Sequence record: NC_048792.1
Reading direction: 5' to 3' (one strand)
DNA: 64,000 bases
Every line of letters begins with the position of its first letter. Positions within the stretch are counted from its first letter, which is position 1. The translations under genes were made by a program, and so were the position numbers. Positions 1 through 64,000 of this stretch are shown here, piece after piece. Under the pieces are notes generated by a model that searched no databases, was not told the DNA's origin, and saw nothing but the letters and a program-made list of their open reading frames with translations.

Positions 1-34
1 CACCTTACGCATCGGCGCTAAGCAGGGGACATGT

Positions 35-340
35 ATGCTGTCCCCTGAGTTTGTTGCTTCGATTGGGTACGAGTACAACTCCGTTGACTTCTTCGTTGAT
101 CCAGAGACTAAAGAGTTCCGGTTCAAACTGGGAATGGATCTGTCAACGAAAATAAAAAATGGGTGCAATTTCTACATCCCCATTAAAGCCAAACGTGACA
201 TAAACGACAAACACACCCGCTACCCGGAGAGTCATTACGGGTATCGTGGATGGTGTCGATCGTTCTATTACGAATTGACTTTGAAAGATGACGGGTATTG
301 GTACGGTGAATATATCGGTCGTCATAACCCGAATAAATAG
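35..340 (+). CDS. hypothetical protein (may start upstream of window)
   Basis: Frame is open back to the window start; + strand like its neighbours. Confidence 0.55.
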   Translation: MLSPEFVASIGYEYNSVDFFVDPETKEFRFKLGMDLSTKIKNGCNFYIPIKAKRDINDKHTRYPESHYGYRGWCRSFYYELTLKDDGYWYGEYIGRHNPNK

Positions 341-418
341 ATGCTGTAAAAAGAACTTGCTCGTATTGCACTGAGCAAACTCCCTAAGAAACCTGAATAA
401 CGTATAAGGAATACCATA

Positions 419-997
419 ATGTTTGATAAAACCAAGTTCCACCCTAAACCGATTCATCGCGGTACTAACAACTTTTACCAGCACTGGCGTTATGGTATTC
501 CTTACCATACTCGCACCGGGGTAAAGATCAATAACGGTGATGTTATCGACGGGGTCGAGTTCCGTGTCACGATAAACGATGATGGAAGTTATTCTTCAGC
601 AGGGCCGATAATCAGCGGTATGGTTCACGGTGAATGCTGTCCGGTTGTAGAGGATGCATTTGTTGTAACTACCTACAACTATAGTCACAATACCGACCTT
701 AGTCTGGAAAGGACAGTTGACCTACTTCAATACAGTGAACGTACTATCATCGTCGGGTACAGCTCCGAGATCGCTAAGTTGAAATCGATGATTTCTCCAG
801 AACGACTTAGACTGGCGACGTTCCACGTCATTCATGACATGTGTACCGTAGACGACTTCAGAAGGGCTGTGAAGCGCGCCTGTAATAATCCAGGAAAACA
901 CCCGATGGTCTTCCTGGGATGTTTACAAGAGGCGGTTGGTGCTGCTATGGCTGGTATTTCCAACATCGAGAATGAACACTACATCTTCATCTGGTGA
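419..997 (+). CDS. hypothetical protein
   Basis: AAGGA RBS; stop overlaps next start (GTGA). Confidence 0.75.
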   Translation: MFDKTKFHPKPIHRGTNNFYQHWRYGIPYHTRTGVKINNGDVIDGVEFRVTINDDGSYSSAGPIISGMVHGECCPVVEDAFVVTTYNYSHNTDLSLERTVDLLQYSERTIIVGYSSEIAKLKSMISPERLRLATFHVIHDMCTVDDFRRAVKRACNNPGKHPMVFLGCLQEAVGAAMAGISNIENEHYIFIW

Positions 998-1332
998 ATA
1001 TAATGGGAAAAGAAATCTCTTTAGCTCTTAAGGTATTAACCAAGTCAGCAATGTACAAAATTGCTGGCGATCAGGCCTGGCACTTCGTATCGATGACTGA
1101 GTCCGGCGACATCTCATTCAATGGAAAACTGTTCGCAGAGAAGTTTCAGATACCTGCCATTGGGTATAAGTTTGACCTTCGCTACAACAACCGTGTTTTC
1201 ACTTCAAAGGCCGACGAGCTTAGCACTCTGACCGAATTGATTCTGCGGGAAGTTGAGAAAGGTAAGACGGTTTCCTTTGCAGATTATCAGCCGATTGTTT
1301 GGCCGCATTCCTGGAAAGTCCAAAATAGTTAA
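994..1332 (+). CDS. hypothetical protein
   Basis: Coupled GTG start; followed by terminator. Confidence 0.7.
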   Translation: MNIMGKEISLALKVLTKSAMYKIAGDQAWHFVSMTESGDISFNGKLFAEKFQIPAIGYKFDLRYNNRVFTSKADELSTLTELILREVEKGKTVSFADYQPIVWPHSWKVQNS

Positions 1333-1339
1333 ATCATAC

Positions 1340-1372
1340 GCCAGGGGTTAATTCCCCTGGCTTTATTTTTTT
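1340..1372 (+). terminator. intrinsic terminator
   Basis: GCCAGGGG-ttaatt-CCCCTGGC stem plus T-rich tail. Confidence 0.8.
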
Positions 1373-1423
1373 GTACGTACTGACCACTATTTATAGTTAA
1401 CGTAATTAACCGAGGTAAGTTAA

Positions 1424-1816
1424 ATGAGCCTTGTATTGAAATTAGCTACTCTGCCTAAACCTGACCTGAATAACATCACTCGTCAATGGATTAACATCTC
1501 GAAAGAGTTCGATGCCGGGATGATTAGCGATGAGTTGTTCTATCATCACTTCGAAGAGGTAGCTACGGCTAAGACGCCAGATTTCCTTCTGTTCATCCAG
1601 GACTGTTACTCCAAGTTCCACAACGAGTCCTACGTGGCTATACCAGACGGCAATGGTTTCGCAGTTCACCCAGATTTGCTAAATGTATTGGCTAGTCTGG
1701 AAGCTAATGACATTACTGCTATCGCCGACCGTGAATTCATGAACGCCATTAAGAAGCTGGCTCATGAAGTAGACCACAGTAAGACCTGGGTATTCTTCTA
1801 CGTCGAGAAGAAATAG
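1424..1816 (+). CDS. hypothetical protein
   Basis: GAGG RBS, 130 aa. Confidence 0.75.
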   Translation: MSLVLKLATLPKPDLNNITRQWINISKEFDAGMISDELFYHHFEEVATAKTPDFLLFIQDCYSKFHNESYVAIPDGNGFAVHPDLLNVLASLEANDITAIADREFMNAIKKLAHEVDHSKTWVFFYVEKK

Positions 1817-1817
1817 A

Positions 1818-2084
1818 ATGCGTACTCTCTCTTATTATTCCGCCATGGATCAGTCTCCTGCCAAGTTTAAACGAGCTAGTCATACACTCTCTTTCCTTTC
1901 TTTTAAGACAACTGTTCCGTTCAGAATCATTAATCGGCTTACGCTGAAGAACGCGATTAAGTTGGCTAAGAAAGAGGGTTATAGTCCGGATAAGGATTGG
2001 CGAGAGTATCCGTGTAAATGGCACCTGCGTCCAGATTACGAACTGGGGCAGTGTGCATGTGAACCACCGTGTAAACCAGTATAA
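1818..2084 (+). CDS. hypothetical protein
   Basis: Tightly packed between neighbouring genes. Confidence 0.6.
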   Translation: MRTLSYYSAMDQSPAKFKRASHTLSFLSFKTTVPFRIINRLTLKNAIKLAKKEGYSPDKDWREYPCKWHLRPDYELGQCACEPPCKPV

Positions 2085-2093
2085 GGTAAACAA

Positions 2094-2948
2094 ATGCAGC
2101 AGTATTCTGATTTAGGTAATCGTATCATCAACGAAGGTGTTTGGATTGAGAACCCACGCACTGGGGTTAAGTGTAAAACTGTACTGAACCACACGTTCGT
2201 TTATGACGTCGGTAACTGTGAAGTTCCGGTGGTCACTACGCGTAAGGTTCCTTACCGTGGCGCTTTCGGTGAGTTCATCGGTTATCTTCAGGGTAAAGAC
2301 AGCGCGGCTGATCTGCGTGAACTGGGTAGCAAAACCTGGGACGGTAATGCTAACGAAAACAAATCGTGGTTAGCTAACCCTAACCGTAAAGGGGAAGATG
2401 ACCTCGGCCGTATCTACGGTGTCCAGGCTCGTGACTGGGTTAACCAATTCGGCGAACATTTCGATCAGTTGAAGAAAGTCATTAATAACCTGAAACAAGG
2501 TATTGATGACCGCGGTGAAGTCGTGACGTTCTGGAATCCGGGTGAGTTTGACTACGGCTGCCTGCGTCCGTGTATGCATACGCATACTTTCTCTATCTTC
2601 GACGGTAAACTGCACATGACTTCAGTCAGTCGCTCAGTGGATGTTCCGCTGGGCTTACCGGCTAACATGATGCAGTGTTACTTCTTCCTGGATCTGGTTG
2701 CCCGTCTGACCGGCCTGGTTCCTGGTAAGGTAACTCACCACATGATCAACGTCCATGTCTACGATAACCAGTACGATCTGTTCGTTGAAGAAATGAAACG
2801 TCCGGTCATGGAATCCAACGCTACTCTGTGGCTAGATCCTCAGTTGCTTCTGGCGGGGATTGATGGTATCGATACGCTGACCAAAGAGTCCGTCGTATTA
2901 GAAGACTACTCAGCCCATCCACCGATCAAATATCCTTTCACCGTTTAA
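2094..2948 (+). CDS. thyA: thymidylate synthase ThyA
   Basis: Catalytic LRPCMH, GRIYGVQAR, SRSVDVPLGLPAN and HVYDNQ motifs; uninterrupted (no td-like intron). Confidence 0.97.
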   Translation: MQQYSDLGNRIINEGVWIENPRTGVKCKTVLNHTFVYDVGNCEVPVVTTRKVPYRGAFGEFIGYLQGKDSAADLRELGSKTWDGNANENKSWLANPNRKGEDDLGRIYGVQARDWVNQFGEHFDQLKKVINNLKQGIDDRGEVVTFWNPGEFDYGCLRPCMHTHTFSIFDGKLHMTSVSRSVDVPLGLPANMMQCYFFLDLVARLTGLVPGKVTHHMINVHVYDNQYDLFVEEMKRPVMESNATLWLDPQLLLAGIDGIDTLTKESVVLEDYSAHPPIKYPFTV

Positions 2949-3002
2949 CTGTCATATTCCGTAGGGGCTAAATACCCCTACGGTAATTAGGAGGATTTTC
3001 TA

Positions 3003-3401
3003 ATGTACAGCGAATTGTCTCGTCGTAATGAAGATGTTATCGAATCGAAAATGTCAGAGCCTCGTCAAAAGCGAATGGAAGTAGTCGGTTACAAAATGGA
3101 AGTTACCTCCATGTATTCCGGTAACCAGGTTTTCCCAGGTGATCGGTTGTTTGAACTGAAGGCTACGCACGGCGTTCCTTTAGAGATTTCGGTCGCGGCT
3201 ATCCTTAATAAAGGAAAGGTTATCGACTGGGGTCAATTCATTGAGCAAGCTCGTCGTAATAAGTTCTGGGATTTCCAAATCCTGGACATGATTACTAACG
3301 CGGTCCAAGATGCTGGGACAGACCCAGACTATATCGCAGGTGTTGTAGAAAGAACCAAATTCTACATGCTGAAAAATCCACTTCTGAATAAAAGTAAGTA
3401 G
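3003..3401 (+). CDS. stand-alone alanyl-tRNA synthetase-like helical fragment
   Basis: GDRLFELKATHGVPLEI...VIDWGQF resembles AlaRS GETAFRLYDTYGFPVDL...VDEAGF. Confidence 0.55.
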   Translation: MYSELSRRNEDVIESKMSEPRQKRMEVVGYKMEVTSMYSGNQVFPGDRLFELKATHGVPLEISVAAILNKGKVIDWGQFIEQARRNKFWDFQILDMITNAVQDAGTDPDYIAGVVERTKFYMLKNPLLNKSK

Positions 3402-3407
3402 GTGATC

Positions 3408-4139
3408 ATGGGTGCAGTATTCGACATTAGTTTCAATCAAGATACCGTTGTTCAAGGTATTAAAATTAATAAGGGTTACGACCAAGTTCGCCATGACTTA
3501 GGTTGCGGTTTGATTACCCTAGATGCCACTGGTAAAATAACCGGCGGTTACGGTGAGGGAGTCACTGAGGAAACCCTGGCTAAAATGACCGGTGTCCTCG
3601 ATTGTACCGATCGTCAGTATTTCTTCTACAAGGGTCAATTGTTGTTCCCGCAAGCAATTGTCTCTTCTGAGTTCTCTAACCTATTCACTACGTTTTACAG
3701 AGACTTCGGGCCGTGTGAACACGATGGTAAAATCATCACTATGTCTGAAGACGGTACTGAGTATTTCCTCAGCGCATTGAACCACTACCGTAAAGCCTTG
3801 AGTACCGACTATAAAGTGAAAGGTACATTCGACCTTTACTTCCAAAAAGATAACCCGTACTTCAACACCGGGTTCTTTGGTCGTGCCCCTATCGAAGAGT
3901 ATTTAGAAGATCTCGATAAGTTAAGGGAGTACTACCAGACCGGCACCGAGTGTTGGCGTATCGGTACAGTCGTTAAAGAACACACCGTTGAAGAGATGTT
4001 TGAGTTGCTTCGCCAGAAGTGGGGCGACGCTGATGTCAACACGACTAAAGTCAAAGCGATTGGCGGCGGGTTCTGGGAACTCATGCGTTCGGAAGGTATT
4101 CCGGAATTCTCGTTTGATGGCGAAATTAAAATCTATTGA
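3408..4139 (+). CDS. hypothetical protein
   Basis: Long ORF in operon; start could be GTG at 3402. Confidence 0.75.
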   Translation: MGAVFDISFNQDTVVQGIKINKGYDQVRHDLGCGLITLDATGKITGGYGEGVTEETLAKMTGVLDCTDRQYFFYKGQLLFPQAIVSSEFSNLFTTFYRDFGPCEHDGKIITMSEDGTEYFLSALNHYRKALSTDYKVKGTFDLYFQKDNPYFNTGFFGRAPIEEYLEDLDKLREYYQTGTECWRIGTVVKEHTVEEMFELLRQKWGDADVNTTKVKAIGGGFWELMRSEGIPEFSFDGEIKIY

Positions 4140-4146
4140 GGTAATC

Positions 4147-4323
4147 ATGAAACCAGGTAACTTAGGTAAAACTCCTGTAACTGGGACTCACGGGTATGTT
4201 GTAGATTCATCTTTCTATCCATCTAACCAACCTTGCGTTCGCCGTAAAGTTACCATGAAGCGTAGTCGCGTGGCGACGGCAGTTGGCATGGAAGTTTGGG
4301 TATTCGGGAGAGGGATACAGTGA
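4147..4323 (+). CDS. small basic hypothetical protein
   Basis: GAGG RBS before ATG 4147; stop overlaps next GTG. Confidence 0.55.
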   Translation: MKPGNLGKTPVTGTHGYVVDSSFYPSNQPCVRRKVTMKRSRVATAVGMEVWVFGRGIQ

Positions 4324-4949
4324 ATAAAACTCACGACGAAGCTACCTGCTTCAAGAAGATCAAGGACGGTGTTTATATCGTCCACTGTAAGGACGGGTTA
4401 GTCGATGCCATGAAAGACTTCTCTGGTGAAGCGGGTTATCGTGCTTTGTCCATGGAGAAATACGACGTACCTGATACGTACCCGTCGTTAGTTACTCTTT
4501 CCGTTGTCTACTACGGTAACCACGCTTATAAGGTTCAATTTTTGTCCTTGAGCGAAATCAATAGCGCCGTGGCTGAAATGGAACCTAAGGAGCAAAAGAC
4601 TTACACGTTAACTATCGGCGTGGAAGTAAAGGGAGGGTCTACCCGGATCTCTAAATCTTTTACTCTATCAGACAAGGTAGTACTGAGCGCCTCGGCTATT
4701 TATCTTAAGGTACTCGATGATATCTCAAATGATCGCACTATTACGGATGGTGAGTTAGGACTTATTAGTCAACCCATTCGTACCATGGCGATTAACATTG
4801 CAAGGAACGGGATATCCAGTAGTCCCGAATCGGCATCTACTGAAACGGTAAATCTGATTTATTTCATAACCGCTGATCGTAAACTAACCGACGAGCAGGC
4901 GAGTGCTTTAAAAGAACTAAACAACCTCTTCGATATAACCGGCAACTAA
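4320..4949 (+). CDS. hypothetical protein
   Basis: GTGA-coupled start with GAGG upstream. Confidence 0.7.
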   Translation: MNKTHDEATCFKKIKDGVYIVHCKDGLVDAMKDFSGEAGYRALSMEKYDVPDTYPSLVTLSVVYYGNHAYKVQFLSLSEINSAVAEMEPKEQKTYTLTIGVEVKGGSTRISKSFTLSDKVVLSASAIYLKVLDDISNDRTITDGELGLISQPIRTMAINIARNGISSSPESASTETVNLIYFITADRKLTDEQASALKELNNLFDITGN

Positions 4950-4963
4950 AAAGGAACGTAACA

Positions 4964-5830
4964 GTGAAATACAGAATCGATACCAATATCCACAACCCAG
5001 CCCAACCAATTTCCATCATCGTGGATCATGGCGATAAGGACTGGCGCAAGAAGGCTTTCATTACCCTGGTGGAAAAATACGAACAACAGGACGTAGACGT
5101 CAGGGATGCAATTAACCCGATTCTCACAATGTGCGAAGACGGAAATATATGTACTGGCCACATTGCTTTTGCACCAAGTGGATGGAACATGGCGTACACG
5201 ATCACTCGTCTCTTGGGTGAAGAAGGTTGGAACAATCTGCTCTACGCCATCTCAGATGAACCTGAACCAACTGATGAACTAACCGAACTTATGAGCAGCC
5301 CTCGTCGCTACGTTAGACACGATCCTAAAGTAGTAACTATCGAAATTACTGGTCAAGCACGGGCCGGTAAAACATCAGTCGCTGCTATCTTGTATCGCTT
5401 ACTGGAAAGCGCCGGGGTTTCAACTACCCTGCAGTCCGATGACCTGTCAGTTGTCAGTGAAACACCAGACATCATGGCAGCTGTAGCTCGTCTGAAGGCG
5501 ACTGGGTCTAAGGTAGTGATCAAAGACTTACCGAGTACTGGCGATGCTCTTAAGATGGTCTATACTGTTCCTGAGCTGATTCAAATGCTTCGTGAACTTG
5601 AAGGTGGCTCCAGTCTACTGATCCGTGTAGCTGAGAACGGCACCCTCTATCGTGAAGAGTACGAATATACCCCGGTGGAAACGTTCAATGCGCTTCTCGA
5701 CCTGTCGCTGATCGGTTACGTCGGTAACCCGCACCATGGTTCCGTTGAACTCACTTCACTGGGCCAAGTTGTATTCGATCAGTACACCGCGTTTATCGCT
5801 GATGAAGTAGGCGAACCTGTTAACGAGTGA
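4964..5830 (+). CDS. hypothetical protein with internal P-loop-like segment
   Basis: TIEITGQARAGKTSVA resembles a Walker A motif. Confidence 0.6.
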   Translation: MKYRIDTNIHNPAQPISIIVDHGDKDWRKKAFITLVEKYEQQDVDVRDAINPILTMCEDGNICTGHIAFAPSGWNMAYTITRLLGEEGWNNLLYAISDEPEPTDELTELMSSPRRYVRHDPKVVTIEITGQARAGKTSVAAILYRLLESAGVSTTLQSDDLSVVSETPDIMAAVARLKATGSKVVIKDLPSTGDALKMVYTVPELIQMLRELEGGSSLLIRVAENGTLYREEYEYTPVETFNALLDLSLIGYVGNPHHGSVELTSLGQVVFDQYTAFIADEVGEPVNE

Positions 5831-5840
5831 GTGAGGTACC

Positions 5841-6431
5841 ATGATACTTTCAATAGATCCGAGATTGAGTTCGGACGGGATGATGGGACAACTCCTCAGT
5901 TTTTCAGCCGGACTCACCATTACTATCGACGACGTTGACTTAAGCGATCCTGTACCTATCCCGGTAGAAGCCAATGGGGCCAATACCTCCATAGATATCA
6001 TTCGGTTACCTGGTTCGAAGAACATCAAACCAGGCGGTCCTCAGAGGGTAACGCGTAAGTACAGAAGGGTAGACATAAACCATTTCTGTAAGGATCTGCA
6101 CGCAGCCACTTCAAACACCTTCGGTAGCATTTACCCTAGTGTCGCCAACTTCAATAAGTATTTTGAAACGTTGTTGGATCCAAACGATTTGAAGTTTAAA
6201 GTTGAGTACAACGACGACAGAACTGAGCGTTTAGTTACCGCTACTGTAAGAAGCGGTCATTATGGATTCTTCGGCGAAGTTACATTCACCCATAGCGCGG
6301 ATAATCCCGGTAAGATTAAACTGTCCGATGCGTTCGGAAAAGATGAAGAATTACCGGGGTTCACTGGAGCGGTGTACAAGAAGGCTTTGAACCAAACGTT
6401 CTTCCCTGGTATGACTGATACAGGTAAGTGA
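5841..6431 (+). CDS. putative virion structural protein (jumbo-phage YxR[LI]D family)
   Basis: ANTSIDI...KYRRVDI...GHYGFFG...LSDAF..LPGF pattern recalled from phiKZ-like virion proteins. Confidence 0.55.
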   Translation: MILSIDPRLSSDGMMGQLLSFSAGLTITIDDVDLSDPVPIPVEANGANTSIDIIRLPGSKNIKPGGPQRVTRKYRRVDINHFCKDLHAATSNTFGSIYPSVANFNKYFETLLDPNDLKFKVEYNDDRTERLVTATVRSGHYGFFGEVTFTHSADNPGKIKLSDAFGKDEELPGFTGAVYKKALNQTFFPGMTDTGK

Positions 6432-6434
6432 CAT

Positions 6435-6465
6435 AGAGTGTACTCCCACCGAGGGAGTACACTCT
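6435..6465. terminator. hairpin between convergent genes (likely bidirectional terminator)
   Basis: AGAGTGTACTCCC-accga-GGGAGTACACTCT, 13-bp perfect stem. Confidence 0.75.
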
Positions 6466-6490
6466 TTATGTTCTTCTATACTTTTTATTT

Positions 6491-6985
6491 TTAGTGTCCC
6501 GGATGAGCCGTAGGATCTGGGTCATTGAAACCGCGGAGATAATCTCCGTAGAAAGTTTCTTCCAATGTATCGATCTCATTACTGATATTCATCACAGCTG
6601 TGCCATTCAGACAGTAGTGACCCTCTTTAACGCGGAACTCTGCTTGGATCAGACGTTCAGTGTCACGACGAGTCATCGTAATATCGTTGGCTGTAATTCT
6701 GACATTACAGATAGACAAGAACTTACGAATCAAGTTGATATCATCGATATACTTGGAGTTACTGTCAGTGAAGTTCAATACACCTGTCGCGGCATGAATT
6801 GCCTTAGTCAAATTGATCCTGTTATAAGTGAGTTTCACCGGTTCGCTAGTAGGATCGAATACTTCAGTAGGGTCACCAAACGTAACGTCAGATTCGCTTA
6901 CCTTAGCACGAGGTATTTTTAAACTCTCGTTAAGTAAATCGTAAAACTGACTTTTTGCATCTTTGTTTGGGTTGTATTTCAACAT
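6491..6985 (-). CDS. putative virion structural protein, paralogue of 5841..6431
   Basis: YNRINL...GHYCLNG...LEETF..LRGF aligns with the convergent neighbour. Confidence 0.55.
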   Translation of the reverse strand: MLKYNPNKDAKSQFYDLLNESLKIPRAKVSESDVTFGDPTEVFDPTSEPVKLTYNRINLTKAIHAATGVLNFTDSNSKYIDDINLIRKFLSICNVRITANDITMTRRDTERLIQAEFRVKEGHYCLNGTAVMNISNEIDTLEETFYGDYLRGFNDPDPTAHPGH

Positions 6986-7138
6986 GGCTAACCCTTCGGT
7001 TTAAGATAAGTCATCATAGAACAGGTCGGAGTCGGATTATTTTTTACGGGTCTAATGGTAGTATGAAGCTAACCATCAAACCGTTAGTCGTGGGGAAAAT
7101 AGTTGGAGTGGTTAACCCCACTCCAACCTATTTAACGT

Positions 7139-7155
7139 CTATATTACCTTTTTGA
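7139..7155 (+). promoter_or_regulatory. phiKZ-type early promoter (class I)
   Basis: CTATATTAC-cttt-TTGA; TATATTAC is the published phiKZ early consensus. Confidence 0.7.
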
Positions 7156-7192
7156 ATAGCAGTTCAAATTAACCTAAATAAGGAACACTAAA

Positions 7193-7699
7193 ATGACTAC
7201 TCCAGAATCCCGTAAAGAAGCTTTGAAACATTTCATTCAATCCCCAGCTACCGCTGAAGCCATCAGTGAATTCCGTCGCGATGAAGATCGTAAGGTTAGG
7301 AAGTTTATCGAAACCGTTATGGGTGATGTGGAACGTGCGATGGGTGTAATGTTTACTGACCTGGCTTCGATCTCTGCCACAGCCTGCTTGGCTGACAAAT
7401 GGGCGGTTCACTCCAACCAAGGTGACGAATCCTATTTCAGCTACAAAGCAGAAGTGGCGGGCTACACCGTCATCGGTACTATTGAAGTTAACTCTACAGT
7501 TACCTTCAGAATCAAATACAACGAAGAAGATTACGCCCGTATTACTTCCGGCGTATGTTTCTGCGCTATGCATCGTACCGAAGTTATCAAGCAACTCGAA
7601 GCTCTCCTCACTCTGCATTATCCGGATATCGCAGTAATGGTAGATACGCCAAAGATCGACTTCACTAACGAAGCCATGAACAAAACCATCCGTCAATAA
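7193..7699 (+). CDS. hypothetical early protein
   Basis: AAGGA RBS, downstream of early promoter. Confidence 0.8.
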   Translation: MTTPESRKEALKHFIQSPATAEAISEFRRDEDRKVRKFIETVMGDVERAMGVMFTDLASISATACLADKWAVHSNQGDESYFSYKAEVAGYTVIGTIEVNSTVTFRIKYNEEDYARITSGVCFCAMHRTEVIKQLEALLTLHYPDIAVMVDTPKIDFTNEAMNKTIRQ

Positions 7700-7714
7700 T
7701 TCTAAGGAGAAGCC

Positions 7715-8155
7715 ATGACCCTTTTAGCGCGCTACATTAAAGCTAATGAACCGGCACCTATAGTAGATAAAGATGAGGAGTTCATCGAGAAGGTAAAACT
7801 AAACGCCTCGCTGGTAGTTATTGGGTACGTAACTGATATCTACGAGTCGGCCAAGAAACTCATCGATGAGAAGTCTAATCCGCTTTATTGGACAATGTCC
7901 GTCAATGAGGAGAAAAACGAACTCACGGCTAAGAGCCGTAATACCTTCAAGCGCGAAGGTATTACTTTCGATGTTGAGATAATTATCGTATCTCAACCCG
8001 ATAAAGAAAGTCTCACTGTCAGGTACGGATTTGATGATGAGAAAGTCAAATACATCGTTCAATACTACAGCGCTGACATAGAGTCGTTGATTGAATCGAC
8101 CTTGGCGATGTCGAACTATAATTTCGGTAACGTGGAAATCGAGTTCCCTTATTAA
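7715..8155 (+). CDS. hypothetical protein
   Basis: AGGAG RBS. Confidence 0.8.
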   Translation: MTLLARYIKANEPAPIVDKDEEFIEKVKLNASLVVIGYVTDIYESAKKLIDEKSNPLYWTMSVNEEKNELTAKSRNTFKREGITFDVEIIIVSQPDKESLTVRYGFDDEKVKYIVQYYSADIESLIESTLAMSNYNFGNVEIEFPY

Positions 8156-8172
8156 AGGTGGAGGATAATAGC

Positions 8173-8568
8173 ATGGGTTTAGATATTGATTTCTGTAAAG
8201 TACCAAAGAGCGCAGTTAATCCCAAAGTCGTGGAAGTACACGAGCGTTTCGGTGCGCTCAGTGAAAATGGCTGTAGTTACATGATAGATTACCCTCGTTT
8301 GTCCGATAACCCGGAGAAAGAAGAGGTTCATTATTACCGCAAGTGGCACGACGTTAGAAATACCATGGCGGGGTTGTTTGATGCTACCAACCAATGCGAC
8401 TACTATTTATTGACTAAGGAAGATGTCGCACTACTACTTGAGAACGTTGAGAATAGCGATGACTGGCTGCTTGAATCTGAGCGAGTTGAATTTATCGCCA
8501 TGATCAAGTCTAAGCTCATCGACTTCCCATTCGATACTCATTATCTGACATACTCCTGGATTTCTTGA
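8173..8568 (+). CDS. conserved phage protein (MGLD...Y[YW]RK type)
   Basis: GGAGG RBS; MGLDI start and EEVHYYRKWH motif. Confidence 0.7.
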   Translation: MGLDIDFCKVPKSAVNPKVVEVHERFGALSENGCSYMIDYPRLSDNPEKEEVHYYRKWHDVRNTMAGLFDATNQCDYYLLTKEDVALLLENVENSDDWLLESERVEFIAMIKSKLIDFPFDTHYLTYSWIS

Positions 8569-8597
8569 TTTAATCGTAAATAGGCAAAGGTCTTAAA

Positions 8598-8882
8598 ATG
8601 GCAAGGTCAGTTCTCTTTATCGCAATCCCGGTTATCATTGTCACCGCTGTTGGTTATTACCAAAACCTCACTGCAAACGCCAAGATCACATCGGAGATCG
8701 AATCGATGGGATACAAAGGCATTAACTTGATGCGGCGTACCATGGACTGCTCAAGAGGTTATAGCGGGGAGATCTTCACCGGGACTAGCGAAAAGAATGA
8801 ACGTGTCTATGCAGCTTTCTGCACAGCAGATAACCAACCTCCGTTCATCGAGGTGATTCGTAACTCTGGAGAAATAAAGTGA
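8598..8882 (+). CDS. membrane-anchored or exported protein with Cys pair
   Basis: Hydrophobic N-terminus VLFIAIPVIIVTAVGYY; two Cys. Confidence 0.65.
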   Translation: MARSVLFIAIPVIIVTAVGYYQNLTANAKITSEIESMGYKGINLMRRTMDCSRGYSGEIFTGTSEKNERVYAAFCTADNQPPFIEVIRNSGEIK

Positions 8883-9559
8883 AAACCGTAGAGAAGAAGA
8901 TTCGATCAGAGCTTCAAATTGCAAACTACGAGCGTTACTTCGGTGACCATTCCGTAGAACACGCACGTAAGGTCGCAGAGCTGGCTACTCAGTTGGCCGA
9001 ATTCCGCTGGACTGGACATTGTCCGGAGCGCGTAGTTTCTCAATATCGTTCGTCTGATTATTGGGAGCGTCTGCTGGACATCAACTACAAAACGTATTGT
9101 CGTCTGGTTTCCAGTGACCATTACAAATTCATCATGGACTATCTGTTCAAGATGGAGAACGCAGCCGGGAACTATCGCGAAGCTACCAAAACGGCGATCA
9201 AAGTCTTCTACGCCATCTCCGGATATTCTCAGTTCGAAGACCTGACGGATGTCGAGAAAGCATCGATTCCGTTCATTGTCAATATGGATATCTGGCGCCG
9301 GAACATCATTGCAAGCGATTTCAGTTTCTCCGCTGAGTCGGCTGAGTTCCTGGAAACGTTTGTAGATCCCATCTACGTCGGGATGGATACGTTCCAGTTC
9401 GATGAAGACAACGACGATGAGTCGTGGGGTATCGCTAAGGTAACTACCGCTAAAGAGCTACTGGGCCTGATGGTTGCGGTTAGTCGTTTCATCCTCAAAC
9501 AGGATGAGGCGGAAGCGCAGGAACTCAACGGTCACGGGTTCCCTGATCGCATTGGTTGA
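8879..9559 (+). CDS. hypothetical protein
   Basis: Coupled start, 226 aa. Confidence 0.75.
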   Translation: MKTVEKKIRSELQIANYERYFGDHSVEHARKVAELATQLAEFRWTGHCPERVVSQYRSSDYWERLLDINYKTYCRLVSSDHYKFIMDYLFKMENAAGNYREATKTAIKVFYAISGYSQFEDLTDVEKASIPFIVNMDIWRRNIIASDFSFSAESAEFLETFVDPIYVGMDTFQFDEDNDDESWGIAKVTTAKELLGLMVAVSRFILKQDEAEAQELNGHGFPDRIG

Positions 9560-9626
9560 TTAAAACGTCATAGCCCAGGGGAGTTAATCCCCTGGGAATT
9601 ATTCACTTTGTTTAGTAAGGGACAAC

Positions 9627-10106
9627 ATGAACAGCAAGCTTTTGAATCCTGTAAAATCTGGACTATTAATCCTGATCTCCGCATTGGTCGTCAACTTCTT
9701 TAGTGAGGGAGACTCATTCTACAACTTCCTTAAAATAATCGCCCTTTATACAGTTCTGGAAATTGCCAGTCTGTATATCGGCGGCGCTATAAATAATAAA
9801 ACCTTAGGTAACCCTAAGAAAGTTTACAGCAACAGTAAATATTACGTAGAGGCTAATAAAAGTCTCAACCATTTCTTCCTGGTAGACAAAACGCCGTACA
9901 GCAACATTAACCGGACTATCATCGAAGTCTCTGAGGCGACTGAAGAAAGGCTCAATGATAAATCGCCGTTAATCAAAGCGTTCGTCATTGCAATCCTGGA
10001 ATCTCAAAATTGGTCTATGAAGGATATTCTCGAAGCCGAGTTATTCATCGAGCAGTATCCTGAAGAAATGAAATCAGCTCGTGACTTTGTAGAAACCATC
10101 GGCTAA
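9627..10106 (+). CDS. putative membrane protein
   Basis: Two N-terminal hydrophobic segments. Confidence 0.7.
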   Translation: MNSKLLNPVKSGLLILISALVVNFFSEGDSFYNFLKIIALYTVLEIASLYIGGAINNKTLGNPKKVYSNSKYYVEANKSLNHFFLVDKTPYSNINRTIIEVSEATEERLNDKSPLIKAFVIAILESQNWSMKDILEAELFIEQYPEEMKSARDFVETIG

Positions 10107-10122
10107 TTAAAAGGAAAAGAAA

Positions 10123-10647
10123 ATGATCGTAAGCACGATTTTAGCACTGGACAAAAACATGTTGGTTGGTAAGGATGATACTTTACCGTGGAACGAACCT
10201 ATCGACATGCAGTGGTTCAAACGCAAGACTCGGCACAAAGCCATTCTCATGGGCTACCGTACCTACATGGGCATCGGTAAACCTTTACCTGGTCGTTTGA
10301 ATCTGGTGATGGCCAGCAGCGAACCAGAAGTCCCTGGTGCCACGGTAGTACCTGACCTGTACGATGCTACTCAGGCCGCTAAGAAACACCACTACAACGA
10401 GCTGGTGATCTGTGGAGGCCCTAGTTTATACAACCGTTACATTCTCTCGGTAGATAAGATCTATCTGACCGTATTAGAGAATGAGTACGAAGGTAATGTC
10501 TACCTGAAGAACGATGTCATCGCAGAACTCATGTCTATTAAGTCTAAAGAGACGCTGACTGAGTCGGGTTTTGTTTTGGAAGATATCCGCACCGTTGAAG
10601 GCGTTGGTCAATTCAAAATCTTTACACGTGTCCGTCGTCCGCTTTAA
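10123..10647 (+). CDS. folA: dihydrofolate reductase
   Basis: LVGKDDTLPW..PIDMQWFK, ILMGYRTY, KPLPGRLNLV, VICGGPSLY. Confidence 0.95.
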   Translation: MIVSTILALDKNMLVGKDDTLPWNEPIDMQWFKRKTRHKAILMGYRTYMGIGKPLPGRLNLVMASSEPEVPGATVVPDLYDATQAAKKHHYNELVICGGPSLYNRYILSVDKIYLTVLENEYEGNVYLKNDVIAELMSIKSKETLTESGFVLEDIRTVEGVGQFKIFTRVRRPL

Positions 10648-10666
10648 ATAATCCCTGGAGAAAAGA

Positions 10667-10999
10667 ATGAAGGCAACAACCCGTACCTACGACCGGGATA
10701 CGATCGAATATATCGATGCCCTGTTGTTCGAAGGTAAGAAAGGTACCCTGGTGCAACGCGACGGTAAGATGTACTTCTACTGCGACGACATGCGCTTGGA
10801 CTGCGGTGAGGTAGAAAGGACTAAACCCGTTGCTAACGACTCAACGGAAAACCTACTCTTTACCACGGCACCGAATGAAGAGTATGGTAAGGAGTTCAAG
10901 GAAAATGGTGACTTCATCATTCTTCGTGAGAACACCCATTACGGTCTGGTATTCCGTGGCAAGAAAATTCGCCCACTTAAATTTGCGGAGATGGCATGA
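10667..10999 (+). CDS. hypothetical protein
   Basis: GGAG RBS. Confidence 0.75.
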   Translation: MKATTRTYDRDTIEYIDALLFEGKKGTLVQRDGKMYFYCDDMRLDCGEVERTKPVANDSTENLLFTTAPNEEYGKEFKENGDFIILRENTHYGLVFRGKKIRPLKFAEMA

Positions 11000-11961
11000 T
11001 TAATTTCTTTAAGAAGTGGTTCGCTAAGAGCGAAGAAGCTCCAAAAGACACTACTTCTGAATCTAAGGTGTCAGCTGACGAAATCGTCAGTGCTGTTAAG
11101 ATGATAGCCATTGTTGAAGACACCAATAAGGTTATCGACTATTGCGCAGATAAATTACTCTACGTCATCACATCGAGTGACGAATTCTTCACTCGTACTT
11201 TGTCGGCAAATATTCTCCGTCTGCACAATGGGGTGATCAATATTGCCTACCGGAATACCCCGGTTGATTTACACGGCTATAACGGTGCAAGGGAATGGCT
11301 GAATAATAACGGTCATGAGGTTAAGAGTATAGACCAAGTCTTTAGGGACAAAGTTGACCAACTTATGGCTGAGCGCGGTTATTACCCAACCCATGCTAAG
11401 CAGATATTCTCCCTTAACGTAAGTAGCTTGAATAACCCATACGCTACTGATTCTTTTGACCATCTCTGTATTGGGATGGAACGTAGCTACGTCAAGGATT
11501 CGGTCGACTTGACGCTAAAGGGATTCGACGACTACGCGCGCGACTTCGACGCAGCTAAGTCGTGGTTAGCTAAAAGCCATTTCGCTGATCGGTTTGCGCC
11601 AGTCTTAGAGCACTTACTGAAAGTTCAAGAAACCGCAGTAAATTCCCAAGAGCCGGTTAAAGAGAACCCGCTCGGTCGCGACGGAATGATTACTGTCAGA
11701 AAGGACGAGAGATTAGAGGAGTTGGTGCTTAGTACCGGCCTGTCTTTAGGGGCAATCCGTTGTTCTAAGGATAAGGTTGAAATTCCGTTCCGGCTGGACG
11801 AAATGGATCATGAATTTATCTACCGTGTTCATGATCCTCGGGCAGTCGTCACCTTCCTTTGGGAAGCGCTAGATCCGTTGGTAACTAAGGGTAAGATGAC
11901 GGTGTCTAATCGCAACTACTACGGTGACGATAGCGCTTACGTTATCGCTTTAACTATTTAA
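10996..11961 (+). CDS. hypothetical protein
   Basis: 321 aa, coupled start. Confidence 0.8.
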   Translation: MINFFKKWFAKSEEAPKDTTSESKVSADEIVSAVKMIAIVEDTNKVIDYCADKLLYVITSSDEFFTRTLSANILRLHNGVINIAYRNTPVDLHGYNGAREWLNNNGHEVKSIDQVFRDKVDQLMAERGYYPTHAKQIFSLNVSSLNNPYATDSFDHLCIGMERSYVKDSVDLTLKGFDDYARDFDAAKSWLAKSHFADRFAPVLEHLLKVQETAVNSQEPVKENPLGRDGMITVRKDERLEELVLSTGLSLGAIRCSKDKVEIPFRLDEMDHEFIYRVHDPRAVVTFLWEALDPLVTKGKMTVSNRNYYGDDSAYVIALTI

Positions 11962-12019
11962 TTTAACGCCTTCCTCTATTCAGATAGAGGAAGGTTCTAT
12001 TCTGTCCTAGGAGATAACC

Positions 12020-12478
12020 GTGATTGCAACGTTAGTAGATATCCTCCGTACTTACGAAAAAGAAGTGAAGCGTTACATCACCCTGCACTTCTCTGCTAAC
12101 CCAAACGATCTGATGTTTGGTTTTGGTAAGCTGTATCCGGGTAAAGGTCACTTCGTCTCTCTGGCACGAGAGAACCCTAACATGATCATTGTCGATGGTC
12201 AGTTCCGTTGTGTCTGGATCGACAACGACGTCGACTTCGAAACACTCTTCCATGAGATTCGTGCTACGGAATTGCCTGTCCACGTATTCGGTTCCGGTAG
12301 TGTAAGGATGCCTGAGGATTTAGGCCCTGAGCGCATGAACTACGGGTTCCCTGTAAAAATGGTATTCGTTGCGCATGTGGCGATTGAATACCTCCGTGGT
12401 CATGGGGTAATTGAGGCAGTCTTGGTGCGGGACATCCGTCAGCCTTCTCGCGTCTCTCAAACTTTCGAGATTGAATAA
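12020..12478 (+). CDS. hypothetical protein
   Basis: AGGAG RBS, GTG start. Confidence 0.75.
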   Translation: MIATLVDILRTYEKEVKRYITLHFSANPNDLMFGFGKLYPGKGHFVSLARENPNMIIVDGQFRCVWIDNDVDFETLFHEIRATELPVHVFGSGSVRMPEDLGPERMNYGFPVKMVFVAHVAIEYLRGHGVIEAVLVRDIRQPSRVSQTFEIE

Positions 12479-12864
12479 TGAGCGACAAAATCGTTCGGGT
12501 CTATTCTGGGTCACTTACCCCGGCCCTCAGCGCAGTCCTGTTGGAATATAACACCAACCAAAGCGCTATCCTTCAAGCAGCTAATAAACCTGGTGAGTTC
12601 ATCTTGGGGAAAAGCGGTTTCCATTTCCTCATGGTAGACGATACCGTTGGAACGGAACGAATGAAGTTTCTTTCCGATCGAAATAACTACCCAGATGCCA
12701 CCGTTGTCATTAGTTGTATTTCTACGAAATTCAGCGACCTGGTCGCACTAGGTTACATTAGTTCATCCCACATGACTATAGATGTTATTGATGGTGAACT
12801 CTGGGCTACTGTTAACCGTAGTAAGTATTTATCATTGGGGACTACGATACGCATATGTTATTGA
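12478..12864 (+). CDS. hypothetical protein
   Basis: TAATG coupling. Confidence 0.7.
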   Translation: MSDKIVRVYSGSLTPALSAVLLEYNTNQSAILQAANKPGEFILGKSGFHFLMVDDTVGTERMKFLSDRNNYPDATVVISCISTKFSDLVALGYISSSHMTIDVIDGELWATVNRSKYLSLGTTIRICY

Positions 12865-12962
12865 TCGACGAACCTGAAGACCGTGGAGCATTTCAGCAGG
12901 AAGACCCCTCTGACTTCACTGGCAACCAACCTGTAAACTCTTAATTAAAAGGTAGACTACAA

Positions 12963-14621
12963 ATGGAACAGATTCAAAACGCAGGTACTGAACACGAAGC
13001 TGGTAAATCTCATTTCGACTTCGATCTGTTGGTTGAAGTAGTTAAAGAAAACATCAAACGCAATAGCAGTGCGCCTAACCTCCGTTTCGGCGAAAGCTCG
13101 TTCTTCCCACTCTTCCGCGTCAACGTGGCGCACGCTAACTCGAGCAAATCTCTGTACGACATTTACCTGGACTCCTTCGGTGAACAGGATCGCAAAGAGC
13201 TGACCTGCCGGACCTGTAAGCGTTGGTTGGAAGCTAACGGCAATCTCGTTACCATCGGTGCCGGCGGAGAAGTTTCCTCTGTCGCTTTTAATACCGAGAC
13301 TGGTAAGTTGGCCGAACTGCCAGTGGAAGTCTCTAACCTGCTTCTGAAGCTCCAGAGTGCAGTTGAGCGTTCTCCAGTTAACGGCTACCGTACACTGAGC
13401 CGCGGTAGCGATACTGCGGTACCTAACGATGGTCAGTGGCTGCACTTCCACGGTACGCTCGGTTCTATTCCGCTGAACCCGGTTAAAGTCAACTACGCAG
13501 GTGAAGAAAACGCAGCTGCTGAGAAAGTATCAGTAATGCGTAATGCGTTGAACCGTTGGTCTCTGGATATTCTGTCTCATGCAAAAGCTCTGGCTACCTA
13601 CGGTGCTCTGCGCAATCACCGCCATCGTAACCGCATCAAGCAGTACGTCGATAACGCTAAGCTGTACCATGCGATTAAAGACAGCCGTAATCGTGATGCA
13701 CTGGTTTGGCTGTGGGCTAATACCCTGACTCCAGATCAGACTAACGTGGTCGGTACATCCTTGGGCATGTTGTTCGACGCCCTGGTGGAAGGTGGTGAGG
13801 ATCTGGCACTGACTCGTTATATCCGTGAAACTGACGGTGTTAACTACCAGCGTCCGACTGAAGAGCCTACAGTACGTGAGCTCGACGAGGCACAAGAGCT
13901 GGTGTCCAAGAACGGTTGGGATCGTTCGTTCCACCGTACCGCAGCTAAGCTGGAAGACATCCAGTACCTGTTCTGGGTACCGGGTGAAACTAAGCAGGAA
14001 GAAGTTCGCCAGGGTGTATTCAGCCAGGTGAAAGCCAAGGATGCTCAACCTGAGAAATCAGCAGTTGAAGGTGGCCGTATCTCGGTTCTGGACTTCATGT
14101 CTAAAATCGTACCTAACGCTACTTCTATCCAGTTCAAGTTCAATCCTCGCGGCGTGTTTAACTTCCTGTTCTACACGAAAGCTGAATTCGCCGATGCACC
14201 TCCTATCCTGAAGTGGGATCGCGAAGACCGCCGTAATACCGTTTCCGGTTACCAGTATAGCCAGTCAATCTATCCTGAGTATGTCGGTATCGATTCTCCT
14301 CGTGTCGATGTCATTGGGATTACGGTTCCGCCTGAAACCTGGGCTAACCCAGAGATGGAGTACGGTACACTGAAGGACCCAGTGTTCTTGCTTAAAGGCG
14401 CGTACGATATCCGTAACAGCCAGAGCGCTTTGTTCCCTGAGAACATGCGTCATGAGCTGCACGGTTCCCGTCGCGTTATTGAAGCGTTCTCTTCCAGCAC
14501 ACCACTGGCTGATAAAGTCGGCGTAACAGGTATTACTCCGATCAACTTCCCGCAGCTGACCGCGGAAGTCGTTACTAAAGACGGCGAGAAAGTGAACTAC
14601 TCGTTTATCGGTAATCACTAA
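12963..14621 (+). CDS. large conserved phage protein with CxxC and HxH motifs
   Basis: LYDIYLDSF...CRTCKRW...GNLVTI and WLHFHG; codon usage typical of a highly expressed gene. Confidence 0.8.
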   Translation: MEQIQNAGTEHEAGKSHFDFDLLVEVVKENIKRNSSAPNLRFGESSFFPLFRVNVAHANSSKSLYDIYLDSFGEQDRKELTCRTCKRWLEANGNLVTIGAGGEVSSVAFNTETGKLAELPVEVSNLLLKLQSAVERSPVNGYRTLSRGSDTAVPNDGQWLHFHGTLGSIPLNPVKVNYAGEENAAAEKVSVMRNALNRWSLDILSHAKALATYGALRNHRHRNRIKQYVDNAKLYHAIKDSRNRDALVWLWANTLTPDQTNVVGTSLGMLFDALVEGGEDLALTRYIRETDGVNYQRPTEEPTVRELDEAQELVSKNGWDRSFHRTAAKLEDIQYLFWVPGETKQEEVRQGVFSQVKAKDAQPEKSAVEGGRISVLDFMSKIVPNATSIQFKFNPRGVFNFLFYTKAEFADAPPILKWDREDRRNTVSGYQYSQSIYPEYVGIDSPRVDVIGITVPPETWANPEMEYGTLKDPVFLLKGAYDIRNSQSALFPENMRHELHGSRRVIEAFSSSTPLADKVGVTGITPINFPQLTAEVVTKDGEKVNYSFIGNH

Positions 14622-14635
14622 TCGTTGTTCATATC

Positions 14636-14664
14636 GGCGGGGATTTTCCCCGCCTTTATTTTTT
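14636..14664 (+). terminator. intrinsic terminator
   Basis: GGCGGGG-atttt-CCCCGCC plus T tract. Confidence 0.8.
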
Positions 14665-14689
14665 GTTTGAATCTAAACTTTTTTGAAGC

Positions 14690-14706
14690 CTATATTACTT
14701 TATTGA
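14690..14706 (+). promoter_or_regulatory. phiKZ-type early promoter (class I)
   Basis: CTATATTAC-ttta-TTGA. Confidence 0.75.
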
Positions 14707-14738
14707 GGATAGAATTCCAATTTAGCGGAGAAACTTTT

Positions 14739-15293
14739 ATGGAGTATCAAGTATATCGAGGCTTAGTTCGTAAAGCACCTATCACTGAATCAGTTCATCC
14801 ATCCATCACCTTTGCGGGTAATAAAGCAACGGCTGAGTATTACGCCCACAATCCAAACAACACTGACCTGAAGGGTAATTGCCCTACGGTCTACTCGGCG
14901 ACGATTGAGATCAATAATCCTTTCATTGTCGATAAGGATTACTCCGGCATCGAGTTCAAACAACTCCTTCGTGTTATGAGTAAGGTCGAGGTTTATAAGC
15001 TGATCTTAGAACACGAAGAATATGTCAAAGGGACTTACCTTTATCAGGAGTTCGTAAGGGAAGGCGCGTTGAGTAGTAACTACGTTCTGGAGTGTATCGG
15101 GAGAAACCCGTCTCTTCTGGAAGTGGCTTTACCTGCGTATGTATTCCTGGATAATCCTGATATCGTCGCGAGACTTATTCGTTCAGGTTTTGACGGATCG
15201 ATTCATCGCGGTACGGGTGTCTCTATGGATGACGTCGAATATCGGATCTGGCTGAGTCACTCCCAGATAAAGAAACATTGTTGCTGTAATTAG
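14739..15293 (+). CDS. ADP-ribosyltransferase-fold protein (ART-PolyVal-like)
   Basis: VYRG...SITFA...AEYYA...TIEINNPF...GFDGSIH...EYRIW..SQIK; GGAG RBS supports ATG 14739. Confidence 0.6.
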   Translation: MEYQVYRGLVRKAPITESVHPSITFAGNKATAEYYAHNPNNTDLKGNCPTVYSATIEINNPFIVDKDYSGIEFKQLLRVMSKVEVYKLILEHEEYVKGTYLYQEFVREGALSSNYVLECIGRNPSLLEVALPAYVFLDNPDIVARLIRSGFDGSIHRGTGVSMDDVEYRIWLSHSQIKKHCCCN

Positions 15294-15301
15294 GAGGGGT
15301 T

Positions 15302-15691
15302 ATGAAACCTATTGAACCTGGTTGTATGGCGGTTATAATTTCCCAGACTAAAGAAGAAGGTCGTAACGAAGTCGGTAAGGTAGTAAGAGTAGTTGGGCTT
15401 GTTCCCGATGGGGAAAGTCTCTATTCTCTGGAAGGGGTGACTACCTGTACTGGGGAGTCGATTAAATCAACTGGGGCATTCATACCGGATGTTAGAAGTT
15501 GGGTAGTTCTTGGTGACATCGTGGTCGCTAAACTTACCACGGATAAGTACGGTACCATCTATGCTAAAGGTGAAATCACAATCGGTGGTTTTACCGGTAA
15601 CGGGATGGTTGCAGAACATCGTTTAATGCGTATCGATGGTTTTGAGGACGAAGACAAAACCAAAGAAAAAGATTTACTGCTTACGGAGTAG
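15302..15691 (+). CDS. conserved phage hypothetical protein
   Basis: PGCMAVII...VGKVVRV...RLMRID pattern; GGAGG RBS. Confidence 0.7.
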   Translation: MKPIEPGCMAVIISQTKEEGRNEVGKVVRVVGLVPDGESLYSLEGVTTCTGESIKSTGAFIPDVRSWVVLGDIVVAKLTTDKYGTIYAKGEITIGGFTGNGMVAEHRLMRIDGFEDEDKTKEKDLLLTE

Positions 15692-15697
15692 AAAAAC

Positions 15698-16138
15698 ATG
15701 TACCTCCCAATTACTTTTGACCTGCTGCGAGAGAAATCAACGGGAACGATCGTTGAAGTAACATCTTCTGATGCGGAACAGTCTACTATCAGTTTTGTTC
15801 CAGTGATCGATAAAGAAGGTAATGTCATTACATCCGGCGTTACCGATATCCTCTCTCTGGAAGAGATGGTTAAGCAGTTCGAACTACTGGAGAACCTGTC
15901 TTACTTCAACGTGCGTGAAGAAGGTCAGATGGACTTTGGTAGCATGGTAGTCGTTAAGGATAACGATGAAGTTAACAAGCTGATGCTTGCCTACTACGAA
16001 TACATGGATCAACCGATGATGCTCCAGTATCTCGAGATCGATGTAGAGTGGCCGGCATTGGCTGTAGTAATGAACCAGGCTCTCTTTGTAGAGTCGGTAA
16101 ACAAAGTCAGTAAACTCATTCAAACTGTTAAAGGTTAA
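15698..16138 (+). CDS. hypothetical protein
   Basis: Operon position. Confidence 0.75.
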   Translation: MYLPITFDLLREKSTGTIVEVTSSDAEQSTISFVPVIDKEGNVITSGVTDILSLEEMVKQFELLENLSYFNVREEGQMDFGSMVVVKDNDEVNKLMLAYYEYMDQPMMLQYLEIDVEWPALAVVMNQALFVESVNKVSKLIQTVKG

Positions 16139-16148
16139 GGAAAGTCAA

Positions 16149-16604
16149 ATGTCCGATAAAACTATTGCCCGTCGTGTCTTCATCGCTTCTTCTGATCTGG
16201 TTAACAAAATCGGCTATACGGCCTTTAACCAGGTCTTGCTGAACGCCAAACATATTCAGTGTGCATTCGGGTTACCTTACCCAGACGCAGGCTCTGCTAA
16301 GCTGGCAGAACCGTATTCCTACTCTCCGCTGCCAAACAACGGTTACGATACCGTAGAGAACCCGGTAGCTTATCTGCACGATTTCCGCCGTACTCCTTCT
16401 GGTATCTACGCACTGATCTCCCCGATGGAAGGTTGCACTAACAAAACCTTCCTGAAGGCGCTGGCAGGTACGCAGCAGACGTTCAAGTTCGTTCCACGCG
16501 TCATCCTGAAGAAAGCGAAACTCAAGTCAGTGAACAACTTCCACCTGCAGGCGACCAACCGGGACTTCCACGAGATCATTACTTTTGACATGATCTGGAA
16601 ATAA
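16149..16604 (+). CDS. head-protease-fold paralogue (likely degenerate)
   Basis: C-terminal FVPR...IITFD resembles gp175/gp21-type FSIR...IITWD. Confidence 0.45.
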   Translation: MSDKTIARRVFIASSDLVNKIGYTAFNQVLLNAKHIQCAFGLPYPDAGSAKLAEPYSYSPLPNNGYDTVENPVAYLHDFRRTPSGIYALISPMEGCTNKTFLKALAGTQQTFKFVPRVILKKAKLKSVNNFHLQATNRDFHEIITFDMIWK

Positions 16605-16669
16605 CTAATCATAGCGGGTAGGGATTTCCCTACCCTTTATACTCTCATTTAATTAAGTAAGGAAATGTC

Positions 16670-17122
16670 ATGAAAGGTATTAGCGATTATTTGTTATCCA
16701 TGTTGATTGAAGAAGGTACCGTTACTCGTGCTGAGATTAAGGACTTTATCCGTATCATCAAAGAGCCTTCTTCTTACGCGACGATTCGCATCGTAGTTCC
16801 TAAAGACGCCGGGATTGCTTTCCTGAAAGATCATATTCAGGCTGATGAGATCAAAGCAATGAAGTTCCGTCGGGTTCGCATTGTTGATGCGCAGTGGCGG
16901 GTTGGAGAAACGTTAGTCAACTTGGGCGATAATAAGCCAGGGTTCATCTACCGTGAAGACTCCCACTCTACGTTCCACTTGGATCAAGTGGTAGGTTATC
17001 GCGACCTGGGCCTGCGGTTCTCATTTAAGACTGACACCCTTGCGAGTGGTTTTACTCGTGATGTTTTCTTCCGTCAGCCGGACTGGGTGGAATTGGAATT
17101 CGCTGGGGTATTACTGAAATGA
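16670..17122 (+). CDS. hypothetical protein
   Basis: AAGGA RBS. Confidence 0.75.
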   Translation: MKGISDYLLSMLIEEGTVTRAEIKDFIRIIKEPSSYATIRIVVPKDAGIAFLKDHIQADEIKAMKFRRVRIVDAQWRVGETLVNLGDNKPGFIYREDSHSTFHLDQVVGYRDLGLRFSFKTDTLASGFTRDVFFRQPDWVELEFAGVLLK

Positions 17123-17622
17123 TTACAACGCTCATCACCTACCGTAAGGGCAGTGGGATGAATCAGATACGTAAGCAACTGCCGATTAAGCACAATGCAG
17201 TTGTGTCTGAATCCACTGTCTCGATTGTCTACGCTAAATGGGCGAGTGGCGTAGAGATGACCAACCCTGATGTCGAAGTCAAGATGGAAGGTAAATTACT
17301 TTCTTTCTCCATGATCCCTCCTGTTGTCGTTGATGACAATGAAGGGATTGAGCTCTTCGTCAACGATCGTTGGTTAGTTGATCTGAGTAAGATTACTACT
17401 GTCGATCAACCGGAGATCATCATTTTCGAGATCGAAACGGGCATTAAGTCGGCCAGTCTCTATCGTCACCATTCGGGTAAGATCTATCAGGTTATTACTT
17501 TAAGTAACATGAAGGTAACCAAACCCGAGTACAAAGAGACGGTAACTTATCGGGATATCGAAAGCGGCACGATTTACAGTCGTCCTCTTGAAGAATTCAC
17601 TAAGAGCTTTACAGCTCTCTAA
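17119..17622 (+). CDS. protein with C-terminal DUF1653-like domain
   Basis: LYRHHSGKIYQVI...VTYRDIESGTIYSRPLEEF. Confidence 0.7.
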   Translation: MITTLITYRKGSGMNQIRKQLPIKHNAVVSESTVSIVYAKWASGVEMTNPDVEVKMEGKLLSFSMIPPVVVDDNEGIELFVNDRWLVDLSKITTVDQPEIIIFEIETGIKSASLYRHHSGKIYQVITLSNMKVTKPEYKETVTYRDIESGTIYSRPLEEFTKSFTAL

Positions 17623-17637
17623 AAAGGTAACAGGTAA

Positions 17638-18879
17638 ATGTTAGAGTCAATAATGACTGTGCTTGAGAAATTCAACCACATTGCAAAAGACAACATGTTA
17701 CTTAGCGTGTTGTTTGGCGGCTCTGGGGTGATGTTGATTACAGCGGTGGTGAAGGGCTTACCATCTAAGTTGTTCAACTTCTTCTTACACCACCTCACTA
17801 CGCGCATCAACATGGAGACAATCTTCAACTATACGCACTTTTCTAACTTTGAAGAGTGGTTCTCCAGTAGTAAGTGGGTTCGCTACGTCCGTTCGGTACA
17901 GCCGTCAGTAACGGGTAACGGCAAACAGTCTGCCGGGATGGGGACTCATTGGTTCTTCTATAAATGCAGGCCTGTTAAGTTCACTAAGAAGATGGTACAG
18001 AGCAATGGTCGTAATGATGGGTCAATGGATATGGAATTCCGATTCTTTACCCGTAACCATGCACTCATCGATCAGTTCTTTGCCGAGATATCTCGCTCGC
18101 CAGATCGTAACACGCACACGTTCATTTCAGAACAAGGTGCAGGTGCCTCGGTTAAGATACCTAGTCGTGATCTCGATACAGTAGTTATCGATGCTGAGAC
18201 TAAATCGAAGATCATCACTACAATTGATAACTTCAGGAAGAACCGTCAGTGGTACTACGATCGCGGTATTCCGTATAAGTTAGTTATCCTGCTCCACGGT
18301 TTGCCGGGTACGGGTAAGACGTCATTGATCCGTAGCATCGCTGGTTATCTGAAGATGGATATCATGGTATTCGACCCACGTCGCGACCCTTACAACATCG
18401 GCGCTAATCTACGCGGATTGTGGCCGGGGTACATTGGGGTTATCGAGGACATTAACGCCAAACCAATGTCTAAGGACTTAGCGATTGGACGGGAACCCGA
18501 TCCTTTCTCTCCAGTAAACTCCCCTGCATCTAATAAGCCGCCTATCAACGAAGTGGACATGAAGTCCATGTTGAACGCGTTAGACGGCCCGGTGCCATTG
18601 GACGATAAGATCATCTTCATTACGTCTAACCACGTAGAGGAGTTGGATCCTACCTTTATTCGTCCAGGTCGTATTGATCTTTCCATCGAGATCAAACCAC
18701 TGACCTACAGGGAAGTTAATGAGTTCAGTATCCTTAATTACGGCCGTGGCATTTCTGATGATGAGTCATACGGTACAATCACTGGTGCTGCACTTCAACA
18801 GATCATGTTGGATAACATCGGTGATTTCGATGGCTTCTACAAAACACTTAAAACAAAACTTTCCGAAGAGGTAGCGTAA
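17638..18879 (+). CDS. BCS1-like membrane-anchored AAA+ ATPase
   Basis: N-terminal TM; WYYDRGIPYK, GLPGTGKT, VIEDI, LNALDG, ITSNH...IRPGRID as in Bcs1. Confidence 0.85.
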   Translation: MLESIMTVLEKFNHIAKDNMLLSVLFGGSGVMLITAVVKGLPSKLFNFFLHHLTTRINMETIFNYTHFSNFEEWFSSSKWVRYVRSVQPSVTGNGKQSAGMGTHWFFYKCRPVKFTKKMVQSNGRNDGSMDMEFRFFTRNHALIDQFFAEISRSPDRNTHTFISEQGAGASVKIPSRDLDTVVIDAETKSKIITTIDNFRKNRQWYYDRGIPYKLVILLHGLPGTGKTSLIRSIAGYLKMDIMVFDPRRDPYNIGANLRGLWPGYIGVIEDINAKPMSKDLAIGREPDPFSPVNSPASNKPPINEVDMKSMLNALDGPVPLDDKIIFITSNHVEELDPTFIRPGRIDLSIEIKPLTYREVNEFSILNYGRGISDDESYGTITGAALQQIMLDNIGDFDGFYKTLKTKLSEEVA

Positions 18880-19313
18880 TGTTTTCACCCATGTTCGAGA
18901 TGATCGGTAACTTCCTCAACGGTTGTCCTCGGTCTTTCATCACTACCGATGGTTCAGTGACGCTGGAAGAGATGAAGGGGTGGTTTGGTAACGGTTACAA
19001 TATCGTTGTCTTTACTCCCCCGGAAGATACTTCCAAATCACGTTCTTACCTCGCTAAGATGTTTGAGCAGGACGCCGCTGAATTAGAAAGCGAAGAAGGT
19101 GAGAAGAAGATTTACTTCTACGAGTCAGAGGAAACCGACAGCTATCTGGATATGGCTATTCTGGTTTCCACCGACGCGTTGGTTGAGTTCTCGCGTTACA
19201 TTGATGTTGACGACAAGAACTTCAGTTACATCAACGCTACTATCAAAAAGTGCCGTGGTTACGAATCTTACGGTAAAGTCACGCTACAACTGCCAATGGG
19301 GTATCCGCTGTGA
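18879..19313 (+). CDS. hypothetical protein
   Basis: TAATG coupling to the ATPase. Confidence 0.75.
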   Translation: MFSPMFEMIGNFLNGCPRSFITTDGSVTLEEMKGWFGNGYNIVVFTPPEDTSKSRSYLAKMFEQDAAELESEEGEKKIYFYESEETDSYLDMAILVSTDALVEFSRYIDVDDKNFSYINATIKKCRGYESYGKVTLQLPMGYPL

Positions 19314-19702
19314 TCGAATACGTTATCTCAGAAACACAGATCACTGACAAGACAAAGAAACGCCTGAGTGAACAACTCGGCGAAGGTCGGGAGATTACTG
19401 CGGTTCTCTCCTTCGATCAATCTTACGTCATGGAACGTAAAGGTCCAGACTTTTCTGGTCTGTTGGTAATCACCGGGCCACTGCTGGAATACCATATCTT
19501 CCGTAAGGTCGGTATGAAGTTCGTTCATGCAGGCGCCATGAAAACTTCCATTTCAACCGTGTCACTCAGCGATGATAACTACAACGCGATGGCCGGTCTT
19601 GGAGTGGAGGATAAACTCACCGCTCTTTCCCATAAGGTCAAAGAGCTCCATCCACATATCCTCGCCTACTTTAAGACGGAGGAAATGAAAGGAGTACTCT
19701 GA
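19310..19702 (+). CDS. hypothetical protein
   Basis: GTGA coupling. Confidence 0.7.
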   Translation: MIEYVISETQITDKTKKRLSEQLGEGREITAVLSFDQSYVMERKGPDFSGLLVITGPLLEYHIFRKVGMKFVHAGAMKTSISTVSLSDDNYNAMAGLGVEDKLTALSHKVKELHPHILAYFKTEEMKGVL

Positions 19703-20091
19703 TGAAGAAGTTGATCATTGGCGTTGTTGCGTTGATGCTGGCAGTTTCGTTCAGTATCTCGTTTAGCTACGCAAAAGATCCGGTCGTGTTCCGTGAAGGT
19801 TATATCTTCGAAGCCATATTCACGGGCGACGTAGTCCACGTTAAAACTTTTGACTCCGGGGTTAATTGTACTTACGATAGTCGGGTTGATAACGTAGACG
19901 AGTTCGAAGGTAAATACTACACGATGCGGTACAGTTGCTGGATCATTCCTGCCAAGTACTTTAACAGCGTTCATCTGACTTACTACTACGACTCGGACAC
20001 CTTTAATCTGATCTATCGGAGAAATTCGAAAGGAGAGATCATTTACGAAGGGATTTGGGCCGCTAAGGATGTGCTCGATGTACGCCAGTAA
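19702..20091 (+). CDS. secreted protein, C-x22-C family member
   Basis: Signal peptide MKKLIIGVVALMLAV...SYA; CTYDSRVDNVDEFEGKYYTMRYSC. Confidence 0.8.
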   Translation: MKKLIIGVVALMLAVSFSISFSYAKDPVVFREGYIFEAIFTGDVVHVKTFDSGVNCTYDSRVDNVDEFEGKYYTMRYSCWIIPAKYFNSVHLTYYYDSDTFNLIYRRNSKGEIIYEGIWAAKDVLDVRQ

Positions 20092-20464
20092 AGCTCTCCT
20101 TGATCTGGAGGGGATACAGGTGCTACAGGTTGACAAGGAAGTCAATCTCCGTACGCTAGTGAGCTATTACCCCGTACCTGACGCTCGGGATATTCTCCGC
20201 GCAATAGGTCACCCTTGGGTGGAAATAAAGAGCGACTATCGATCTATCTTCTACTGTACGCTACGCAAAGGCACAGACCAGAAGCGGTCGTTCATGGATT
20301 CGGCTAAGGTGAATAGTTTCTTGAGCAAAGCCAAAGCCGAGGGTAAAGGCGCATTACTCATCGTACGCGGTTCACTGGTCTATTCAGAGGCCAAGGAAGG
20401 CGTTAAGCGTAAGGTGCGAGTCTACCGCAATCAACTGGGAAATATAACGGAAGTACTATTGTGA
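20078..20464 (+). CDS. hypothetical basic protein
   Basis: Overlapping start; alternative ATG at 20069. Confidence 0.65.
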   Translation: MYASKALLDLEGIQVLQVDKEVNLRTLVSYYPVPDARDILRAIGHPWVEIKSDYRSIFYCTLRKGTDQKRSFMDSAKVNSFLSKAKAEGKGALLIVRGSLVYSEAKEGVKRKVRVYRNQLGNITEVLL

Positions 20465-20733
20465 TGAAACCTTCAAGTAAGAGTATTATCATTTCGTGGG
20501 TGGTGGCGATCATGTATATCCTTTACATCGTTGCCCTGATGGTATCGCCATTGCATTGGCTGCCGTGGATCATCGCTGTTCGAGTGATTCCTTTTATTGG
20601 TATTTGGCTCTACGATCGTTACAAGGGAAATAAAGCCCACGGGTTCTTCTCGTACGTGCTTATGCCGCAAGGTATACTGTCCATAGCGATCTTAAACTTC
20701 AAACAGGATGTCAAGTACGTCTTTGGCAAATAA
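20461..20733 (+). CDS. small multi-pass membrane protein
   Basis: About three hydrophobic segments. Confidence 0.7.
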   Translation: MMKPSSKSIIISWVVAIMYILYIVALMVSPLHWLPWIIAVRVIPFIGIWLYDRYKGNKAHGFFSYVLMPQGILSIAILNFKQDVKYVFGK

Positions 20734-20744
20734 ACACAGAGAAG

Positions 20745-20772
20745 CTCTCCTAGGGATCATTCCCTAGGAGAG
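20745..20772. terminator. perfect 12-bp hairpin upstream of duplicated promoter
   Basis: CTCTCCTAGGGA-tcat-TCCCTAGGAGAG. Confidence 0.65.
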
Positions 20773-20776
20773 TCCT

Positions 20777-20815
20777 ATTATATCCATTTCCAATTTTTTT
20801 GGTGTCTATATAACC
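20777..20815 (+). repeat. 39-bp exact repeat, copy 1 (contains class II promoter)
   Basis: ATTATATCCATTTCCAATTTTTTTGGTGTCTATATAACC, identical at 40959..40997. Confidence 0.9.
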
Positions 20816-20873
20816 AGCGCGAAGGTCTATAGTAAAACCTTCTTTTCAAACGTTACAATAAAGGATTATAAAG

Positions 20874-21392
20874 ATGTTAAGTTCCCTGAAGAAGTGGGCA
20901 AAGACCGTCGTCTTTAACTACCGGGCAGATAAAGCCTGGGGTTCGGATGATGAAACTAAAATGGAGTATCTCGCTGCTATTAGAGCAATGGATTTTTGGA
21001 AGTTCAGAGAGATGCGTTTTTTCACAAAGATGGCCACCGAGGACTTTGTTAGGGTACATAATCTTACCGATCCTTTAAAGATAGCTGATGGATCAATGTT
21101 GGTCCATCGCTTACTCTCCAAGTCGACATTCAGTGCGGCGCTTAAGGTGCTCGGTATACTCTCCATATACTACACCTTCCCGGTAGAAGGGGCTGTTCTT
21201 GGTACGTGTGCATTATTAGCTCACATACGCTTCTTGTACGTAAGAGAGCTGAGATACTTAACTATCAAGATAATCCTGGAAACTGAACATAAAGAGTTGG
21301 ACGGTTGCACCCGTCCAACTCTGGCTACGTGTCTTAAATCATACGTGGTTCGGATTAAACCAATTATAAAAAGGAGGTTAGGACTTAACTAA
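20874..21392 (+). CDS. hydrophobic-hairpin protein, EHKExxGC paralogue 1
   Basis: AAGGA RBS; EHKELDGC motif shared with 41201..41815. Confidence 0.75.
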   Translation: MLSSLKKWAKTVVFNYRADKAWGSDDETKMEYLAAIRAMDFWKFREMRFFTKMATEDFVRVHNLTDPLKIADGSMLVHRLLSKSTFSAALKVLGILSIYYTFPVEGAVLGTCALLAHIRFLYVRELRYLTIKIILETEHKELDGCTRPTLATCLKSYVVRIKPIIKRRLGLN

Positions 21393-21487
21393 CTCCGCTA
21401 ACCGGGTCAGGTTATGATCCCTGGCTCGGTTACATACTAATTTAAAATACGTAAAAAATTACTTACTTACTTAAAAAGGAAACTATA

Positions 21488-21808
21488 ATGAAAACAATCA
21501 TTACCGTACTAACTACTGTTCTTATTGCAACTGTACCTTTCCTTCCTAAAGCGGAAGCAAGCAACGTCTACCATACCGACAAAGGTGTTACATTCACCAT
21601 TGATGGTAAGTTAGCAGAAATCGAACAAAACGGTAAAGTCACCAAGTGTGCTTTGGTAATCAGTAAAGATGCCACCTCTGCCTGGAAATGCAGCAACGGC
21701 AAGCAGCTCTGGATTCGTAACAAGCCGGAAAGTGAACTGATCACGTTCGCTATCTTCGATCTGAAAGATGACTACCCGGACTTCATTGATTCGGTTCTGA
21801 AGAAATAA
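21488..21808 (+). CDS. secreted protein, short variant of the Cys-pair family
   Basis: Signal peptide ending AEA; KC-x13-C with W two residues before the second Cys. Confidence 0.75.
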   Translation: MKTIITVLTTVLIATVPFLPKAEASNVYHTDKGVTFTIDGKLAEIEQNGKVTKCALVISKDATSAWKCSNGKQLWIRNKPESELITFAIFDLKDDYPDFIDSVLKK

Positions 21809-21882
21809 CCAAAATTACGGAGGGGTTATCCCCTCCTCTAATAACTAAATACAAACACTTTAAACTTAAAAAGGAAATAACA

Positions 21883-22335
21883 ATGAACCCGATCCAACAC
21901 CTCAAAAAATTCGTTAAGTCAGACGTAGAAGGTCATGCTTTCATCGCGCTATCTGATTCACCTTTCCAGACCGCAATTGTAAAATGCATTCTTGGGAACG
22001 AATTCGGTGAAGCGTTTGAATTGGCCAAGGCTAATAAAAACACGTTCAAATTCTTCGAAATAAAAGAACAGAAATATGCCGTAGTGGTGGCCAACGAATA
22101 CGACTTCGGTACCTACCTGGACTTACCTGACCAGGTGGAACAGGAAACCGAACTGGGAACTCGCGTAGTCGTCTTTGGTGAGTATGCCAAAGGCGAAATA
22201 CTTGGTAACTTGTTAATCGTCGCTGGGGCTTCCTGGTACGGTTTTACAGCGCCATGGAAGCATCACAACGATGCTCTCCATTATGTCACTTCCAGATATG
22301 CCGGTTGTGAAATGGCTCAGTGCAAAATTGCTTAA
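21883..22335 (+). CDS. hypothetical cytoplasmic protein
   Basis: AAGGA RBS; flanked by hairpins. Confidence 0.75.
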   Translation: MNPIQHLKKFVKSDVEGHAFIALSDSPFQTAIVKCILGNEFGEAFELAKANKNTFKFFEIKEQKYAVVVANEYDFGTYLDLPDQVEQETELGTRVVVFGEYAKGEILGNLLIVAGASWYGFTAPWKHHNDALHYVTSRYAGCEMAQCKIA

Positions 22336-22404
22336 CAAACTTTGCTAGGGGACATGTTCCCCTAGTTTATTTTCACTTGTCTCAAACTTAATTAGGAAAA
22401 CCAA

Positions 22405-22764
22405 ATGAAACTCATCCACGCTATCTTCGCTATCGCTCTTCTGACTTTTGCTGGTTCTGCTTACGCTAACAACTATCGTCTGTACGATGACTACAACAAT
22501 GAGATTACTCTTCGCGGTAACATGCTGAAAATTAAGAACGATGCACACGGCGGCGTTACTCGTTGTACCTTCAACGAAAACATCACGGGTAAAGAAAGTG
22601 ATGGTACAACTTACCGTGGTGCTAACTACCTTTGTGGTGGTAAGATGTGGGCTACCTTCACCACTAACCAAGAACGTCACACTGTAGAGGTTAGCGTCTT
22701 CCTGTACAAAGATACTCTCTACACCAAAGAACTGCCGCTGGCTTCTCTTGAACTCATCGACTAA
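22405..22764 (+). CDS. secreted protein, C-x22-C family member
   Basis: Signal peptide ending AYA; RCTFNENITGKESDGTTYRGANYLC. Confidence 0.85.
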   Translation: MKLIHAIFAIALLTFAGSAYANNYRLYDDYNNEITLRGNMLKIKNDAHGGVTRCTFNENITGKESDGTTYRGANYLCGGKMWATFTTNQERHTVEVSVFLYKDTLYTKELPLASLELID

Positions 22765-22782
22765 TTATTAGGGAACATTACC

Positions 22783-23139
22783 ATGAAAAAGATTTTCTTA
22801 GCTCTGCTGATCTCTCTCGTTTCTTTCTCCGCTTTCGCTGACTCCACATACGTGATCGGTCGTGAAGGTCATCGGATCGTATTTAACAAAACTGACTTTA
22901 GTTTTCAGGTAGCAGGTACTAGTACTGTCATCCGTTGTAATTTCAGCGAAACAATCGACGGGATAACTGACGGCGGTAACGTCTATACCGCTAAGACTTA
23001 CGACTGCCCTAATAATAGCTGGGCTGCGGCTAAGTACATGGTGGACTCAGGCGAGCTTTATATCACCATCTACAAACGCGGCCAGAAAGAGTCTCTCTTT
23101 AACGAGATGTTCACTAGCAAACAAATCAAACACTTTTAA
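22783..23139 (+). CDS. secreted protein, C-x22-C family member
   Basis: Signal peptide ending AFA; RCNFSETIDGITDGGNVYTAKTYDC. Confidence 0.85.
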   Translation: MKKIFLALLISLVSFSAFADSTYVIGREGHRIVFNKTDFSFQVAGTSTVIRCNFSETIDGITDGGNVYTAKTYDCPNNSWAAAKYMVDSGELYITIYKRGQKESLFNEMFTSKQIKHF

Positions 23140-23157
23140 TCAATAAGGCAATTTGAC

Positions 23158-23499
23158 ATGAACCGTTTTATCATCGTATTACTGGCTTTGATTTCTTTTA
23201 GCGCATATGCTGACACCACGACCCTTAGTGAGGGAACTGACTTTAATGCCGTGATCGGTGATAAAACCTCAGTCGTTAATTACGACGACCAGACCCTGTA
23301 TTGTGAATTAGAGAAGACCAGCCGGGAACTCGATTCAGAATACGGAAAGTATCAACTGAAACTCTATAGTTGTGGCGCCAACATCATGTTCGCCCACAAG
23401 ACTTACGACAACCAACCTTTCACGCAAGCTATCATCGGTGACAAGGCAACCAATGTAGTTTACTACAGCAACTACTTCAATAAGGAAACAACTAAATGA
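23158..23499 (+). CDS. secreted protein, C-x22-C family member
   Basis: Signal peptide ending AYA; YCELEKTSRELDSEYGKYQLKLYSC. Confidence 0.85.
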   Translation: MNRFIIVLLALISFSAYADTTTLSEGTDFNAVIGDKTSVVNYDDQTLYCELEKTSRELDSEYGKYQLKLYSCGANIMFAHKTYDNQPFTQAIIGDKATNVVYYSNYFNKETTK

Positions 23500-23861
23500 A
23501 ATTCGTTATCGCGTTATTCGTAGCCGTACTGTCCCTGGCATCTTTCTCTGCCAATGCAAGTCTGATCCACATGAGCGACGCACCTGACTACGATTTCGTA
23601 GTGGGCGACACTACTGCTCGGGTCAAAAACCTGCAAACCAATAAAACCTCTCGCTGTACGCTGATGTACAACGACAACGGTATCGATAAAGATAACCTTG
23701 TCTACGTCGTTAGCTTCTTCCAATGTGATGCAGGCTTCGAGCTGATGGCCAAGATCACAACCGAGAACGGCAACATCATCGTAGCCATGATCCGTAACGG
23801 TGCCAATAAAGAGTTCTATCGCAAGTACGCTCCTAAAGGTACTTGGGTAGTCATGAACTAA
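23496..23861 (+). CDS. secreted protein, C-x22-C family member
   Basis: Signal peptide ending ANA; RCTLMYNDNGIDKDNLVYVVSFFQC. Confidence 0.85.
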   Translation: MKFVIALFVAVLSLASFSANASLIHMSDAPDYDFVVGDTTARVKNLQTNKTSRCTLMYNDNGIDKDNLVYVVSFFQCDAGFELMAKITTENGNIIVAMIRNGANKEFYRKYAPKGTWVVMN

Positions 23862-23980
23862 ATCGATCCCTCTACCTATCCGGGTAGGGGGATTATTTTA
23901 CGCATTACTCTTTTATTTTTTATGAACGCGAAACGTTTCTGAACTCCCCCGTTTCAGAAACCTCTTAATCTCCCGCTAAG

Positions 23981-24766
23981 GTGGTACAGATGGGTCGTCA
24001 AAAAGCCGCGACAGTTAAACGTCGCGATGTTCGTAAAGCAAAAAGACAAAACAACCGTGGCATCGATAATCTGGTAGAGTTCCCAACTGCCGGTAGTCAC
24101 GACGTTATCGGCATGGCTAAAGAGAAGCGCGATACAAGCCCTCTGGAGCCACGTAACGATAACCAAGCGCAATACCTTAACGCTTTAGAACTAAGCAACA
24201 TCGTCGTGTCTACGGGCTCCGCTGGTGCAGGTAAGACCTTTATCTGCGCTGCCTGGGCAGCTGATCGTCTTCTGGCAAAAGAGACTGATCGGATTATCGT
24301 AACACGTCCGGTGTTGACTGCTGAAGAAGATCTGGGTTTCTTGCCCGGTGACATCTCCGAAAAATTCCGCCCGTTCTTCCGTCCAGTTTACGACGTGTTG
24401 CGTAAACGCCTGGGTAATAGCTTCCTCGAGTATTGCCTGAAACCGATGATCGAGAAAGTCGAGATTGCACCTTTCGCTTACATGCGTGGTCGTACGTTCG
24501 ATGATGCGGTTGTCATTCTGGACGAAGCTCAGAACGTTACTGTCAACCAGATGCGTCTCTTCATTACGCGTATCGGCATGAACTCCACTGTAATTATCAA
24601 TGGCGACATTGAGCAGTGCGATCTGCCAAACAAAAACGATTCAGGTCTGCTTGATCTGATTCGTCGTATTGAAGAACGGGATATTGACATTCCCGTAATC
24701 AAGTTCGTTAAGGATGACTGCGTGCGTTCACCGATCTGTCAGCTGGGTCTGGAGATTTATTCGTAA
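23981..24766 (+). CDS. phoH: PhoH family ATPase
   Basis: GSAGAGKT, IIVTRP, LGFLPGD, AYMRGRT, ILDEAQN; start could be ATG 23990 (MGRQKA). Confidence 0.97.
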   Translation: MVQMGRQKAATVKRRDVRKAKRQNNRGIDNLVEFPTAGSHDVIGMAKEKRDTSPLEPRNDNQAQYLNALELSNIVVSTGSAGAGKTFICAAWAADRLLAKETDRIIVTRPVLTAEEDLGFLPGDISEKFRPFFRPVYDVLRKRLGNSFLEYCLKPMIEKVEIAPFAYMRGRTFDDAVVILDEAQNVTVNQMRLFITRIGMNSTVIINGDIEQCDLPNKNDSGLLDLIRRIEERDIDIPVIKFVKDDCVRSPICQLGLEIYS

Positions 24767-24817
24767 TCATTGGGTAGAGGGCTTCGGCTCTCTACCTTAT
24801 TCGAATTCTTTTCAGAA

Positions 24818-24834
24818 CTATATCACTTATTTGA
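24818..24834 (+). promoter_or_regulatory. phiKZ-type early promoter (class I)
   Basis: CTATATCAC-ttat-TTGA. Confidence 0.7.
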
Positions 24835-24870
24835 ATGAACATTTAATAAAACATATTGGAGTTTTTAAAG

Positions 24871-24987
24871 ATGGGTGATTTCTTGGACTTTATCATGGGT
24901 GCTATTCTTTGTTCTGCTGCTGCGGGGGAATTGGACGAAGAAGAGGAAGAGCTGGAAGTTGGAGAAGTAGAGGATGAAGACGATTAA
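24871..24987 (+). CDS. 38-aa acidic peptide (not in ORF track)
   Basis: MGDFLDFIMGAILCSAAAGELDEEEEELEVGEVEDEDD; GGAG upstream, promoter before, hairpin after. Confidence 0.7.
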   Translation: MGDFLDFIMGAILCSAAAGELDEEEEELEVGEVEDEDD

Positions 24988-25027
24988 GTTCGTTCTTCGG
25001 CAGGGGTAGTTCCCTGCCCTCTATTTT

Positions 25028-25339
25028 TTGTTTTGTCTAATAAGGAGATTCGTTGTGCCCCGTTTACTTACGTTGATTGTTCCGATTTATGCTGCTGCAC
25101 TTACTTATATTTTCTCAGTGATCTACAAAGACCTCAGTGAAGATACACTCATGGTTATTACTACGCTGGGTTTCTCCGGAGTAGTCGTTTGCATTATGCT
25201 TTATAGCTACGGTATCTTCCGTAGTACGAATCGCCTCAAGGCGTGGCTGGAGAAAGGGTACTTGGATTACCTGTCGATGATCCCAAGTATTTCATTCGCC
25301 GTTTCATTAACGATCCTTTTCTACATCATGGACATTTAA
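25028..25339 (+). CDS. multi-pass membrane protein (start uncertain)
   Basis: Three hydrophobic segments; true start probably slightly downstream. Confidence 0.6.
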   Translation: MFCLIRRFVVPRLLTLIVPIYAAALTYIFSVIYKDLSEDTLMVITTLGFSGVVVCIMLYSYGIFRSTNRLKAWLEKGYLDYLSMIPSISFAVSLTILFYIMDI

Positions 25340-25340
25340 A

Positions 25341-25670
25341 ATGATAGAGTATATTCGTTCTGAGAATTTCCTGTCTGGCTTTTACTTCGTTCTCTTCGTG
25401 GTGTCAACCTTCACGTTCATCGGGATTCGTCACTCTGAAGTCATTGGTCAGTTGACTAGAGCGACGACTTGGGTGTTGGTCGCAGCTGGTCTTATGACTA
25501 TCTTTGGTTTTGTGGTTATCGCACCTATTACTAAAGACTGGAGTCATCTCGGCTTCCTGCCCTTCACTTCGTTCCTCGGTTACGTTGTAGCCAGGATCAC
25601 TACGTCGATGGAGAACGAGAGAGTCGATAACAAGTCTAAACGACGGAGCATTCACCATGCTAAAGACTGA
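25341..25670 (+). CDS. multi-pass membrane protein
   Basis: Three hydrophobic segments. Confidence 0.7.
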   Translation: MIEYIRSENFLSGFYFVLFVVSTFTFIGIRHSEVIGQLTRATTWVLVAAGLMTIFGFVVIAPITKDWSHLGFLPFTSFLGYVVARITTSMENERVDNKSKRRSIHHAKD

Positions 25671-25956
25671 CCAAAAATACCCGCGTCGTGGCGGGGCGGT
25701 AGAGAACTTAATCTACCTCGTGCAATTCGTGGTGGTTGTCTTTGGGTACTTCCAGTTCTTGGTTGAGCCTGAAGACATTTACAACCAACTGGTCTTTATT
25801 TTCATTTCGTCGATTATCATTGAGAATCTGGCAGTACTGTGGATTCTCCGTGCTAAGATCGTTACCTCGGTCACTAATGCAGTTATCTGGTGTGCATTGG
25901 GATCGGTACTGGGTTGCGTTATTACAGCCTGGTACTTTGAGGTATTCACGCTTTAA
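25657..25956 (+). CDS. multi-pass membrane protein
   Basis: Three hydrophobic segments. Confidence 0.7.
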   Translation: MLKTDQKYPRRGGAVENLIYLVQFVVVVFGYFQFLVEPEDIYNQLVFIFISSIIIENLAVLWILRAKIVTSVTNAVIWCALGSVLGCVITAWYFEVFTL

Positions 25957-25968
25957 AGGAATCGCTAG

Positions 25969-26550
25969 ATGTCAAATCTTTACTTCTACTACGCTTCCAT
26001 GAACTCAGGGAAATCGACCACGCTTATTCAGTCGGCTTACAACTACCGTGAACGCCGTATGCGTCCTCTGGTAATGAAGCCTGCAATCGATACGCGTGAC
26101 TCTGAGCAAGAAGTCGTCAGTCGAATCGGCCTTCACGTTGAAGCTGTCATCATCCGTGAAGAGATGGATCTTCCGAGCTATATCCGTAACGACATTTTGT
26201 TAAACGGAAAGCTGGATTGTATCCTGGTTGATGAGGCTCAATTCCTCACCGCTGCTCAAGTAAGTCAGTTAGCCTTCATTGTAGACGCTATGGATATCCC
26301 AGTGCTCTGCTATGGGCTGCGTAACGACTTCCGTGGTGAAGCGTTCCCTGGTTCTGCTCGGTTGTTAGCAATGGCTGACAAGTTGGTAGAAATCAAATCG
26401 ATCTGTTGGTGCGGTTCTAAATCTACTCATGTTCTCCGTTTGGATGGCGAGGGTAAGGTTCTGCGTTCCGGGCCACAGGTTCAGATTGGGGGTAACGATA
26501 GCTACGTAGCTGTCTGCCGTAAACATTGGCGGGAGGGGAAATATGAGTAG
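25969..26550 (+). CDS. tdk: thymidine kinase
   Basis: LYFYYASMNSGKST, ILVDEAQFL, YGLRNDF, Zn motifs CWCG and VCRKH. Confidence 0.97.
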   Translation: MSNLYFYYASMNSGKSTTLIQSAYNYRERRMRPLVMKPAIDTRDSEQEVVSRIGLHVEAVIIREEMDLPSYIRNDILLNGKLDCILVDEAQFLTAAQVSQLAFIVDAMDIPVLCYGLRNDFRGEAFPGSARLLAMADKLVEIKSICWCGSKSTHVLRLDGEGKVLRSGPQVQIGGNDSYVAVCRKHWREGKYE

Positions 26551-26791
26551 TGCGTGTAAAGTTGCCATTGCCGTTACACTGGCATGTTTGACGGTGTTAA
26601 CTTTGGCACTCGCCGTTCCTAACTTTCACGATGTCGTTCCTTTCTGGATCGCACCTATCGCTTCGATCGTTTCTTTCATTGTAGCGGTCGGACTCTTCGT
26701 TAGTAAATACCGCGAGGCCAAATGGGCTATTATCGTCCAGTACGTTTCGCTGTACGTCTATATCGTGTCAGTTATCTGTATCAGTAACTAA
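26543..26791 (+). CDS. small membrane protein
   Basis: Three hydrophobic segments. Confidence 0.7.
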   Translation: MSSACKVAIAVTLACLTVLTLALAVPNFHDVVPFWIAPIASIVSFIVAVGLFVSKYREAKWAIIVQYVSLYVYIVSVICISN

Positions 26792-26889
26792 GCGTAGGGA
26801 GGGGTTAATTCCTCTCCCTTATTTTTAACCTAAAGGGAACGTATTATGAATAATGCGCATTTCTCCTGGCCTGATGAGTGGTACTGTTA

Positions 26890-27330
26890 ATGTCTGAACA
26901 TTCGCGCGTAGTTAACGAAGATGGCACCATTACTATCTTCGTAAGTAAGTTAGGTGTCCCGTCTAAAATCGACGGACGGATCTATAACGCTTCGGAAGAA
27001 GTAATCGATAAGTTCACTAAGGACAACATCGGTAAAGTCGTAGGTACGTTTGGGCACCCGGACATGACCGGCTTTGTCGACGTCGCCGATTACTTCAAAC
27101 GACTCGAAGCAAAAGATCTGTTTAACAGCATCGGGATCTTGGTAGACGCCAACCTTAAGGTAGACGAGCCGTATCTCGTAATCGAACCGAGCAAGCGCCT
27201 CAAAAAGATGGTTGACGATAACGTACCATTTGGGCTGGGTATACGCGCTATTGTGATCGCGCATTCTCTTGAGTCGAACAATGTTCTGACTATTGAAAAA
27301 CTCATCGGCTACGATGTCGTCACTAAGTAA
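26890..27330 (+). CDS. head-protease-fold paralogue (gp21/gp175-like)
   Basis: VVGTFGHPD...FGLGIR...LIGYDVV; the position of the catalytic Ser appears to be Gly. Confidence 0.55.
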   Translation: MSEHSRVVNEDGTITIFVSKLGVPSKIDGRIYNASEEVIDKFTKDNIGKVVGTFGHPDMTGFVDVADYFKRLEAKDLFNSIGILVDANLKVDEPYLVIEPSKRLKKMVDDNVPFGLGIRAIVIAHSLESNNVLTIEKLIGYDVVTK

Positions 27331-27380
27331 CTAAAAACATGAGGGCTTCGGCCCTCTATTATTTTTGTCAGGAGATCACC

Positions 27381-27932
27381 ATGGCTAACAAAACGAGAGA
27401 ACAGCTGCTCGAAGAATTGAAAGTAGCAATTAACGCAAACGTCCAACATTGCTCCCGCATCGCAAAAACAAAAGAAGAAGCGGCCGTCATGGTCGCCGGG
27501 TCTATCCTCCGTATTCTGGACGGGGTAACTTCTTCTTTCCCTCACGCAGTTAACCTGGTGGCTAACGCGAACACGAAAGAGGATAAAGATTATCTTCGCT
27601 CAACTAACCGTGATTGGCTGAGTGAGGACACCGACTTTACTCCGATGGATTATATCTATAAAACGATAACGATCGATTACCAGCCTGCAGATTTCTTCCC
27701 GTCTTTAGTTAAGCGCTATAAAGACATGGCTATGTCGCTTAATCTGGAAGACCCTACTATGACAGGTAGTCATTTGGTCTGGATGTTAGAAGAGCTGGCT
27801 TCTAATGAGGATCAGTCCGATACCAAGAAACATCGTTGGTTAGGTTACATCCAGGGCATCCTTATTGCGCACGGCGTAACTACCGTCGATAAAGAACGTA
27901 ACTTTACTCGGAGGATCTTCAATGGTGCGTAA
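27381..27932 (+). CDS. conserved phage protein (HLxWM...HRWLG.+QG type C-terminus)
   Basis: AGGAG RBS; HLVWML...KHRWLGYIQGIL. Confidence 0.75.
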   Translation: MANKTREQLLEELKVAINANVQHCSRIAKTKEEAAVMVAGSILRILDGVTSSFPHAVNLVANANTKEDKDYLRSTNRDWLSEDTDFTPMDYIYKTITIDYQPADFFPSLVKRYKDMAMSLNLEDPTMTGSHLVWMLEELASNEDQSDTKKHRWLGYIQGILIAHGVTTVDKERNFTRRIFNGA

Positions 27933-28047
27933 GGTTTGGGAACGTCGATTAGAGATCATTATCGTTTTGGTCTTTGTTGTTTGTATCCCAGCCGCAGTGG
28001 TTGCGGCATTGATGTTCCTTCTGGAAATGAACGGTAGCCTTAAATGA
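27922..28047 (+). CDS. 41-aa single-TM peptide (not in ORF track)
   Basis: MVRKVWERRLEIIIVLVFVVCIPAAVVAALMFLLEMNGSLK; GGAGG RBS; coupled. Confidence 0.6.
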   Translation: MVRKVWERRLEIIIVLVFVVCIPAAVVAALMFLLEMNGSLK

Positions 28048-28169
28048 ATTCTAAAGAAAACTTCATTTCGTGGATTAACTCGATAGTAACCGCTGCGGTA
28101 ATTGCGCTGCCGGTACTAATCTCGATGATCTTACTCCTTTACTTTTCTACTGGTGGGGAAGTCTACTGA
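28044..28169 (+). CDS. 41-aa single-TM peptide (not in ORF track)
   Basis: MNSKENFISWINSIVTAAVIALPVLISMILLLYFSTGGEVY; ATGA and TGATG coupling. Confidence 0.6.
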   Translation: MNSKENFISWINSIVTAAVIALPVLISMILLLYFSTGGEVY

Positions 28170-28630
28170 TGTTCCTTGAAACGTATCGTGATATGTGGAG
28201 ATCCTTCTATACTCGCTACCGTTACGAAGGGGCAAAAGGAAAGGTCTTTAAATTCGCCGTATCTGAAGACGTGGCCGATACCTTAGATAAACGCATGGCG
28301 GTAATATTCCTAAAAGAGCCTGGGCAAGAACCTAAGCTCCTTTGGGTCTATTACAACGAACCCATTTACCCTACAGTTTTCATCAGAGCACTGAAGGCTG
28401 CAGGCGTTATTAAAGAGGGTATCGGTTACGAACACGGGTGCGCTGCTAATCTCAGTGTGTCTAGACACTCTCGTAGCGATGTCTGGCAGATCTACACGGG
28501 TTCGCGGCCATTGTTGAAAGTAGGGTTGTTTAGCTCTACGTTCTACGCCAAAGCTATCGATCATGTCGGCTTCTTGGTAAATGACCATAAAGCCTTTCTC
28601 AAATTCTGTACTAATAAGGGTCTAAAATGA
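28169..28630 (+). CDS. hypothetical protein
   Basis: Coupled start. Confidence 0.7.
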   Translation: MFLETYRDMWRSFYTRYRYEGAKGKVFKFAVSEDVADTLDKRMAVIFLKEPGQEPKLLWVYYNEPIYPTVFIRALKAAGVIKEGIGYEHGCAANLSVSRHSRSDVWQIYTGSRPLLKVGLFSSTFYAKAIDHVGFLVNDHKAFLKFCTNKGLK

Positions 28631-29697
28631 GCATTGCTACATTAGAGAAATATAAAAAAGGTTTCCATGAATCTAAGCGATTTACCCCTTGGATGGTTAA
28701 CTTTGCCGAAGGTTTCATCGACCTATTCCTCGTAGCAGATGGGGAGTACTCTTATTTGTTGAGTAGTCGTTTTACGTTGCACGAGCTGAGTGGTCACATC
28801 TCCGACCAACCTGCGTTACTCGCAGCGGTCACTGCCATATGGCAATCAAACCCTAACCTGGTTCGCGTTGTACTGCGCGTTTGTGATCTTTTACAAAACG
28901 GTCACCGACTCGACGTACTGGAAGAGATCGATCCAAGTAAGGTTAAGTACGACCAGATGTCGGATGTAACCTATTACGAAGGTTACGATATCGTTAAACA
29001 GGGCGACGAGTGGCTGGCGGTCTATCGTTCGAGAGTCCATCCTAGCGATACTTACAGCACCTGGCAAAGTTTCGGGGAACGTACTCCGGTTAAGTTCCCA
29101 TACGACCCGCTGGATGAAGCGGAGAAGACTTACTACACGACCCCGTATATCCCACTTCCGTCTGGCGGTGAGGAACTGGAGTATACGGCCATTCCTAAAG
29201 GGACGGATGTTGATCTCTGGTTAGCTGAACAGGCAACTAAGTACTACTACGGCGTTAAGTATACCGAATACGGTAGTACTGTCTGTTTCCTTACTGCGGA
29301 ACAGGTGACTGCAATTGCTGAGTTATGGGTAGGTAAACTCTCCACTGATGCGTTGGTTAAATCGTTAGAAGCAAAAGATCCGATGCTAGCTCACCAGATC
29401 TTACAACTCTACGGTATGATCTACATTCCGTCTATCCATCTCCCGCCGCTCTACGTAGGTCACGTACATTCTCACCTGCCGGGTATCATGTCACCTGCGC
29501 CTAAGTACGACAGTTTTGTACTGGCTGTAGATCCAGATAAGGTTCCAGCCTTCCTGGATAAAATGGGTACGCGTTACGAGGCGTTCTTTGCTCGTGACGA
29601 AAAAGGAAACTACCAACCCGCTAAAGTCAAGCATTTCAAAATGACTGAGGTTGACATCGGTAGCCTGAAGTTGAAGACCTTCCCTTCTAAACTTTAA
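28627..29697 (+). CDS. hypothetical protein
   Basis: 356 aa, ATGA coupling. Confidence 0.8.
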   Translation: MSIATLEKYKKGFHESKRFTPWMVNFAEGFIDLFLVADGEYSYLLSSRFTLHELSGHISDQPALLAAVTAIWQSNPNLVRVVLRVCDLLQNGHRLDVLEEIDPSKVKYDQMSDVTYYEGYDIVKQGDEWLAVYRSRVHPSDTYSTWQSFGERTPVKFPYDPLDEAEKTYYTTPYIPLPSGGEELEYTAIPKGTDVDLWLAEQATKYYYGVKYTEYGSTVCFLTAEQVTAIAELWVGKLSTDALVKSLEAKDPMLAHQILQLYGMIYIPSIHLPPLYVGHVHSHLPGIMSPAPKYDSFVLAVDPDKVPAFLDKMGTRYEAFFARDEKGNYQPAKVKHFKMTEVDIGSLKLKTFPSKL

Positions 29698-29765
29698 AAC
29701 ATAGACGAGTAGGGGAAACCCTACTCGCTTTTAACGTATCGCCGACTACTATAGAGAGGTGTTAC

Positions 29766-30452
29766 ATGGAACAATTAATTGAGTTTGCTAAGACGTTCGC
29801 AATCGCTGCCCATTCTGCAATCGGGCAAAAGAGAAAGGGTAGCGACATCCCTTACTGGAGACATCCAGAGCAAGTCGCCAATATCGTAAGTCGTTACCAT
29901 CCGATTCCTTCGCTCATCGCGGCAGCGTGGCTCCACGACGTATTGGAGGATACTCAGTCGGAGAAGCGGGACATTGCTTATGCGTTCTTGAATTCAAGGA
30001 CGTTGCCGGATAAGGCAAGTAGTGAGATGACGATGGCTATGAAGATACTGACTGAACTTACCGATGAGTTCAAGGGTACTCCTGGCGTTAATCGTCTGTA
30101 CCGTGTTTCAGCAGAAATCCTTCGCCATTCTCGTTGCGACCTGGATGGATTTTGGGTCGTTAAGATTGGGGACGTACTCTCTAATCTTTCGTGTAAGGAT
30201 ACCGTAGATCTTTCTTTCCTTCCGGTGTTCTTGTCAGAGACGTATACGTTAATGACTATGGCGCCGGAGCGCATCAAGGCTTTACCTATTTATCTCGATC
30301 TCATGACCGAGTTCGATAAGTATGAAGAAGAGGTTCAATTCAAAGAATCGCTTCGAACCGCTACTTACCGTGTAGCGATAAAAACGCTTAACGCTAAATT
30401 CCCAAAACCTTTTACTCAGGAGCAACTCCGTGACTACTTCACTTCGAAATGA
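29766..30452 (+). CDS. HD-domain hydrolase (RelA/SpoT hydrolase or Mesh1-like)
   Basis: AHSAIGQKRKGSDIPYWRHP, AAWLHDVLEDT, VKIGDVLSNL. Confidence 0.88.
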   Translation: MEQLIEFAKTFAIAAHSAIGQKRKGSDIPYWRHPEQVANIVSRYHPIPSLIAAAWLHDVLEDTQSEKRDIAYAFLNSRTLPDKASSEMTMAMKILTELTDEFKGTPGVNRLYRVSAEILRHSRCDLDGFWVVKIGDVLSNLSCKDTVDLSFLPVFLSETYTLMTMAPERIKALPIYLDLMTEFDKYEEEVQFKESLRTATYRVAIKTLNAKFPKPFTQEQLRDYFTSK

Positions 30453-30876
30453 TTTCCCACAAGTTCACTTTAACCTGCTGTCTTCTTACGGTCTGGCAGA
30501 AGCTTCGGTCGGCTTCATCGACGGTCAACTGAAACGTAACAACGGCTCTCTGATGGCGCTTAAAGCGAACATGGTAACTAACGTTGCCCGTGCGCTGTAT
30601 CACAGCGACTATCGCCAGGAACGTACCATCGGGGAAATCAAAGAGCAACTTCGCTCTATGAGTCTTTACGAGCTGGGTGTGTTGGGCTATGCGATGACTA
30701 TCGGGGAAGATAACTTCACCTTTGGTTATATCCAGAACGACGAAGCGCCAACTGCGACTACCGTTGCCGAGCTGCTGCGCGAAATCCAATCTGCGTTCAC
30801 CGAGCGCGGTAACACCGTAGCCGATAATATCCTGGCTGCACTCGTAACCGAATATGACAACAAGGCCCTCAACTGA
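30430..30876 (+). CDS. hypothetical protein
   Basis: Overlapping GTG start; start uncertain. Confidence 0.65.
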   Translation: MTTSLRNDFPQVHFNLLSSYGLAEASVGFIDGQLKRNNGSLMALKANMVTNVARALYHSDYRQERTIGEIKEQLRSMSLYELGVLGYAMTIGEDNFTFGYIQNDEAPTATTVAELLREIQSAFTERGNTVADNILAALVTEYDNKALN

Positions 30877-31226
30877 TGTCTACGCCATACGAGCAGTTAG
30901 TTGTAAACAGAGCGGCCGGGGTTTCTATCCGCTACTCCAACTTCAAGGACGACCAAAGCCTGGATCATTGCAAAATGGTAAACCGGGCTTACCATAGCTC
31001 GGATGAGGACATCGTTGTAGGTGACTTCAAAGAGGGTGATATTATCGTAGCGCTGAGTGTCAGGATGAATCAACCTGAACCAAAGAAGAACACTTGGAGC
31101 ACTCAGTACTACCGCACCTTTATGCTGCGTGTGTTCGCTAAAACAAACAGCGAAGCATTCAAAGCTGCAAACAAATATCTGGATGAACATCCGGAGCTGA
31201 TTAAAACCATCCCGCAAGGAGAGTAA
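30876..31226 (+). CDS. hypothetical protein
   Basis: TGATG coupling. Confidence 0.75.
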   Translation: MSTPYEQLVVNRAAGVSIRYSNFKDDQSLDHCKMVNRAYHSSDEDIVVGDFKEGDIIVALSVRMNQPEPKKNTWSTQYYRTFMLRVFAKTNSEAFKAANKYLDEHPELIKTIPQGE

Positions 31227-31227
31227 T

Positions 31228-31404
31228 ATGGACGAAGGCCAAGATACCAACTCAGGAATAATTTGGGGCGTTGGGTTAATCCTGGCGTCCTTATTCATCA
31301 TCTTTACTCTGGTCTGCGCTATAATCTGGAGAGCCGTTGGTTCCCTGGGCAGCGCAACCATCACATTCATCAAACGGGGTACTCGTTATGTACTACGACG
31401 GTAA
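31228..31404 (+). CDS. 58-aa single-TM peptide (not in ORF track)
   Basis: AGGAG RBS; IIWGVGLILASLFIIFTLVCAIIW segment. Confidence 0.6.
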   Translation: MDEGQDTNSGIIWGVGLILASLFIIFTLVCAIIWRAVGSLGSATITFIKRGTRYVLRR

Positions 31405-31705
31405 TGAGTTACGTGAGCGTTTCGTTGCTGATATCAAAAAGATCGCTGATGAAGTTCGTGAAGGGACAAGTCACGATAAAGTCGGCCAAGTAGTCAAAGA
31501 GCTACTTGAATACATGGACGGTACTCACAAGCTCAGTGTCAATCCGATGCTCCTCTACGTTGATGCCATGGAGCAAGATAAGATCAATAAGTTAATGATG
31601 GCTGGTGATCAGATTATTGAAGATCCTATCTGCATTAACACGGGCGAATATCTCGCCCCTCACTTTAAGGTGAAGCGCGATGACCCAAAGTCGATACACG
31701 AGTAA
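31388..31705 (+). CDS. hypothetical protein
   Basis: ATG 31388 with GGGG upstream preferred over the track start at 31337. Confidence 0.65.
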   Translation: MYYDGNELRERFVADIKKIADEVREGTSHDKVGQVVKELLEYMDGTHKLSVNPMLLYVDAMEQDKINKLMMAGDQIIEDPICINTGEYLAPHFKVKRDDPKSIHE

Positions 31706-32021
31706 AGACCTCAATATGGAAGTCTTTGCTCAGGAACTGGAGCAGGGCTATCTGCACGAAGATATAGCGTACCGCTACGATGTTCCGGTAAGCGACATTG
31801 AACGAATGCATACGCTCTTACGACTGACCGAGTATTCTGCCCGTACTGGGAATGCTATTTGCTTCCCGTTGCCATCGTTCGCATTTCCTGCCGATGAGTC
31901 TACTGCGGATCTTTTACGCTATACTCCACGCAGTCCAAGGATGGACTCGGTTAATTTGAATCTCACCATGGATGAAATCCTCGACGATCGTTGTCCAGGT
32001 GAGATCTATCTGGAGAAGTAA
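31680..32021 (+). CDS. HTH-motif protein, paralogue of 40398..40694
   Basis: LEQGYLHEDIAYRYDVPVSDIE. Confidence 0.6.
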   Translation: MTQSRYTSKDLNMEVFAQELEQGYLHEDIAYRYDVPVSDIERMHTLLRLTEYSARTGNAICFPLPSFAFPADESTADLLRYTPRSPRMDSVNLNLTMDEILDDRCPGEIYLEK

Positions 32022-32022
32022 A

Positions 32023-32481
32023 ATGAAATTTGCTTTCTACAAGGGTCAGCGGGGTAAGTTTACTAAGGCTAACCGCGCATTGACTTCAATGGCTAATATC
32101 AAGGTCGGTGTCTCTGCTAGTCTGGGTTTCAACAACGCAGTGATCTATACTGACGGCGGTACACTTAATGTCCTGATGCTTGGCGATCGGATGTTACGCA
32201 CCTCGGTGATTTATGTCAAGTCACTCAAACCGAAACGAATCCCTGACAAAGACGGGAATGTGACATTCACTTCGGTTAGTATCGATACGGATATCGTAGG
32301 TTACGGTGATCTTGGCCTGACTTCTGGTTTCCGTGTATTGGGTGAGCGTATCGTCAATGAGATTAATCGTGGTACCTTCGACGTGGCGAAACTTATTTAC
32401 TGTCGTGACCATGGTCACTCTACCGTAACTGAAGGCTTGGCTGAAACAGAGCCAGGCGAAGAGTTTTACGTTAAGGCGTAA
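32023..32481 (+). CDS. hypothetical protein
   Basis: GGAG RBS before ATG 32023. Confidence 0.75.
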   Translation: MKFAFYKGQRGKFTKANRALTSMANIKVGVSASLGFNNAVIYTDGGTLNVLMLGDRMLRTSVIYVKSLKPKRIPDKDGNVTFTSVSIDTDIVGYGDLGLTSGFRVLGERIVNEINRGTFDVAKLIYCRDHGHSTVTEGLAETEPGEEFYVKA

Positions 32482-32589
32482 TTAAATGTCAACTAACCAT
32501 TCTCGCCAGCGGGCGAATAGTTATTCCGAAAAACTACCTAGCCCTAGGGGATAGTCTTCTAGGGCTGATGGTTATTTGGAATATCAATA

Positions 32590-32835
32590 ATGTCAAATCG
32601 TACTCGTGCTTTCCGTCGTTACAAACGTGAACTTAAGAAACAAGCTGTTCGCCGCTATGGCGTTGCTGGTTACTGGTTCAATGGCGATAATCCCGTTAGT
32701 GACAAAGTCGTTATCGGTAAGGTTGCTACGACACCTAAAGCATGTAATTGCTGGATGTGCGCCAATCACGGTAAGGTATTCGGTGAGCGTTTCTCCGATA
32801 CTCGTCGTAAGTTGAAGCACACCGGCGGTGAGTAA
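32590..32835 (+). CDS. small basic CxCxxC (putative Zn-binding) phage protein
   Basis: Arg-rich N-terminus; TPKACNCWMCAN. Confidence 0.75.
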   Translation: MSNRTRAFRRYKRELKKQAVRRYGVAGYWFNGDNPVSDKVVIGKVATTPKACNCWMCANHGKVFGERFSDTRRKLKHTGGE

Positions 32836-32884
32836 TCATAACGGCTAGGGGAAATCCCCTAGCCTATTTCTGGAGTTATACAAG

Positions 32885-33190
32885 ATGGTCATGATGTCTT
32901 TACCTACCGCAATCGTTGCTGCAAGTGACATGGAAGAAACCTTTGGTGAAACCGTTACTCATGGCGGCTTCTCCGATAACGGTATGTTCCTTCTGTCTAA
33001 CGACGGTAAGTTCCGTAACATCGTAGGGAGTAGTGATGACGGACGTAAACTCTGGGATGAGTTAACTAAAGCTCGTACTATGGGTAAACCTATCCTCTGG
33101 GGCACTGGCTTCTTCAGTGAGGATCTGGTACTGAAAGGGTTCGGTGAGGAACTCGATAAGTCTTACCGTAAAAGTTACCAAATGAAATAA
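32885..33190 (+). CDS. hypothetical protein
   Basis: GGAG RBS. Confidence 0.7.
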   Translation: MVMMSLPTAIVAASDMEETFGETVTHGGFSDNGMFLLSNDGKFRNIVGSSDDGRKLWDELTKARTMGKPILWGTGFFSEDLVLKGFGEELDKSYRKSYQMK

Positions 33191-33199
33191 ATCTCACAT

Positions 33200-33216
33200 C
33201 TATATCACTCTATTGA
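33200..33216 (+). promoter_or_regulatory. phiKZ-type early promoter (class I)
   Basis: CTATATCAC-tcta-TTGA. Confidence 0.75.
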
Positions 33217-33283
33217 TAACGAATCAAATAAATGTTTTCGTTATCAATAACCATTCATTCAAACTGCAAAATAGGAGACTAAC

Positions 33284-33631
33284 ATGTCTAATGCAAACCA
33301 AACTAAAACCACCTTCTCTCTCGCTGATATCGAAGCTCAAGTCATGGAACTCGAAGGTATCCGTATCGTCTTCCACGCTCCAGCTCGCTTGAAACTTACC
33401 GGCGTTTCCTACGCTGATAAATACAGCAACAAAGTTGCCCATAACGGTAATGCGACTTTGCTCATCAACCGCGTGAAAGCAGTTATCAAAGGCGCTGTGA
33501 ACGGTAACCAGCGCGGCTGGCTTTCCACCTACCCAATCACCGAAATCGATTTCGTTATCGTCGACGGTACCGGTAACGTACCTAACGGCGGCACGCACAT
33601 CAAAACCATCCGTGATTCTTACTCTAAGTAA
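33284..33631 (+). CDS. monocistronic early protein
   Basis: AGGAG RBS; own promoter and terminator (AAAGGGGC-ttcg-GCTCCTTT). Confidence 0.8.
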   Translation: MSNANQTKTTFSLADIEAQVMELEGIRIVFHAPARLKLTGVSYADKYSNKVAHNGNATLLINRVKAVIKGAVNGNQRGWLSTYPITEIDFVIVDGTGNVPNGGTHIKTIRDSYSK

Positions 33632-33690
33632 TAATCAATAAATAAAGGGGCTTCGGCTCCTTTATTTTTTTGTTCAATTTGGAGATACTC

Positions 33691-34125
33691 ATGACTTTAG
33701 CAAATGAACCGGCTGGGGAAGTTGTACTCATCAGCTGCAAGGTTAAGTCTCTCGGACTAGAGTTCATCTCCGAGTTGACTTACAAAATGGAAGAAGACGT
33801 TTCAGTTATCGCCGGGCAATCTGTTCAGCGTTTATTGAACGAGGTACGTAAGTTAGCTGCTAGCGTTAACAAACGAACTTTCTTTCTGATCTACCCATGG
33901 GAGTTCCTGAAGGTTTCTTGCGAATCAGATATCGATTATATCTCCTTATTCGAGGAGGCTATAAAAGATACTCTGGTTACCCTCTTGATCTTCCACAAAC
34001 CGTCCACATTCAAATATAACGACGGTACCCATCCAAAGTTACGGGGTAAAATTAAAACCTCGTACAGGCTATCTAAGACAGAATTCTCACGCACCATCGT
34101 AAAGGTAAAAGGAAAATTATGTTGA
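33691..34125 (+). CDS. hypothetical protein
   Basis: GGAG RBS before ATG 33691. Confidence 0.7.
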   Translation: MTLANEPAGEVVLISCKVKSLGLEFISELTYKMEEDVSVIAGQSVQRLLNEVRKLAASVNKRTFFLIYPWEFLKVSCESDIDYISLFEEAIKDTLVTLLIFHKPSTFKYNDGTHPKLRGKIKTSYRLSKTEFSRTIVKVKGKLC

Positions 34126-34487
34126 CTCGCTATGAACGTATTGAGTTTCTCCTTAAGTCAACGGGCTCGGATATTAAGGTAGTTCGCCGGAACCTACCAA
34201 AGATCAGCGATCAGCTTCGTAAGAAGTGGAATACTCGCGGTCTGATATTTGATGCCATTGATTCTAATGGCCGTGCATTAGAGATGCGCCTGCTTCTTAT
34301 CTACTTCAGAATCCCTGAAGGTAAGCTGTTGAAGTTAAACTGGCGTAAGTTTAAGAAATCTGTATCCAAGGAACTAGGTCAGGAATTCGTCCAATGTTTC
34401 AATCGCCCCAAACCGCATTGGATCGTTTCAAAGATCTCTGAGGATCGCGACTACTTTAATGTCTGGGTTTCAGATAAAAAACCATAG
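34119..34487 (+). CDS. hypothetical basic protein
   Basis: AAGGA RBS; overlapping start. Confidence 0.7.
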   Translation: MLTRYERIEFLLKSTGSDIKVVRRNLPKISDQLRKKWNTRGLIFDAIDSNGRALEMRLLLIYFRIPEGKLLKLNWRKFKKSVSKELGQEFVQCFNRPKPHWIVSKISEDRDYFNVWVSDKKP

Positions 34488-34507
34488 TGCCTCCGAAAGG
34501 ACGGCAC

Positions 34508-34539
34508 AAAAGAAAGGGCCGAAGCCCTTTCTTTTTTTT
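34508..34539. terminator. bidirectional terminator
   Basis: AAAAGAAAGGGC-cgaa-GCCCTTTCTTTT with A and T tracts on each side, between convergent genes. Confidence 0.85.
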
Positions 34540-34553
34540 GCTTTTTTGATGAC

Positions 34554-35825
34554 TTAGTCGATGCACTTCTCGATCAGGTCAAGTTCTGCGTTAGCCACTT
34601 TGAAGAAGTGACTGGTGTACGCAGCTACCGGGCCGGTGTAGCAACGAGTGTACATGCGAGACATGGAGTTAACCAGAGCCCACATGGAACGAGTGTCTTC
34701 GCCTTCCAGGATCCAGGTGATAACACCAGACAGTTCAGCAGATGCCCAGTCGATGTTTGCCATGGCGTTGGTTTTGGAGAAGGTTGCCAGGGTACCTGAT
34801 GCAGTTTTCAGTTTACGGATGATGCCAGTTGCACTGGACTTATCCATGCCCTTGAACTTAACGGCGGAAGAGTGGTCGTTACTGGCCGGTCCGATATCAA
34901 CCAGAGTCTTCTTAGCTGCGTTAGGGATCTGGTTAGCTTCAGTTACCTGAGTACCGAAGTTAGAACCCACGTAGAAAGAACCCAGCTCTTTGGAGTTTTC
35001 ACCGTACAGGCCTTTGGCTTGTTTCTGGAAGTCGTTGAACAACTTAACCAGTTTGCCACGCAGGTCATCGCGCAGACGGTCATTGTCTTTACCGCGACCA
35101 GAGTTACGAGCAGCCTGGACTACTACTTCCAGGAATTTGTCGTATTCACCAGCGGTCAGTTTGGACAGACCTACACCTTTACCCTGGACATCCCGGATGA
35201 AGGTTTCCACAGCAGAGTTCAGGGCAGCGGCGTTATCGATCTGATCATTACCTACGGTCAGGGCGCGTTTAGCCAGAGCTTTAGGAACGTCGACTTCTTC
35301 TTTGAATTCGCCGGAACCTACTTTACTTTCTACTTCCTGAATACGTTTCTTCAGAGCGCCCAGGCGAGTGAAGGTTGATTTCATAAAGTCGGTGAAGGCA
35401 TCTTTCGCAGATTCTACCAGATCACCAACGGCGCCGACCAGGGCTTTGATTTTGTCCTGGAAGCCTTCCAGGGAAACGGTGGAGTCTACATACGCTTCCA
35501 TCGAAGGCATGACTTCTTCCACTTCGATACCGGTGCCGTCCAGGTTAGCGGCGGTCGCTTGTTCGATCAGCGCAACTTCGTTGATCGGGGTATTTTGGTT
35601 TGGGTTGATTTCGCTTTCGATGAACTCGCACATGTCGGTCATGCGATCGGCGCGGTCGGTCAGATTCTCTGACTCATCCAGGCGGTCAGCGATACCGTTG
35701 CGGCCTTCTTCCAATTCAACTGCCAGTTCGGCGTCATCGACATAATCAGGGATGTCGATTGATTCAAACGCTGGGCAGGAGAATTCTTCGCGTTTCTGTT
35801 GGATGATATTCCGGGTGTGTTTCAT
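34554..35825 (-). CDS. phiKZ-like internal head (inner body) protein
   Basis: Acidic propeptide followed by PSMEAY...VSLEGF (S-X-E cleavage motifs of the gp175-type protease). Confidence 0.8.
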   Translation of the reverse strand: MKHTRNIIQQKREEFSCPAFESIDIPDYVDDAELAVELEEGRNGIADRLDESENLTDRADRMTDMCEFIESEINPNQNTPINEVALIEQATAANLDGTGIEVEEVMPSMEAYVDSTVSLEGFQDKIKALVGAVGDLVESAKDAFTDFMKSTFTRLGALKKRIQEVESKVGSGEFKEEVDVPKALAKRALTVGNDQIDNAAALNSAVETFIRDVQGKGVGLSKLTAGEYDKFLEVVVQAARNSGRGKDNDRLRDDLRGKLVKLFNDFQKQAKGLYGENSKELGSFYVGSNFGTQVTEANQIPNAAKKTLVDIGPASNDHSSAVKFKGMDKSSATGIIRKLKTASGTLATFSKTNAMANIDWASAELSGVITWILEGEDTRSMWALVNSMSRMYTRCYTGPVAAYTSHFFKVANAELDLIEKCID

Positions 35826-35878
35826 GGTAGTCTCTAGTCCTTGGATACGGATAAAAAGGCCGGTAAACCGGCCATTTG

Positions 35879-38056
35879 TTAAATTTGCCTCATATAGATA
35901 CTGTTGATCCGATGAGCCATGTTCATTGGTGCCCGAGTAACGTCAATCATGAACGCTGCATGGGTCGCCCAGTCAGGAATCGTGGTAAAGGAAAGTGGCT
36001 GTCCGTCGTAACCTTGGATGTTAAGCGGAGTCTCGTAAGTCTTGATCGAGGACCCTGGTCCGTTCAACTGAAGGTCGTAACCGCCACCAAATACCGACTT
36101 GTAAACGATAGGTGAACGCTCATCGTCTGGACCGAAGAACTCAGCTGCCATGTAGACTACGCGAATACTAATCGTACCCGAAGATGCCCAACTACTTAAG
36201 TTGACTCGAGCGATTACCGGACCGTTACCTTTGAGAGGCATAGAACCGATATACAGTTGATACTTACCATCTTTAGGTACGGTGTTAGTACCGACTTGCA
36301 TGTAACCGTTAAGGCGCTGGATGGAGAAGTTAGTAGACGAGGCAGTACCCCAGCCCACTCGGTTCTTACGAATCTCACAACCCGTACCGCCAGGAGATGG
36401 GATCCAAACTTCGTGTGCGTAGTGAGATACATCGCTAAAGATCTCTGAACGAATGTAGTTCTCTTCAGGGACTTCAGGTTGAATCGAAGTCAATGCCAAC
36501 GGCGGGCCGTTCTGCGGCAACTTACTATCACGGAAGGTAACTGTACCTTTACCCGATACCCAACCAGTAATTGCAGGGTCGTCGTTGCTGATACCCAAAT
36601 TACTGAAGTAACATTTATCGAACGACATCGCACAGCGATCACCCGCAAAGAAGACGTTACTCTTAGCCTTCGTATTGGATGCACGGAAAATGAAGTTAAC
36701 GCCGTTGAACGCGATATTGGCATTGAGTCCGTCTTTCACTTCGAAAGCATACTCGTAAGGACCTTCGCCTTCGAACCAGCCATCATTAAAGATCAAACGA
36801 GCCGAACCACTGTCTACTAAGACGTAACGGTTGTACGCATAGTCGAAGGAACAGTTGTCAAAGATCGTGTGTGCTTTGTTAACGTTGATGAAGTAATTCG
36901 ACTGGGAGAAGATACAGGAGATGAAGTGGATCTGTTCCCCGGAGTTAGTCATTGCAGCATTGTTGGTGTAGCAGATGTTACAATGGTTAAACTGGTAGTT
37001 GAAGAACTTGACGTAGTACGTATTGGAGTTATAGGTAAACCCAGTGGAGAAAAGATCACAACCGCCACCCATAAAGCACATGGAGTTCTGTGCCCAGAAA
37101 TAAGCGAAGGTGTCGTTCATCCCCATGAAGTGCACGTACTTATCCATCCCAGGACCGACCGCACGGAGATTACGACACTCCATGGTACCTTGGGTATAAC
37201 CACGCAAGTTAACCCAGCTAATGCCGTATACAGGTGCAGCTGCAGTACCTGGGGTCATCATGGTAAAGTCGAGGATGGCTCCAGAGAAATCGTAATCGAT
37301 TGTCTTAGTCTGAAGCGTAATCGTAGTCTTGATAAAGTACCGACCAGGATTACATTCCATCTTAATGTTACCGTTAATCGAACGAGTCGTATCGTTAGTA
37401 AACGGAACAGTCTCAGACCACTTGGACATCCGGGTAAATGCAGGGCCAGAGTCGATGCTGTTGTCGTTAGGCGTCGCGCCCCAGAACGTAGGGTTGATTA
37501 CACCGGCGTTGTCGAATACACGTTTCCACCGACTACCATCTGTGGCAACAATAGTTGCACCACCGTCATCGGTAGAAGTTTTGTCCGCCTTAATAAAGGC
37601 AAACTTACCGCCACCGATACCTGAACCTGCACGATAACTTTTAACTTCAATAACTTCGTTATCGAAAATAGGTTTAGTAGTACGAAGATCAGAGACGCTC
37701 TCAACCGTACGTAATACTTTAGCGTACTGGAGTGCTTCGTTGGTGATGAGACGTTTAATCTTACCCTGTTCGTTCAGTGTAGCTACTGCACCGGCATCGT
37801 TACGAGTATATTCGTTAACGTAGAAGTGGCGACTGTCTTCGTAAGTAAAGAAAATATCGCCGACTTTAGTTGCTGCGATCCCTTTCTCAAGAGAATCAAA
37901 CGCAGAATGATAATCAAGTTGTTTACGCAGATCGTTCAAGTCCAATACTGCGGTTTCCAATACACCTTGTTCATTCACCGTGTTGAATGGGAAATAGTCG
38001 TTTTCTTTTGGCGTAGACGACGAAGGTAATTGAGATATCTTTTGGCCATTAATCAT
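35879..38056 (-). CDS. tailspike/tail fibre with predicted beta-helix (putative depolymerase)
   Basis: KISQLP N-terminus; GGGKF...TDDGGATIV..DGSRWKR head; FWGATPND; Asn/Phe/Cys-laddered core. Confidence 0.8.
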   Translation of the reverse strand: MINGQKISQLPSSSTPKENDYFPFNTVNEQGVLETAVLDLNDLRKQLDYHSAFDSLEKGIAATKVGDIFFTYEDSRHFYVNEYTRNDAGAVATLNEQGKIKRLITNEALQYAKVLRTVESVSDLRTTKPIFDNEVIEVKSYRAGSGIGGGKFAFIKADKTSTDDGGATIVATDGSRWKRVFDNAGVINPTFWGATPNDNSIDSGPAFTRMSKWSETVPFTNDTTRSINGNIKMECNPGRYFIKTTITLQTKTIDYDFSGAILDFTMMTPGTAAAPVYGISWVNLRGYTQGTMECRNLRAVGPGMDKYVHFMGMNDTFAYFWAQNSMCFMGGGCDLFSTGFTYNSNTYYVKFFNYQFNHCNICYTNNAAMTNSGEQIHFISCIFSQSNYFINVNKAHTIFDNCSFDYAYNRYVLVDSGSARLIFNDGWFEGEGPYEYAFEVKDGLNANIAFNGVNFIFRASNTKAKSNVFFAGDRCAMSFDKCYFSNLGISNDDPAITGWVSGKGTVTFRDSKLPQNGPPLALTSIQPEVPEENYIRSEIFSDVSHYAHEVWIPSPGGTGCEIRKNRVGWGTASSTNFSIQRLNGYMQVGTNTVPKDGKYQLYIGSMPLKGNGPVIARVNLSSWASSGTISIRVVYMAAEFFGPDDERSPIVYKSVFGGGYDLQLNGPGSSIKTYETPLNIQGYDGQPLSFTTIPDWATHAAFMIDVTRAPMNMAHRINSIYMRQI

Positions 38057-38136
38057 GAGATAACCTTATCTGTATTTGGTCAATTCATAGGAAGTTGCAT
38101 AATAGAGTAGAGCGGTCACCCGCTCTACTCGTATGA

Positions 38137-38679
38137 CTATCGGTCAGTTTTGAATGGGTTGAATTGAACCGCTAACTGATACGTATCGAAGTTCTCGGTT
38201 TTCAACTTCCAACCCAAGTAGATCTTGATACGTTTACCTTTAATGAAGCTAGGGCCCATGTAATAAATCATCCAGTAGTGGTCTTTGTAGATCCCTGTCT
38301 GATTGTTCCAGGCCGGACCTTTTACCGTCGGTTTGACTGAAGACTTAGGTGCGCCCAAGAACCGGATACTGAAGTTATAGAGCGGGTTCCGATAAAGCCA
38401 AAGGACTCGGCAAATGTACTGCGCTGTTTTTGGAGGTAGGTTCTTTCTCCAGAGCGTATGCTCTGTCTTCCAGCCGTTATCGCCATCCAGATCGTTATCT
38501 GGCATCATGAACCAATCGAGCCATTTAGGAAGTCGCGCATCCTTAGTCGCAAAGATTGGAAGGAATGGCGTCACTACTGCGGCAACTGCCAAAGCCAGTA
38601 GATATAGAACAAACAACAAACACCAATGGATAAATCCCTTCAAGGGAACGGGTGTGCTGAACACCGTAATAGTTTTCAT
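38137..38679 (-). CDS. conserved phage membrane-associated protein
   Basis: N-terminal TM; LPKWLDWF..PDNDLDGD..W...WLYRNP. Confidence 0.75.
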   Translation of the reverse strand: MKTITVFSTPVPLKGFIHWCLLFVLYLLALAVAAVVTPFLPIFATKDARLPKWLDWFMMPDNDLDGDNGWKTEHTLWRKNLPPKTAQYICRVLWLYRNPLYNFSIRFLGAPKSSVKPTVKGPAWNNQTGIYKDHYWMIYYMGPSFIKGKRIKIYLGWKLKTENFDTYQLAVQFNPFKTDR

Positions 38680-38724
38680 CTTTAGTCACTCTAGGTTAAA
38701 GGTCATATCAAACTTAATTTACGC

Positions 38725-38741
38725 CTATATCACAATTATGA
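38725..38741 (+). promoter_or_regulatory. phiKZ-type early promoter (class I)
   Basis: CTATATCAC-aatt-ATGA. Confidence 0.7.
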
Positions 38742-38771
38742 ATAGGATAAATTAATCTGAGGGCTTTATAC

Positions 38772-39293
38772 ATGAACATTGAAAACTTCAAGAAAGACTT
38801 TGCTGAAATCGCTGACAAATTCAAAGTGATGTACGGTCACTTCAATCCAGAGAAGACTCGTCCAGATCTGGATATCAACAACGGTGACTGTGGCGTATTC
38901 GCACTGGCTGTCGGTGCAGTACTCCAGAACAAAGGTTACAGTATCCAGTACGTGGATAACCTCAACCATGGCTTCATTCGTCTTTACGACGTCGATGAAG
39001 ACCTCTGCTTCGACAGCAACAACTATGAAGGTTGTTCCACTGCCGACATGAATGAGCGTTGGAGTTCGGATGAAATCAATCCGCTTGACTACAACGGTAT
39101 GTGCGATGCATTTGTCCCTTACGACGTTAAGGGTGCGTACATGATCAAAACTATCCTGGATCATTACTCGGTCCCATTGCCAGAGTATATCCAGAACGTA
39201 CTTAAAGAAGAACTCGAATACGAGATCACTGAGTACGTTGAGAAATACCAAGCGTTCATGGCTCGGTCTATCGAAGAACTGAACGCAGCGTAA
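38772..39293 (+). CDS. putative Cys-His-Asp (papain/transglutaminase-like) enzyme
   Basis: INNGDCGVFALAV...NHGFI...LCFDS. Confidence 0.55.
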   Translation: MNIENFKKDFAEIADKFKVMYGHFNPEKTRPDLDINNGDCGVFALAVGAVLQNKGYSIQYVDNLNHGFIRLYDVDEDLCFDSNNYEGCSTADMNERWSSDEINPLDYNGMCDAFVPYDVKGAYMIKTILDHYSVPLPEYIQNVLKEELEYEITEYVEKYQAFMARSIEELNAA

Positions 39294-39384
39294 CCCTGAG
39301 CAATTCCGCTCGACACCCCGGCCGTAGTTCTCACAGGTCAATAGCGACACTCGTAGAGGCTACGGTTTTTAGGAGAGTAGTACG

Positions 39385-40257
39385 ATGAAAACAACTGTAA
39401 AAGAGTTAACCAAAAATGTCTATCTGGTCACCTTCGATCTGTTCGAGGCCAGTAGAATGATGAACATGTCCTACTCGGATATGCAATCATTATTCTGCCA
39501 ACTGCGTAACATGAACGTCGGTAAAGATGACATGTATGGTCGGGTTATTAACAACCACCAACGTGCTCAGTACAACGGTCATGACCACTACGACTTCACT
39601 TGCTCACCGGACTTCATAATCCGGACAAGTGGTATTCGCATGGATAGCGAAGAGGCCATTGTCTCTATCAAGTTGGAAGTGCTCAACGAACACGCGTTCC
39701 CTGCCTCTGCTGCTGAATTCGCTACCTACTTTAACGAGTACGGTTGGCGCTTCGTACCACGTTGCTTCTACGTGAACTACGAAGTCGAAGATGCTAAGTT
39801 TGAAAACCCAATTCGCTCTTACGTCGGTCAGCCTAAAGAACTGACCAAAGGCTGGGTTAAGGACGAAGGCGTCAACTATAGAACTATCGATATTTGGATC
39901 GATGATGAAACTGGTACTGAGCTTGGCGAGAATCCAGAGGAAGATATCGGCGTGTCGGATTCCGACGAGCGTAACCCAGTAATCATCGTCGATCAGACCC
40001 ATTCTGAAATCATCAAAATGATGCTCTGCTCCGGTTATAATTTCTCTACTGTCATCGACGGTAAAGAAGTTCATTTCGAAATCACCGGGCCTAAGGACAA
40101 TTCAAATAACCCTTACGCAGCTAAGTTGGATGAGCACTGTAAAGATCTGAAAGGTTCCTTCAAACAGAAGGAAGGTTATGGCGGACCGACCTTTACGCCG
40201 GAACAACCTAAACTCGTTCCTAATGATCCAACTAGAAGTATGTGGGGACCAGAATAA
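39385..40257 (+). CDS. hypothetical protein; N-terminal half possibly head-protease fold
   Basis: WRFVPRC...YRTIDI resembles 16149..16604. Confidence 0.65.
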   Translation: MKTTVKELTKNVYLVTFDLFEASRMMNMSYSDMQSLFCQLRNMNVGKDDMYGRVINNHQRAQYNGHDHYDFTCSPDFIIRTSGIRMDSEEAIVSIKLEVLNEHAFPASAAEFATYFNEYGWRFVPRCFYVNYEVEDAKFENPIRSYVGQPKELTKGWVKDEGVNYRTIDIWIDDETGTELGENPEEDIGVSDSDERNPVIIVDQTHSEIIKMMLCSGYNFSTVIDGKEVHFEITGPKDNSNNPYAAKLDEHCKDLKGSFKQKEGYGGPTFTPEQPKLVPNDPTRSMWGPE

Positions 40258-40267
40258 AAGAGGGTGT

Positions 40268-40438
40268 ATGGAGAAAGAAACCAAGAAAGAGAAGCGACCG
40301 GCAACGGTGCGGGAGGTTATTGAGAATATCCTCGAACTCCAGCCTTCCATTGATCCGAAGTATCTGAACGGGTTCCATACCTTATCGGAACCCACAGATG
40401 ACAACGGGAGGGTTTGTCGTGAATTCCTTCGCTGGTAA
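40268..40438 (+). CDS. small hypothetical protein
   Basis: GAGGG RBS before ATG 40268. Confidence 0.55.
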   Translation: MEKETKKEKRPATVREVIENILELQPSIDPKYLNGFHTLSEPTDDNGRVCREFLRW

Positions 40439-40694
40439 ACTCGCAATTGAAGGATCTTTCTTAGCCGATGAATTAGAGTTATCGGTGAGGGAACAAGATC
40501 ATCACTTCGAAGAATACCGTAGACATAATGCTGACGTTAACGTTCTGGCTAAACGCCAACGGGAAATAATGCATTTACACGGTATTGCTGAATGTTTGGA
40601 TCGTGGGGTATTGGCTGAGGAAATCGCCTACTACCTGGACGCTCCGGTATCAGAGATCGAAGAGAAGATTGAAAAGATCAAGTCGTTTAAGTAA
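40398..40694 (+). CDS. HTH-motif protein, paralogue of 31680..32021
   Basis: LDRGVLAEEIAYYLDAPVSEIE; start uncertain. Confidence 0.6.
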   Translation: MTTGGFVVNSFAGKLAIEGSFLADELELSVREQDHHFEEYRRHNADVNVLAKRQREIMHLHGIAECLDRGVLAEEIAYYLDAPVSEIEEKIEKIKSFK

Positions 40695-40755
40695 ATAAAT
40701 GAGGTAGGGTTAATTCCCTACCTTTATTCTGTCTTATCATAAAGGGTAATTGTAA

Positions 40756-40917
40756 ATGCATATTTTAATTCTGTTGGTTCTCTGGGTTATCGGCTCTTAT
40801 GTTGTTGCTAATCGCGCGCAGTCTAATGGCGGTAATTTCAAAACGTGGTTCTGGATCTCCATGATCTTCGATCCTCTCGGCGGCTACGTGATCTATAAGC
40901 TCCTGTTACGCAAATAA
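40756..40917 (+). CDS. 53-aa two-TM membrane peptide (not in ORF track)
   Basis: MHILILLVLWVIGSYVVANRAQSNGGNFKTWFWISMIFDPLGGYVIYKLLLRK. Confidence 0.7.
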   Translation: MHILILLVLWVIGSYVVANRAQSNGGNFKTWFWISMIFDPLGGYVIYKLLLRK

Positions 40918-40927
40918 ACATAACACT

Positions 40928-40957
40928 CCCTCAGTAGACCTAATGGTCTACTGAGGG
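40928..40957. terminator. perfect 13-bp hairpin upstream of duplicated promoter
   Basis: CCCTCAGTAGACC-taat-GGTCTACTGAGGG. Confidence 0.65.
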
Positions 40958-40958
40958 G

Positions 40959-40997
40959 ATTATATCCATTTCCAATTTTTTTGGTGTCTATATAACC
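40959..40997 (+). repeat. 39-bp exact repeat, copy 2 (contains class II promoter)
   Basis: Identical to 20777..20815. Confidence 0.9.
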
Positions 40998-41200
40998 GTG
41001 GCGCAAGGGTAGAAGTAATACCTTTGTTAAAATCACAAACCTGCCTCTAAAGGGGAAATACTGTAATCAGATAGAAACCATATACTCCTATTGAAGTACT
41101 TAACCAGTTTTGACTTACGGACTACGTGAGTCGAAGAGCGTGTACGATTGTACACGTTAAACTGAGTTCCGGAACATTCGTCCGGAATAGGAGCACTACC

Positions 41201-41815
41201 ATGGAAATCGACTACGATTTCAAAACACCTAGTTTATGGATTGACAAAGGTGTTGTCGAAGACGCTAAGAGATTTAAGTCTCTTAATAAATCCGGCAAGA
41301 AAAAGTTCATTGAAGAACTAAACGACTACGCCAGTAAAATGGGCGCGACTGACTACTCTAGTGACGGATTGAATCTACTTTGCACCCTTCTTGATAATAT
41401 CGAGAAGGGATATGACGTAGAGGCATCTAAGGTGGTTATCTACTGCTTGTTGAAGCGCGTTGGTTTCAATGAGCTCGCTGAGAAGTTAGAGTCAGCTACT
41501 ATGGAATCGTTATTAGTTAAAATGATTTTGAAGAAGGCTGCTCGTACGTTGTTGTTGTTTATCTGTACAACATACTTAAAGTCCTTTTCGATATCTGCCT
41601 TCATAGCTAAGTTTGCTTATGAATTCATGATACTAGTCGAAAAACGACTGGCGTTGATTAAAGCTGTTTTTGGGTACTTTACCGTTAAAGAACATAAAGA
41701 GAAGACTGGATGCGACCAGTCTTCTCTGATTTACGGTATTAGTATTAATATCAAATTAGTTTTTACTTTCTTGAAAAGGAAGTGGAAACTCATCTCGAAT
41801 AAGTTAAGGAGGTAA
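41201..41815 (+). CDS. hydrophobic-hairpin protein, EHKExxGC paralogue 2
   Basis: AGGAG RBS before ATG 41201; EHKEKTGC. Confidence 0.75.
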   Translation: MEIDYDFKTPSLWIDKGVVEDAKRFKSLNKSGKKKFIEELNDYASKMGATDYSSDGLNLLCTLLDNIEKGYDVEASKVVIYCLLKRVGFNELAEKLESATMESLLVKMILKKAARTLLLFICTTYLKSFSISAFIAKFAYEFMILVEKRLALIKAVFGYFTVKEHKEKTGCDQSSLIYGISINIKLVFTFLKRKWKLISNKLRR

Positions 41816-41887
41816 TCCGCCACTAGGCCCGTGTTGACGCACGGGCCAATACCCTTTTCATAAAAAGAAAAGGTACGTAAAAAATGA

Positions 41888-41923
41888 TTTCCATTACTTT
41901 TCAAGTCTATATAACCTAGGCGA
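41888..41923 (+). promoter_or_regulatory. third class II promoter copy
   Basis: ATTTCCA-N11-GTCTATATAACC-N3-GCG, same spacing as in the 39-bp repeats. Confidence 0.65.
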
Positions 41924-41973
41924 ATATCCAGAGTAATCTGGTCTTTTATCATACTTTATTTAGGAAAATCACC

Positions 41974-42309
41974 ATGTTCAACAAACTGAAATCTCACCCA
42001 ATCGTAAACCGCATCAAAGCTATCGCTCAGAAAGTTCCAGTGATCAAAGTAGAGATCATGACTATCTCTGAAAACGATTCCGCTCTGCAGGTTGAAGTGA
42101 AACAGACTCTGAACTTCGGTCTGTCTGTAATCATGACCATCGCTCTGCTGGTAACTCTGGCAAACCTGATCGCAGTTACCTGGCCTATCCTGGCGTTCTA
42201 CTCTGTTGTTCGTCTGTGCAACCGTGCTAGCCAAGCGTACAACAACTGGGTGGCTAAGCGTAAGGAAACCGAAACTCAAACCCCTGAAGCAGAACCAGTA
42301 ACTGCGTAA
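41974..42309 (+). CDS. membrane protein
   Basis: MFNKLKS start; long hydrophobic segment. Confidence 0.8.
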   Translation: MFNKLKSHPIVNRIKAIAQKVPVIKVEIMTISENDSALQVEVKQTLNFGLSVIMTIALLVTLANLIAVTWPILAFYSVVRLCNRASQAYNNWVAKRKETETQTPEAEPVTA

Positions 42310-42405
42310 TAACTCGATAACCCAAACTGTCGCGACCAGTGAGGGATCATCGAGGATCGTTCTATCACAAACTCCAACCCACTATCTAATATTGAGGAAA
42401 ACATT

Positions 42406-42855
42406 ATGTTCACTAAAGCTAAATCTTTCATCCGTAATATCGTATCTCGTGCTAAAGCTGAGAAAATCGAAGTGCTGACCGTTGAGCTGGTAGAAGTTCA
42501 GGACGTTGCTACTGCAGTTAAAGCTGCTAAGAGCCGTCGTAACAAAGCCTTCGCAATCAACATGTTTGCAAACTGCATCGTTTCGTTCTCCTTCGGCTAT
42601 GCATTCATGTTCATCCTGTGCCTGTTCCCAGAAATCGTTCTGGCTCTGTGCACTCTGTTCGCTTTCATTAAATGCGTCGATAAGATTGCTAACTTCTTTG
42701 CGGCGCGTGATGTTAACTCCACTAAAGCTCACCACGCTAACATGGAAGTAATCCTGAGCGTCTTCGGCGGTGAGGCTGTCAGCAACGTTCTGAATAAAAA
42801 ATCTAAGTCGTCCAAGGAGGTGGCGGCTGACGATAGTGTAGTTGCTGCAGCGTAA
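42406..42855 (+). CDS. membrane protein, probable paralogue of 41974..42309
   Basis: MFTKAKS start; same layout of hydrophobic segments. Confidence 0.8.
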   Translation: MFTKAKSFIRNIVSRAKAEKIEVLTVELVEVQDVATAVKAAKSRRNKAFAINMFANCIVSFSFGYAFMFILCLFPEIVLALCTLFAFIKCVDKIANFFAARDVNSTKAHHANMEVILSVFGGEAVSNVLNKKSKSSKEVAADDSVVAAA

Positions 42856-42918
42856 TAAACAGACGGCGGTGGTAATTCCACCGCCACTTATTTAAACTTG
42901 TTCAAAAGGTATATCCTA

Positions 42919-43092
42919 ATGGAACTGATCTTCTTGATGGTACTTCTCATCGTACTGCTGTCTTTCGTCACCAAATACCGCCCGAGCTTCATTACCGTGT
43001 TAGCGCTCAATCTCGCTATTGATGAGATCGGTGTTAGAATCGCACAGATGGCTTTCCGTGGCCTGGGTTCCGCTTTTAGTCGGGGTAATTGA
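42919..43092 (+). CDS. small membrane protein
   Basis: AAGG RBS; hydrophobic N-terminus. Confidence 0.6.
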   Translation: MELIFLMVLLIVLLSFVTKYRPSFITVLALNLAIDEIGVRIAQMAFRGLGSAFSRGN

Positions 43093-43093
43093 A

Positions 43094-43291
43094 ATGGTAC
43101 TAATCACTCTGTTGATGCTCATGTTCGTATTCGCTGAATGTAAGAACCCTATCTTGCGTTTCATTGCGAACATCGTATTCAAAATGTGTTACTGGATCGG
43201 GATGACCTATATTGTCATCGTAGGGACTTTCCTGAAACTGTTAACATTCATCTACGCTTCCATCTTTGGTCGTCGTAATTCTTCAGCTTAA
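43094..43291 (+). CDS. small two-TM membrane protein
   Basis: GGGG RBS before ATG 43094. Confidence 0.6.
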   Translation: MVLITLLMLMFVFAECKNPILRFIANIVFKMCYWIGMTYIVIVGTFLKLLTFIYASIFGRRNSSA

Positions 43292-43302
43292 GGAGTTTAA
43301 TC

Positions 43303-43584
43303 ATGATCAGTAAATTGATGATGTTCCTGTTCGTCATGACGGTATTCGTCTTGAACGCAGCGGCTGGTTTCGTAGTTACCATTGTCATGCTGATTTCTTG
43401 GATCGCCTCTAAGGTGTACAACGATGCGGCAGTGGGCTACGTGATCAACGTAACTGCTCTGATTGCCATGGGTATCATCTTTGGCATCGATGCGGTAGTT
43501 CCAGTAATTGCTTTGGCGGTACTGTTCAAGGTATCTGCGGAAGTCATTAAGACAATGGCTACTCCAGTACCAGCAGTGGCCTGA
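43303..43584 (+). CDS. very hydrophobic multi-TM protein
   Basis: AAGGAG RBS. Confidence 0.75.
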   Translation: MISKLMMFLFVMTVFVLNAAAGFVVTIVMLISWIASKVYNDAAVGYVINVTALIAMGIIFGIDAVVPVIALAVLFKVSAEVIKTMATPVPAVA

Positions 43585-43657
43585 TCGAAAAATACTCTAA
43601 TAACGAGTATTATGCTTTTGTTAACAACCCACTCAACTTAGTAAAGGAAAGTGAAAT

Positions 43658-44632
43658 ATGGCAACTCCAAAAGTAGTAGACTTCTTTGACACCAACGCAG
43701 CGGCAGCTAACCTCAACGTACCGGTTCGCAAGTTCCGTAGCTGGGCCAACGGTCAGTTGAACAAAGCTGAAAAAGAAGCCGGTCTGAGCCTGGTCGGCTT
43801 CCCTAAGCCGGTAGGTAAATCCGGCAAACATCACTGGTCGAATCGCTCCCTGTCTAATTGGGCTAAGCTGAACAACGCAGCACTGGTTACTCTGGGTTAC
43901 CATGTTAAGGTAGCTGAGAAGAAGACCGTTCAAACTATCGGCACTGCTGAACTGACTCGCGAATACGGTATTTCCGCAACTCGTCTGAATATGCTGGCGA
44001 AAGCAACTGGCGTGACTCGGGAAGAGGCTGGGGCAGGAATGTCCTTGGGCGGATTCCCTAAACCGATAAAAGTCGGGGCTGCAAATCTCTGGCCTAAAGT
44101 AGCGATCCGTAAGTGGTTCAAAGCTAACAAGGATGCCCTGGCGCATCTCGGTTATATCCCTGCACTTAACAAAAAGGCTGCTAAACCAGCTAACGCCGCT
44201 AAGGCAATCAAACCTAAGGCGCTGAAACAACCGGTCGTTAAAGCGAGCAAGAAAGTTGAAACGGCGCCGGATATTCTGGGCGAAGAAAACACAAAGAGAA
44301 AGCCGAGCTACTCTGCGACGATCTCCGCTCCGGATAATTTGAAATTCCTTATTGCCACTAAGCCCGGTAGTTCGGTTAGAGCGTCCTCTATCTCCGTCAC
44401 CGGCACGGATGTAGAAACCGCCCTCATCGCACTGAGTGAACTGTTAAAACCCGTCGTCGTCGTTAGCACCAATGCTACGGCTCGTCTTGTCATGAGCAAG
44501 TACAATGCTCAACTCAAAGAACTGATGGGTGACGCGGGACAGCTCAGTAAACTGAGTAACGACTTTGAAAAGCGTCTGATGGACGTTCAACGTCTGTCGT
44601 CCGGTATCGAGATCGCTGTAACTAAACTGTAA
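43658..44632 (+). CDS. tandem AlpA/excisionase-like winged-HTH DNA-binding protein
   Basis: Two repeats: GFPKPVG...W...LSNW and GFPKPIK...W...IRKW. Confidence 0.7.
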   Translation: MATPKVVDFFDTNAAAANLNVPVRKFRSWANGQLNKAEKEAGLSLVGFPKPVGKSGKHHWSNRSLSNWAKLNNAALVTLGYHVKVAEKKTVQTIGTAELTREYGISATRLNMLAKATGVTREEAGAGMSLGGFPKPIKVGAANLWPKVAIRKWFKANKDALAHLGYIPALNKKAAKPANAAKAIKPKALKQPVVKASKKVETAPDILGEENTKRKPSYSATISAPDNLKFLIATKPGSSVRASSISVTGTDVETALIALSELLKPVVVVSTNATARLVMSKYNAQLKELMGDAGQLSKLSNDFEKRLMDVQRLSSGIEIAVTKL

Positions 44633-44702
44633 TATCCCTACCCGAGTAGAGAGGAATAACCCTCTCTACTTATAATCTTTTTTAACATCAGGAATAAATA
44701 TC

Positions 44703-45146
44703 ATGAAGAAACTCACCGCTGTTATCGCACTGACCGCTGCTCTGTTCTCCGCCAATACCCTGGCCGGGACATGGGGCTCTTCCTGGGCACAAGGAACCAC
44801 TGAGGTTATTAACAATAACGCAAACGGCTCCTCTGTAAACTTCTCCTGTTCGGACGATGGTGATAAGCGCATTCTGTTCGTAGATACTGCAGATGGCCGT
44901 CGCTACGACAGCGAAACTGACGGTTACGCTATCGTTGCTAAAATCGATGGTAACGAAGTTCGGTTTGTTTCTACCCTTAGCCGCGCTGGTGAGGCGAACT
45001 GGGCGTACTTCTGGAAGAAGGCGGAAACTGTGAAATCCAAAACCATCACAGTGATCGTCCCTAACCACAAACCGTTCACTGTATCCACCGCAGGTCTGAA
45101 AGCTGTCGCAAAAGACAAATCGCTGAAAGACTGCTTCTTTAAATAA
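44703..45146 (+). CDS. secreted protein with Cys pair (distinct family)
   Basis: Signal peptide MKKLTAVIALTAALFSANTLA; WAQGTTE...FSC...DCFFK. Confidence 0.8.
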   Translation: MKKLTAVIALTAALFSANTLAGTWGSSWAQGTTEVINNNANGSSVNFSCSDDGDKRILFVDTADGRRYDSETDGYAIVAKIDGNEVRFVSTLSRAGEANWAYFWKKAETVKSKTITVIVPNHKPFTVSTAGLKAVAKDKSLKDCFFK

Positions 45147-45157
45147 TCGAGGTATCG

Positions 45158-45457
45158 ATGAAGTTCGAAATTGATAAAGGCCTTCTGCAATTCCTGTACG
45201 CTGACGACACAGGTACTTACGCCGTAGTCGGTGCTCCGGGGAAACGTGACTTCTCACTCAACCTTCGTTCCGGTGTCTACAAACAGGTTTCATTCGCTGA
45301 ATTCGGCTCAAAGCCTAAAGACGGCGATAAGATCTACTTCGATGCCAACGGGACTTTCGTCACTCTCGTTAAAAAGGCGAAGAGCACTGAAAAAGTTAAC
45401 GAAGGGAAAGGTGGTATGGGCAAAGGCTCAAAAACTTTCCGTGAGCACTGCTTCTAA
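45158..45457 (+). CDS. hypothetical protein
   Basis: GAGG RBS. Confidence 0.75.
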   Translation: MKFEIDKGLLQFLYADDTGTYAVVGAPGKRDFSLNLRSGVYKQVSFAEFGSKPKDGDKIYFDANGTFVTLVKKAKSTEKVNEGKGGMGKGSKTFREHCF

Positions 45458-45525
45458 CGGAGCATAGGAGAGGGCTAAATGCCCTCTCTTTATTTTTTGT
45501 TTCATTGACAAATAAGGAGATCGCT

Positions 45526-46053
45526 TTGTCCATTATTCTTTATCACAAGGGTGTTATTGCTGCTGACTCAAGAGGGATTATTGATCAGGGGAAATACACA
45601 GAGCGTTTGTGCGGTATGCTCAAGTTATTCTCATTCGGCGGGAAAGTCGTTATGGGGATGGTTGGCGATAACACGACTATTGACTGGGCGTGTAAAGAGT
45701 TCTTTTATTTCAGTGAGAAAGTCATTGAAATGGAGGAGGGGGATTTAGATACGCTTCCATTATCTAAAGACATCCTGGAACGATACGGTATGGAAGACTC
45801 TACTCGTACGCTTTGCTTCATGACACGTAGACACCATTACTACGTCGGGGTGACTGGTATCATACGCTGGGAGAAAGGTATCCCATGGGCAGCAGGTAAC
45901 GGGATGCGTACTGCTCTGCAATCGTTATCTAACGGATTCGATGTAGAGTCATCGGTGCGGAACGCCATATTGATGAATCCTGATTGCGGTGGCACGGTAG
46001 TCATTCACCATGCTAAAGATCTGGAGCTTATCAAAAGGAAGAAATCTAAATGA
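45526..46053 (+). CDS. Ntn-hydrolase (proteasome-beta/HslV-like) protein
   Basis: AAGGAG RBS places the start at TTG 45526 (M-S-IILY); IAADSR, AAGNG, CGG motifs. Confidence 0.7.
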   Translation: MSIILYHKGVIAADSRGIIDQGKYTERLCGMLKLFSFGGKVVMGMVGDNTTIDWACKEFFYFSEKVIEMEEGDLDTLPLSKDILERYGMEDSTRTLCFMTRRHHYYVGVTGIIRWEKGIPWAAGNGMRTALQSLSNGFDVESSVRNAILMNPDCGGTVVIHHAKDLELIKRKKSK

Positions 46054-46529
46054 AAAACTTCGCAGCTTTCTACGATGATAAAGTCATCTTTAGTACGAAG
46101 ATCCAAAAGAGTTCAGGGCTACCGACTACTCTTAGCTGGGATTCTCTATTCACGCCACACGGATTCATTGTCCCCTACTCTCTAAGCTGTTTCGCTATCC
46201 TTGATATCATCGAAGACAACAAGGTTCCCGTTGATCGTTCCGGTGAAATGCTAGGGATGCTCATTACTCCCGAGGGTAGGGTTTACGAGTATGCAGTAGG
46301 GAGTAACAACAAAGTTATCTGTAACCGTCTGGTAATCGGTAAAGGTTTCCGTCATTGCCGTTCTGCCGATTACCTTACTGAAGATACAATGAACTCTGCG
46401 ATCCACTTAACAACCAGTCCAGAAGCAGCGTTGGATTGGTTCCACAAAACTTTGCCGACATTCACTAACAGTTACTTCGTCATGGGTGTCGACGACATCG
46501 TAGCCAAGATTAAGGAAAAGGGTCTATGA
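46050..46529 (+). CDS. possible degenerate Ntn-fold partner
   Basis: ATGA-coupled; similar length and pattern; lacks N-terminal Thr/Ser. Confidence 0.45.
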   Translation: MKNFAAFYDDKVIFSTKIQKSSGLPTTLSWDSLFTPHGFIVPYSLSCFAILDIIEDNKVPVDRSGEMLGMLITPEGRVYEYAVGSNNKVICNRLVIGKGFRHCRSADYLTEDTMNSAIHLTTSPEAALDWFHKTLPTFTNSYFVMGVDDIVAKIKEKGL

Positions 46530-47149
46530 ACGAAATAGAAAAAGATGAGGTTGTCACCAGCAGGCCTCCCGCTACTGATCGCGCTACGCTTTACGATGTA
46601 CTGAACGTAGACATCAACAAAGTGGTACTCCGTGTGCGTGGTCGCGTTACGCCGGTTGATGCAGCTAAACGGCTGTTGGCTTTGGTGGAAACTGCTAGAA
46701 GTAAATACTCGGGTGAACATTCGATCGATCTTCATGACGTTTCTGATCATCGTTACATGATCATCGAACGTAATAACGACATCATTGAGTTCGGTGGCGT
46801 CGATACTACCAGTGACCGTGTCGCCTCAGTTAATCTGTCTTTAGAGGTTGCTATACTGGATCGCGGTATCGAATTCCTCACCAAGTTCATTGAGATAAAG
46901 TCTGCGGAAGTTGATCAGATTTTACTCGGCGGCGGCCGTGCTATTAGTTGCCCGGCTGTAATTGAGAAATACTTCGAAGCTGAAGAGATCGAACTCTTAC
47001 GCGATGAGTCTGAGTTACCTCAACTAAAGATGTTTAAACCTAAGGGGATGAACATCCCAGGGAACAACCGATCCATCCACAACAAAGTTAAACCAGGGAA
47101 ATTCTTCAACAAAAACAGGAACTTCCGTTCTTCTGGTCGGGGCAGATAA
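46526..47149 (+). CDS. hypothetical protein with basic C-terminal tail
   Basis: Ends KFFNKNRNFRSSGRGR. Confidence 0.75.
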   Translation: MNEIEKDEVVTSRPPATDRATLYDVLNVDINKVVLRVRGRVTPVDAAKRLLALVETARSKYSGEHSIDLHDVSDHRYMIIERNNDIIEFGGVDTTSDRVASVNLSLEVAILDRGIEFLTKFIEIKSAEVDQILLGGGRAISCPAVIEKYFEAEEIELLRDESELPQLKMFKPKGMNIPGNNRSIHNKVKPGKFFNKNRNFRSSGRGR

Positions 47150-47319
47150 TTTCCCCTTGATTCTATGATTCCGGGAAGTAAGCAGTACAAATAACCCCTC
47201 CCTTTTGGGAGGGATTCTTAAGAGGGTCGTCCCTCTTTTTTTGTTCCCTTATTTTTTCAAATACTCTTTAAATAGTTTAGTAACAACTAGACTATCACCC
47301 CTCCTTTAAGGAATAAACC

Positions 47320-47478
47320 ATGCAACAGTCAGCACCTGCTAATGTAGCAGAAGTAAAACCAGAGAACGCTTATTTCGAATCTGGTTCAAACGAGCAACCT
47401 GTGTCAGTCTCTCAATGCGACTTCCATTACGGTAGCCTGGACGGCCTGGCAACCATTATGGCAAACCCTCAGCACTAA
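47320..47478 (+). CDS. 52-aa peptide (not in ORF track)
   Basis: AAGGA RBS; MQQSAPANVAEV...GLATIMANPQH. Confidence 0.65.
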   Translation: MQQSAPANVAEVKPENAYFESGSNEQPVSVSQCDFHYGSLDGLATIMANPQH

Positions 47479-47489
47479 GGAAAATAAAC

Positions 47490-47759
47490 GTGACTAAAGA
47501 TCTTTCTTCCTATTTCAAACCAGCCGCCGATTCTACCGCTCTGCCAGGCCAAACTCGTGGCGAAACTAAATTAACAACGACCTTCGACGAGCTCCCGGTA
47601 ACTGGCGACGGCGCAAAGGTTATCGATCAAAGCGGTGATTCCCTGGACTCTTTGTTCGACGGTATCGATTTCGATGCGGTAGCTGCTCGTAACGAAGAGC
47701 GGGCTGAAAGCGGTGAAGAGTTCGTCGATGACGGCGACTGCGAAGGCTGCAAGATCTGA
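47490..47759 (+). CDS. acidic peptide ending in an NrdA-like redox tail (DDGDCEGCKI)
   Basis: AAGGA RBS, GTG start; compare E. coli NrdA ...DDGCESGACKI. Confidence 0.7.
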   Translation: MTKDLSSYFKPAADSTALPGQTRGETKLTTTFDELPVTGDGAKVIDQSGDSLDSLFDGIDFDAVAARNEERAESGEEFVDDGDCEGCKI

Positions 47760-47773
47760 AGATAATTTCAGGT

Positions 47774-47790
47774 CTATATTACTTTAATGA
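47774..47790 (+). promoter_or_regulatory. phiKZ-type early promoter (class I)
   Basis: CTATATTAC-ttta-ATGA. Confidence 0.75.
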
Positions 47791-47871
47791 TAATCGAATC
47801 AGTCGATTAAATCGAGAGTAGGATTTTCCTACTCTCTACTATTTTACAATTTAGTTTAGAGAGATTTACAC

Positions 47872-48246
47872 ATGAGCGTTACATCTTTGACCAAAGTCCG
47901 TTTACCGATTCCATCTTTCTGGCGTCAAAGCGATTTGGAAAAGATCGCAAAAGCTTTGAATAACCGTAGCGTGGTACTGGGTGAAACTAACCCTACCTTC
48001 CCAGTTAAAGAACCGTGGCGCTTCTACGAAATCAAAAAGCCAACGCATCGCCTGGAAAACTTCCGTGCTACTGACGGACAGTTAACCGCAAGTGTTAAGA
48101 TCATCGACCCTGAAGTGCTGGGTGACATTATCGATGGTCGTTCTTACAATTTCAGTATCCGTCGTAACAATGACGTTTTCGCTAAAGACGGTAGTACTTG
48201 CTCAAGTGCTCCTGGTCTGATCGCGATCGATATCCGTTTTAACTAG
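47872..48246 (+). CDS. head-protease-fold paralogue with possible His/Ser/Asp retained
   Basis: VLGETNP...PTHRL...NFSIR...LIAID. Confidence 0.55.
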   Translation: MSVTSLTKVRLPIPSFWRQSDLEKIAKALNNRSVVLGETNPTFPVKEPWRFYEIKKPTHRLENFRATDGQLTASVKIIDPEVLGDIIDGRSYNFSIRRNNDVFAKDGSTCSSAPGLIAIDIRFN

Positions 48247-48293
48247 CCGTTGTGAAGTACGAGTAATTCACTGGCAATACCAGGGAAACCATT

Positions 48294-48587
48294 ATGTCTG
48301 AACTTAAACAAATAGAGGAAGCGATGATGAACATGAACCAAGTAGAAAAGGAAGAAATGTCGGATGCCCTGATCTCCCTTCAGTTGTGCAACTACAACAA
48401 CCCGACTAACAACGTCGCGATTAAGAACTGCGCTGCATCTATCCGTGGCCGGGCACTGACTTTACCGGTACGTGATCTGATGCATCTGGTTCAGATGTCG
48501 CCGCAACCACTGCGTTCAGTTATCAACGCGCTGCAGAAGTACCGTCCAACTGACTTGAAGGAAGGTACGTTGTCAATACACCGTTAA
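48294..48587 (+). CDS. hypothetical protein
   Basis: GGGA RBS. Confidence 0.7.
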   Translation: MSELKQIEEAMMNMNQVEKEEMSDALISLQLCNYNNPTNNVAIKNCAASIRGRALTLPVRDLMHLVQMSPQPLRSVINALQKYRPTDLKEGTLSIHR

Positions 48588-48597
48588 CAGGTGGAAC

Positions 48598-49017
48598 ATG
48601 GCATTCAACACAACACCAGGGAAACGCGTCCTCGTACTCGGGGACGTACCTATTTATTTCAAGGCGTACGCGAAAGCATACCGTCTTGATATAAACGACA
48701 TCGCTAACGCGCTATTACAAGGTGTAGCCTATGTCCTCTCCAACGAATGGGACGCAAACAGCGACCGTGATGAGAACTTCTCTATGGCGATTCAGGACTA
48801 CCTTTATTGGGAGTATGAATTAGCTCAGATAACGGAAGAGGACTTGCAGCACTTAATAGATCGTTGGGAAGAGATCATTCATAGCGTACTGGTAAACAAC
48901 CGGCTAGATTGGTTAATTCGGATGGCGGAAAGTAACGGGCTTGACGTCGATAGTTGTCGAGATCGTTTCAAAGCTCGCGTCGTCAAGAATCGATTAGAGA
49001 TCGAATTCCTGAGGTAA
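48598..49017 (+). CDS. hypothetical protein
   Basis: GGTGG RBS. Confidence 0.75.
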   Translation: MAFNTTPGKRVLVLGDVPIYFKAYAKAYRLDINDIANALLQGVAYVLSNEWDANSDRDENFSMAIQDYLYWEYELAQITEEDLQHLIDRWEEIIHSVLVNNRLDWLIRMAESNGLDVDSCRDRFKARVVKNRLEIEFLR

Positions 49018-49022
49018 GAAAG

Positions 49023-49214
49023 ATGTCCGTAATTTCGATCACCCCTCCGGACTACAGTCCGGTTACGATTTCGGGTCAGGTTGCTCAAGATAGTCTGCGC
49101 GATATCGAAGCACTTGAGGCTAAGTTAGGTATCGCACTTCCACGCAAACTTCGTATCACGATGATCGAGAAGTTGATTACCAGCAAACTTAACAAATGTA
49201 ATATCACACAGTGA
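49023..49214 (+). CDS. small hypothetical protein
   Basis: GAGG RBS before ATG 49023. Confidence 0.6.
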   Translation: MSVISITPPDYSPVTISGQVAQDSLRDIEALEAKLGIALPRKLRITMIEKLITSKLNKCNITQ

Positions 49215-49251
49215 GGCGAAAGCCTCACTCCTATTTTCTACAGGAGGATAA

Positions 49252-49539
49252 ATGTCTGTACCTTCAGCTAATGGAACGTCAATGGATGAGCTTCGTTGCT
49301 TTATGGATGTCCTCATGACTATCGCCATCAGTTACAAAATTCATAACGGTAATCCCGGTAAGGTAATGGCTACTGCGATGTTGGTATTGCAGCGTGTCCC
49401 TTATGATTACCCTAAGGAAGTTTGCAAGGCGGTCATTAATGACCCTAAGAACACATTGGCAATCGTTAATACGATTACCATGTCTCACTTCAAACGACCA
49501 ATAATCATCCCTTCGGAACGCGATCTAAAAAGAGGGTAA
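49252..49539 (+). CDS. hypothetical protein
   Basis: AGGAGG RBS. Confidence 0.7.
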   Translation: MSVPSANGTSMDELRCFMDVLMTIAISYKIHNGNPGKVMATAMLVLQRVPYDYPKEVCKAVINDPKNTLAIVNTITMSHFKRPIIIPSERDLKRG

Positions 49540-49544
49540 GGCAG

Positions 49545-51901
<2,357 letters not shown>

Positions 51902-52006
51902 AACGATTAATTAAAGGCTGCCTCTTCGGAGGCGCCTTCCTTTTTGTTGCTGGCTTTTCTTTTTTGTTCGGATTATGGTTTACGTTTATAAACATCTGAG
52001 GTCAAA

Positions 52007-52285
52007 ATGCCATACGTAAATTTACCTGAGGGGGAGTTAACCAAAGACTCCAGTTTAATCATCACCGGGGTAATTTCTAAGGAAGTTACTTATCTGCCTT
52101 TAGTCGATATTAAAACTATCGGTAAACCTTATCGTAGCGGGCCAGGTAAATGGGCTCTCTGGGTATTCGAAGTGGAGAAGAAGGATGGTACTTCCATTAC
52201 CCTTACTCCTTTAAAGAACTTCGGTGGAACTCGTGAAGAGCTCCATCAAAAGTGCGAGTTAATCAGTTCACTGTTGGGGGGATGA
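52007..52285 (+). CDS. hypothetical protein
   Basis: GAGG RBS. Confidence 0.7.
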   Translation: MPYVNLPEGELTKDSSLIITGVISKEVTYLPLVDIKTIGKPYRSGPGKWALWVFEVEKKDGTSITLTPLKNFGGTREELHQKCELISSLLGG

Positions 52286-52286
52286 A

Positions 52287-53219
52287 ATGTACGATTATCC
52301 TGTTAATGATAAAAACGTTGTAGTCTTCTATCACGATAGCTGCATGGACGGCTTCGCAGCCGCTGCGCTGATGTATACTCGTTATCCATTGGCCACGTAT
52401 CAACCAATTAACTACGGTCGTCCTAATACTCTGGACGTCGAAGGTAAGGTAGTCTTCTTCGTAGACTTCTGCCCTGACACTGAGTGGACAAGCGCTAACT
52501 GGGAAAAGACCCAGCGTTGCATTCTACTCGATCATCACAAAGACTCTACTGACCGTGCCGGTCATGCGAAAGAGCACATGCGTCCAGGTGACCACATCGG
52601 TTTCGATATGGCTCACTCAGGTGCAGGCCTGGCATGGGAATACCTCTATCCAAACGAACCAATGCCGCCTATGGTTAAATTGGTAGAACTGCGTGACCTT
52701 TGGTTACTTACCCCGGACATGCGTAAGTATCATGAGTACTTCGCTACCTTCCTGGCTAAGGGTGAACCGGATGTTATCTTCCCGCCGTTCGTTAAAGTCC
52801 TTTACACCCAAGACCAAGCTGGTGTAGATGAAATTACTGCGATGGCTGATATCCTGGTCAAAGCACGCGATCAGCAAGTAGAGTGGTTCATGAAGAATGC
52901 TACTTGGTGGTATCGCGGTCAGGTTATTCGCGGCCCTAAAGGTCAAGTCGATACCACCATCGCCGTTCTGAACTGCCCGCATATCTTCATCTCTGAGGTT
53001 GCTTCTCAGATCATGGAGAAGAACCCGCGTGTAGATCTGGTGATCGGTACAAGTATTAGCGGTAAGGGTATGGGATTCAGTTTCCGTTCTCGTGCCGGTT
53101 CCGGGTTAGCGTCCCATGTAGCTAAGAAGTTCTCTGGTGGTGGCCACCCTGATGCAGCAGGTGGTCGTTGTGCGGGTATTAAGAGTTACGAAGAACTGGT
53201 GAAAGAGGCCTGTGAATGA
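52287..53219 (+). CDS. DHH/DHHA1 phosphoesterase (nanoRNase-like)
   Basis: YHDSCMDG, FFVDF, LLDHH, SGAGLAWEY, SFRS, GGGHPDAAG. Confidence 0.92.
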   Translation: MYDYPVNDKNVVVFYHDSCMDGFAAAALMYTRYPLATYQPINYGRPNTLDVEGKVVFFVDFCPDTEWTSANWEKTQRCILLDHHKDSTDRAGHAKEHMRPGDHIGFDMAHSGAGLAWEYLYPNEPMPPMVKLVELRDLWLLTPDMRKYHEYFATFLAKGEPDVIFPPFVKVLYTQDQAGVDEITAMADILVKARDQQVEWFMKNATWWYRGQVIRGPKGQVDTTIAVLNCPHIFISEVASQIMEKNPRVDLVIGTSISGKGMGFSFRSRAGSGLASHVAKKFSGGGHPDAAGGRCAGIKSYEELVKEACE

Positions 53220-53728
53220 TCGAAGCTCCTGAACTCTCTATAGAGCCCTGCGGGGGATCTAAACAAATGATTCGTTACGCCGGTACGACCATCGTAGTCG
53301 ACTTCGATACACTGGCGAACATTTCAATCAATAAACCAAATTCCTTTGGCTATCGTTCCTCGATAGTCTTTATTGACAACACCGGGTTCCAACAAGTCGT
53401 CCAAGTCGAAGGTAACGACTTTGCTCTCTACGAAGAGTTCACTCTCCGTGTTATCGATATCTGGAAAGTTTGGCTGCGTAACACTGCTGGCTTTGTTAAC
53501 GATATTGAACCGCCTGTTATGAGATATTATGCTGATAGAAAATTATTGGCTATCAAGTGGGGTGGTAATACAGTTAACGTCTACAAAGATGGACTCGAAA
53601 CTGTTAGGCATTTAGGTGACCAATTGGTCATCGATTACGGTAATCGAAAAGTTATCAGGCTGCTGAGTGCTCGAGTGGATCTCCTGGATACAGTTAACAA
53701 GGAGATACAAGGCAGACTGATAGTGTAA
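53216..53728 (+). CDS. hypothetical protein (two beta-rich repeats)
   Basis: Coupled to the DHH gene. Confidence 0.7.
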   Translation: MIEAPELSIEPCGGSKQMIRYAGTTIVVDFDTLANISINKPNSFGYRSSIVFIDNTGFQQVVQVEGNDFALYEEFTLRVIDIWKVWLRNTAGFVNDIEPPVMRYYADRKLLAIKWGGNTVNVYKDGLETVRHLGDQLVIDYGNRKVIRLLSARVDLLDTVNKEIQGRLIV

Positions 53729-53749
53729 TAATCACAGCAGAGTCCTCGT

Positions 53750-54025
53750 ATGCAAAAAGACATCTTTATGGCCCTTAACCAAGATGAGACTTCTTTCATC
53801 GTTAAGGATAAAAACAGTAACACTGTAGTAATGGCAGATAAGATCCTCAGTGTCGGTAATGTCTTCCGTCGTTGTCTGGTAGGATCTTGGTTCCTCGACT
53901 TACGTTTCACCTCCGGTGAAGCCGTCAGGTTCGTGGCCAATCGTGATCAATTAATCCGCTTGAAGATCGCTTTGATCAGTGCGGTAGAAACTAACGCCCG
54001 ACGTTTACGTCGAAAGACCAACTAA
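53750..54025 (+). CDS. hypothetical protein
   Basis: Operon position. Confidence 0.65.
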   Translation: MQKDIFMALNQDETSFIVKDKNSNTVVMADKILSVGNVFRRCLVGSWFLDLRFTSGEAVRFVANRDQLIRLKIALISAVETNARRLRRKTN

Positions 54026-54038
54026 GAAAGGAAAGTAA

Positions 54039-54656
54039 ATGGAACAACAGCTCGCTCAAAATATTCCCGGTTACAAAATGTTTATTGTCTGGGATCTGGA
54101 CGATACCGTATTTGATACCGAACATGCTTTAGTTAATTGGATTAACAAAAAGTATAACGCCAACTACGTCTGGGGTAATCGACTGGGTCGTAAAGGTGTT
54201 GAAGGTGAACGTCTGATGGATGCACTGGAAGATGCATTCTTCATGCGTGACGGAGTATTCTGTCCGGGCTGGGAAAAGTTCCCTGAATGGTTACGCTTTA
54301 TGGAATTCGCGTATCCTGAAGTTGGTCACCTCTTCGTTACTCACCGTGGTTACCACAAACGCGGTATGGAGTACACGTTAGAGAACTTCAAGAAACATGG
54401 CCTCGTTATGGAAGGCGTCGCTTTGGATCCTGAAGTTCACCCAGATAAAGAAGCCTGGCTGAAAACCCAGACTAACTTACCTTTCCTGTTATTCGACGAT
54501 CGTCCTCATTGGACGAACGGTAATGGCGGATCGGATAATGTCATTTTGGTTAATCGGCCGTGGAACTCTGAACTGCAGGGTTATCGTCGCGTTGAGTCTT
54601 TCAAGGATGTTCAGAAGCAAGCGGTTGATTTCATTGTTTCTCATTTGGGTTATTAA
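54039..54656 (+). CDS. HAD-superfamily 5'(3')-deoxyribonucleotidase-like protein
   Basis: WDLDDTVFD, FVTHRG, LFDDRP, RPWN. Confidence 0.85.
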   Translation: MEQQLAQNIPGYKMFIVWDLDDTVFDTEHALVNWINKKYNANYVWGNRLGRKGVEGERLMDALEDAFFMRDGVFCPGWEKFPEWLRFMEFAYPEVGHLFVTHRGYHKRGMEYTLENFKKHGLVMEGVALDPEVHPDKEAWLKTQTNLPFLLFDDRPHWTNGNGGSDNVILVNRPWNSELQGYRRVESFKDVQKQAVDFIVSHLGY

Positions 54657-54731
54657 AATAACGGAGTACGCAAAAGCGTACTCCGTTTATTTGTTTATGC
54701 ACTCTTTTATTTTTTATTGAGGTATAACCTA

Positions 54732-55403
54732 ATGATGGAATTCGATCGTAACACTGCTAAGGCTCTGCAAGAGTCTCTGAACGCTGCAGGTTTTAACTGT
54801 GGCACTCCTGACGGTATTTGGGGAAAGAACTCCCAGGCTGCGCTGGAAGCATCTTATAAGCAGTACGATATTGCTTGGTCGGGTAACAAGAACGTCAATG
54901 ACGAGTTCGTTACTAAGACTAAGAAAATTGCTAAGGATCTGCAGCAGACAGATGATGGCGGCTGGTTAATGTCTTGCATGGCATTCGAAACAGGTCGTAC
55001 TTTCTCCCCTACCATCCAGAATGGCGCAGGAGCAAGCTACTGGGGCCTCGTGCAGTTTGGATCCATGGCGATGCAGGACATTGGTGTCACTAAAGCACAA
55101 CTGCTGGCGATGACTGCAGTTCAGCAATTAGACTGCGTCTACAAATACTTCAAACCGTACACCGGTAAGCTCTACGATCTGACTTCATGCTACATGCGTA
55201 TCCTGTGGCCGGTTGGTGTTACCAAACCGAACTCTTACGTCATGTGGGATAAAAATATTCCAAGTCAAGCTAAGGCCTACGAGCAAAACCGTGGCCTGGA
55301 CGTGGATAAGGACGGTAAGATTACCCGTGCAGAAGTGGGTACTACCATTTGGAAAATCTACGGCGAAGGTCTTCTGATCAAGAACCGTAAGAAGATCGCG
55401 TAA
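54732..55403 (+). CDS. modular endolysin (PG-binding + lysozyme-like domain)
   Basis: LQESLNAAGF..G.PDGIWGKNSQAAL; LMSCMAFETGRTFSP; GLVQF; LDVDKDGKIT. Confidence 0.85.
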   Translation: MMEFDRNTAKALQESLNAAGFNCGTPDGIWGKNSQAALEASYKQYDIAWSGNKNVNDEFVTKTKKIAKDLQQTDDGGWLMSCMAFETGRTFSPTIQNGAGASYWGLVQFGSMAMQDIGVTKAQLLAMTAVQQLDCVYKYFKPYTGKLYDLTSCYMRILWPVGVTKPNSYVMWDKNIPSQAKAYEQNRGLDVDKDGKITRAEVGTTIWKIYGEGLLIKNRKKIA

Positions 55404-55420
55404 CCTCGTAGGGGTGGCGT

Positions 55421-55543
55421 ATGAATGCAGAGATAGTAATTACTATTTCCGCAGCTGAGGTCTTAATCACTTCCGTGGTTATCTTGGCTATCCTGGTTGG
55501 GATATCGGGAGCAATTGCGTTTGTTAAGTTTGGACCTAAGTAA
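55421..55543 (+). CDS. 40-aa hydrophobic peptide after endolysin (not in ORF track)
   Basis: MNAEIVITISAAEVLITSVVILAILVGISGAIAFVKFGPK; GGGG RBS. Confidence 0.5.
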   Translation: MNAEIVITISAAEVLITSVVILAILVGISGAIAFVKFGPK

Positions 55544-55555
55544 TAAAGCAAACAT

Positions 55556-55580
55556 AGACCAGGGCGTTTTGCCCTGGTCT
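55556..55580. terminator. hairpin between convergent genes
   Basis: AGACCAGGGC-gtttt-GCCCTGGTCT. Confidence 0.75.
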
Positions 55581-55598
55581 ATTATCTTATTTTGTCGA

Positions 55599-56468
55599 TT
55601 AGATACCGACGCCGCCTTTGGACATTTTCTGCATCCACTCAACGTAACCAGTATCAGCAGCAGCAACGTCAGCTTCTGCGGATTGCAGGAAGGCCGGACG
55701 GGTGTTGATGTCAATACCAGTTTGACGAGCGCGATCCAGGAACTGCTGGCCCAGTTTACGAACACCGTCACCTACTTGCTGAATACCCGTGAAGGTAATC
55801 GAGTGAGTTACGGATTCAGGGGTAGCGGTGATGTCACGGCTACCTTCGTTACGTGGACCCTGCATTGGCATCATGTTGGTAACCAACCATGCTTCCTGGC
55901 AATAACGCTGAGATGCATCCGGCTCTACGAAGAGTACGGTGAACGCAGTGTAGTCAGGGTAGCTGGTACCAGGGGTGATGTTGCCTTTGGCGATGATGCC
56001 TGGAACGTTACTCTCTGGGTTACCCAGGAAGTAAATGATGTAGCGCTGCCAGAAGTTCAGGACCGGACGACCGATCTTCTCTACCCACTCGAACTGAGGA
56101 ACAGAACGAGCGCGGCGAACTTTAGCCAGAGACTGCATCATCTCACCAGAACCACCGAACGGGTTTTCGACGTATTCAACGTCCAACGACTGATCCAGGC
56201 CGGAAATAGAACGCGGGTGCAGTTCGATCAGGGCCTTCAGAGCTGCTTGCCATTTCGCCGGGTCATCCGTGTCCAACATTGCTGCAGGACATTCCAGAAG
56301 GAATGGGATAACCGGACGACGGGTGTAGTCAGCTGCACCGTGGTAGTAACGGAAATCAGGAGCGTACCCCATCATGCCTGAGTTAGGCAGGTTGGTTACG
56401 GGCCCGAAGGACCCGTTGACGTACGCTGTGTTGGAAGGGAGAATGGTATTTGGATCTTTCTTAGCCAT
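55599..56468 (-). CDS. tail tube protein (phiKZ gp30-like)
   Basis: About 290 aa directly after the sheath; LIELHPRSISGL...WVEKIGRP...AWLVTNMMP recalled from this family. Confidence 0.85.
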   Translation of the reverse strand: MAKKDPNTILPSNTAYVNGSFGPVTNLPNSGMMGYAPDFRYYHGAADYTRRPVIPFLLECPAAMLDTDDPAKWQAALKALIELHPRSISGLDQSLDVEYVENPFGGSGEMMQSLAKVRRARSVPQFEWVEKIGRPVLNFWQRYIIYFLGNPESNVPGIIAKGNITPGTSYPDYTAFTVLFVEPDASQRYCQEAWLVTNMMPMQGPRNEGSRDITATPESVTHSITFTGIQQVGDGVRKLGQQFLDRARQTGIDINTRPAFLQSAEADVAAADTGYVEWMQKMSKGGVGI

Positions 56469-58539
56469 TCGCTAACTCCTCGGCGGTATAAGCTACGGAC
56501 GACATGTCCAATACGGTACGCATGTGGTTCGCACCGAAATCAACACGCAACGACCAGCTGTAACCACGTTCACGGTCACCGTCGGTGATCTGAGCATGAG
56601 GGATATAACGCAGACGGTTATCGAAGGCGTTTGCACCGCGATCAGTTACGATCTTCTCGGTACGTTCCAACAGCTGATCGTCAGACAGTTTACCGTTACC
56701 CGACAGATCACGCCATGCATCGAAGCCGAAGCGGTTGATGTTGGCAACCAGCAGACCAGTCATGGAAGACTTCAGCACAGAACCAGGTTCTGGGTAGAAG
56801 CTCTGCTGACCGGCATAGAACTGGGAGCGGGTGTCGTAGTCTTCCACGTACACCAGACCACTTGCCCACTGACGGCGTTTTACACGCCAGGACTTGTCGA
56901 GGTTGGTTACGTTTTTGACTACTTGAACGATACGGTTCGCACCGTCGTCGATCGCGTTTTCAGATTTCAGTACACCGTTAGCTGCGCCGGCATAAGAGCA
57001 CATTGCAGCGAAACGGTCCAGGTTCAGCGGAACACGGAACTTGCGAGTAGTACCGGTGTAGTCGCCACACTGACCTACGATCTGACCACGGAATGCCGGG
57101 GTAGCGAAATCTGTAGAATCAGGGAACTGTTGGACACGGGTCAACAGAGACAGAGCGATGGACTCTTCTTCTTCGTTGGTGTTGTCCGGGAGGCTGATAT
57201 CCTGTGTACACAAGCTGATCCAGGTATCAGCACGGAAGCCGATAATTGCCGGGATGAGTTGCTTGGTAGCCAGATCGTAACCGGAGTCCCAGAAGGCGTT
57301 GAACGGATAACGCGCCATGTTGCTCAGGTTGATACCGGTGTTGCTGGTCAGGTTACCCAGGATTTTAGCCACTGCCTTGTTAAAGGAAGCGTTACCCAGA
57401 GTACCGTCACCACCGCCTACCATGTAGAAGGATGCGTTCTCAGAGAGAACAGTACCGCCTTCAGAAACCGGCTGGATTTGCACAGTGTGGTAAGGTACGC
57501 CTTCCACAGTTTGCGCGCCGAACAGGTTGATCTCGTACAGGTCATCCGGGTTGTCAGAGACAGCCGGGTTAGCCGCAGATTCCAGAGCCTGGATTTCTTT
57601 CAGCAGCATGTCTACGTTAGCCTGGTACAGATAAGGCTTATCGATTGGAGATTCCAACCAAGTAGACGGGTCGCTATCGTTGTAGCGCTCATCGATGCGT
57701 TCAGCGAAATCGTAAACGATCCCGGTTTCACGGTCGATGGTGTCAGTCCCCAGGCTTACCAATACGGAAGATTCCTGAGACAGAGTCTCAAGGATTGCCG
57801 GAGAAGACAGTTCGTTTTCACGAACCAGCATCTGGAAGCGATACAGGAAAGACTTCAGTCGAGCTTGCAGATCGGAATCTGCCGCTTGACGAGATTGGGT
57901 GGTCGGAGCCCAGATGCGCAGTGCGGTGTTTGGACCCAGAGACGATTTGTCGCGAGCGATCCAGTCTACCAACGGCAGCAACTGAGATTTACCCGCGGTG
58001 TCGTCACCCAGGGTACCGTCGGATTTTTCACGGCGGCCGTACATTGTTTGTTGGCTATCTTTGTCAACCGGAATCGCGCCGAAATGGAACGACATCAGGA
58101 TGCCAGGGATAGTGGTACCAGTTGCTTGCTTCTGGCCATTGGAGTCCAGAATGTAGCGACCTTCTTCGTCGCGTTTGTATTCTGGAAGATCTTTCTTCAT
58201 CCAGTCTACAGACAGACCGAGAGTTGCTGGGTCGGGAATATCTTCCGGCTCAACACGCATTGCCAAGAACTGGTTGCCGGCTTTACGCGCTTCGATAACG
58301 AATGGCGTAGAGTGAGTAGCATAAGGGGAGTTCAGGTCAACAGCTTCGGAACCGAAGATATCTTCGAACTTGTTCGGGTCGATCCACATCGGCGTAGTTG
58401 GCCCTTTCCGCGAGAAGAACGGAATCAGAGGACGGTGCAAAGGGAGCGTGGTTGGTGCCCCAGTGCTACGCTGATAAGATGTGTCCCGAGTACCCCGATA
58501 ATAAATATTGGGAGTAGAGCTTGTGATTTGCTCAGACAT
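56461..58539 (-). CDS. tail sheath protein (phiKZ gp29-like)
   Basis: 692 aa; P.H.P....KGP, SPYATH, ARYPFNAFWDSGY, GANHMRTV motifs. Confidence 0.9.
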   Translation of the reverse strand: MSEQITSSTPNIYYRGTRDTSYQRSTGAPTTLPLHRPLIPFFSRKGPTTPMWIDPNKFEDIFGSEAVDLNSPYATHSTPFVIEARKAGNQFLAMRVEPEDIPDPATLGLSVDWMKKDLPEYKRDEEGRYILDSNGQKQATGTTIPGILMSFHFGAIPVDKDSQQTMYGRREKSDGTLGDDTAGKSQLLPLVDWIARDKSSLGPNTALRIWAPTTQSRQAADSDLQARLKSFLYRFQMLVRENELSSPAILETLSQESSVLVSLGTDTIDRETGIVYDFAERIDERYNDSDPSTWLESPIDKPYLYQANVDMLLKEIQALESAANPAVSDNPDDLYEINLFGAQTVEGVPYHTVQIQPVSEGGTVLSENASFYMVGGGDGTLGNASFNKAVAKILGNLTSNTGINLSNMARYPFNAFWDSGYDLATKQLIPAIIGFRADTWISLCTQDISLPDNTNEEEESIALSLLTRVQQFPDSTDFATPAFRGQIVGQCGDYTGTTRKFRVPLNLDRFAAMCSYAGAANGVLKSENAIDDGANRIVQVVKNVTNLDKSWRVKRRQWASGLVYVEDYDTRSQFYAGQQSFYPEPGSVLKSSMTGLLVANINRFGFDAWRDLSGNGKLSDDQLLERTEKIVTDRGANAFDNRLRYIPHAQITDGDRERGYSWSLRVDFGANHMRTVLDMSSVAYTAEELANG

Positions 58540-58564
58540 GGTGTTGCTCCGTATACAGAGTGAT

Positions 58565-58591
58565 CTTACGTAAGTATGTACATATCACGTG
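58565..58591. promoter_or_regulatory. divergent late-promoter region with adjacent palindromes
   Basis: CTTACGTAAG + TATGTACATA (TATG on both strands) + CACGTG, between divergent virion operons. Confidence 0.45.
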
Positions 58592-58648
58592 TGACATTAC
58601 GCGTCATAATAAGCATTTAAGCCTTAGTTAAACATTTGGAGAGTAGAA

Positions 58649-59584
58649 ATGTTCAAACGAACCTACGATACTACCGCAGGAAGTATCCACTACCAGAACA
58701 CTTTACCAGGTCGTCTGCTGGTAGCAAAAGCAGAACAAACCCTGACTGCAGATCTGATCCCTGGTATCCCTGACCTTTACTGTCTGGTAGAGAAGTCTGC
58801 TCGTACCGACATGATCCCGACTTTCTTCCACTTGATGAAAGTTTCAGCTTCCGCTAATGAAGCGCCGTTCTACGTTATCGACCTGCGTCCTTATCGTAGC
58901 CAACTTCGTGACGGTGGCAATGGTCGCCCTATCCTGTCTAACGAAGGTACTGTTGGTCACTTCACTCGCCGTGCTCTGCTGGAAATGCACTGGGACAAAT
59001 TCGGCGGTCGTCCTCTGCTGTTCGCTGGGGATGTTCCGGTAGTTATCTTCGCACGTTGGATCGGCGGTCTGCTTCGTAGTCGTTTCAATCTGAACGAAGA
59101 AAGCTCTCCGCGCGTTCAGGTGTTTGCAGCTTACTACTACATGTGCCTGCACTTTAATAAGGAAGACTTCACTGCTGATTCGAACAAAATGCTGGCCGTT
59201 CGTATCTCACGTGCTCTTCGTCTCCCTGTACAGAAAGTCATTGACTGGGTAGCGCCGCTTCCTTATTTAGCTAACCTGGACGACTTCTGCAATATCGCCC
59301 TGGTTAAGAACAGCGGTACTGTAGCGCTGAGCGGTATTGACCGTCGTGTTCTCTGGGCCATGACCGGTACTGGCTGGTTCGGCTCCGCTGATACTAAAGA
59401 AGTATTGGCTGTCTCTCTGGAGTTCCCTCCAGCGTTTGTTTCCATGGTTTATACCGGGACTACCGATCGCCTGGCTCGTAAAGCTGCTCTCAGTCAACTG
59501 ATTGAGAAGGAAGGCCGCACCCTGGGTGCGCAGGCTTACTGTCAGCGGATCGATGGTCTGATTCGTGAATTGAAAATCGTTTGA
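58649..59584 (+). CDS. virion structural protein (phiKZ gp28-like by synteny)
   Basis: Divergent from the sheath, as in the phiKZ gp26-30 block. Confidence 0.7.
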   Translation: MFKRTYDTTAGSIHYQNTLPGRLLVAKAEQTLTADLIPGIPDLYCLVEKSARTDMIPTFFHLMKVSASANEAPFYVIDLRPYRSQLRDGGNGRPILSNEGTVGHFTRRALLEMHWDKFGGRPLLFAGDVPVVIFARWIGGLLRSRFNLNEESSPRVQVFAAYYYMCLHFNKEDFTADSNKMLAVRISRALRLPVQKVIDWVAPLPYLANLDDFCNIALVKNSGTVALSGIDRRVLWAMTGTGWFGSADTKEVLAVSLEFPPAFVSMVYTGTTDRLARKAALSQLIEKEGRTLGAQAYCQRIDGLIRELKIV

Positions 59585-59600
59585 TGCTAAGGTGCGCGAC

Positions 59601-62159
59601 ATGAATAGTCTTACAGCTAGTTATTTACTCGATCATGCGCGCACTAACCTTTGGTGCGCACCATTCCAAGACCGACAGGTCATCTTAGACCTGACCCGTA
59701 TCAGCCGAGATGGCGGTGCTTTGCAATCTATCCTTGTTCAATGGACAGATATTCCACTGCCTACTAAGGATGAGTTCTACCACGTTTACCAGATCGGTAA
59801 CAACAGTAGCTGGCGTACTAACTTGCCTGACCAACGAAACATTTGGTTCCAGATGAGTGCATGGTCTGCTACGGGTAATCTCATTACTGACCTCTACCTG
59901 AACAACGGGGAAAGAATCCCTACCTTCAGCAGTTACGTCCTTCGTACCAAGAATGACAACTTGATTGTCGCAGTGAAGCTGTATAAGTCTCGCTGGAATC
60001 TGGACGAAGACAATCTCTACCTCCGCATTTACAACAACGCCTTCTTCTCCTCTAAACGCTCAGCAACGATCGAAACGAAAGTTGCCTACGGCGGTGGTGA
60101 ATACAAAAACCCTAATGATGGGAAAACGTGGCGTGACGAAATTCGTGCATGGCGTAAGAAACGCGGCATCGTGAACGTATTCGTCAATGGGGTATGGGTA
60201 GACGATTTAAATCTCTCTGCGATGGTTACAGGCGATTTGGTCGAATGGGTTTATGACAGTGCTGTCTCCCGTATCGTTGACTTTAAGTTGACGTCGTTAC
60301 CGGACTTCACTTCTACCTTAGATAAAACGAAAAAGTATTTGCTCCACCCCAGTAAGAACTCTCATGAGGAAATGATCTACTATCGTGACGATGTGGACGT
60401 TTACCTTTATGCCAAGAGTGGTGATGGCAACGACAAGTTGATTGGTCGTTATTACCAGCGTAACCGAGAAGACTCGATGCGCATGGTCACTCACGCCGAC
60501 TACTCGATCCCAACGGGTTACATCTACAACTACGTCGTTGATGGGTGGACTAACCGTGACAACTTCTACATCCGTTTACATCTGCGTGACAGCGGATTTA
60601 AGCGTCCTCTCATTAATGAGGTCAACCGTATCCAAACTCTGTATCGTTTAGACGATATGGATATTCTTCGCGCTATGCTGGGCATTGATGCGACGATCAA
60701 GGAATGGAAGGTTGAGAATCTGGAAGAGTCCATGTACACCGCTATCATGCGTGACCAGTACGCAACCTTCACTGCAGAAGACGTAGTGAACGCTTACGGG
60801 TATAACGCATTGGCTAAGCTGTTTGCTGACACCCCAGTAGACAGTAACCCGGATAGTAATGGTGACTGGGCGCAAGTGCCATTCGGGATTCAACAAGGCG
60901 GGACATTCTTCGAGTACACCAAAGATGGTAAACTCTTAGGGTGGAGTTTTGACGGGTTCAGTGATCGCTTCTTTACCAAGTTCGAAGGGACTGGAATGGT
61001 AGAGATGCTCATGGGTCACGGTAGAAAGGATATCAACTGGAATCCTTCTAACGATGATTTCCAGATGGGCGACAAGTACCAGTATTACTTCTTCGTAAGT
61101 CCAGTCAAGAACGGGGTTATTACCGGAGCATGGCGGCCTGCAGAGGAAGGTAAGGACTACATGGTTAGTCCTAATGGACTGGTTACCTGGATCCACGTAA
61201 AAGCGCGTAACATGGGTTTGGTGCTCTCTAACGAGTACTTCCTCTGTTACACCCAGGATGTTAATCCGTCCGATGGCATCATGCGGTTCTCCATCACCCA
61301 CTCTAATCAGCTAGGTACCGTACTTCCTATCCAACCTGAAGTTCTCGATATCTTCCAAGGGAGTTACTCGCTTATTGAAGGTTTGGACTATATCGTAGAG
61401 TGGCCGGTAGTTACGGTCATCACTCCGCGTTACAACGTGCCGGGTGATGTGCAGCGGTTTACCATTCGCGGTATGGGCTGGGAGACTCCGACTGTTAAAC
61501 GTCGCAAGCCAGATGATGCAGGGTTCGCTTACCAAGGAATCTTGAGCCTCAACGGTCGCTTCGATGTACGTGACGATAAAGTCATGCGTTGTGTTGTTGA
61601 TGGCAAGCTCGGGATCGCAAGTGAATTGCCATTTGCTGAGAACTACGGTAAGCCGGGAATTATTACTGTCCCTAATGGTACGGCGTATTCAGAAATGACC
61701 ATGTACGTTCCGCTGTTCGGTTTGTCCACTAAACAGAATGAGATCCTCATGCTGCGTGGTGAAGAAAGCGATAAGCGTTTGAGCGATTACATGACGCTGA
61801 AGTACCCGGAAGTAGTGGTAGAAGGCCCGAACCCGATTGAGGAACATTATCGTCTCTTCAGTCCGTTGATCACCCGCCTCTACTATGAAATCAACTTGGG
61901 AACATTGACTCCTCCGTCCAATCCGAAAGATCGTGTAACGCTCTCTAACGTGATCAATGATTATCTCGATTACTTGAACATCGACCCTTGTCGTTTCGAT
62001 TTGAACGAGAACTATCTACGGATTGATTGTCACCCGTTTGACGATATGCTTCCTATCGATAAAGCAACTTGGCTGTTCTTCGAGCAGGTTAACCAAGTGT
62101 ACCTTCGTGGGAAACTCAAGTTAAATAGCTTCTTCATCATCAAGGACAAAACTGTATGA
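59601..62159 (+). CDS. large virion structural protein (phiKZ gp27-like by synteny)
   Basis: About 850 aa; YLLDHA..NLWCAP.QD N-terminus. Confidence 0.7.
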   Translation: MNSLTASYLLDHARTNLWCAPFQDRQVILDLTRISRDGGALQSILVQWTDIPLPTKDEFYHVYQIGNNSSWRTNLPDQRNIWFQMSAWSATGNLITDLYLNNGERIPTFSSYVLRTKNDNLIVAVKLYKSRWNLDEDNLYLRIYNNAFFSSKRSATIETKVAYGGGEYKNPNDGKTWRDEIRAWRKKRGIVNVFVNGVWVDDLNLSAMVTGDLVEWVYDSAVSRIVDFKLTSLPDFTSTLDKTKKYLLHPSKNSHEEMIYYRDDVDVYLYAKSGDGNDKLIGRYYQRNREDSMRMVTHADYSIPTGYIYNYVVDGWTNRDNFYIRLHLRDSGFKRPLINEVNRIQTLYRLDDMDILRAMLGIDATIKEWKVENLEESMYTAIMRDQYATFTAEDVVNAYGYNALAKLFADTPVDSNPDSNGDWAQVPFGIQQGGTFFEYTKDGKLLGWSFDGFSDRFFTKFEGTGMVEMLMGHGRKDINWNPSNDDFQMGDKYQYYFFVSPVKNGVITGAWRPAEEGKDYMVSPNGLVTWIHVKARNMGLVLSNEYFLCYTQDVNPSDGIMRFSITHSNQLGTVLPIQPEVLDIFQGSYSLIEGLDYIVEWPVVTVITPRYNVPGDVQRFTIRGMGWETPTVKRRKPDDAGFAYQGILSLNGRFDVRDDKVMRCVVDGKLGIASELPFAENYGKPGIITVPNGTAYSEMTMYVPLFGLSTKQNEILMLRGEESDKRLSDYMTLKYPEVVVEGPNPIEEHYRLFSPLITRLYYEINLGTLTPPSNPKDRVTLSNVINDYLDYLNIDPCRFDLNENYLRIDCHPFDDMLPIDKATWLFFEQVNQVYLRGKLKLNSFFIIKDKTV

Positions 62160-63877
62160 CTGTCTTGAAAACGACTGGCGGTTTGCCTTACGTTACAGGA
62201 CTTACGGATACCACACCGGGCGATGTCCCGGTTTGGAACCCCAAGGCCCTGTGGCAGTATCGGCACATCAGTGAAATTTATAGGGGTCGTGAAAATATTG
62301 GCCAGGGTAATATCGGTCGTTATGTCCCTAATAAAGGCGATAAAGTATTTGACCCAGAAACGGGCGATTACCTGGTATCCGAAGTTGATCAATCAACTCT
62401 GCTCTCTACGTTGATCTCTTATACGCCGCCGACCACCGAAGGTTCCAATCTTCCTGATAAACTCCTCGGTGTTGGCCCGCGTTATCCGCAGGCTGGTTAC
62501 TTTGTCTACGTTGACAGTACCGTTAACCCGCCACGGATGAGTTTCGACTCCATGCTTCACTACTACTCTAAGAGTGCGATTAAAGTTCGCGTCTATGCTG
62601 GGGAAGATATTACTTCTAACCCAGAGGTATTGTCTGCATGGTACGATCAGTCCGGTGTTTATCGTGGTGACACGATTGACCTGGTTAAGGTAAACGATAT
62701 TGCCGGTAATGCCGACTACAAGGTTCCTCTGGAAGCCTGGTCTAAACGACCAATCAAACAGGGTGAATCTGTCATGGTTGTCTGCTACAGTGCGGAAGGT
62801 ATCCCTACTTCTAAAGTAGTGATGCGCGCCATCGACTCCGGTATCATCCGTCAGAACAACACTGCACAGCGCGAGATCCACTCTATTGAGTTGGTATCTA
62901 GTTACCTGTCACCTACCGATAAGACTCGTCTCCTGATTCCTTCTCAGGCTCTGATGGATTCTATCGATCTGGGTTGCCGGGTTACTTACAGCGACGGTAC
63001 TGTGTCTCCACTGAAACCGATTGATGACTCTAAGATTCGTCTGTCTGGTTTCCGTGAGTACGTGTCTACTGAAGTTGGTCGTGAGAACCCACTGACGTTG
63101 TTCTATCAGCTGGACAGTACCGAGAGTTATTCCGGTACCAACACTTCGGCTAATGGCGTGGTTGCTGTTCGTTACACGATCGAAACAGTTGCTGTCCGTA
63201 ACGCATTTGCCGTTAAGCTGTTCATGTATCCTTACTGGGTAGATGATAACAACGGCTACCGTCTGCGCTTCTGGCTGCACTCCTTGGATCGTCTGTCGAT
63301 GTACGACGTGACTAACTTGATCGAAATCTCTCCGAGCTCAGCTACCTGGGATCCGAAAGGTTACGGGATTAAACAACACATGCAGTTCGACTTGGACTTG
63401 TCTCGTGTTGATCCTAGCTATCAAGCGTATCGTCACACTCAACGTAACGACATCTCTCTGGTTCGCGACGGTGTTACCGATGATGGTACTGCCTGGTTCG
63501 TTAACTTCGAGAATGGTGACGAGGACTACGGCGGTGGTTTGGAATGTCGTCTGAAGTTCGTGAGTTCTCAGAACTGGAGCGTCGATATCGCTGCTCAGGC
63601 TAAAACCCTGGAAGAGTGGCTGGATCGTGTTTACTACCGTACTCACCCTCTGTACGATAGCAACAACGAACTGGCACCTCCGGCTCCGACTCACTTCGTA
63701 CTGGTTGTTGACGGGATGCGTGTACGTCGTCCGATCTCTGATTGGAACCAACCGTTCACTGTTCCTACCGGTGGTAAAGTTGGTGATCTGGCAGCAGTTC
63801 ACTGGATCAAAGAAGTCGACGATGTCGATTTGCAGTTGGGTACTAGCGGCTTCATTATCCGCCAGAACATCCCATAA
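62156..63877 (+). CDS. virion structural protein (phiKZ gp26-like by synteny)
   Basis: 573 aa; EIY.G...GRYVPN.GD.V.D N-terminus; hairpin follows. Confidence 0.7.
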   Translation: MTVLKTTGGLPYVTGLTDTTPGDVPVWNPKALWQYRHISEIYRGRENIGQGNIGRYVPNKGDKVFDPETGDYLVSEVDQSTLLSTLISYTPPTTEGSNLPDKLLGVGPRYPQAGYFVYVDSTVNPPRMSFDSMLHYYSKSAIKVRVYAGEDITSNPEVLSAWYDQSGVYRGDTIDLVKVNDIAGNADYKVPLEAWSKRPIKQGESVMVVCYSAEGIPTSKVVMRAIDSGIIRQNNTAQREIHSIELVSSYLSPTDKTRLLIPSQALMDSIDLGCRVTYSDGTVSPLKPIDDSKIRLSGFREYVSTEVGRENPLTLFYQLDSTESYSGTNTSANGVVAVRYTIETVAVRNAFAVKLFMYPYWVDDNNGYRLRFWLHSLDRLSMYDVTNLIEISPSSATWDPKGYGIKQHMQFDLDLSRVDPSYQAYRHTQRNDISLVRDGVTDDGTAWFVNFENGDEDYGGGLECRLKFVSSQNWSVDIAAQAKTLEEWLDRVYYRTHPLYDSNNELAPPAPTHFVLVVDGMRVRRPISDWNQPFTVPTGGKVGDLAAVHWIKEVDDVDLQLGTSGFIIRQNIP

Positions 63878-64000
63878 TCGATTATAGACCGAGAGGGGAC
63901 CTTAGGGTTCCCTCTCTCTATTTTGTCTTATTGTGAGGCCCTATAGAGGCTACTAGCCTATTAACTGAGTCTTCTGGCTCGGTATTAACTATTAAAGCCA

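Follow-up and report, generated by a model that had tools for sequence, protein, structure and literature searches.

The window analysed here, a stretch of 64,000 nucleotides, corresponds to the last 64 kb of the genome of Serratia phage Moabite (record positions 209,934-273,933; MK994515.1, 100% identity). Moabite is a phiKZ-like jumbo myophage of 273,933 bp that encodes a PhuZ tubulin as well as split multisubunit RNA polymerases, and its host is Serratia marcescens. A short gene in the window, CPT_Moabite_321 (QDB71351.1), encodes a product that ends in DDGDCEGCKI; its CDS and RBS are annotated identically in the deposited record, where the product is labelled a hypothetical protein. We refer to it as the free-tail gene, after its resemblance to the C-terminal tail of the ribonucleotide reductase (RNR) subunit NrdA. 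The features of the locus, in window positions, are as follows.

47220-47247, + strand: terminator-like hairpin and T-run ending the preceding unit (read from the sequence; annotated terminator)
47320-47478, + strand: 52-aa ORF CPT_Moabite_320, the 5' neighbour within the same terminator-bounded unit (annotation)
47478-47481, + strand: RBS AGGA, 8 nt 5' of the GTG (sequence and record annotation)
47490-47759, + strand: free-tail CDS of 89 aa, CPT_Moabite_321 / QDB71351.1, with a GTG start and the stop codon within the coordinates
47490-47522, + strand: N-terminal motif M.KDLS.Y..P, common only to jumbo-phage family members (alignments)
47523-47636, + strand: variable, low-confidence linker, 26 residues of which are missing from the Totoro homologue
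47637-47708, + strand: conserved acidic/hydrophobic motif D.LD.LF.GIDFDAVA, continuing into a predicted helix (residues 61-73, RN.E motif; alignment and AlphaFold2)
47709-47756, + strand: NrdA-type tail, residues 74-89, an acidic run followed by DCEGCKI-COOH with Cys84 and Cys87 (hhalign, comparison with real NrdA tails)
47814-47846, + strand: terminator-like hairpin 3' of the free-tail gene (sequence; annotated terminator)

CPT_Moabite_320 and CPT_Moabite_321 form a two-gene unit with terminator-like hairpins at both ends, and a counterpart of CPT_Moabite_320 is present at the equivalent position in phage Totoro. The GTG start is supported by the N-terminus M.KDLS.Y..P, which is common to Totoro, Yoloswag and two metagenomic relatives. 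An earlier note, made from the sequence alone, had described an acidic, probably disordered protein of 89 aa with its own RBS and a DDGDCEGCKI end. This description was confirmed: the RBS is AGGA, the product has a pI of 4.05, with 21 D/E against 8 K/R and exactly two cysteines, and an AlphaFold2 model built on a 23-sequence alignment gave a mean pLDDT of 55, with a single helix (61-73) and coil elsewhere. When all Moabite ORFs were read in six frames, stop to stop and at a minimum of 30 codons, one of 4219 ended in C-x(2,4)-C-K-[IL], and this one was the free-tail gene; a tail arising by chance is thus unlikely.

To compare the C-terminus with NrdA we read the tails of real enzymes and used hhalign, because HMMER and BLASTP are blind to so short a likeness. 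HMMER searches of PDB chains with the protein and with the family profile gave no meaningful match, and BLASTP against full-length E. coli NrdA left the tails unaligned, since composition-based statistics suppress so short a match. The NrdA of E. coli K-12 terminates in ...SIQDDGCESGACKI, the last residues being DDGCESGACKI. Among the Enterobacterales NrdA sequences listed, which include Erwinia, Pantoea, Pectobacterium, Brenneria, Enterobacter, Salmonella and Klebsiella and do not include Serratia, 120 of 120 end in Cx4C followed by K-I, as DD[GD]CE[SG]GACKI or a close variant. The class Ib enzyme NrdE of E. coli ends in ...EGCVSCAL, that is, CxxC, any residue and then a hydrophobic one, while T4 NrdA ends in ...KADDCAACKL and the NrdA of Serratia phage 3M in ...PCESCVI. 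A degenerate DNA pattern for DC[ED]GCKI followed by a stop matched 112 IMG/VR contigs, 13 of them with an NrdA. Eight of these 13 NrdAs are full length, are 47-57% identical to E. coli NrdA along their whole length and finish with acidic residues and then DC[ED]GCKI, the same heptad as the free tail; one of the eight matches the NrdA of a T4-like Klebsiella phage at all 104 aligned residues. Alignment of 28 microproteins with the eight phage NrdAs by hhalign produced one local match, which covered the last 10 columns of each (84% probability, E 7e-6). Judged by sequence, the likeness of the free-tail C-terminus to an RNR alpha-type tail is real, and the nearest match is the phage-type CxxC tail, not the host Cx4C tail. 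The earlier note had proposed an NrdA-alpha-like tail with a Cys pair, and the tails of E. coli, T4 and the eight phage NrdAs, together with the hhalign match, bear it out.

The free-tail protein shares with T4-type NrdA an acidic, disordered stretch that leads into D-C-x-x-C-K-[IL] at the carboxyl end, with the Cys pair, a lysine and I/L at the extreme C-terminus. In NrdA, however, the tail is fused to the catalytic barrel PF02867, which the 89-aa protein lacks (no Pfam match at E<=1); it has its own upstream motif and helix instead, and is encoded in genomes without an RNR. Its spacing is CxxC, whereas that of the enterobacterial host NrdA is Cx4C. An exhaustive profile search of 1.84 billion representatives revealed no family member of NrdA length. 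By these comparisons the protein is not an NrdA and is NrdA-like in its tail only. An identity as a thioredoxin-fold redoxin was also rejected: thioredoxin, glutaredoxin and NrdH redoxins have a thioredoxin fold in which CxxC opens a helix, whereas the free-tail protein has its Cys pair two residues from the C-terminus, no Pfam match and no fold in the AlphaFold2 model. The C-terminal tail of NrdB docks beta on alpha; a loose hydrophobic-x-D-F-x-hydrophobic resemblance between that tail and the N-terminal motif of the microprotein, seen by eye, was given no weight.

Analysis by tblastn revealed that the last 35-45 residues recur at the C-terminus of small proteins across several unrelated phage groups, covering the five genera Moabitevirus, Loessnervirus, Koutsourovirus, Yoloswagvirus and Rivsvirus. 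Moabite-like phages carry the protein with 97.8-98.9% identity in eight further listed records (seven phages, 2050HW being listed twice), and the 63-aa Totoro homologue, from whose N-terminal half 26 residues are missing, is 57% identical. Further carriers were found in Loessnervirus of the Chaseviridae (Y2, Berlingot, SSEM1), Koutsourovirus of the Autographiviridae (phiKDA1, KKP 3828), Rivsvirus (pEa_SNUABM_5, 208 aa) and Yoloswagvirus (Yoloswag, 146 aa). What lengthens the jumbo-phage proteins of 146 and 208 aa at the N-terminus is hyper-acidic, low-complexity sequence without a domain. Residues 57-89 matched positions 13-47 of the 47 positions of PHROG 10239 (E 1.8e-4), a functionally unannotated profile limited to the short C-terminal module. 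Searching 5.8 billion proteins with a profile identified 23 family members, and an exhaustive HMMER search over the 1.84 billion representatives gave 23 matches, every one of 38-98 aa.

The family, which has no name, consists of small acidic proteins, mostly of 38-98 aa, with a D-hydrophobic-D-hydrophobic-D motif, a helix, an acidic run, a DC[ED]GCK[IL] end and no other domain; the Moabite protein has all of these features. Across the 23 relatives, which come from several phage families, Asp60, Asp62, Arg67, Asn68, Glu70, Asp80, Cys84, Cys87 and Ile89 are conserved in at least 90%, and outside the conserved residues identity drops to about 35%. The earlier note had named a lack of conservation of the Cys pair in homologues as part of what would refute its idea, and the pair is kept at this level. 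Both CxxC and Cx4C spacings fall within the family, since one member (P0038) ends in DCAGGGCKI. The divergent members are all phage-borne. One Koutsourovirus-type member of the 23 (P0020) has a conserved body and a different C-terminal end that lacks the Cys pair, which may reflect a sequencing error or a frame change.

Several further observations concern individual carriers and the distribution of the tail itself. Koutsourovirus-type members (P0005-P0016, P0019, P0021, L003:2851-3135 and L007:2851-3129) have an N-terminal C-x3-C-x3-C-x4-C-P motif and a fifth cysteine in the linker, which may point to a metal or iron-sulfur site joined to the tail. In Erwinia phage Y2 (NC_019504.1, 16155-16256; L259) the free-tail ORF is unannotated and the tblastn match lies partly under a CDS labelled 'Rz-like spanin', and in other Loessnervirus records the free-tail ORF overlaps the start of a putative i-spanin gene. 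Proteins of the PF13876 family (N4 gp49 / Sf6 gp66), about 115 aa long, end in the same acidic DC[ED]GCKI on nine IMG/VR viral contigs, four of which are L189:1913-2266 (-), L171:2822-3178 (-), L179:1753-2106 (+) and L243:11321-11665 (-); the tail is thus portable between unrelated protein families. Half of the pattern matches, at 57 IMG/VR loci (for example L153, and also L022), belong to a recurrent ORF of about 133 codons that ends in ...LLVFTYLDCEGCKI. This ORF has the end LDCEGCKI, no acidic run and a longer antisense ORF overlapping it, and probably represents a false gene call in a conserved prophage region.

To determine whether the carrier phages encode an RNR, we examined their genomes by tblastn. 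Queries with E. coli NrdA, NrdB, NrdE, NrdF, NrdH, NrdI and YfaE and with T4 NrdC, NrdH and NrdG returned only noise in Moabite (complete), phiKDA1 and Yoloswag (complete), with class III RNR covered through its activase and not its catalytic subunit; queries with NrdA, NrdB and YfaE likewise returned only noise in the first 50 of the 56.6 kb of Y2. A thioredoxin- or glutaredoxin-like gene was not detected in Moabite, phiKDA1 or Yoloswag, and the annotations of the carrier phages list no RNR subunit. The earlier note had remarked that no nrdA adjoins the gene, and this extends to the whole 273,933-bp genome, from which nrdA and nrdB are absent by tblastn. Within the sample examined, which covers four lineages and is not a census, the tail is in cis where a phage has an NrdA, and no RNR accompanies a free tail. 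Outside the window, Moabite 170176-170631 (L013:20176-20631) is annotated as a 'ribonucleotide reductase class Ib family protein'. The Pfam NrdI model matches it only weakly (E 1.3e-4), scoring 22.5 bits where the cut-off is 27, it matches no NrdI structure by sequence, and NrdE and NrdF are absent from the genome. Its class Ib RNR annotation looks doubtful.

These results bear directly on the leading idea of the earlier note, in which the protein would act as a trans shuttle for a tail-less phage NrdA. The likeness of the tail is the one point in favour of this idea. Against it, Moabite, phiKDA1 and Yoloswag lack NrdA, NrdB, NrdE and NrdF by tblastn, the searches of Y2 with NrdA and NrdB found nothing in its first 50 kb, and carrier annotations are free of RNR subunits. 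The check that the note had suggested, whether the phage nrdA lacks its C-terminal CxxC, found no nrdA in Moabite to inspect, and the phage NrdAs that were seen bear their own tail. The idea did not hold up, and we regard it as extremely improbable.

The pattern for DC[ED]GCKI followed by a stop was also searched in bacteria, using one genome per species. At least 120 genomes matched, each at a single site, and nearly all were Enterobacterales, including Serratia, Erwinia, Pantoea, Rahnella, Ewingella, Tatumella, Sodalis, Hafnia and Budvicia. In at least 111 of 120 loci the site was a free-standing gene of 42-45 codons and not nrdA; the few others were unrelated or cut ORFs. The free-standing gene comes with an RBS of its own, together with a -10-like hexamer and a rho-independent terminator, and occupies fixed, non-prophage locations: in 61 loci it is flanked by a yedA-type transporter gene and by dgcQ or yedP-type genes (Erwiniaceae), and in 32 by a ylaC-like gene and a K+/H+ antiporter gene (Serratia type). 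No conserved operator, such as an RNR-regulon site, was found upstream, where the -10-like hexamer alone is conserved. The product begins with ..DD.F.FDIDA.L, continues into a helix-like stretch and ends in ...DE.DCEGCKI; an example is the free-standing microprotein of Serratia ureilytica (L054:3805-3936). In S. marcescens, the host species of Moabite, an identical 43-aa protein is present on at least 1000 contigs and is labelled 'hypothetical'. No Pfam or NCBIfam model matched the 43-aa protein of Serratia, Erwinia and Pantoea. One UniRef cluster, that of the 43-aa Serratia protein (P0042), is called 'conjugal transfer protein TraD'; this name was rejected, as it has no Pfam or NCBIfam support and is probably a misnomer arising from the acidic composition.

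The chromosomal and phage proteins resemble each other in being free-standing and acidic, with a DCEGCKI end and a hydrophobic-D-hydrophobic-D-A motif followed by a helix. Comparison of the two families by hhalign gave a probability of 97% (E 2e-11) over the last 16 columns only; the chromosomal protein is half the length of the Moabite protein, and the N-terminal parts were left unaligned. When members of both families were aligned together, forms of 41-42 aa from phages and prophages linked the two. The earlier note had overlooked this wide family and its conserved chromosomal microprotein in the order to which the host belongs. A divergent copy in Pantoea stewartii (L072:4412-4540, -) is near-identical to a copy on a 35.9-kb viral contig (L208:1867-1989, +), from which it differs by one residue in the start region, so some bacterial copies are prophage-borne and do not represent the core chromosomal gene. 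Searches of 5,426 E. coli genomes by blastn, with the tail-coding DNA and the Serratia chromosomal gene, returned nothing useful. In E. coli K-12 the syntenic yedA-dgcQ interval contains the unrelated YodC, and neither blastn nor inspection of this interval revealed a counterpart.

The genomic context of the free-tail gene differs between lineages. In Yoloswag and pEa_SNUABM_5 it lies among genes for cytidine or dCMP deaminase and thymidylate synthase, and in Chaseviridae-like phages genes for thymidylate synthase or ThyX, a primase-helicase and a polymerase are found within 2-3 kb. A gp1.7-like gene and endonuclease VII lie near it in phiKDA1. The neighbours in Moabite (an HslV-like peptidase, uncharacterised proteins, one of them with DUF7740, and an NAD-dependent ligase) say little. 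The HslV-family peptidase homologue (45505-46053, +; PHROG 1040, E 2e-21) lies three genes 5' of CPT_Moabite_321 and is followed by two conserved uncharacterised proteins. The DUF7740 protein (48294-48587, +; L140:6627-6860) is encoded one or two genes 3' of the free-tail gene both in Moabite and on an unrelated metagenomic jumbo-phage contig. Moabite and other carriers encode salvage or conversion enzymes (dUTPase, thymidylate kinases, thymidylate synthase, deaminases) and no RNR.

In class Ia RNR, the active-site disulfide of the alpha subunit is reduced after each turnover by the Cys pair of a flexible tail, which is itself reduced by thioredoxin or glutaredoxin and is disordered in crystal structures (bioRxiv 10.1101/2021.07.31.454598; PMC3483043). 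The near-invariance of both cysteines points to dithiol-disulfide chemistry in the free tails, and the partners must be those of the host because the carrier genomes have no RNR and no detectable redoxin. Together these two points favour trans action on host NrdA, and our preferred reading, to which we assign a probability of about 0.3, is that the product is a stand-alone dithiol tail which host redoxins would reduce and which would act in trans on the class Ia RNR of the host. The two cysteines would cycle between dithiol and disulfide in the infected cell as they do in the NrdA tail, and would be reduced by the host thioredoxin or glutaredoxin that normally serves that tail. The reduced free tail would then reach the active site of host NrdA in trans and add reducing capacity to regeneration after turnover, with the upstream acidic/hydrophobic motif and helix supplying docking. 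A phage of 274 kb that relies on the host enzyme would thereby gain support for its dNTP supply. This proposal is consistent with the identity of the tail to real NrdA tails and the hhalign match, with the retention of both cysteines in at least 90% of relatives and the single Cx4C variant, a pattern that fits dithiol chemistry better than mere binding, with the lack of RNR and redoxin genes in carriers while NrdA-bearing phages keep the tail in cis, and with the nucleotide-supply neighbourhood in other lineages. On the other hand, the shared element is only 10-16 residues long, the local concentration of a free tail lies far below that of a tethered one so that a gain in rate is not obvious, and host NrdA proteins retain their own intact tails. 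The free tails are also CxxC like phage NrdA where the host has Cx4C, the neighbours in Moabite are not nucleotide-metabolism genes, and the tail is shared with PF13876 proteins, so it may be a general docking or redox tag and not specific to RNR.

A blocking, Sml1-like role is nearly as plausible as a trans-reductant role, and we consider it possible, if on the improbable side, that the free tail competes with host RNR regeneration by occupying a site on host NrdA or on its reductant. Host dNTP synthesis would then stall, and the phage would salvage nucleotides from host DNA and might starve co-infecting phages. The same evidence for tail mimicry applies here, carriers have salvage or conversion enzymes and no RNR, and a CxxC closer to the phage-type tail than to the host Cx4C would suit interference with the T4-type enzymes of rival phages. 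Yeast Sml1 offers a precedent: it is small and disordered, and it interferes with what the C-terminal tail of R1 does (Zhang et al. 2007, PNAS 104:2217, as it appears in the reference list of PMC4078304). As far as that entry goes the likeness is one of manner only, a small disordered protein acting through the C-terminal Cys-pair tail of the large subunit. Sml1 is eukaryotic, and the free-tail protein has no sequence relation to it and does not belong to the Sml1/Spd1 families (no Pfam match at E<=1, no meaningful PDB match); nor is Sml1 known to be itself a copy of the RNR tail. An occupancy inhibitor, moreover, need not keep both cysteines, yet both are near-invariant here, and shutting off the host RNR would be risky for a 274-kb phage without its own. 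We give less credence to an adaptor or decoy for thioredoxin or glutaredoxin that acts independently of RNR, with the tail as a generic handle to recruit or titrate a host redoxin. The occurrence of one tail on three unrelated kinds of protein (NrdA, acidic microproteins and PF13876 proteins) is how a portable docking motif would behave, and with no redoxin gene detected in Moabite, a partner would have to come from the host. This remains doubtful, as a two-cysteine substrate resolves a mixed disulfide quickly and makes a poor trap, a second partner is not identifiable and the association with nucleotide genes is left unexplained.

Two further explanations were considered. The terminal CxxC could bind zinc, iron or copper, possibly in a site formed across a dimer or with the cysteines of a partner, and its likeness to NrdA would then be convergent. 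The four-Cys motif and fifth cysteine of Koutsourovirus members agree with this, and a single CxxC on a flexible terminus could supply one half of such a site. We judge it unlikely, since Moabite, chromosomal and most other members have two cysteines only and the flanks (the acidic run, E/D and G inside the pair, the terminal K-I) match redox-shuttle tails of NrdA. It is also conceivable that the gene is a functionless chance ORF or a decaying 3'-end fragment of nrdA, being short and without a domain, and the pattern scan did catch one clearly spurious recurrent ORF ending in LDCEGCKI. This has next to no probability given the gene's own RBS and terminators, a tail that is invariant across genera and phage families where the rest drops to about 35% identity, and a related chromosomal gene that, in at least 111 of 120 bacterial loci, is single-copy and comes with its own signals (RBS, terminator and -10-like hexamer).

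It is textbook chemistry that class Ia RNR is regenerated through its flexible alpha tail, with thioredoxin or glutaredoxin reducing that tail. A full-text literature search for the motif returned nothing on a free-standing tail, a search for phage small proteins acting on NrdA returned nothing relevant, and there appears to be no earlier description of a free-standing RNR tail. The novelty lies in finding a known functional element, the RNR-type tail, in a new and autonomous form. We suggest tentatively, at less than even odds, that stand-alone RNR-tail microproteins are an unrecognised class of factors that plug into the thiol relay of class Ia RNR and are encoded by Enterobacterales chromosomes and by many phages without an RNR. 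If this is correct, they would be the first reductant tail to act in trans or else the first counterpart of Sml1-type control in bacteria or phages, and phages would direct dNTP synthesis in the host while lacking a gene for the enzyme. Because the family is limited in size, clearly delimited and broadly distributed, the question can be tested directly. If the microproteins act on RNR or on its reductants, they would provide a new control point for the bacterial dNTP supply and a new way for phages without an RNR, jumbo phages included, to manage the host enzyme.
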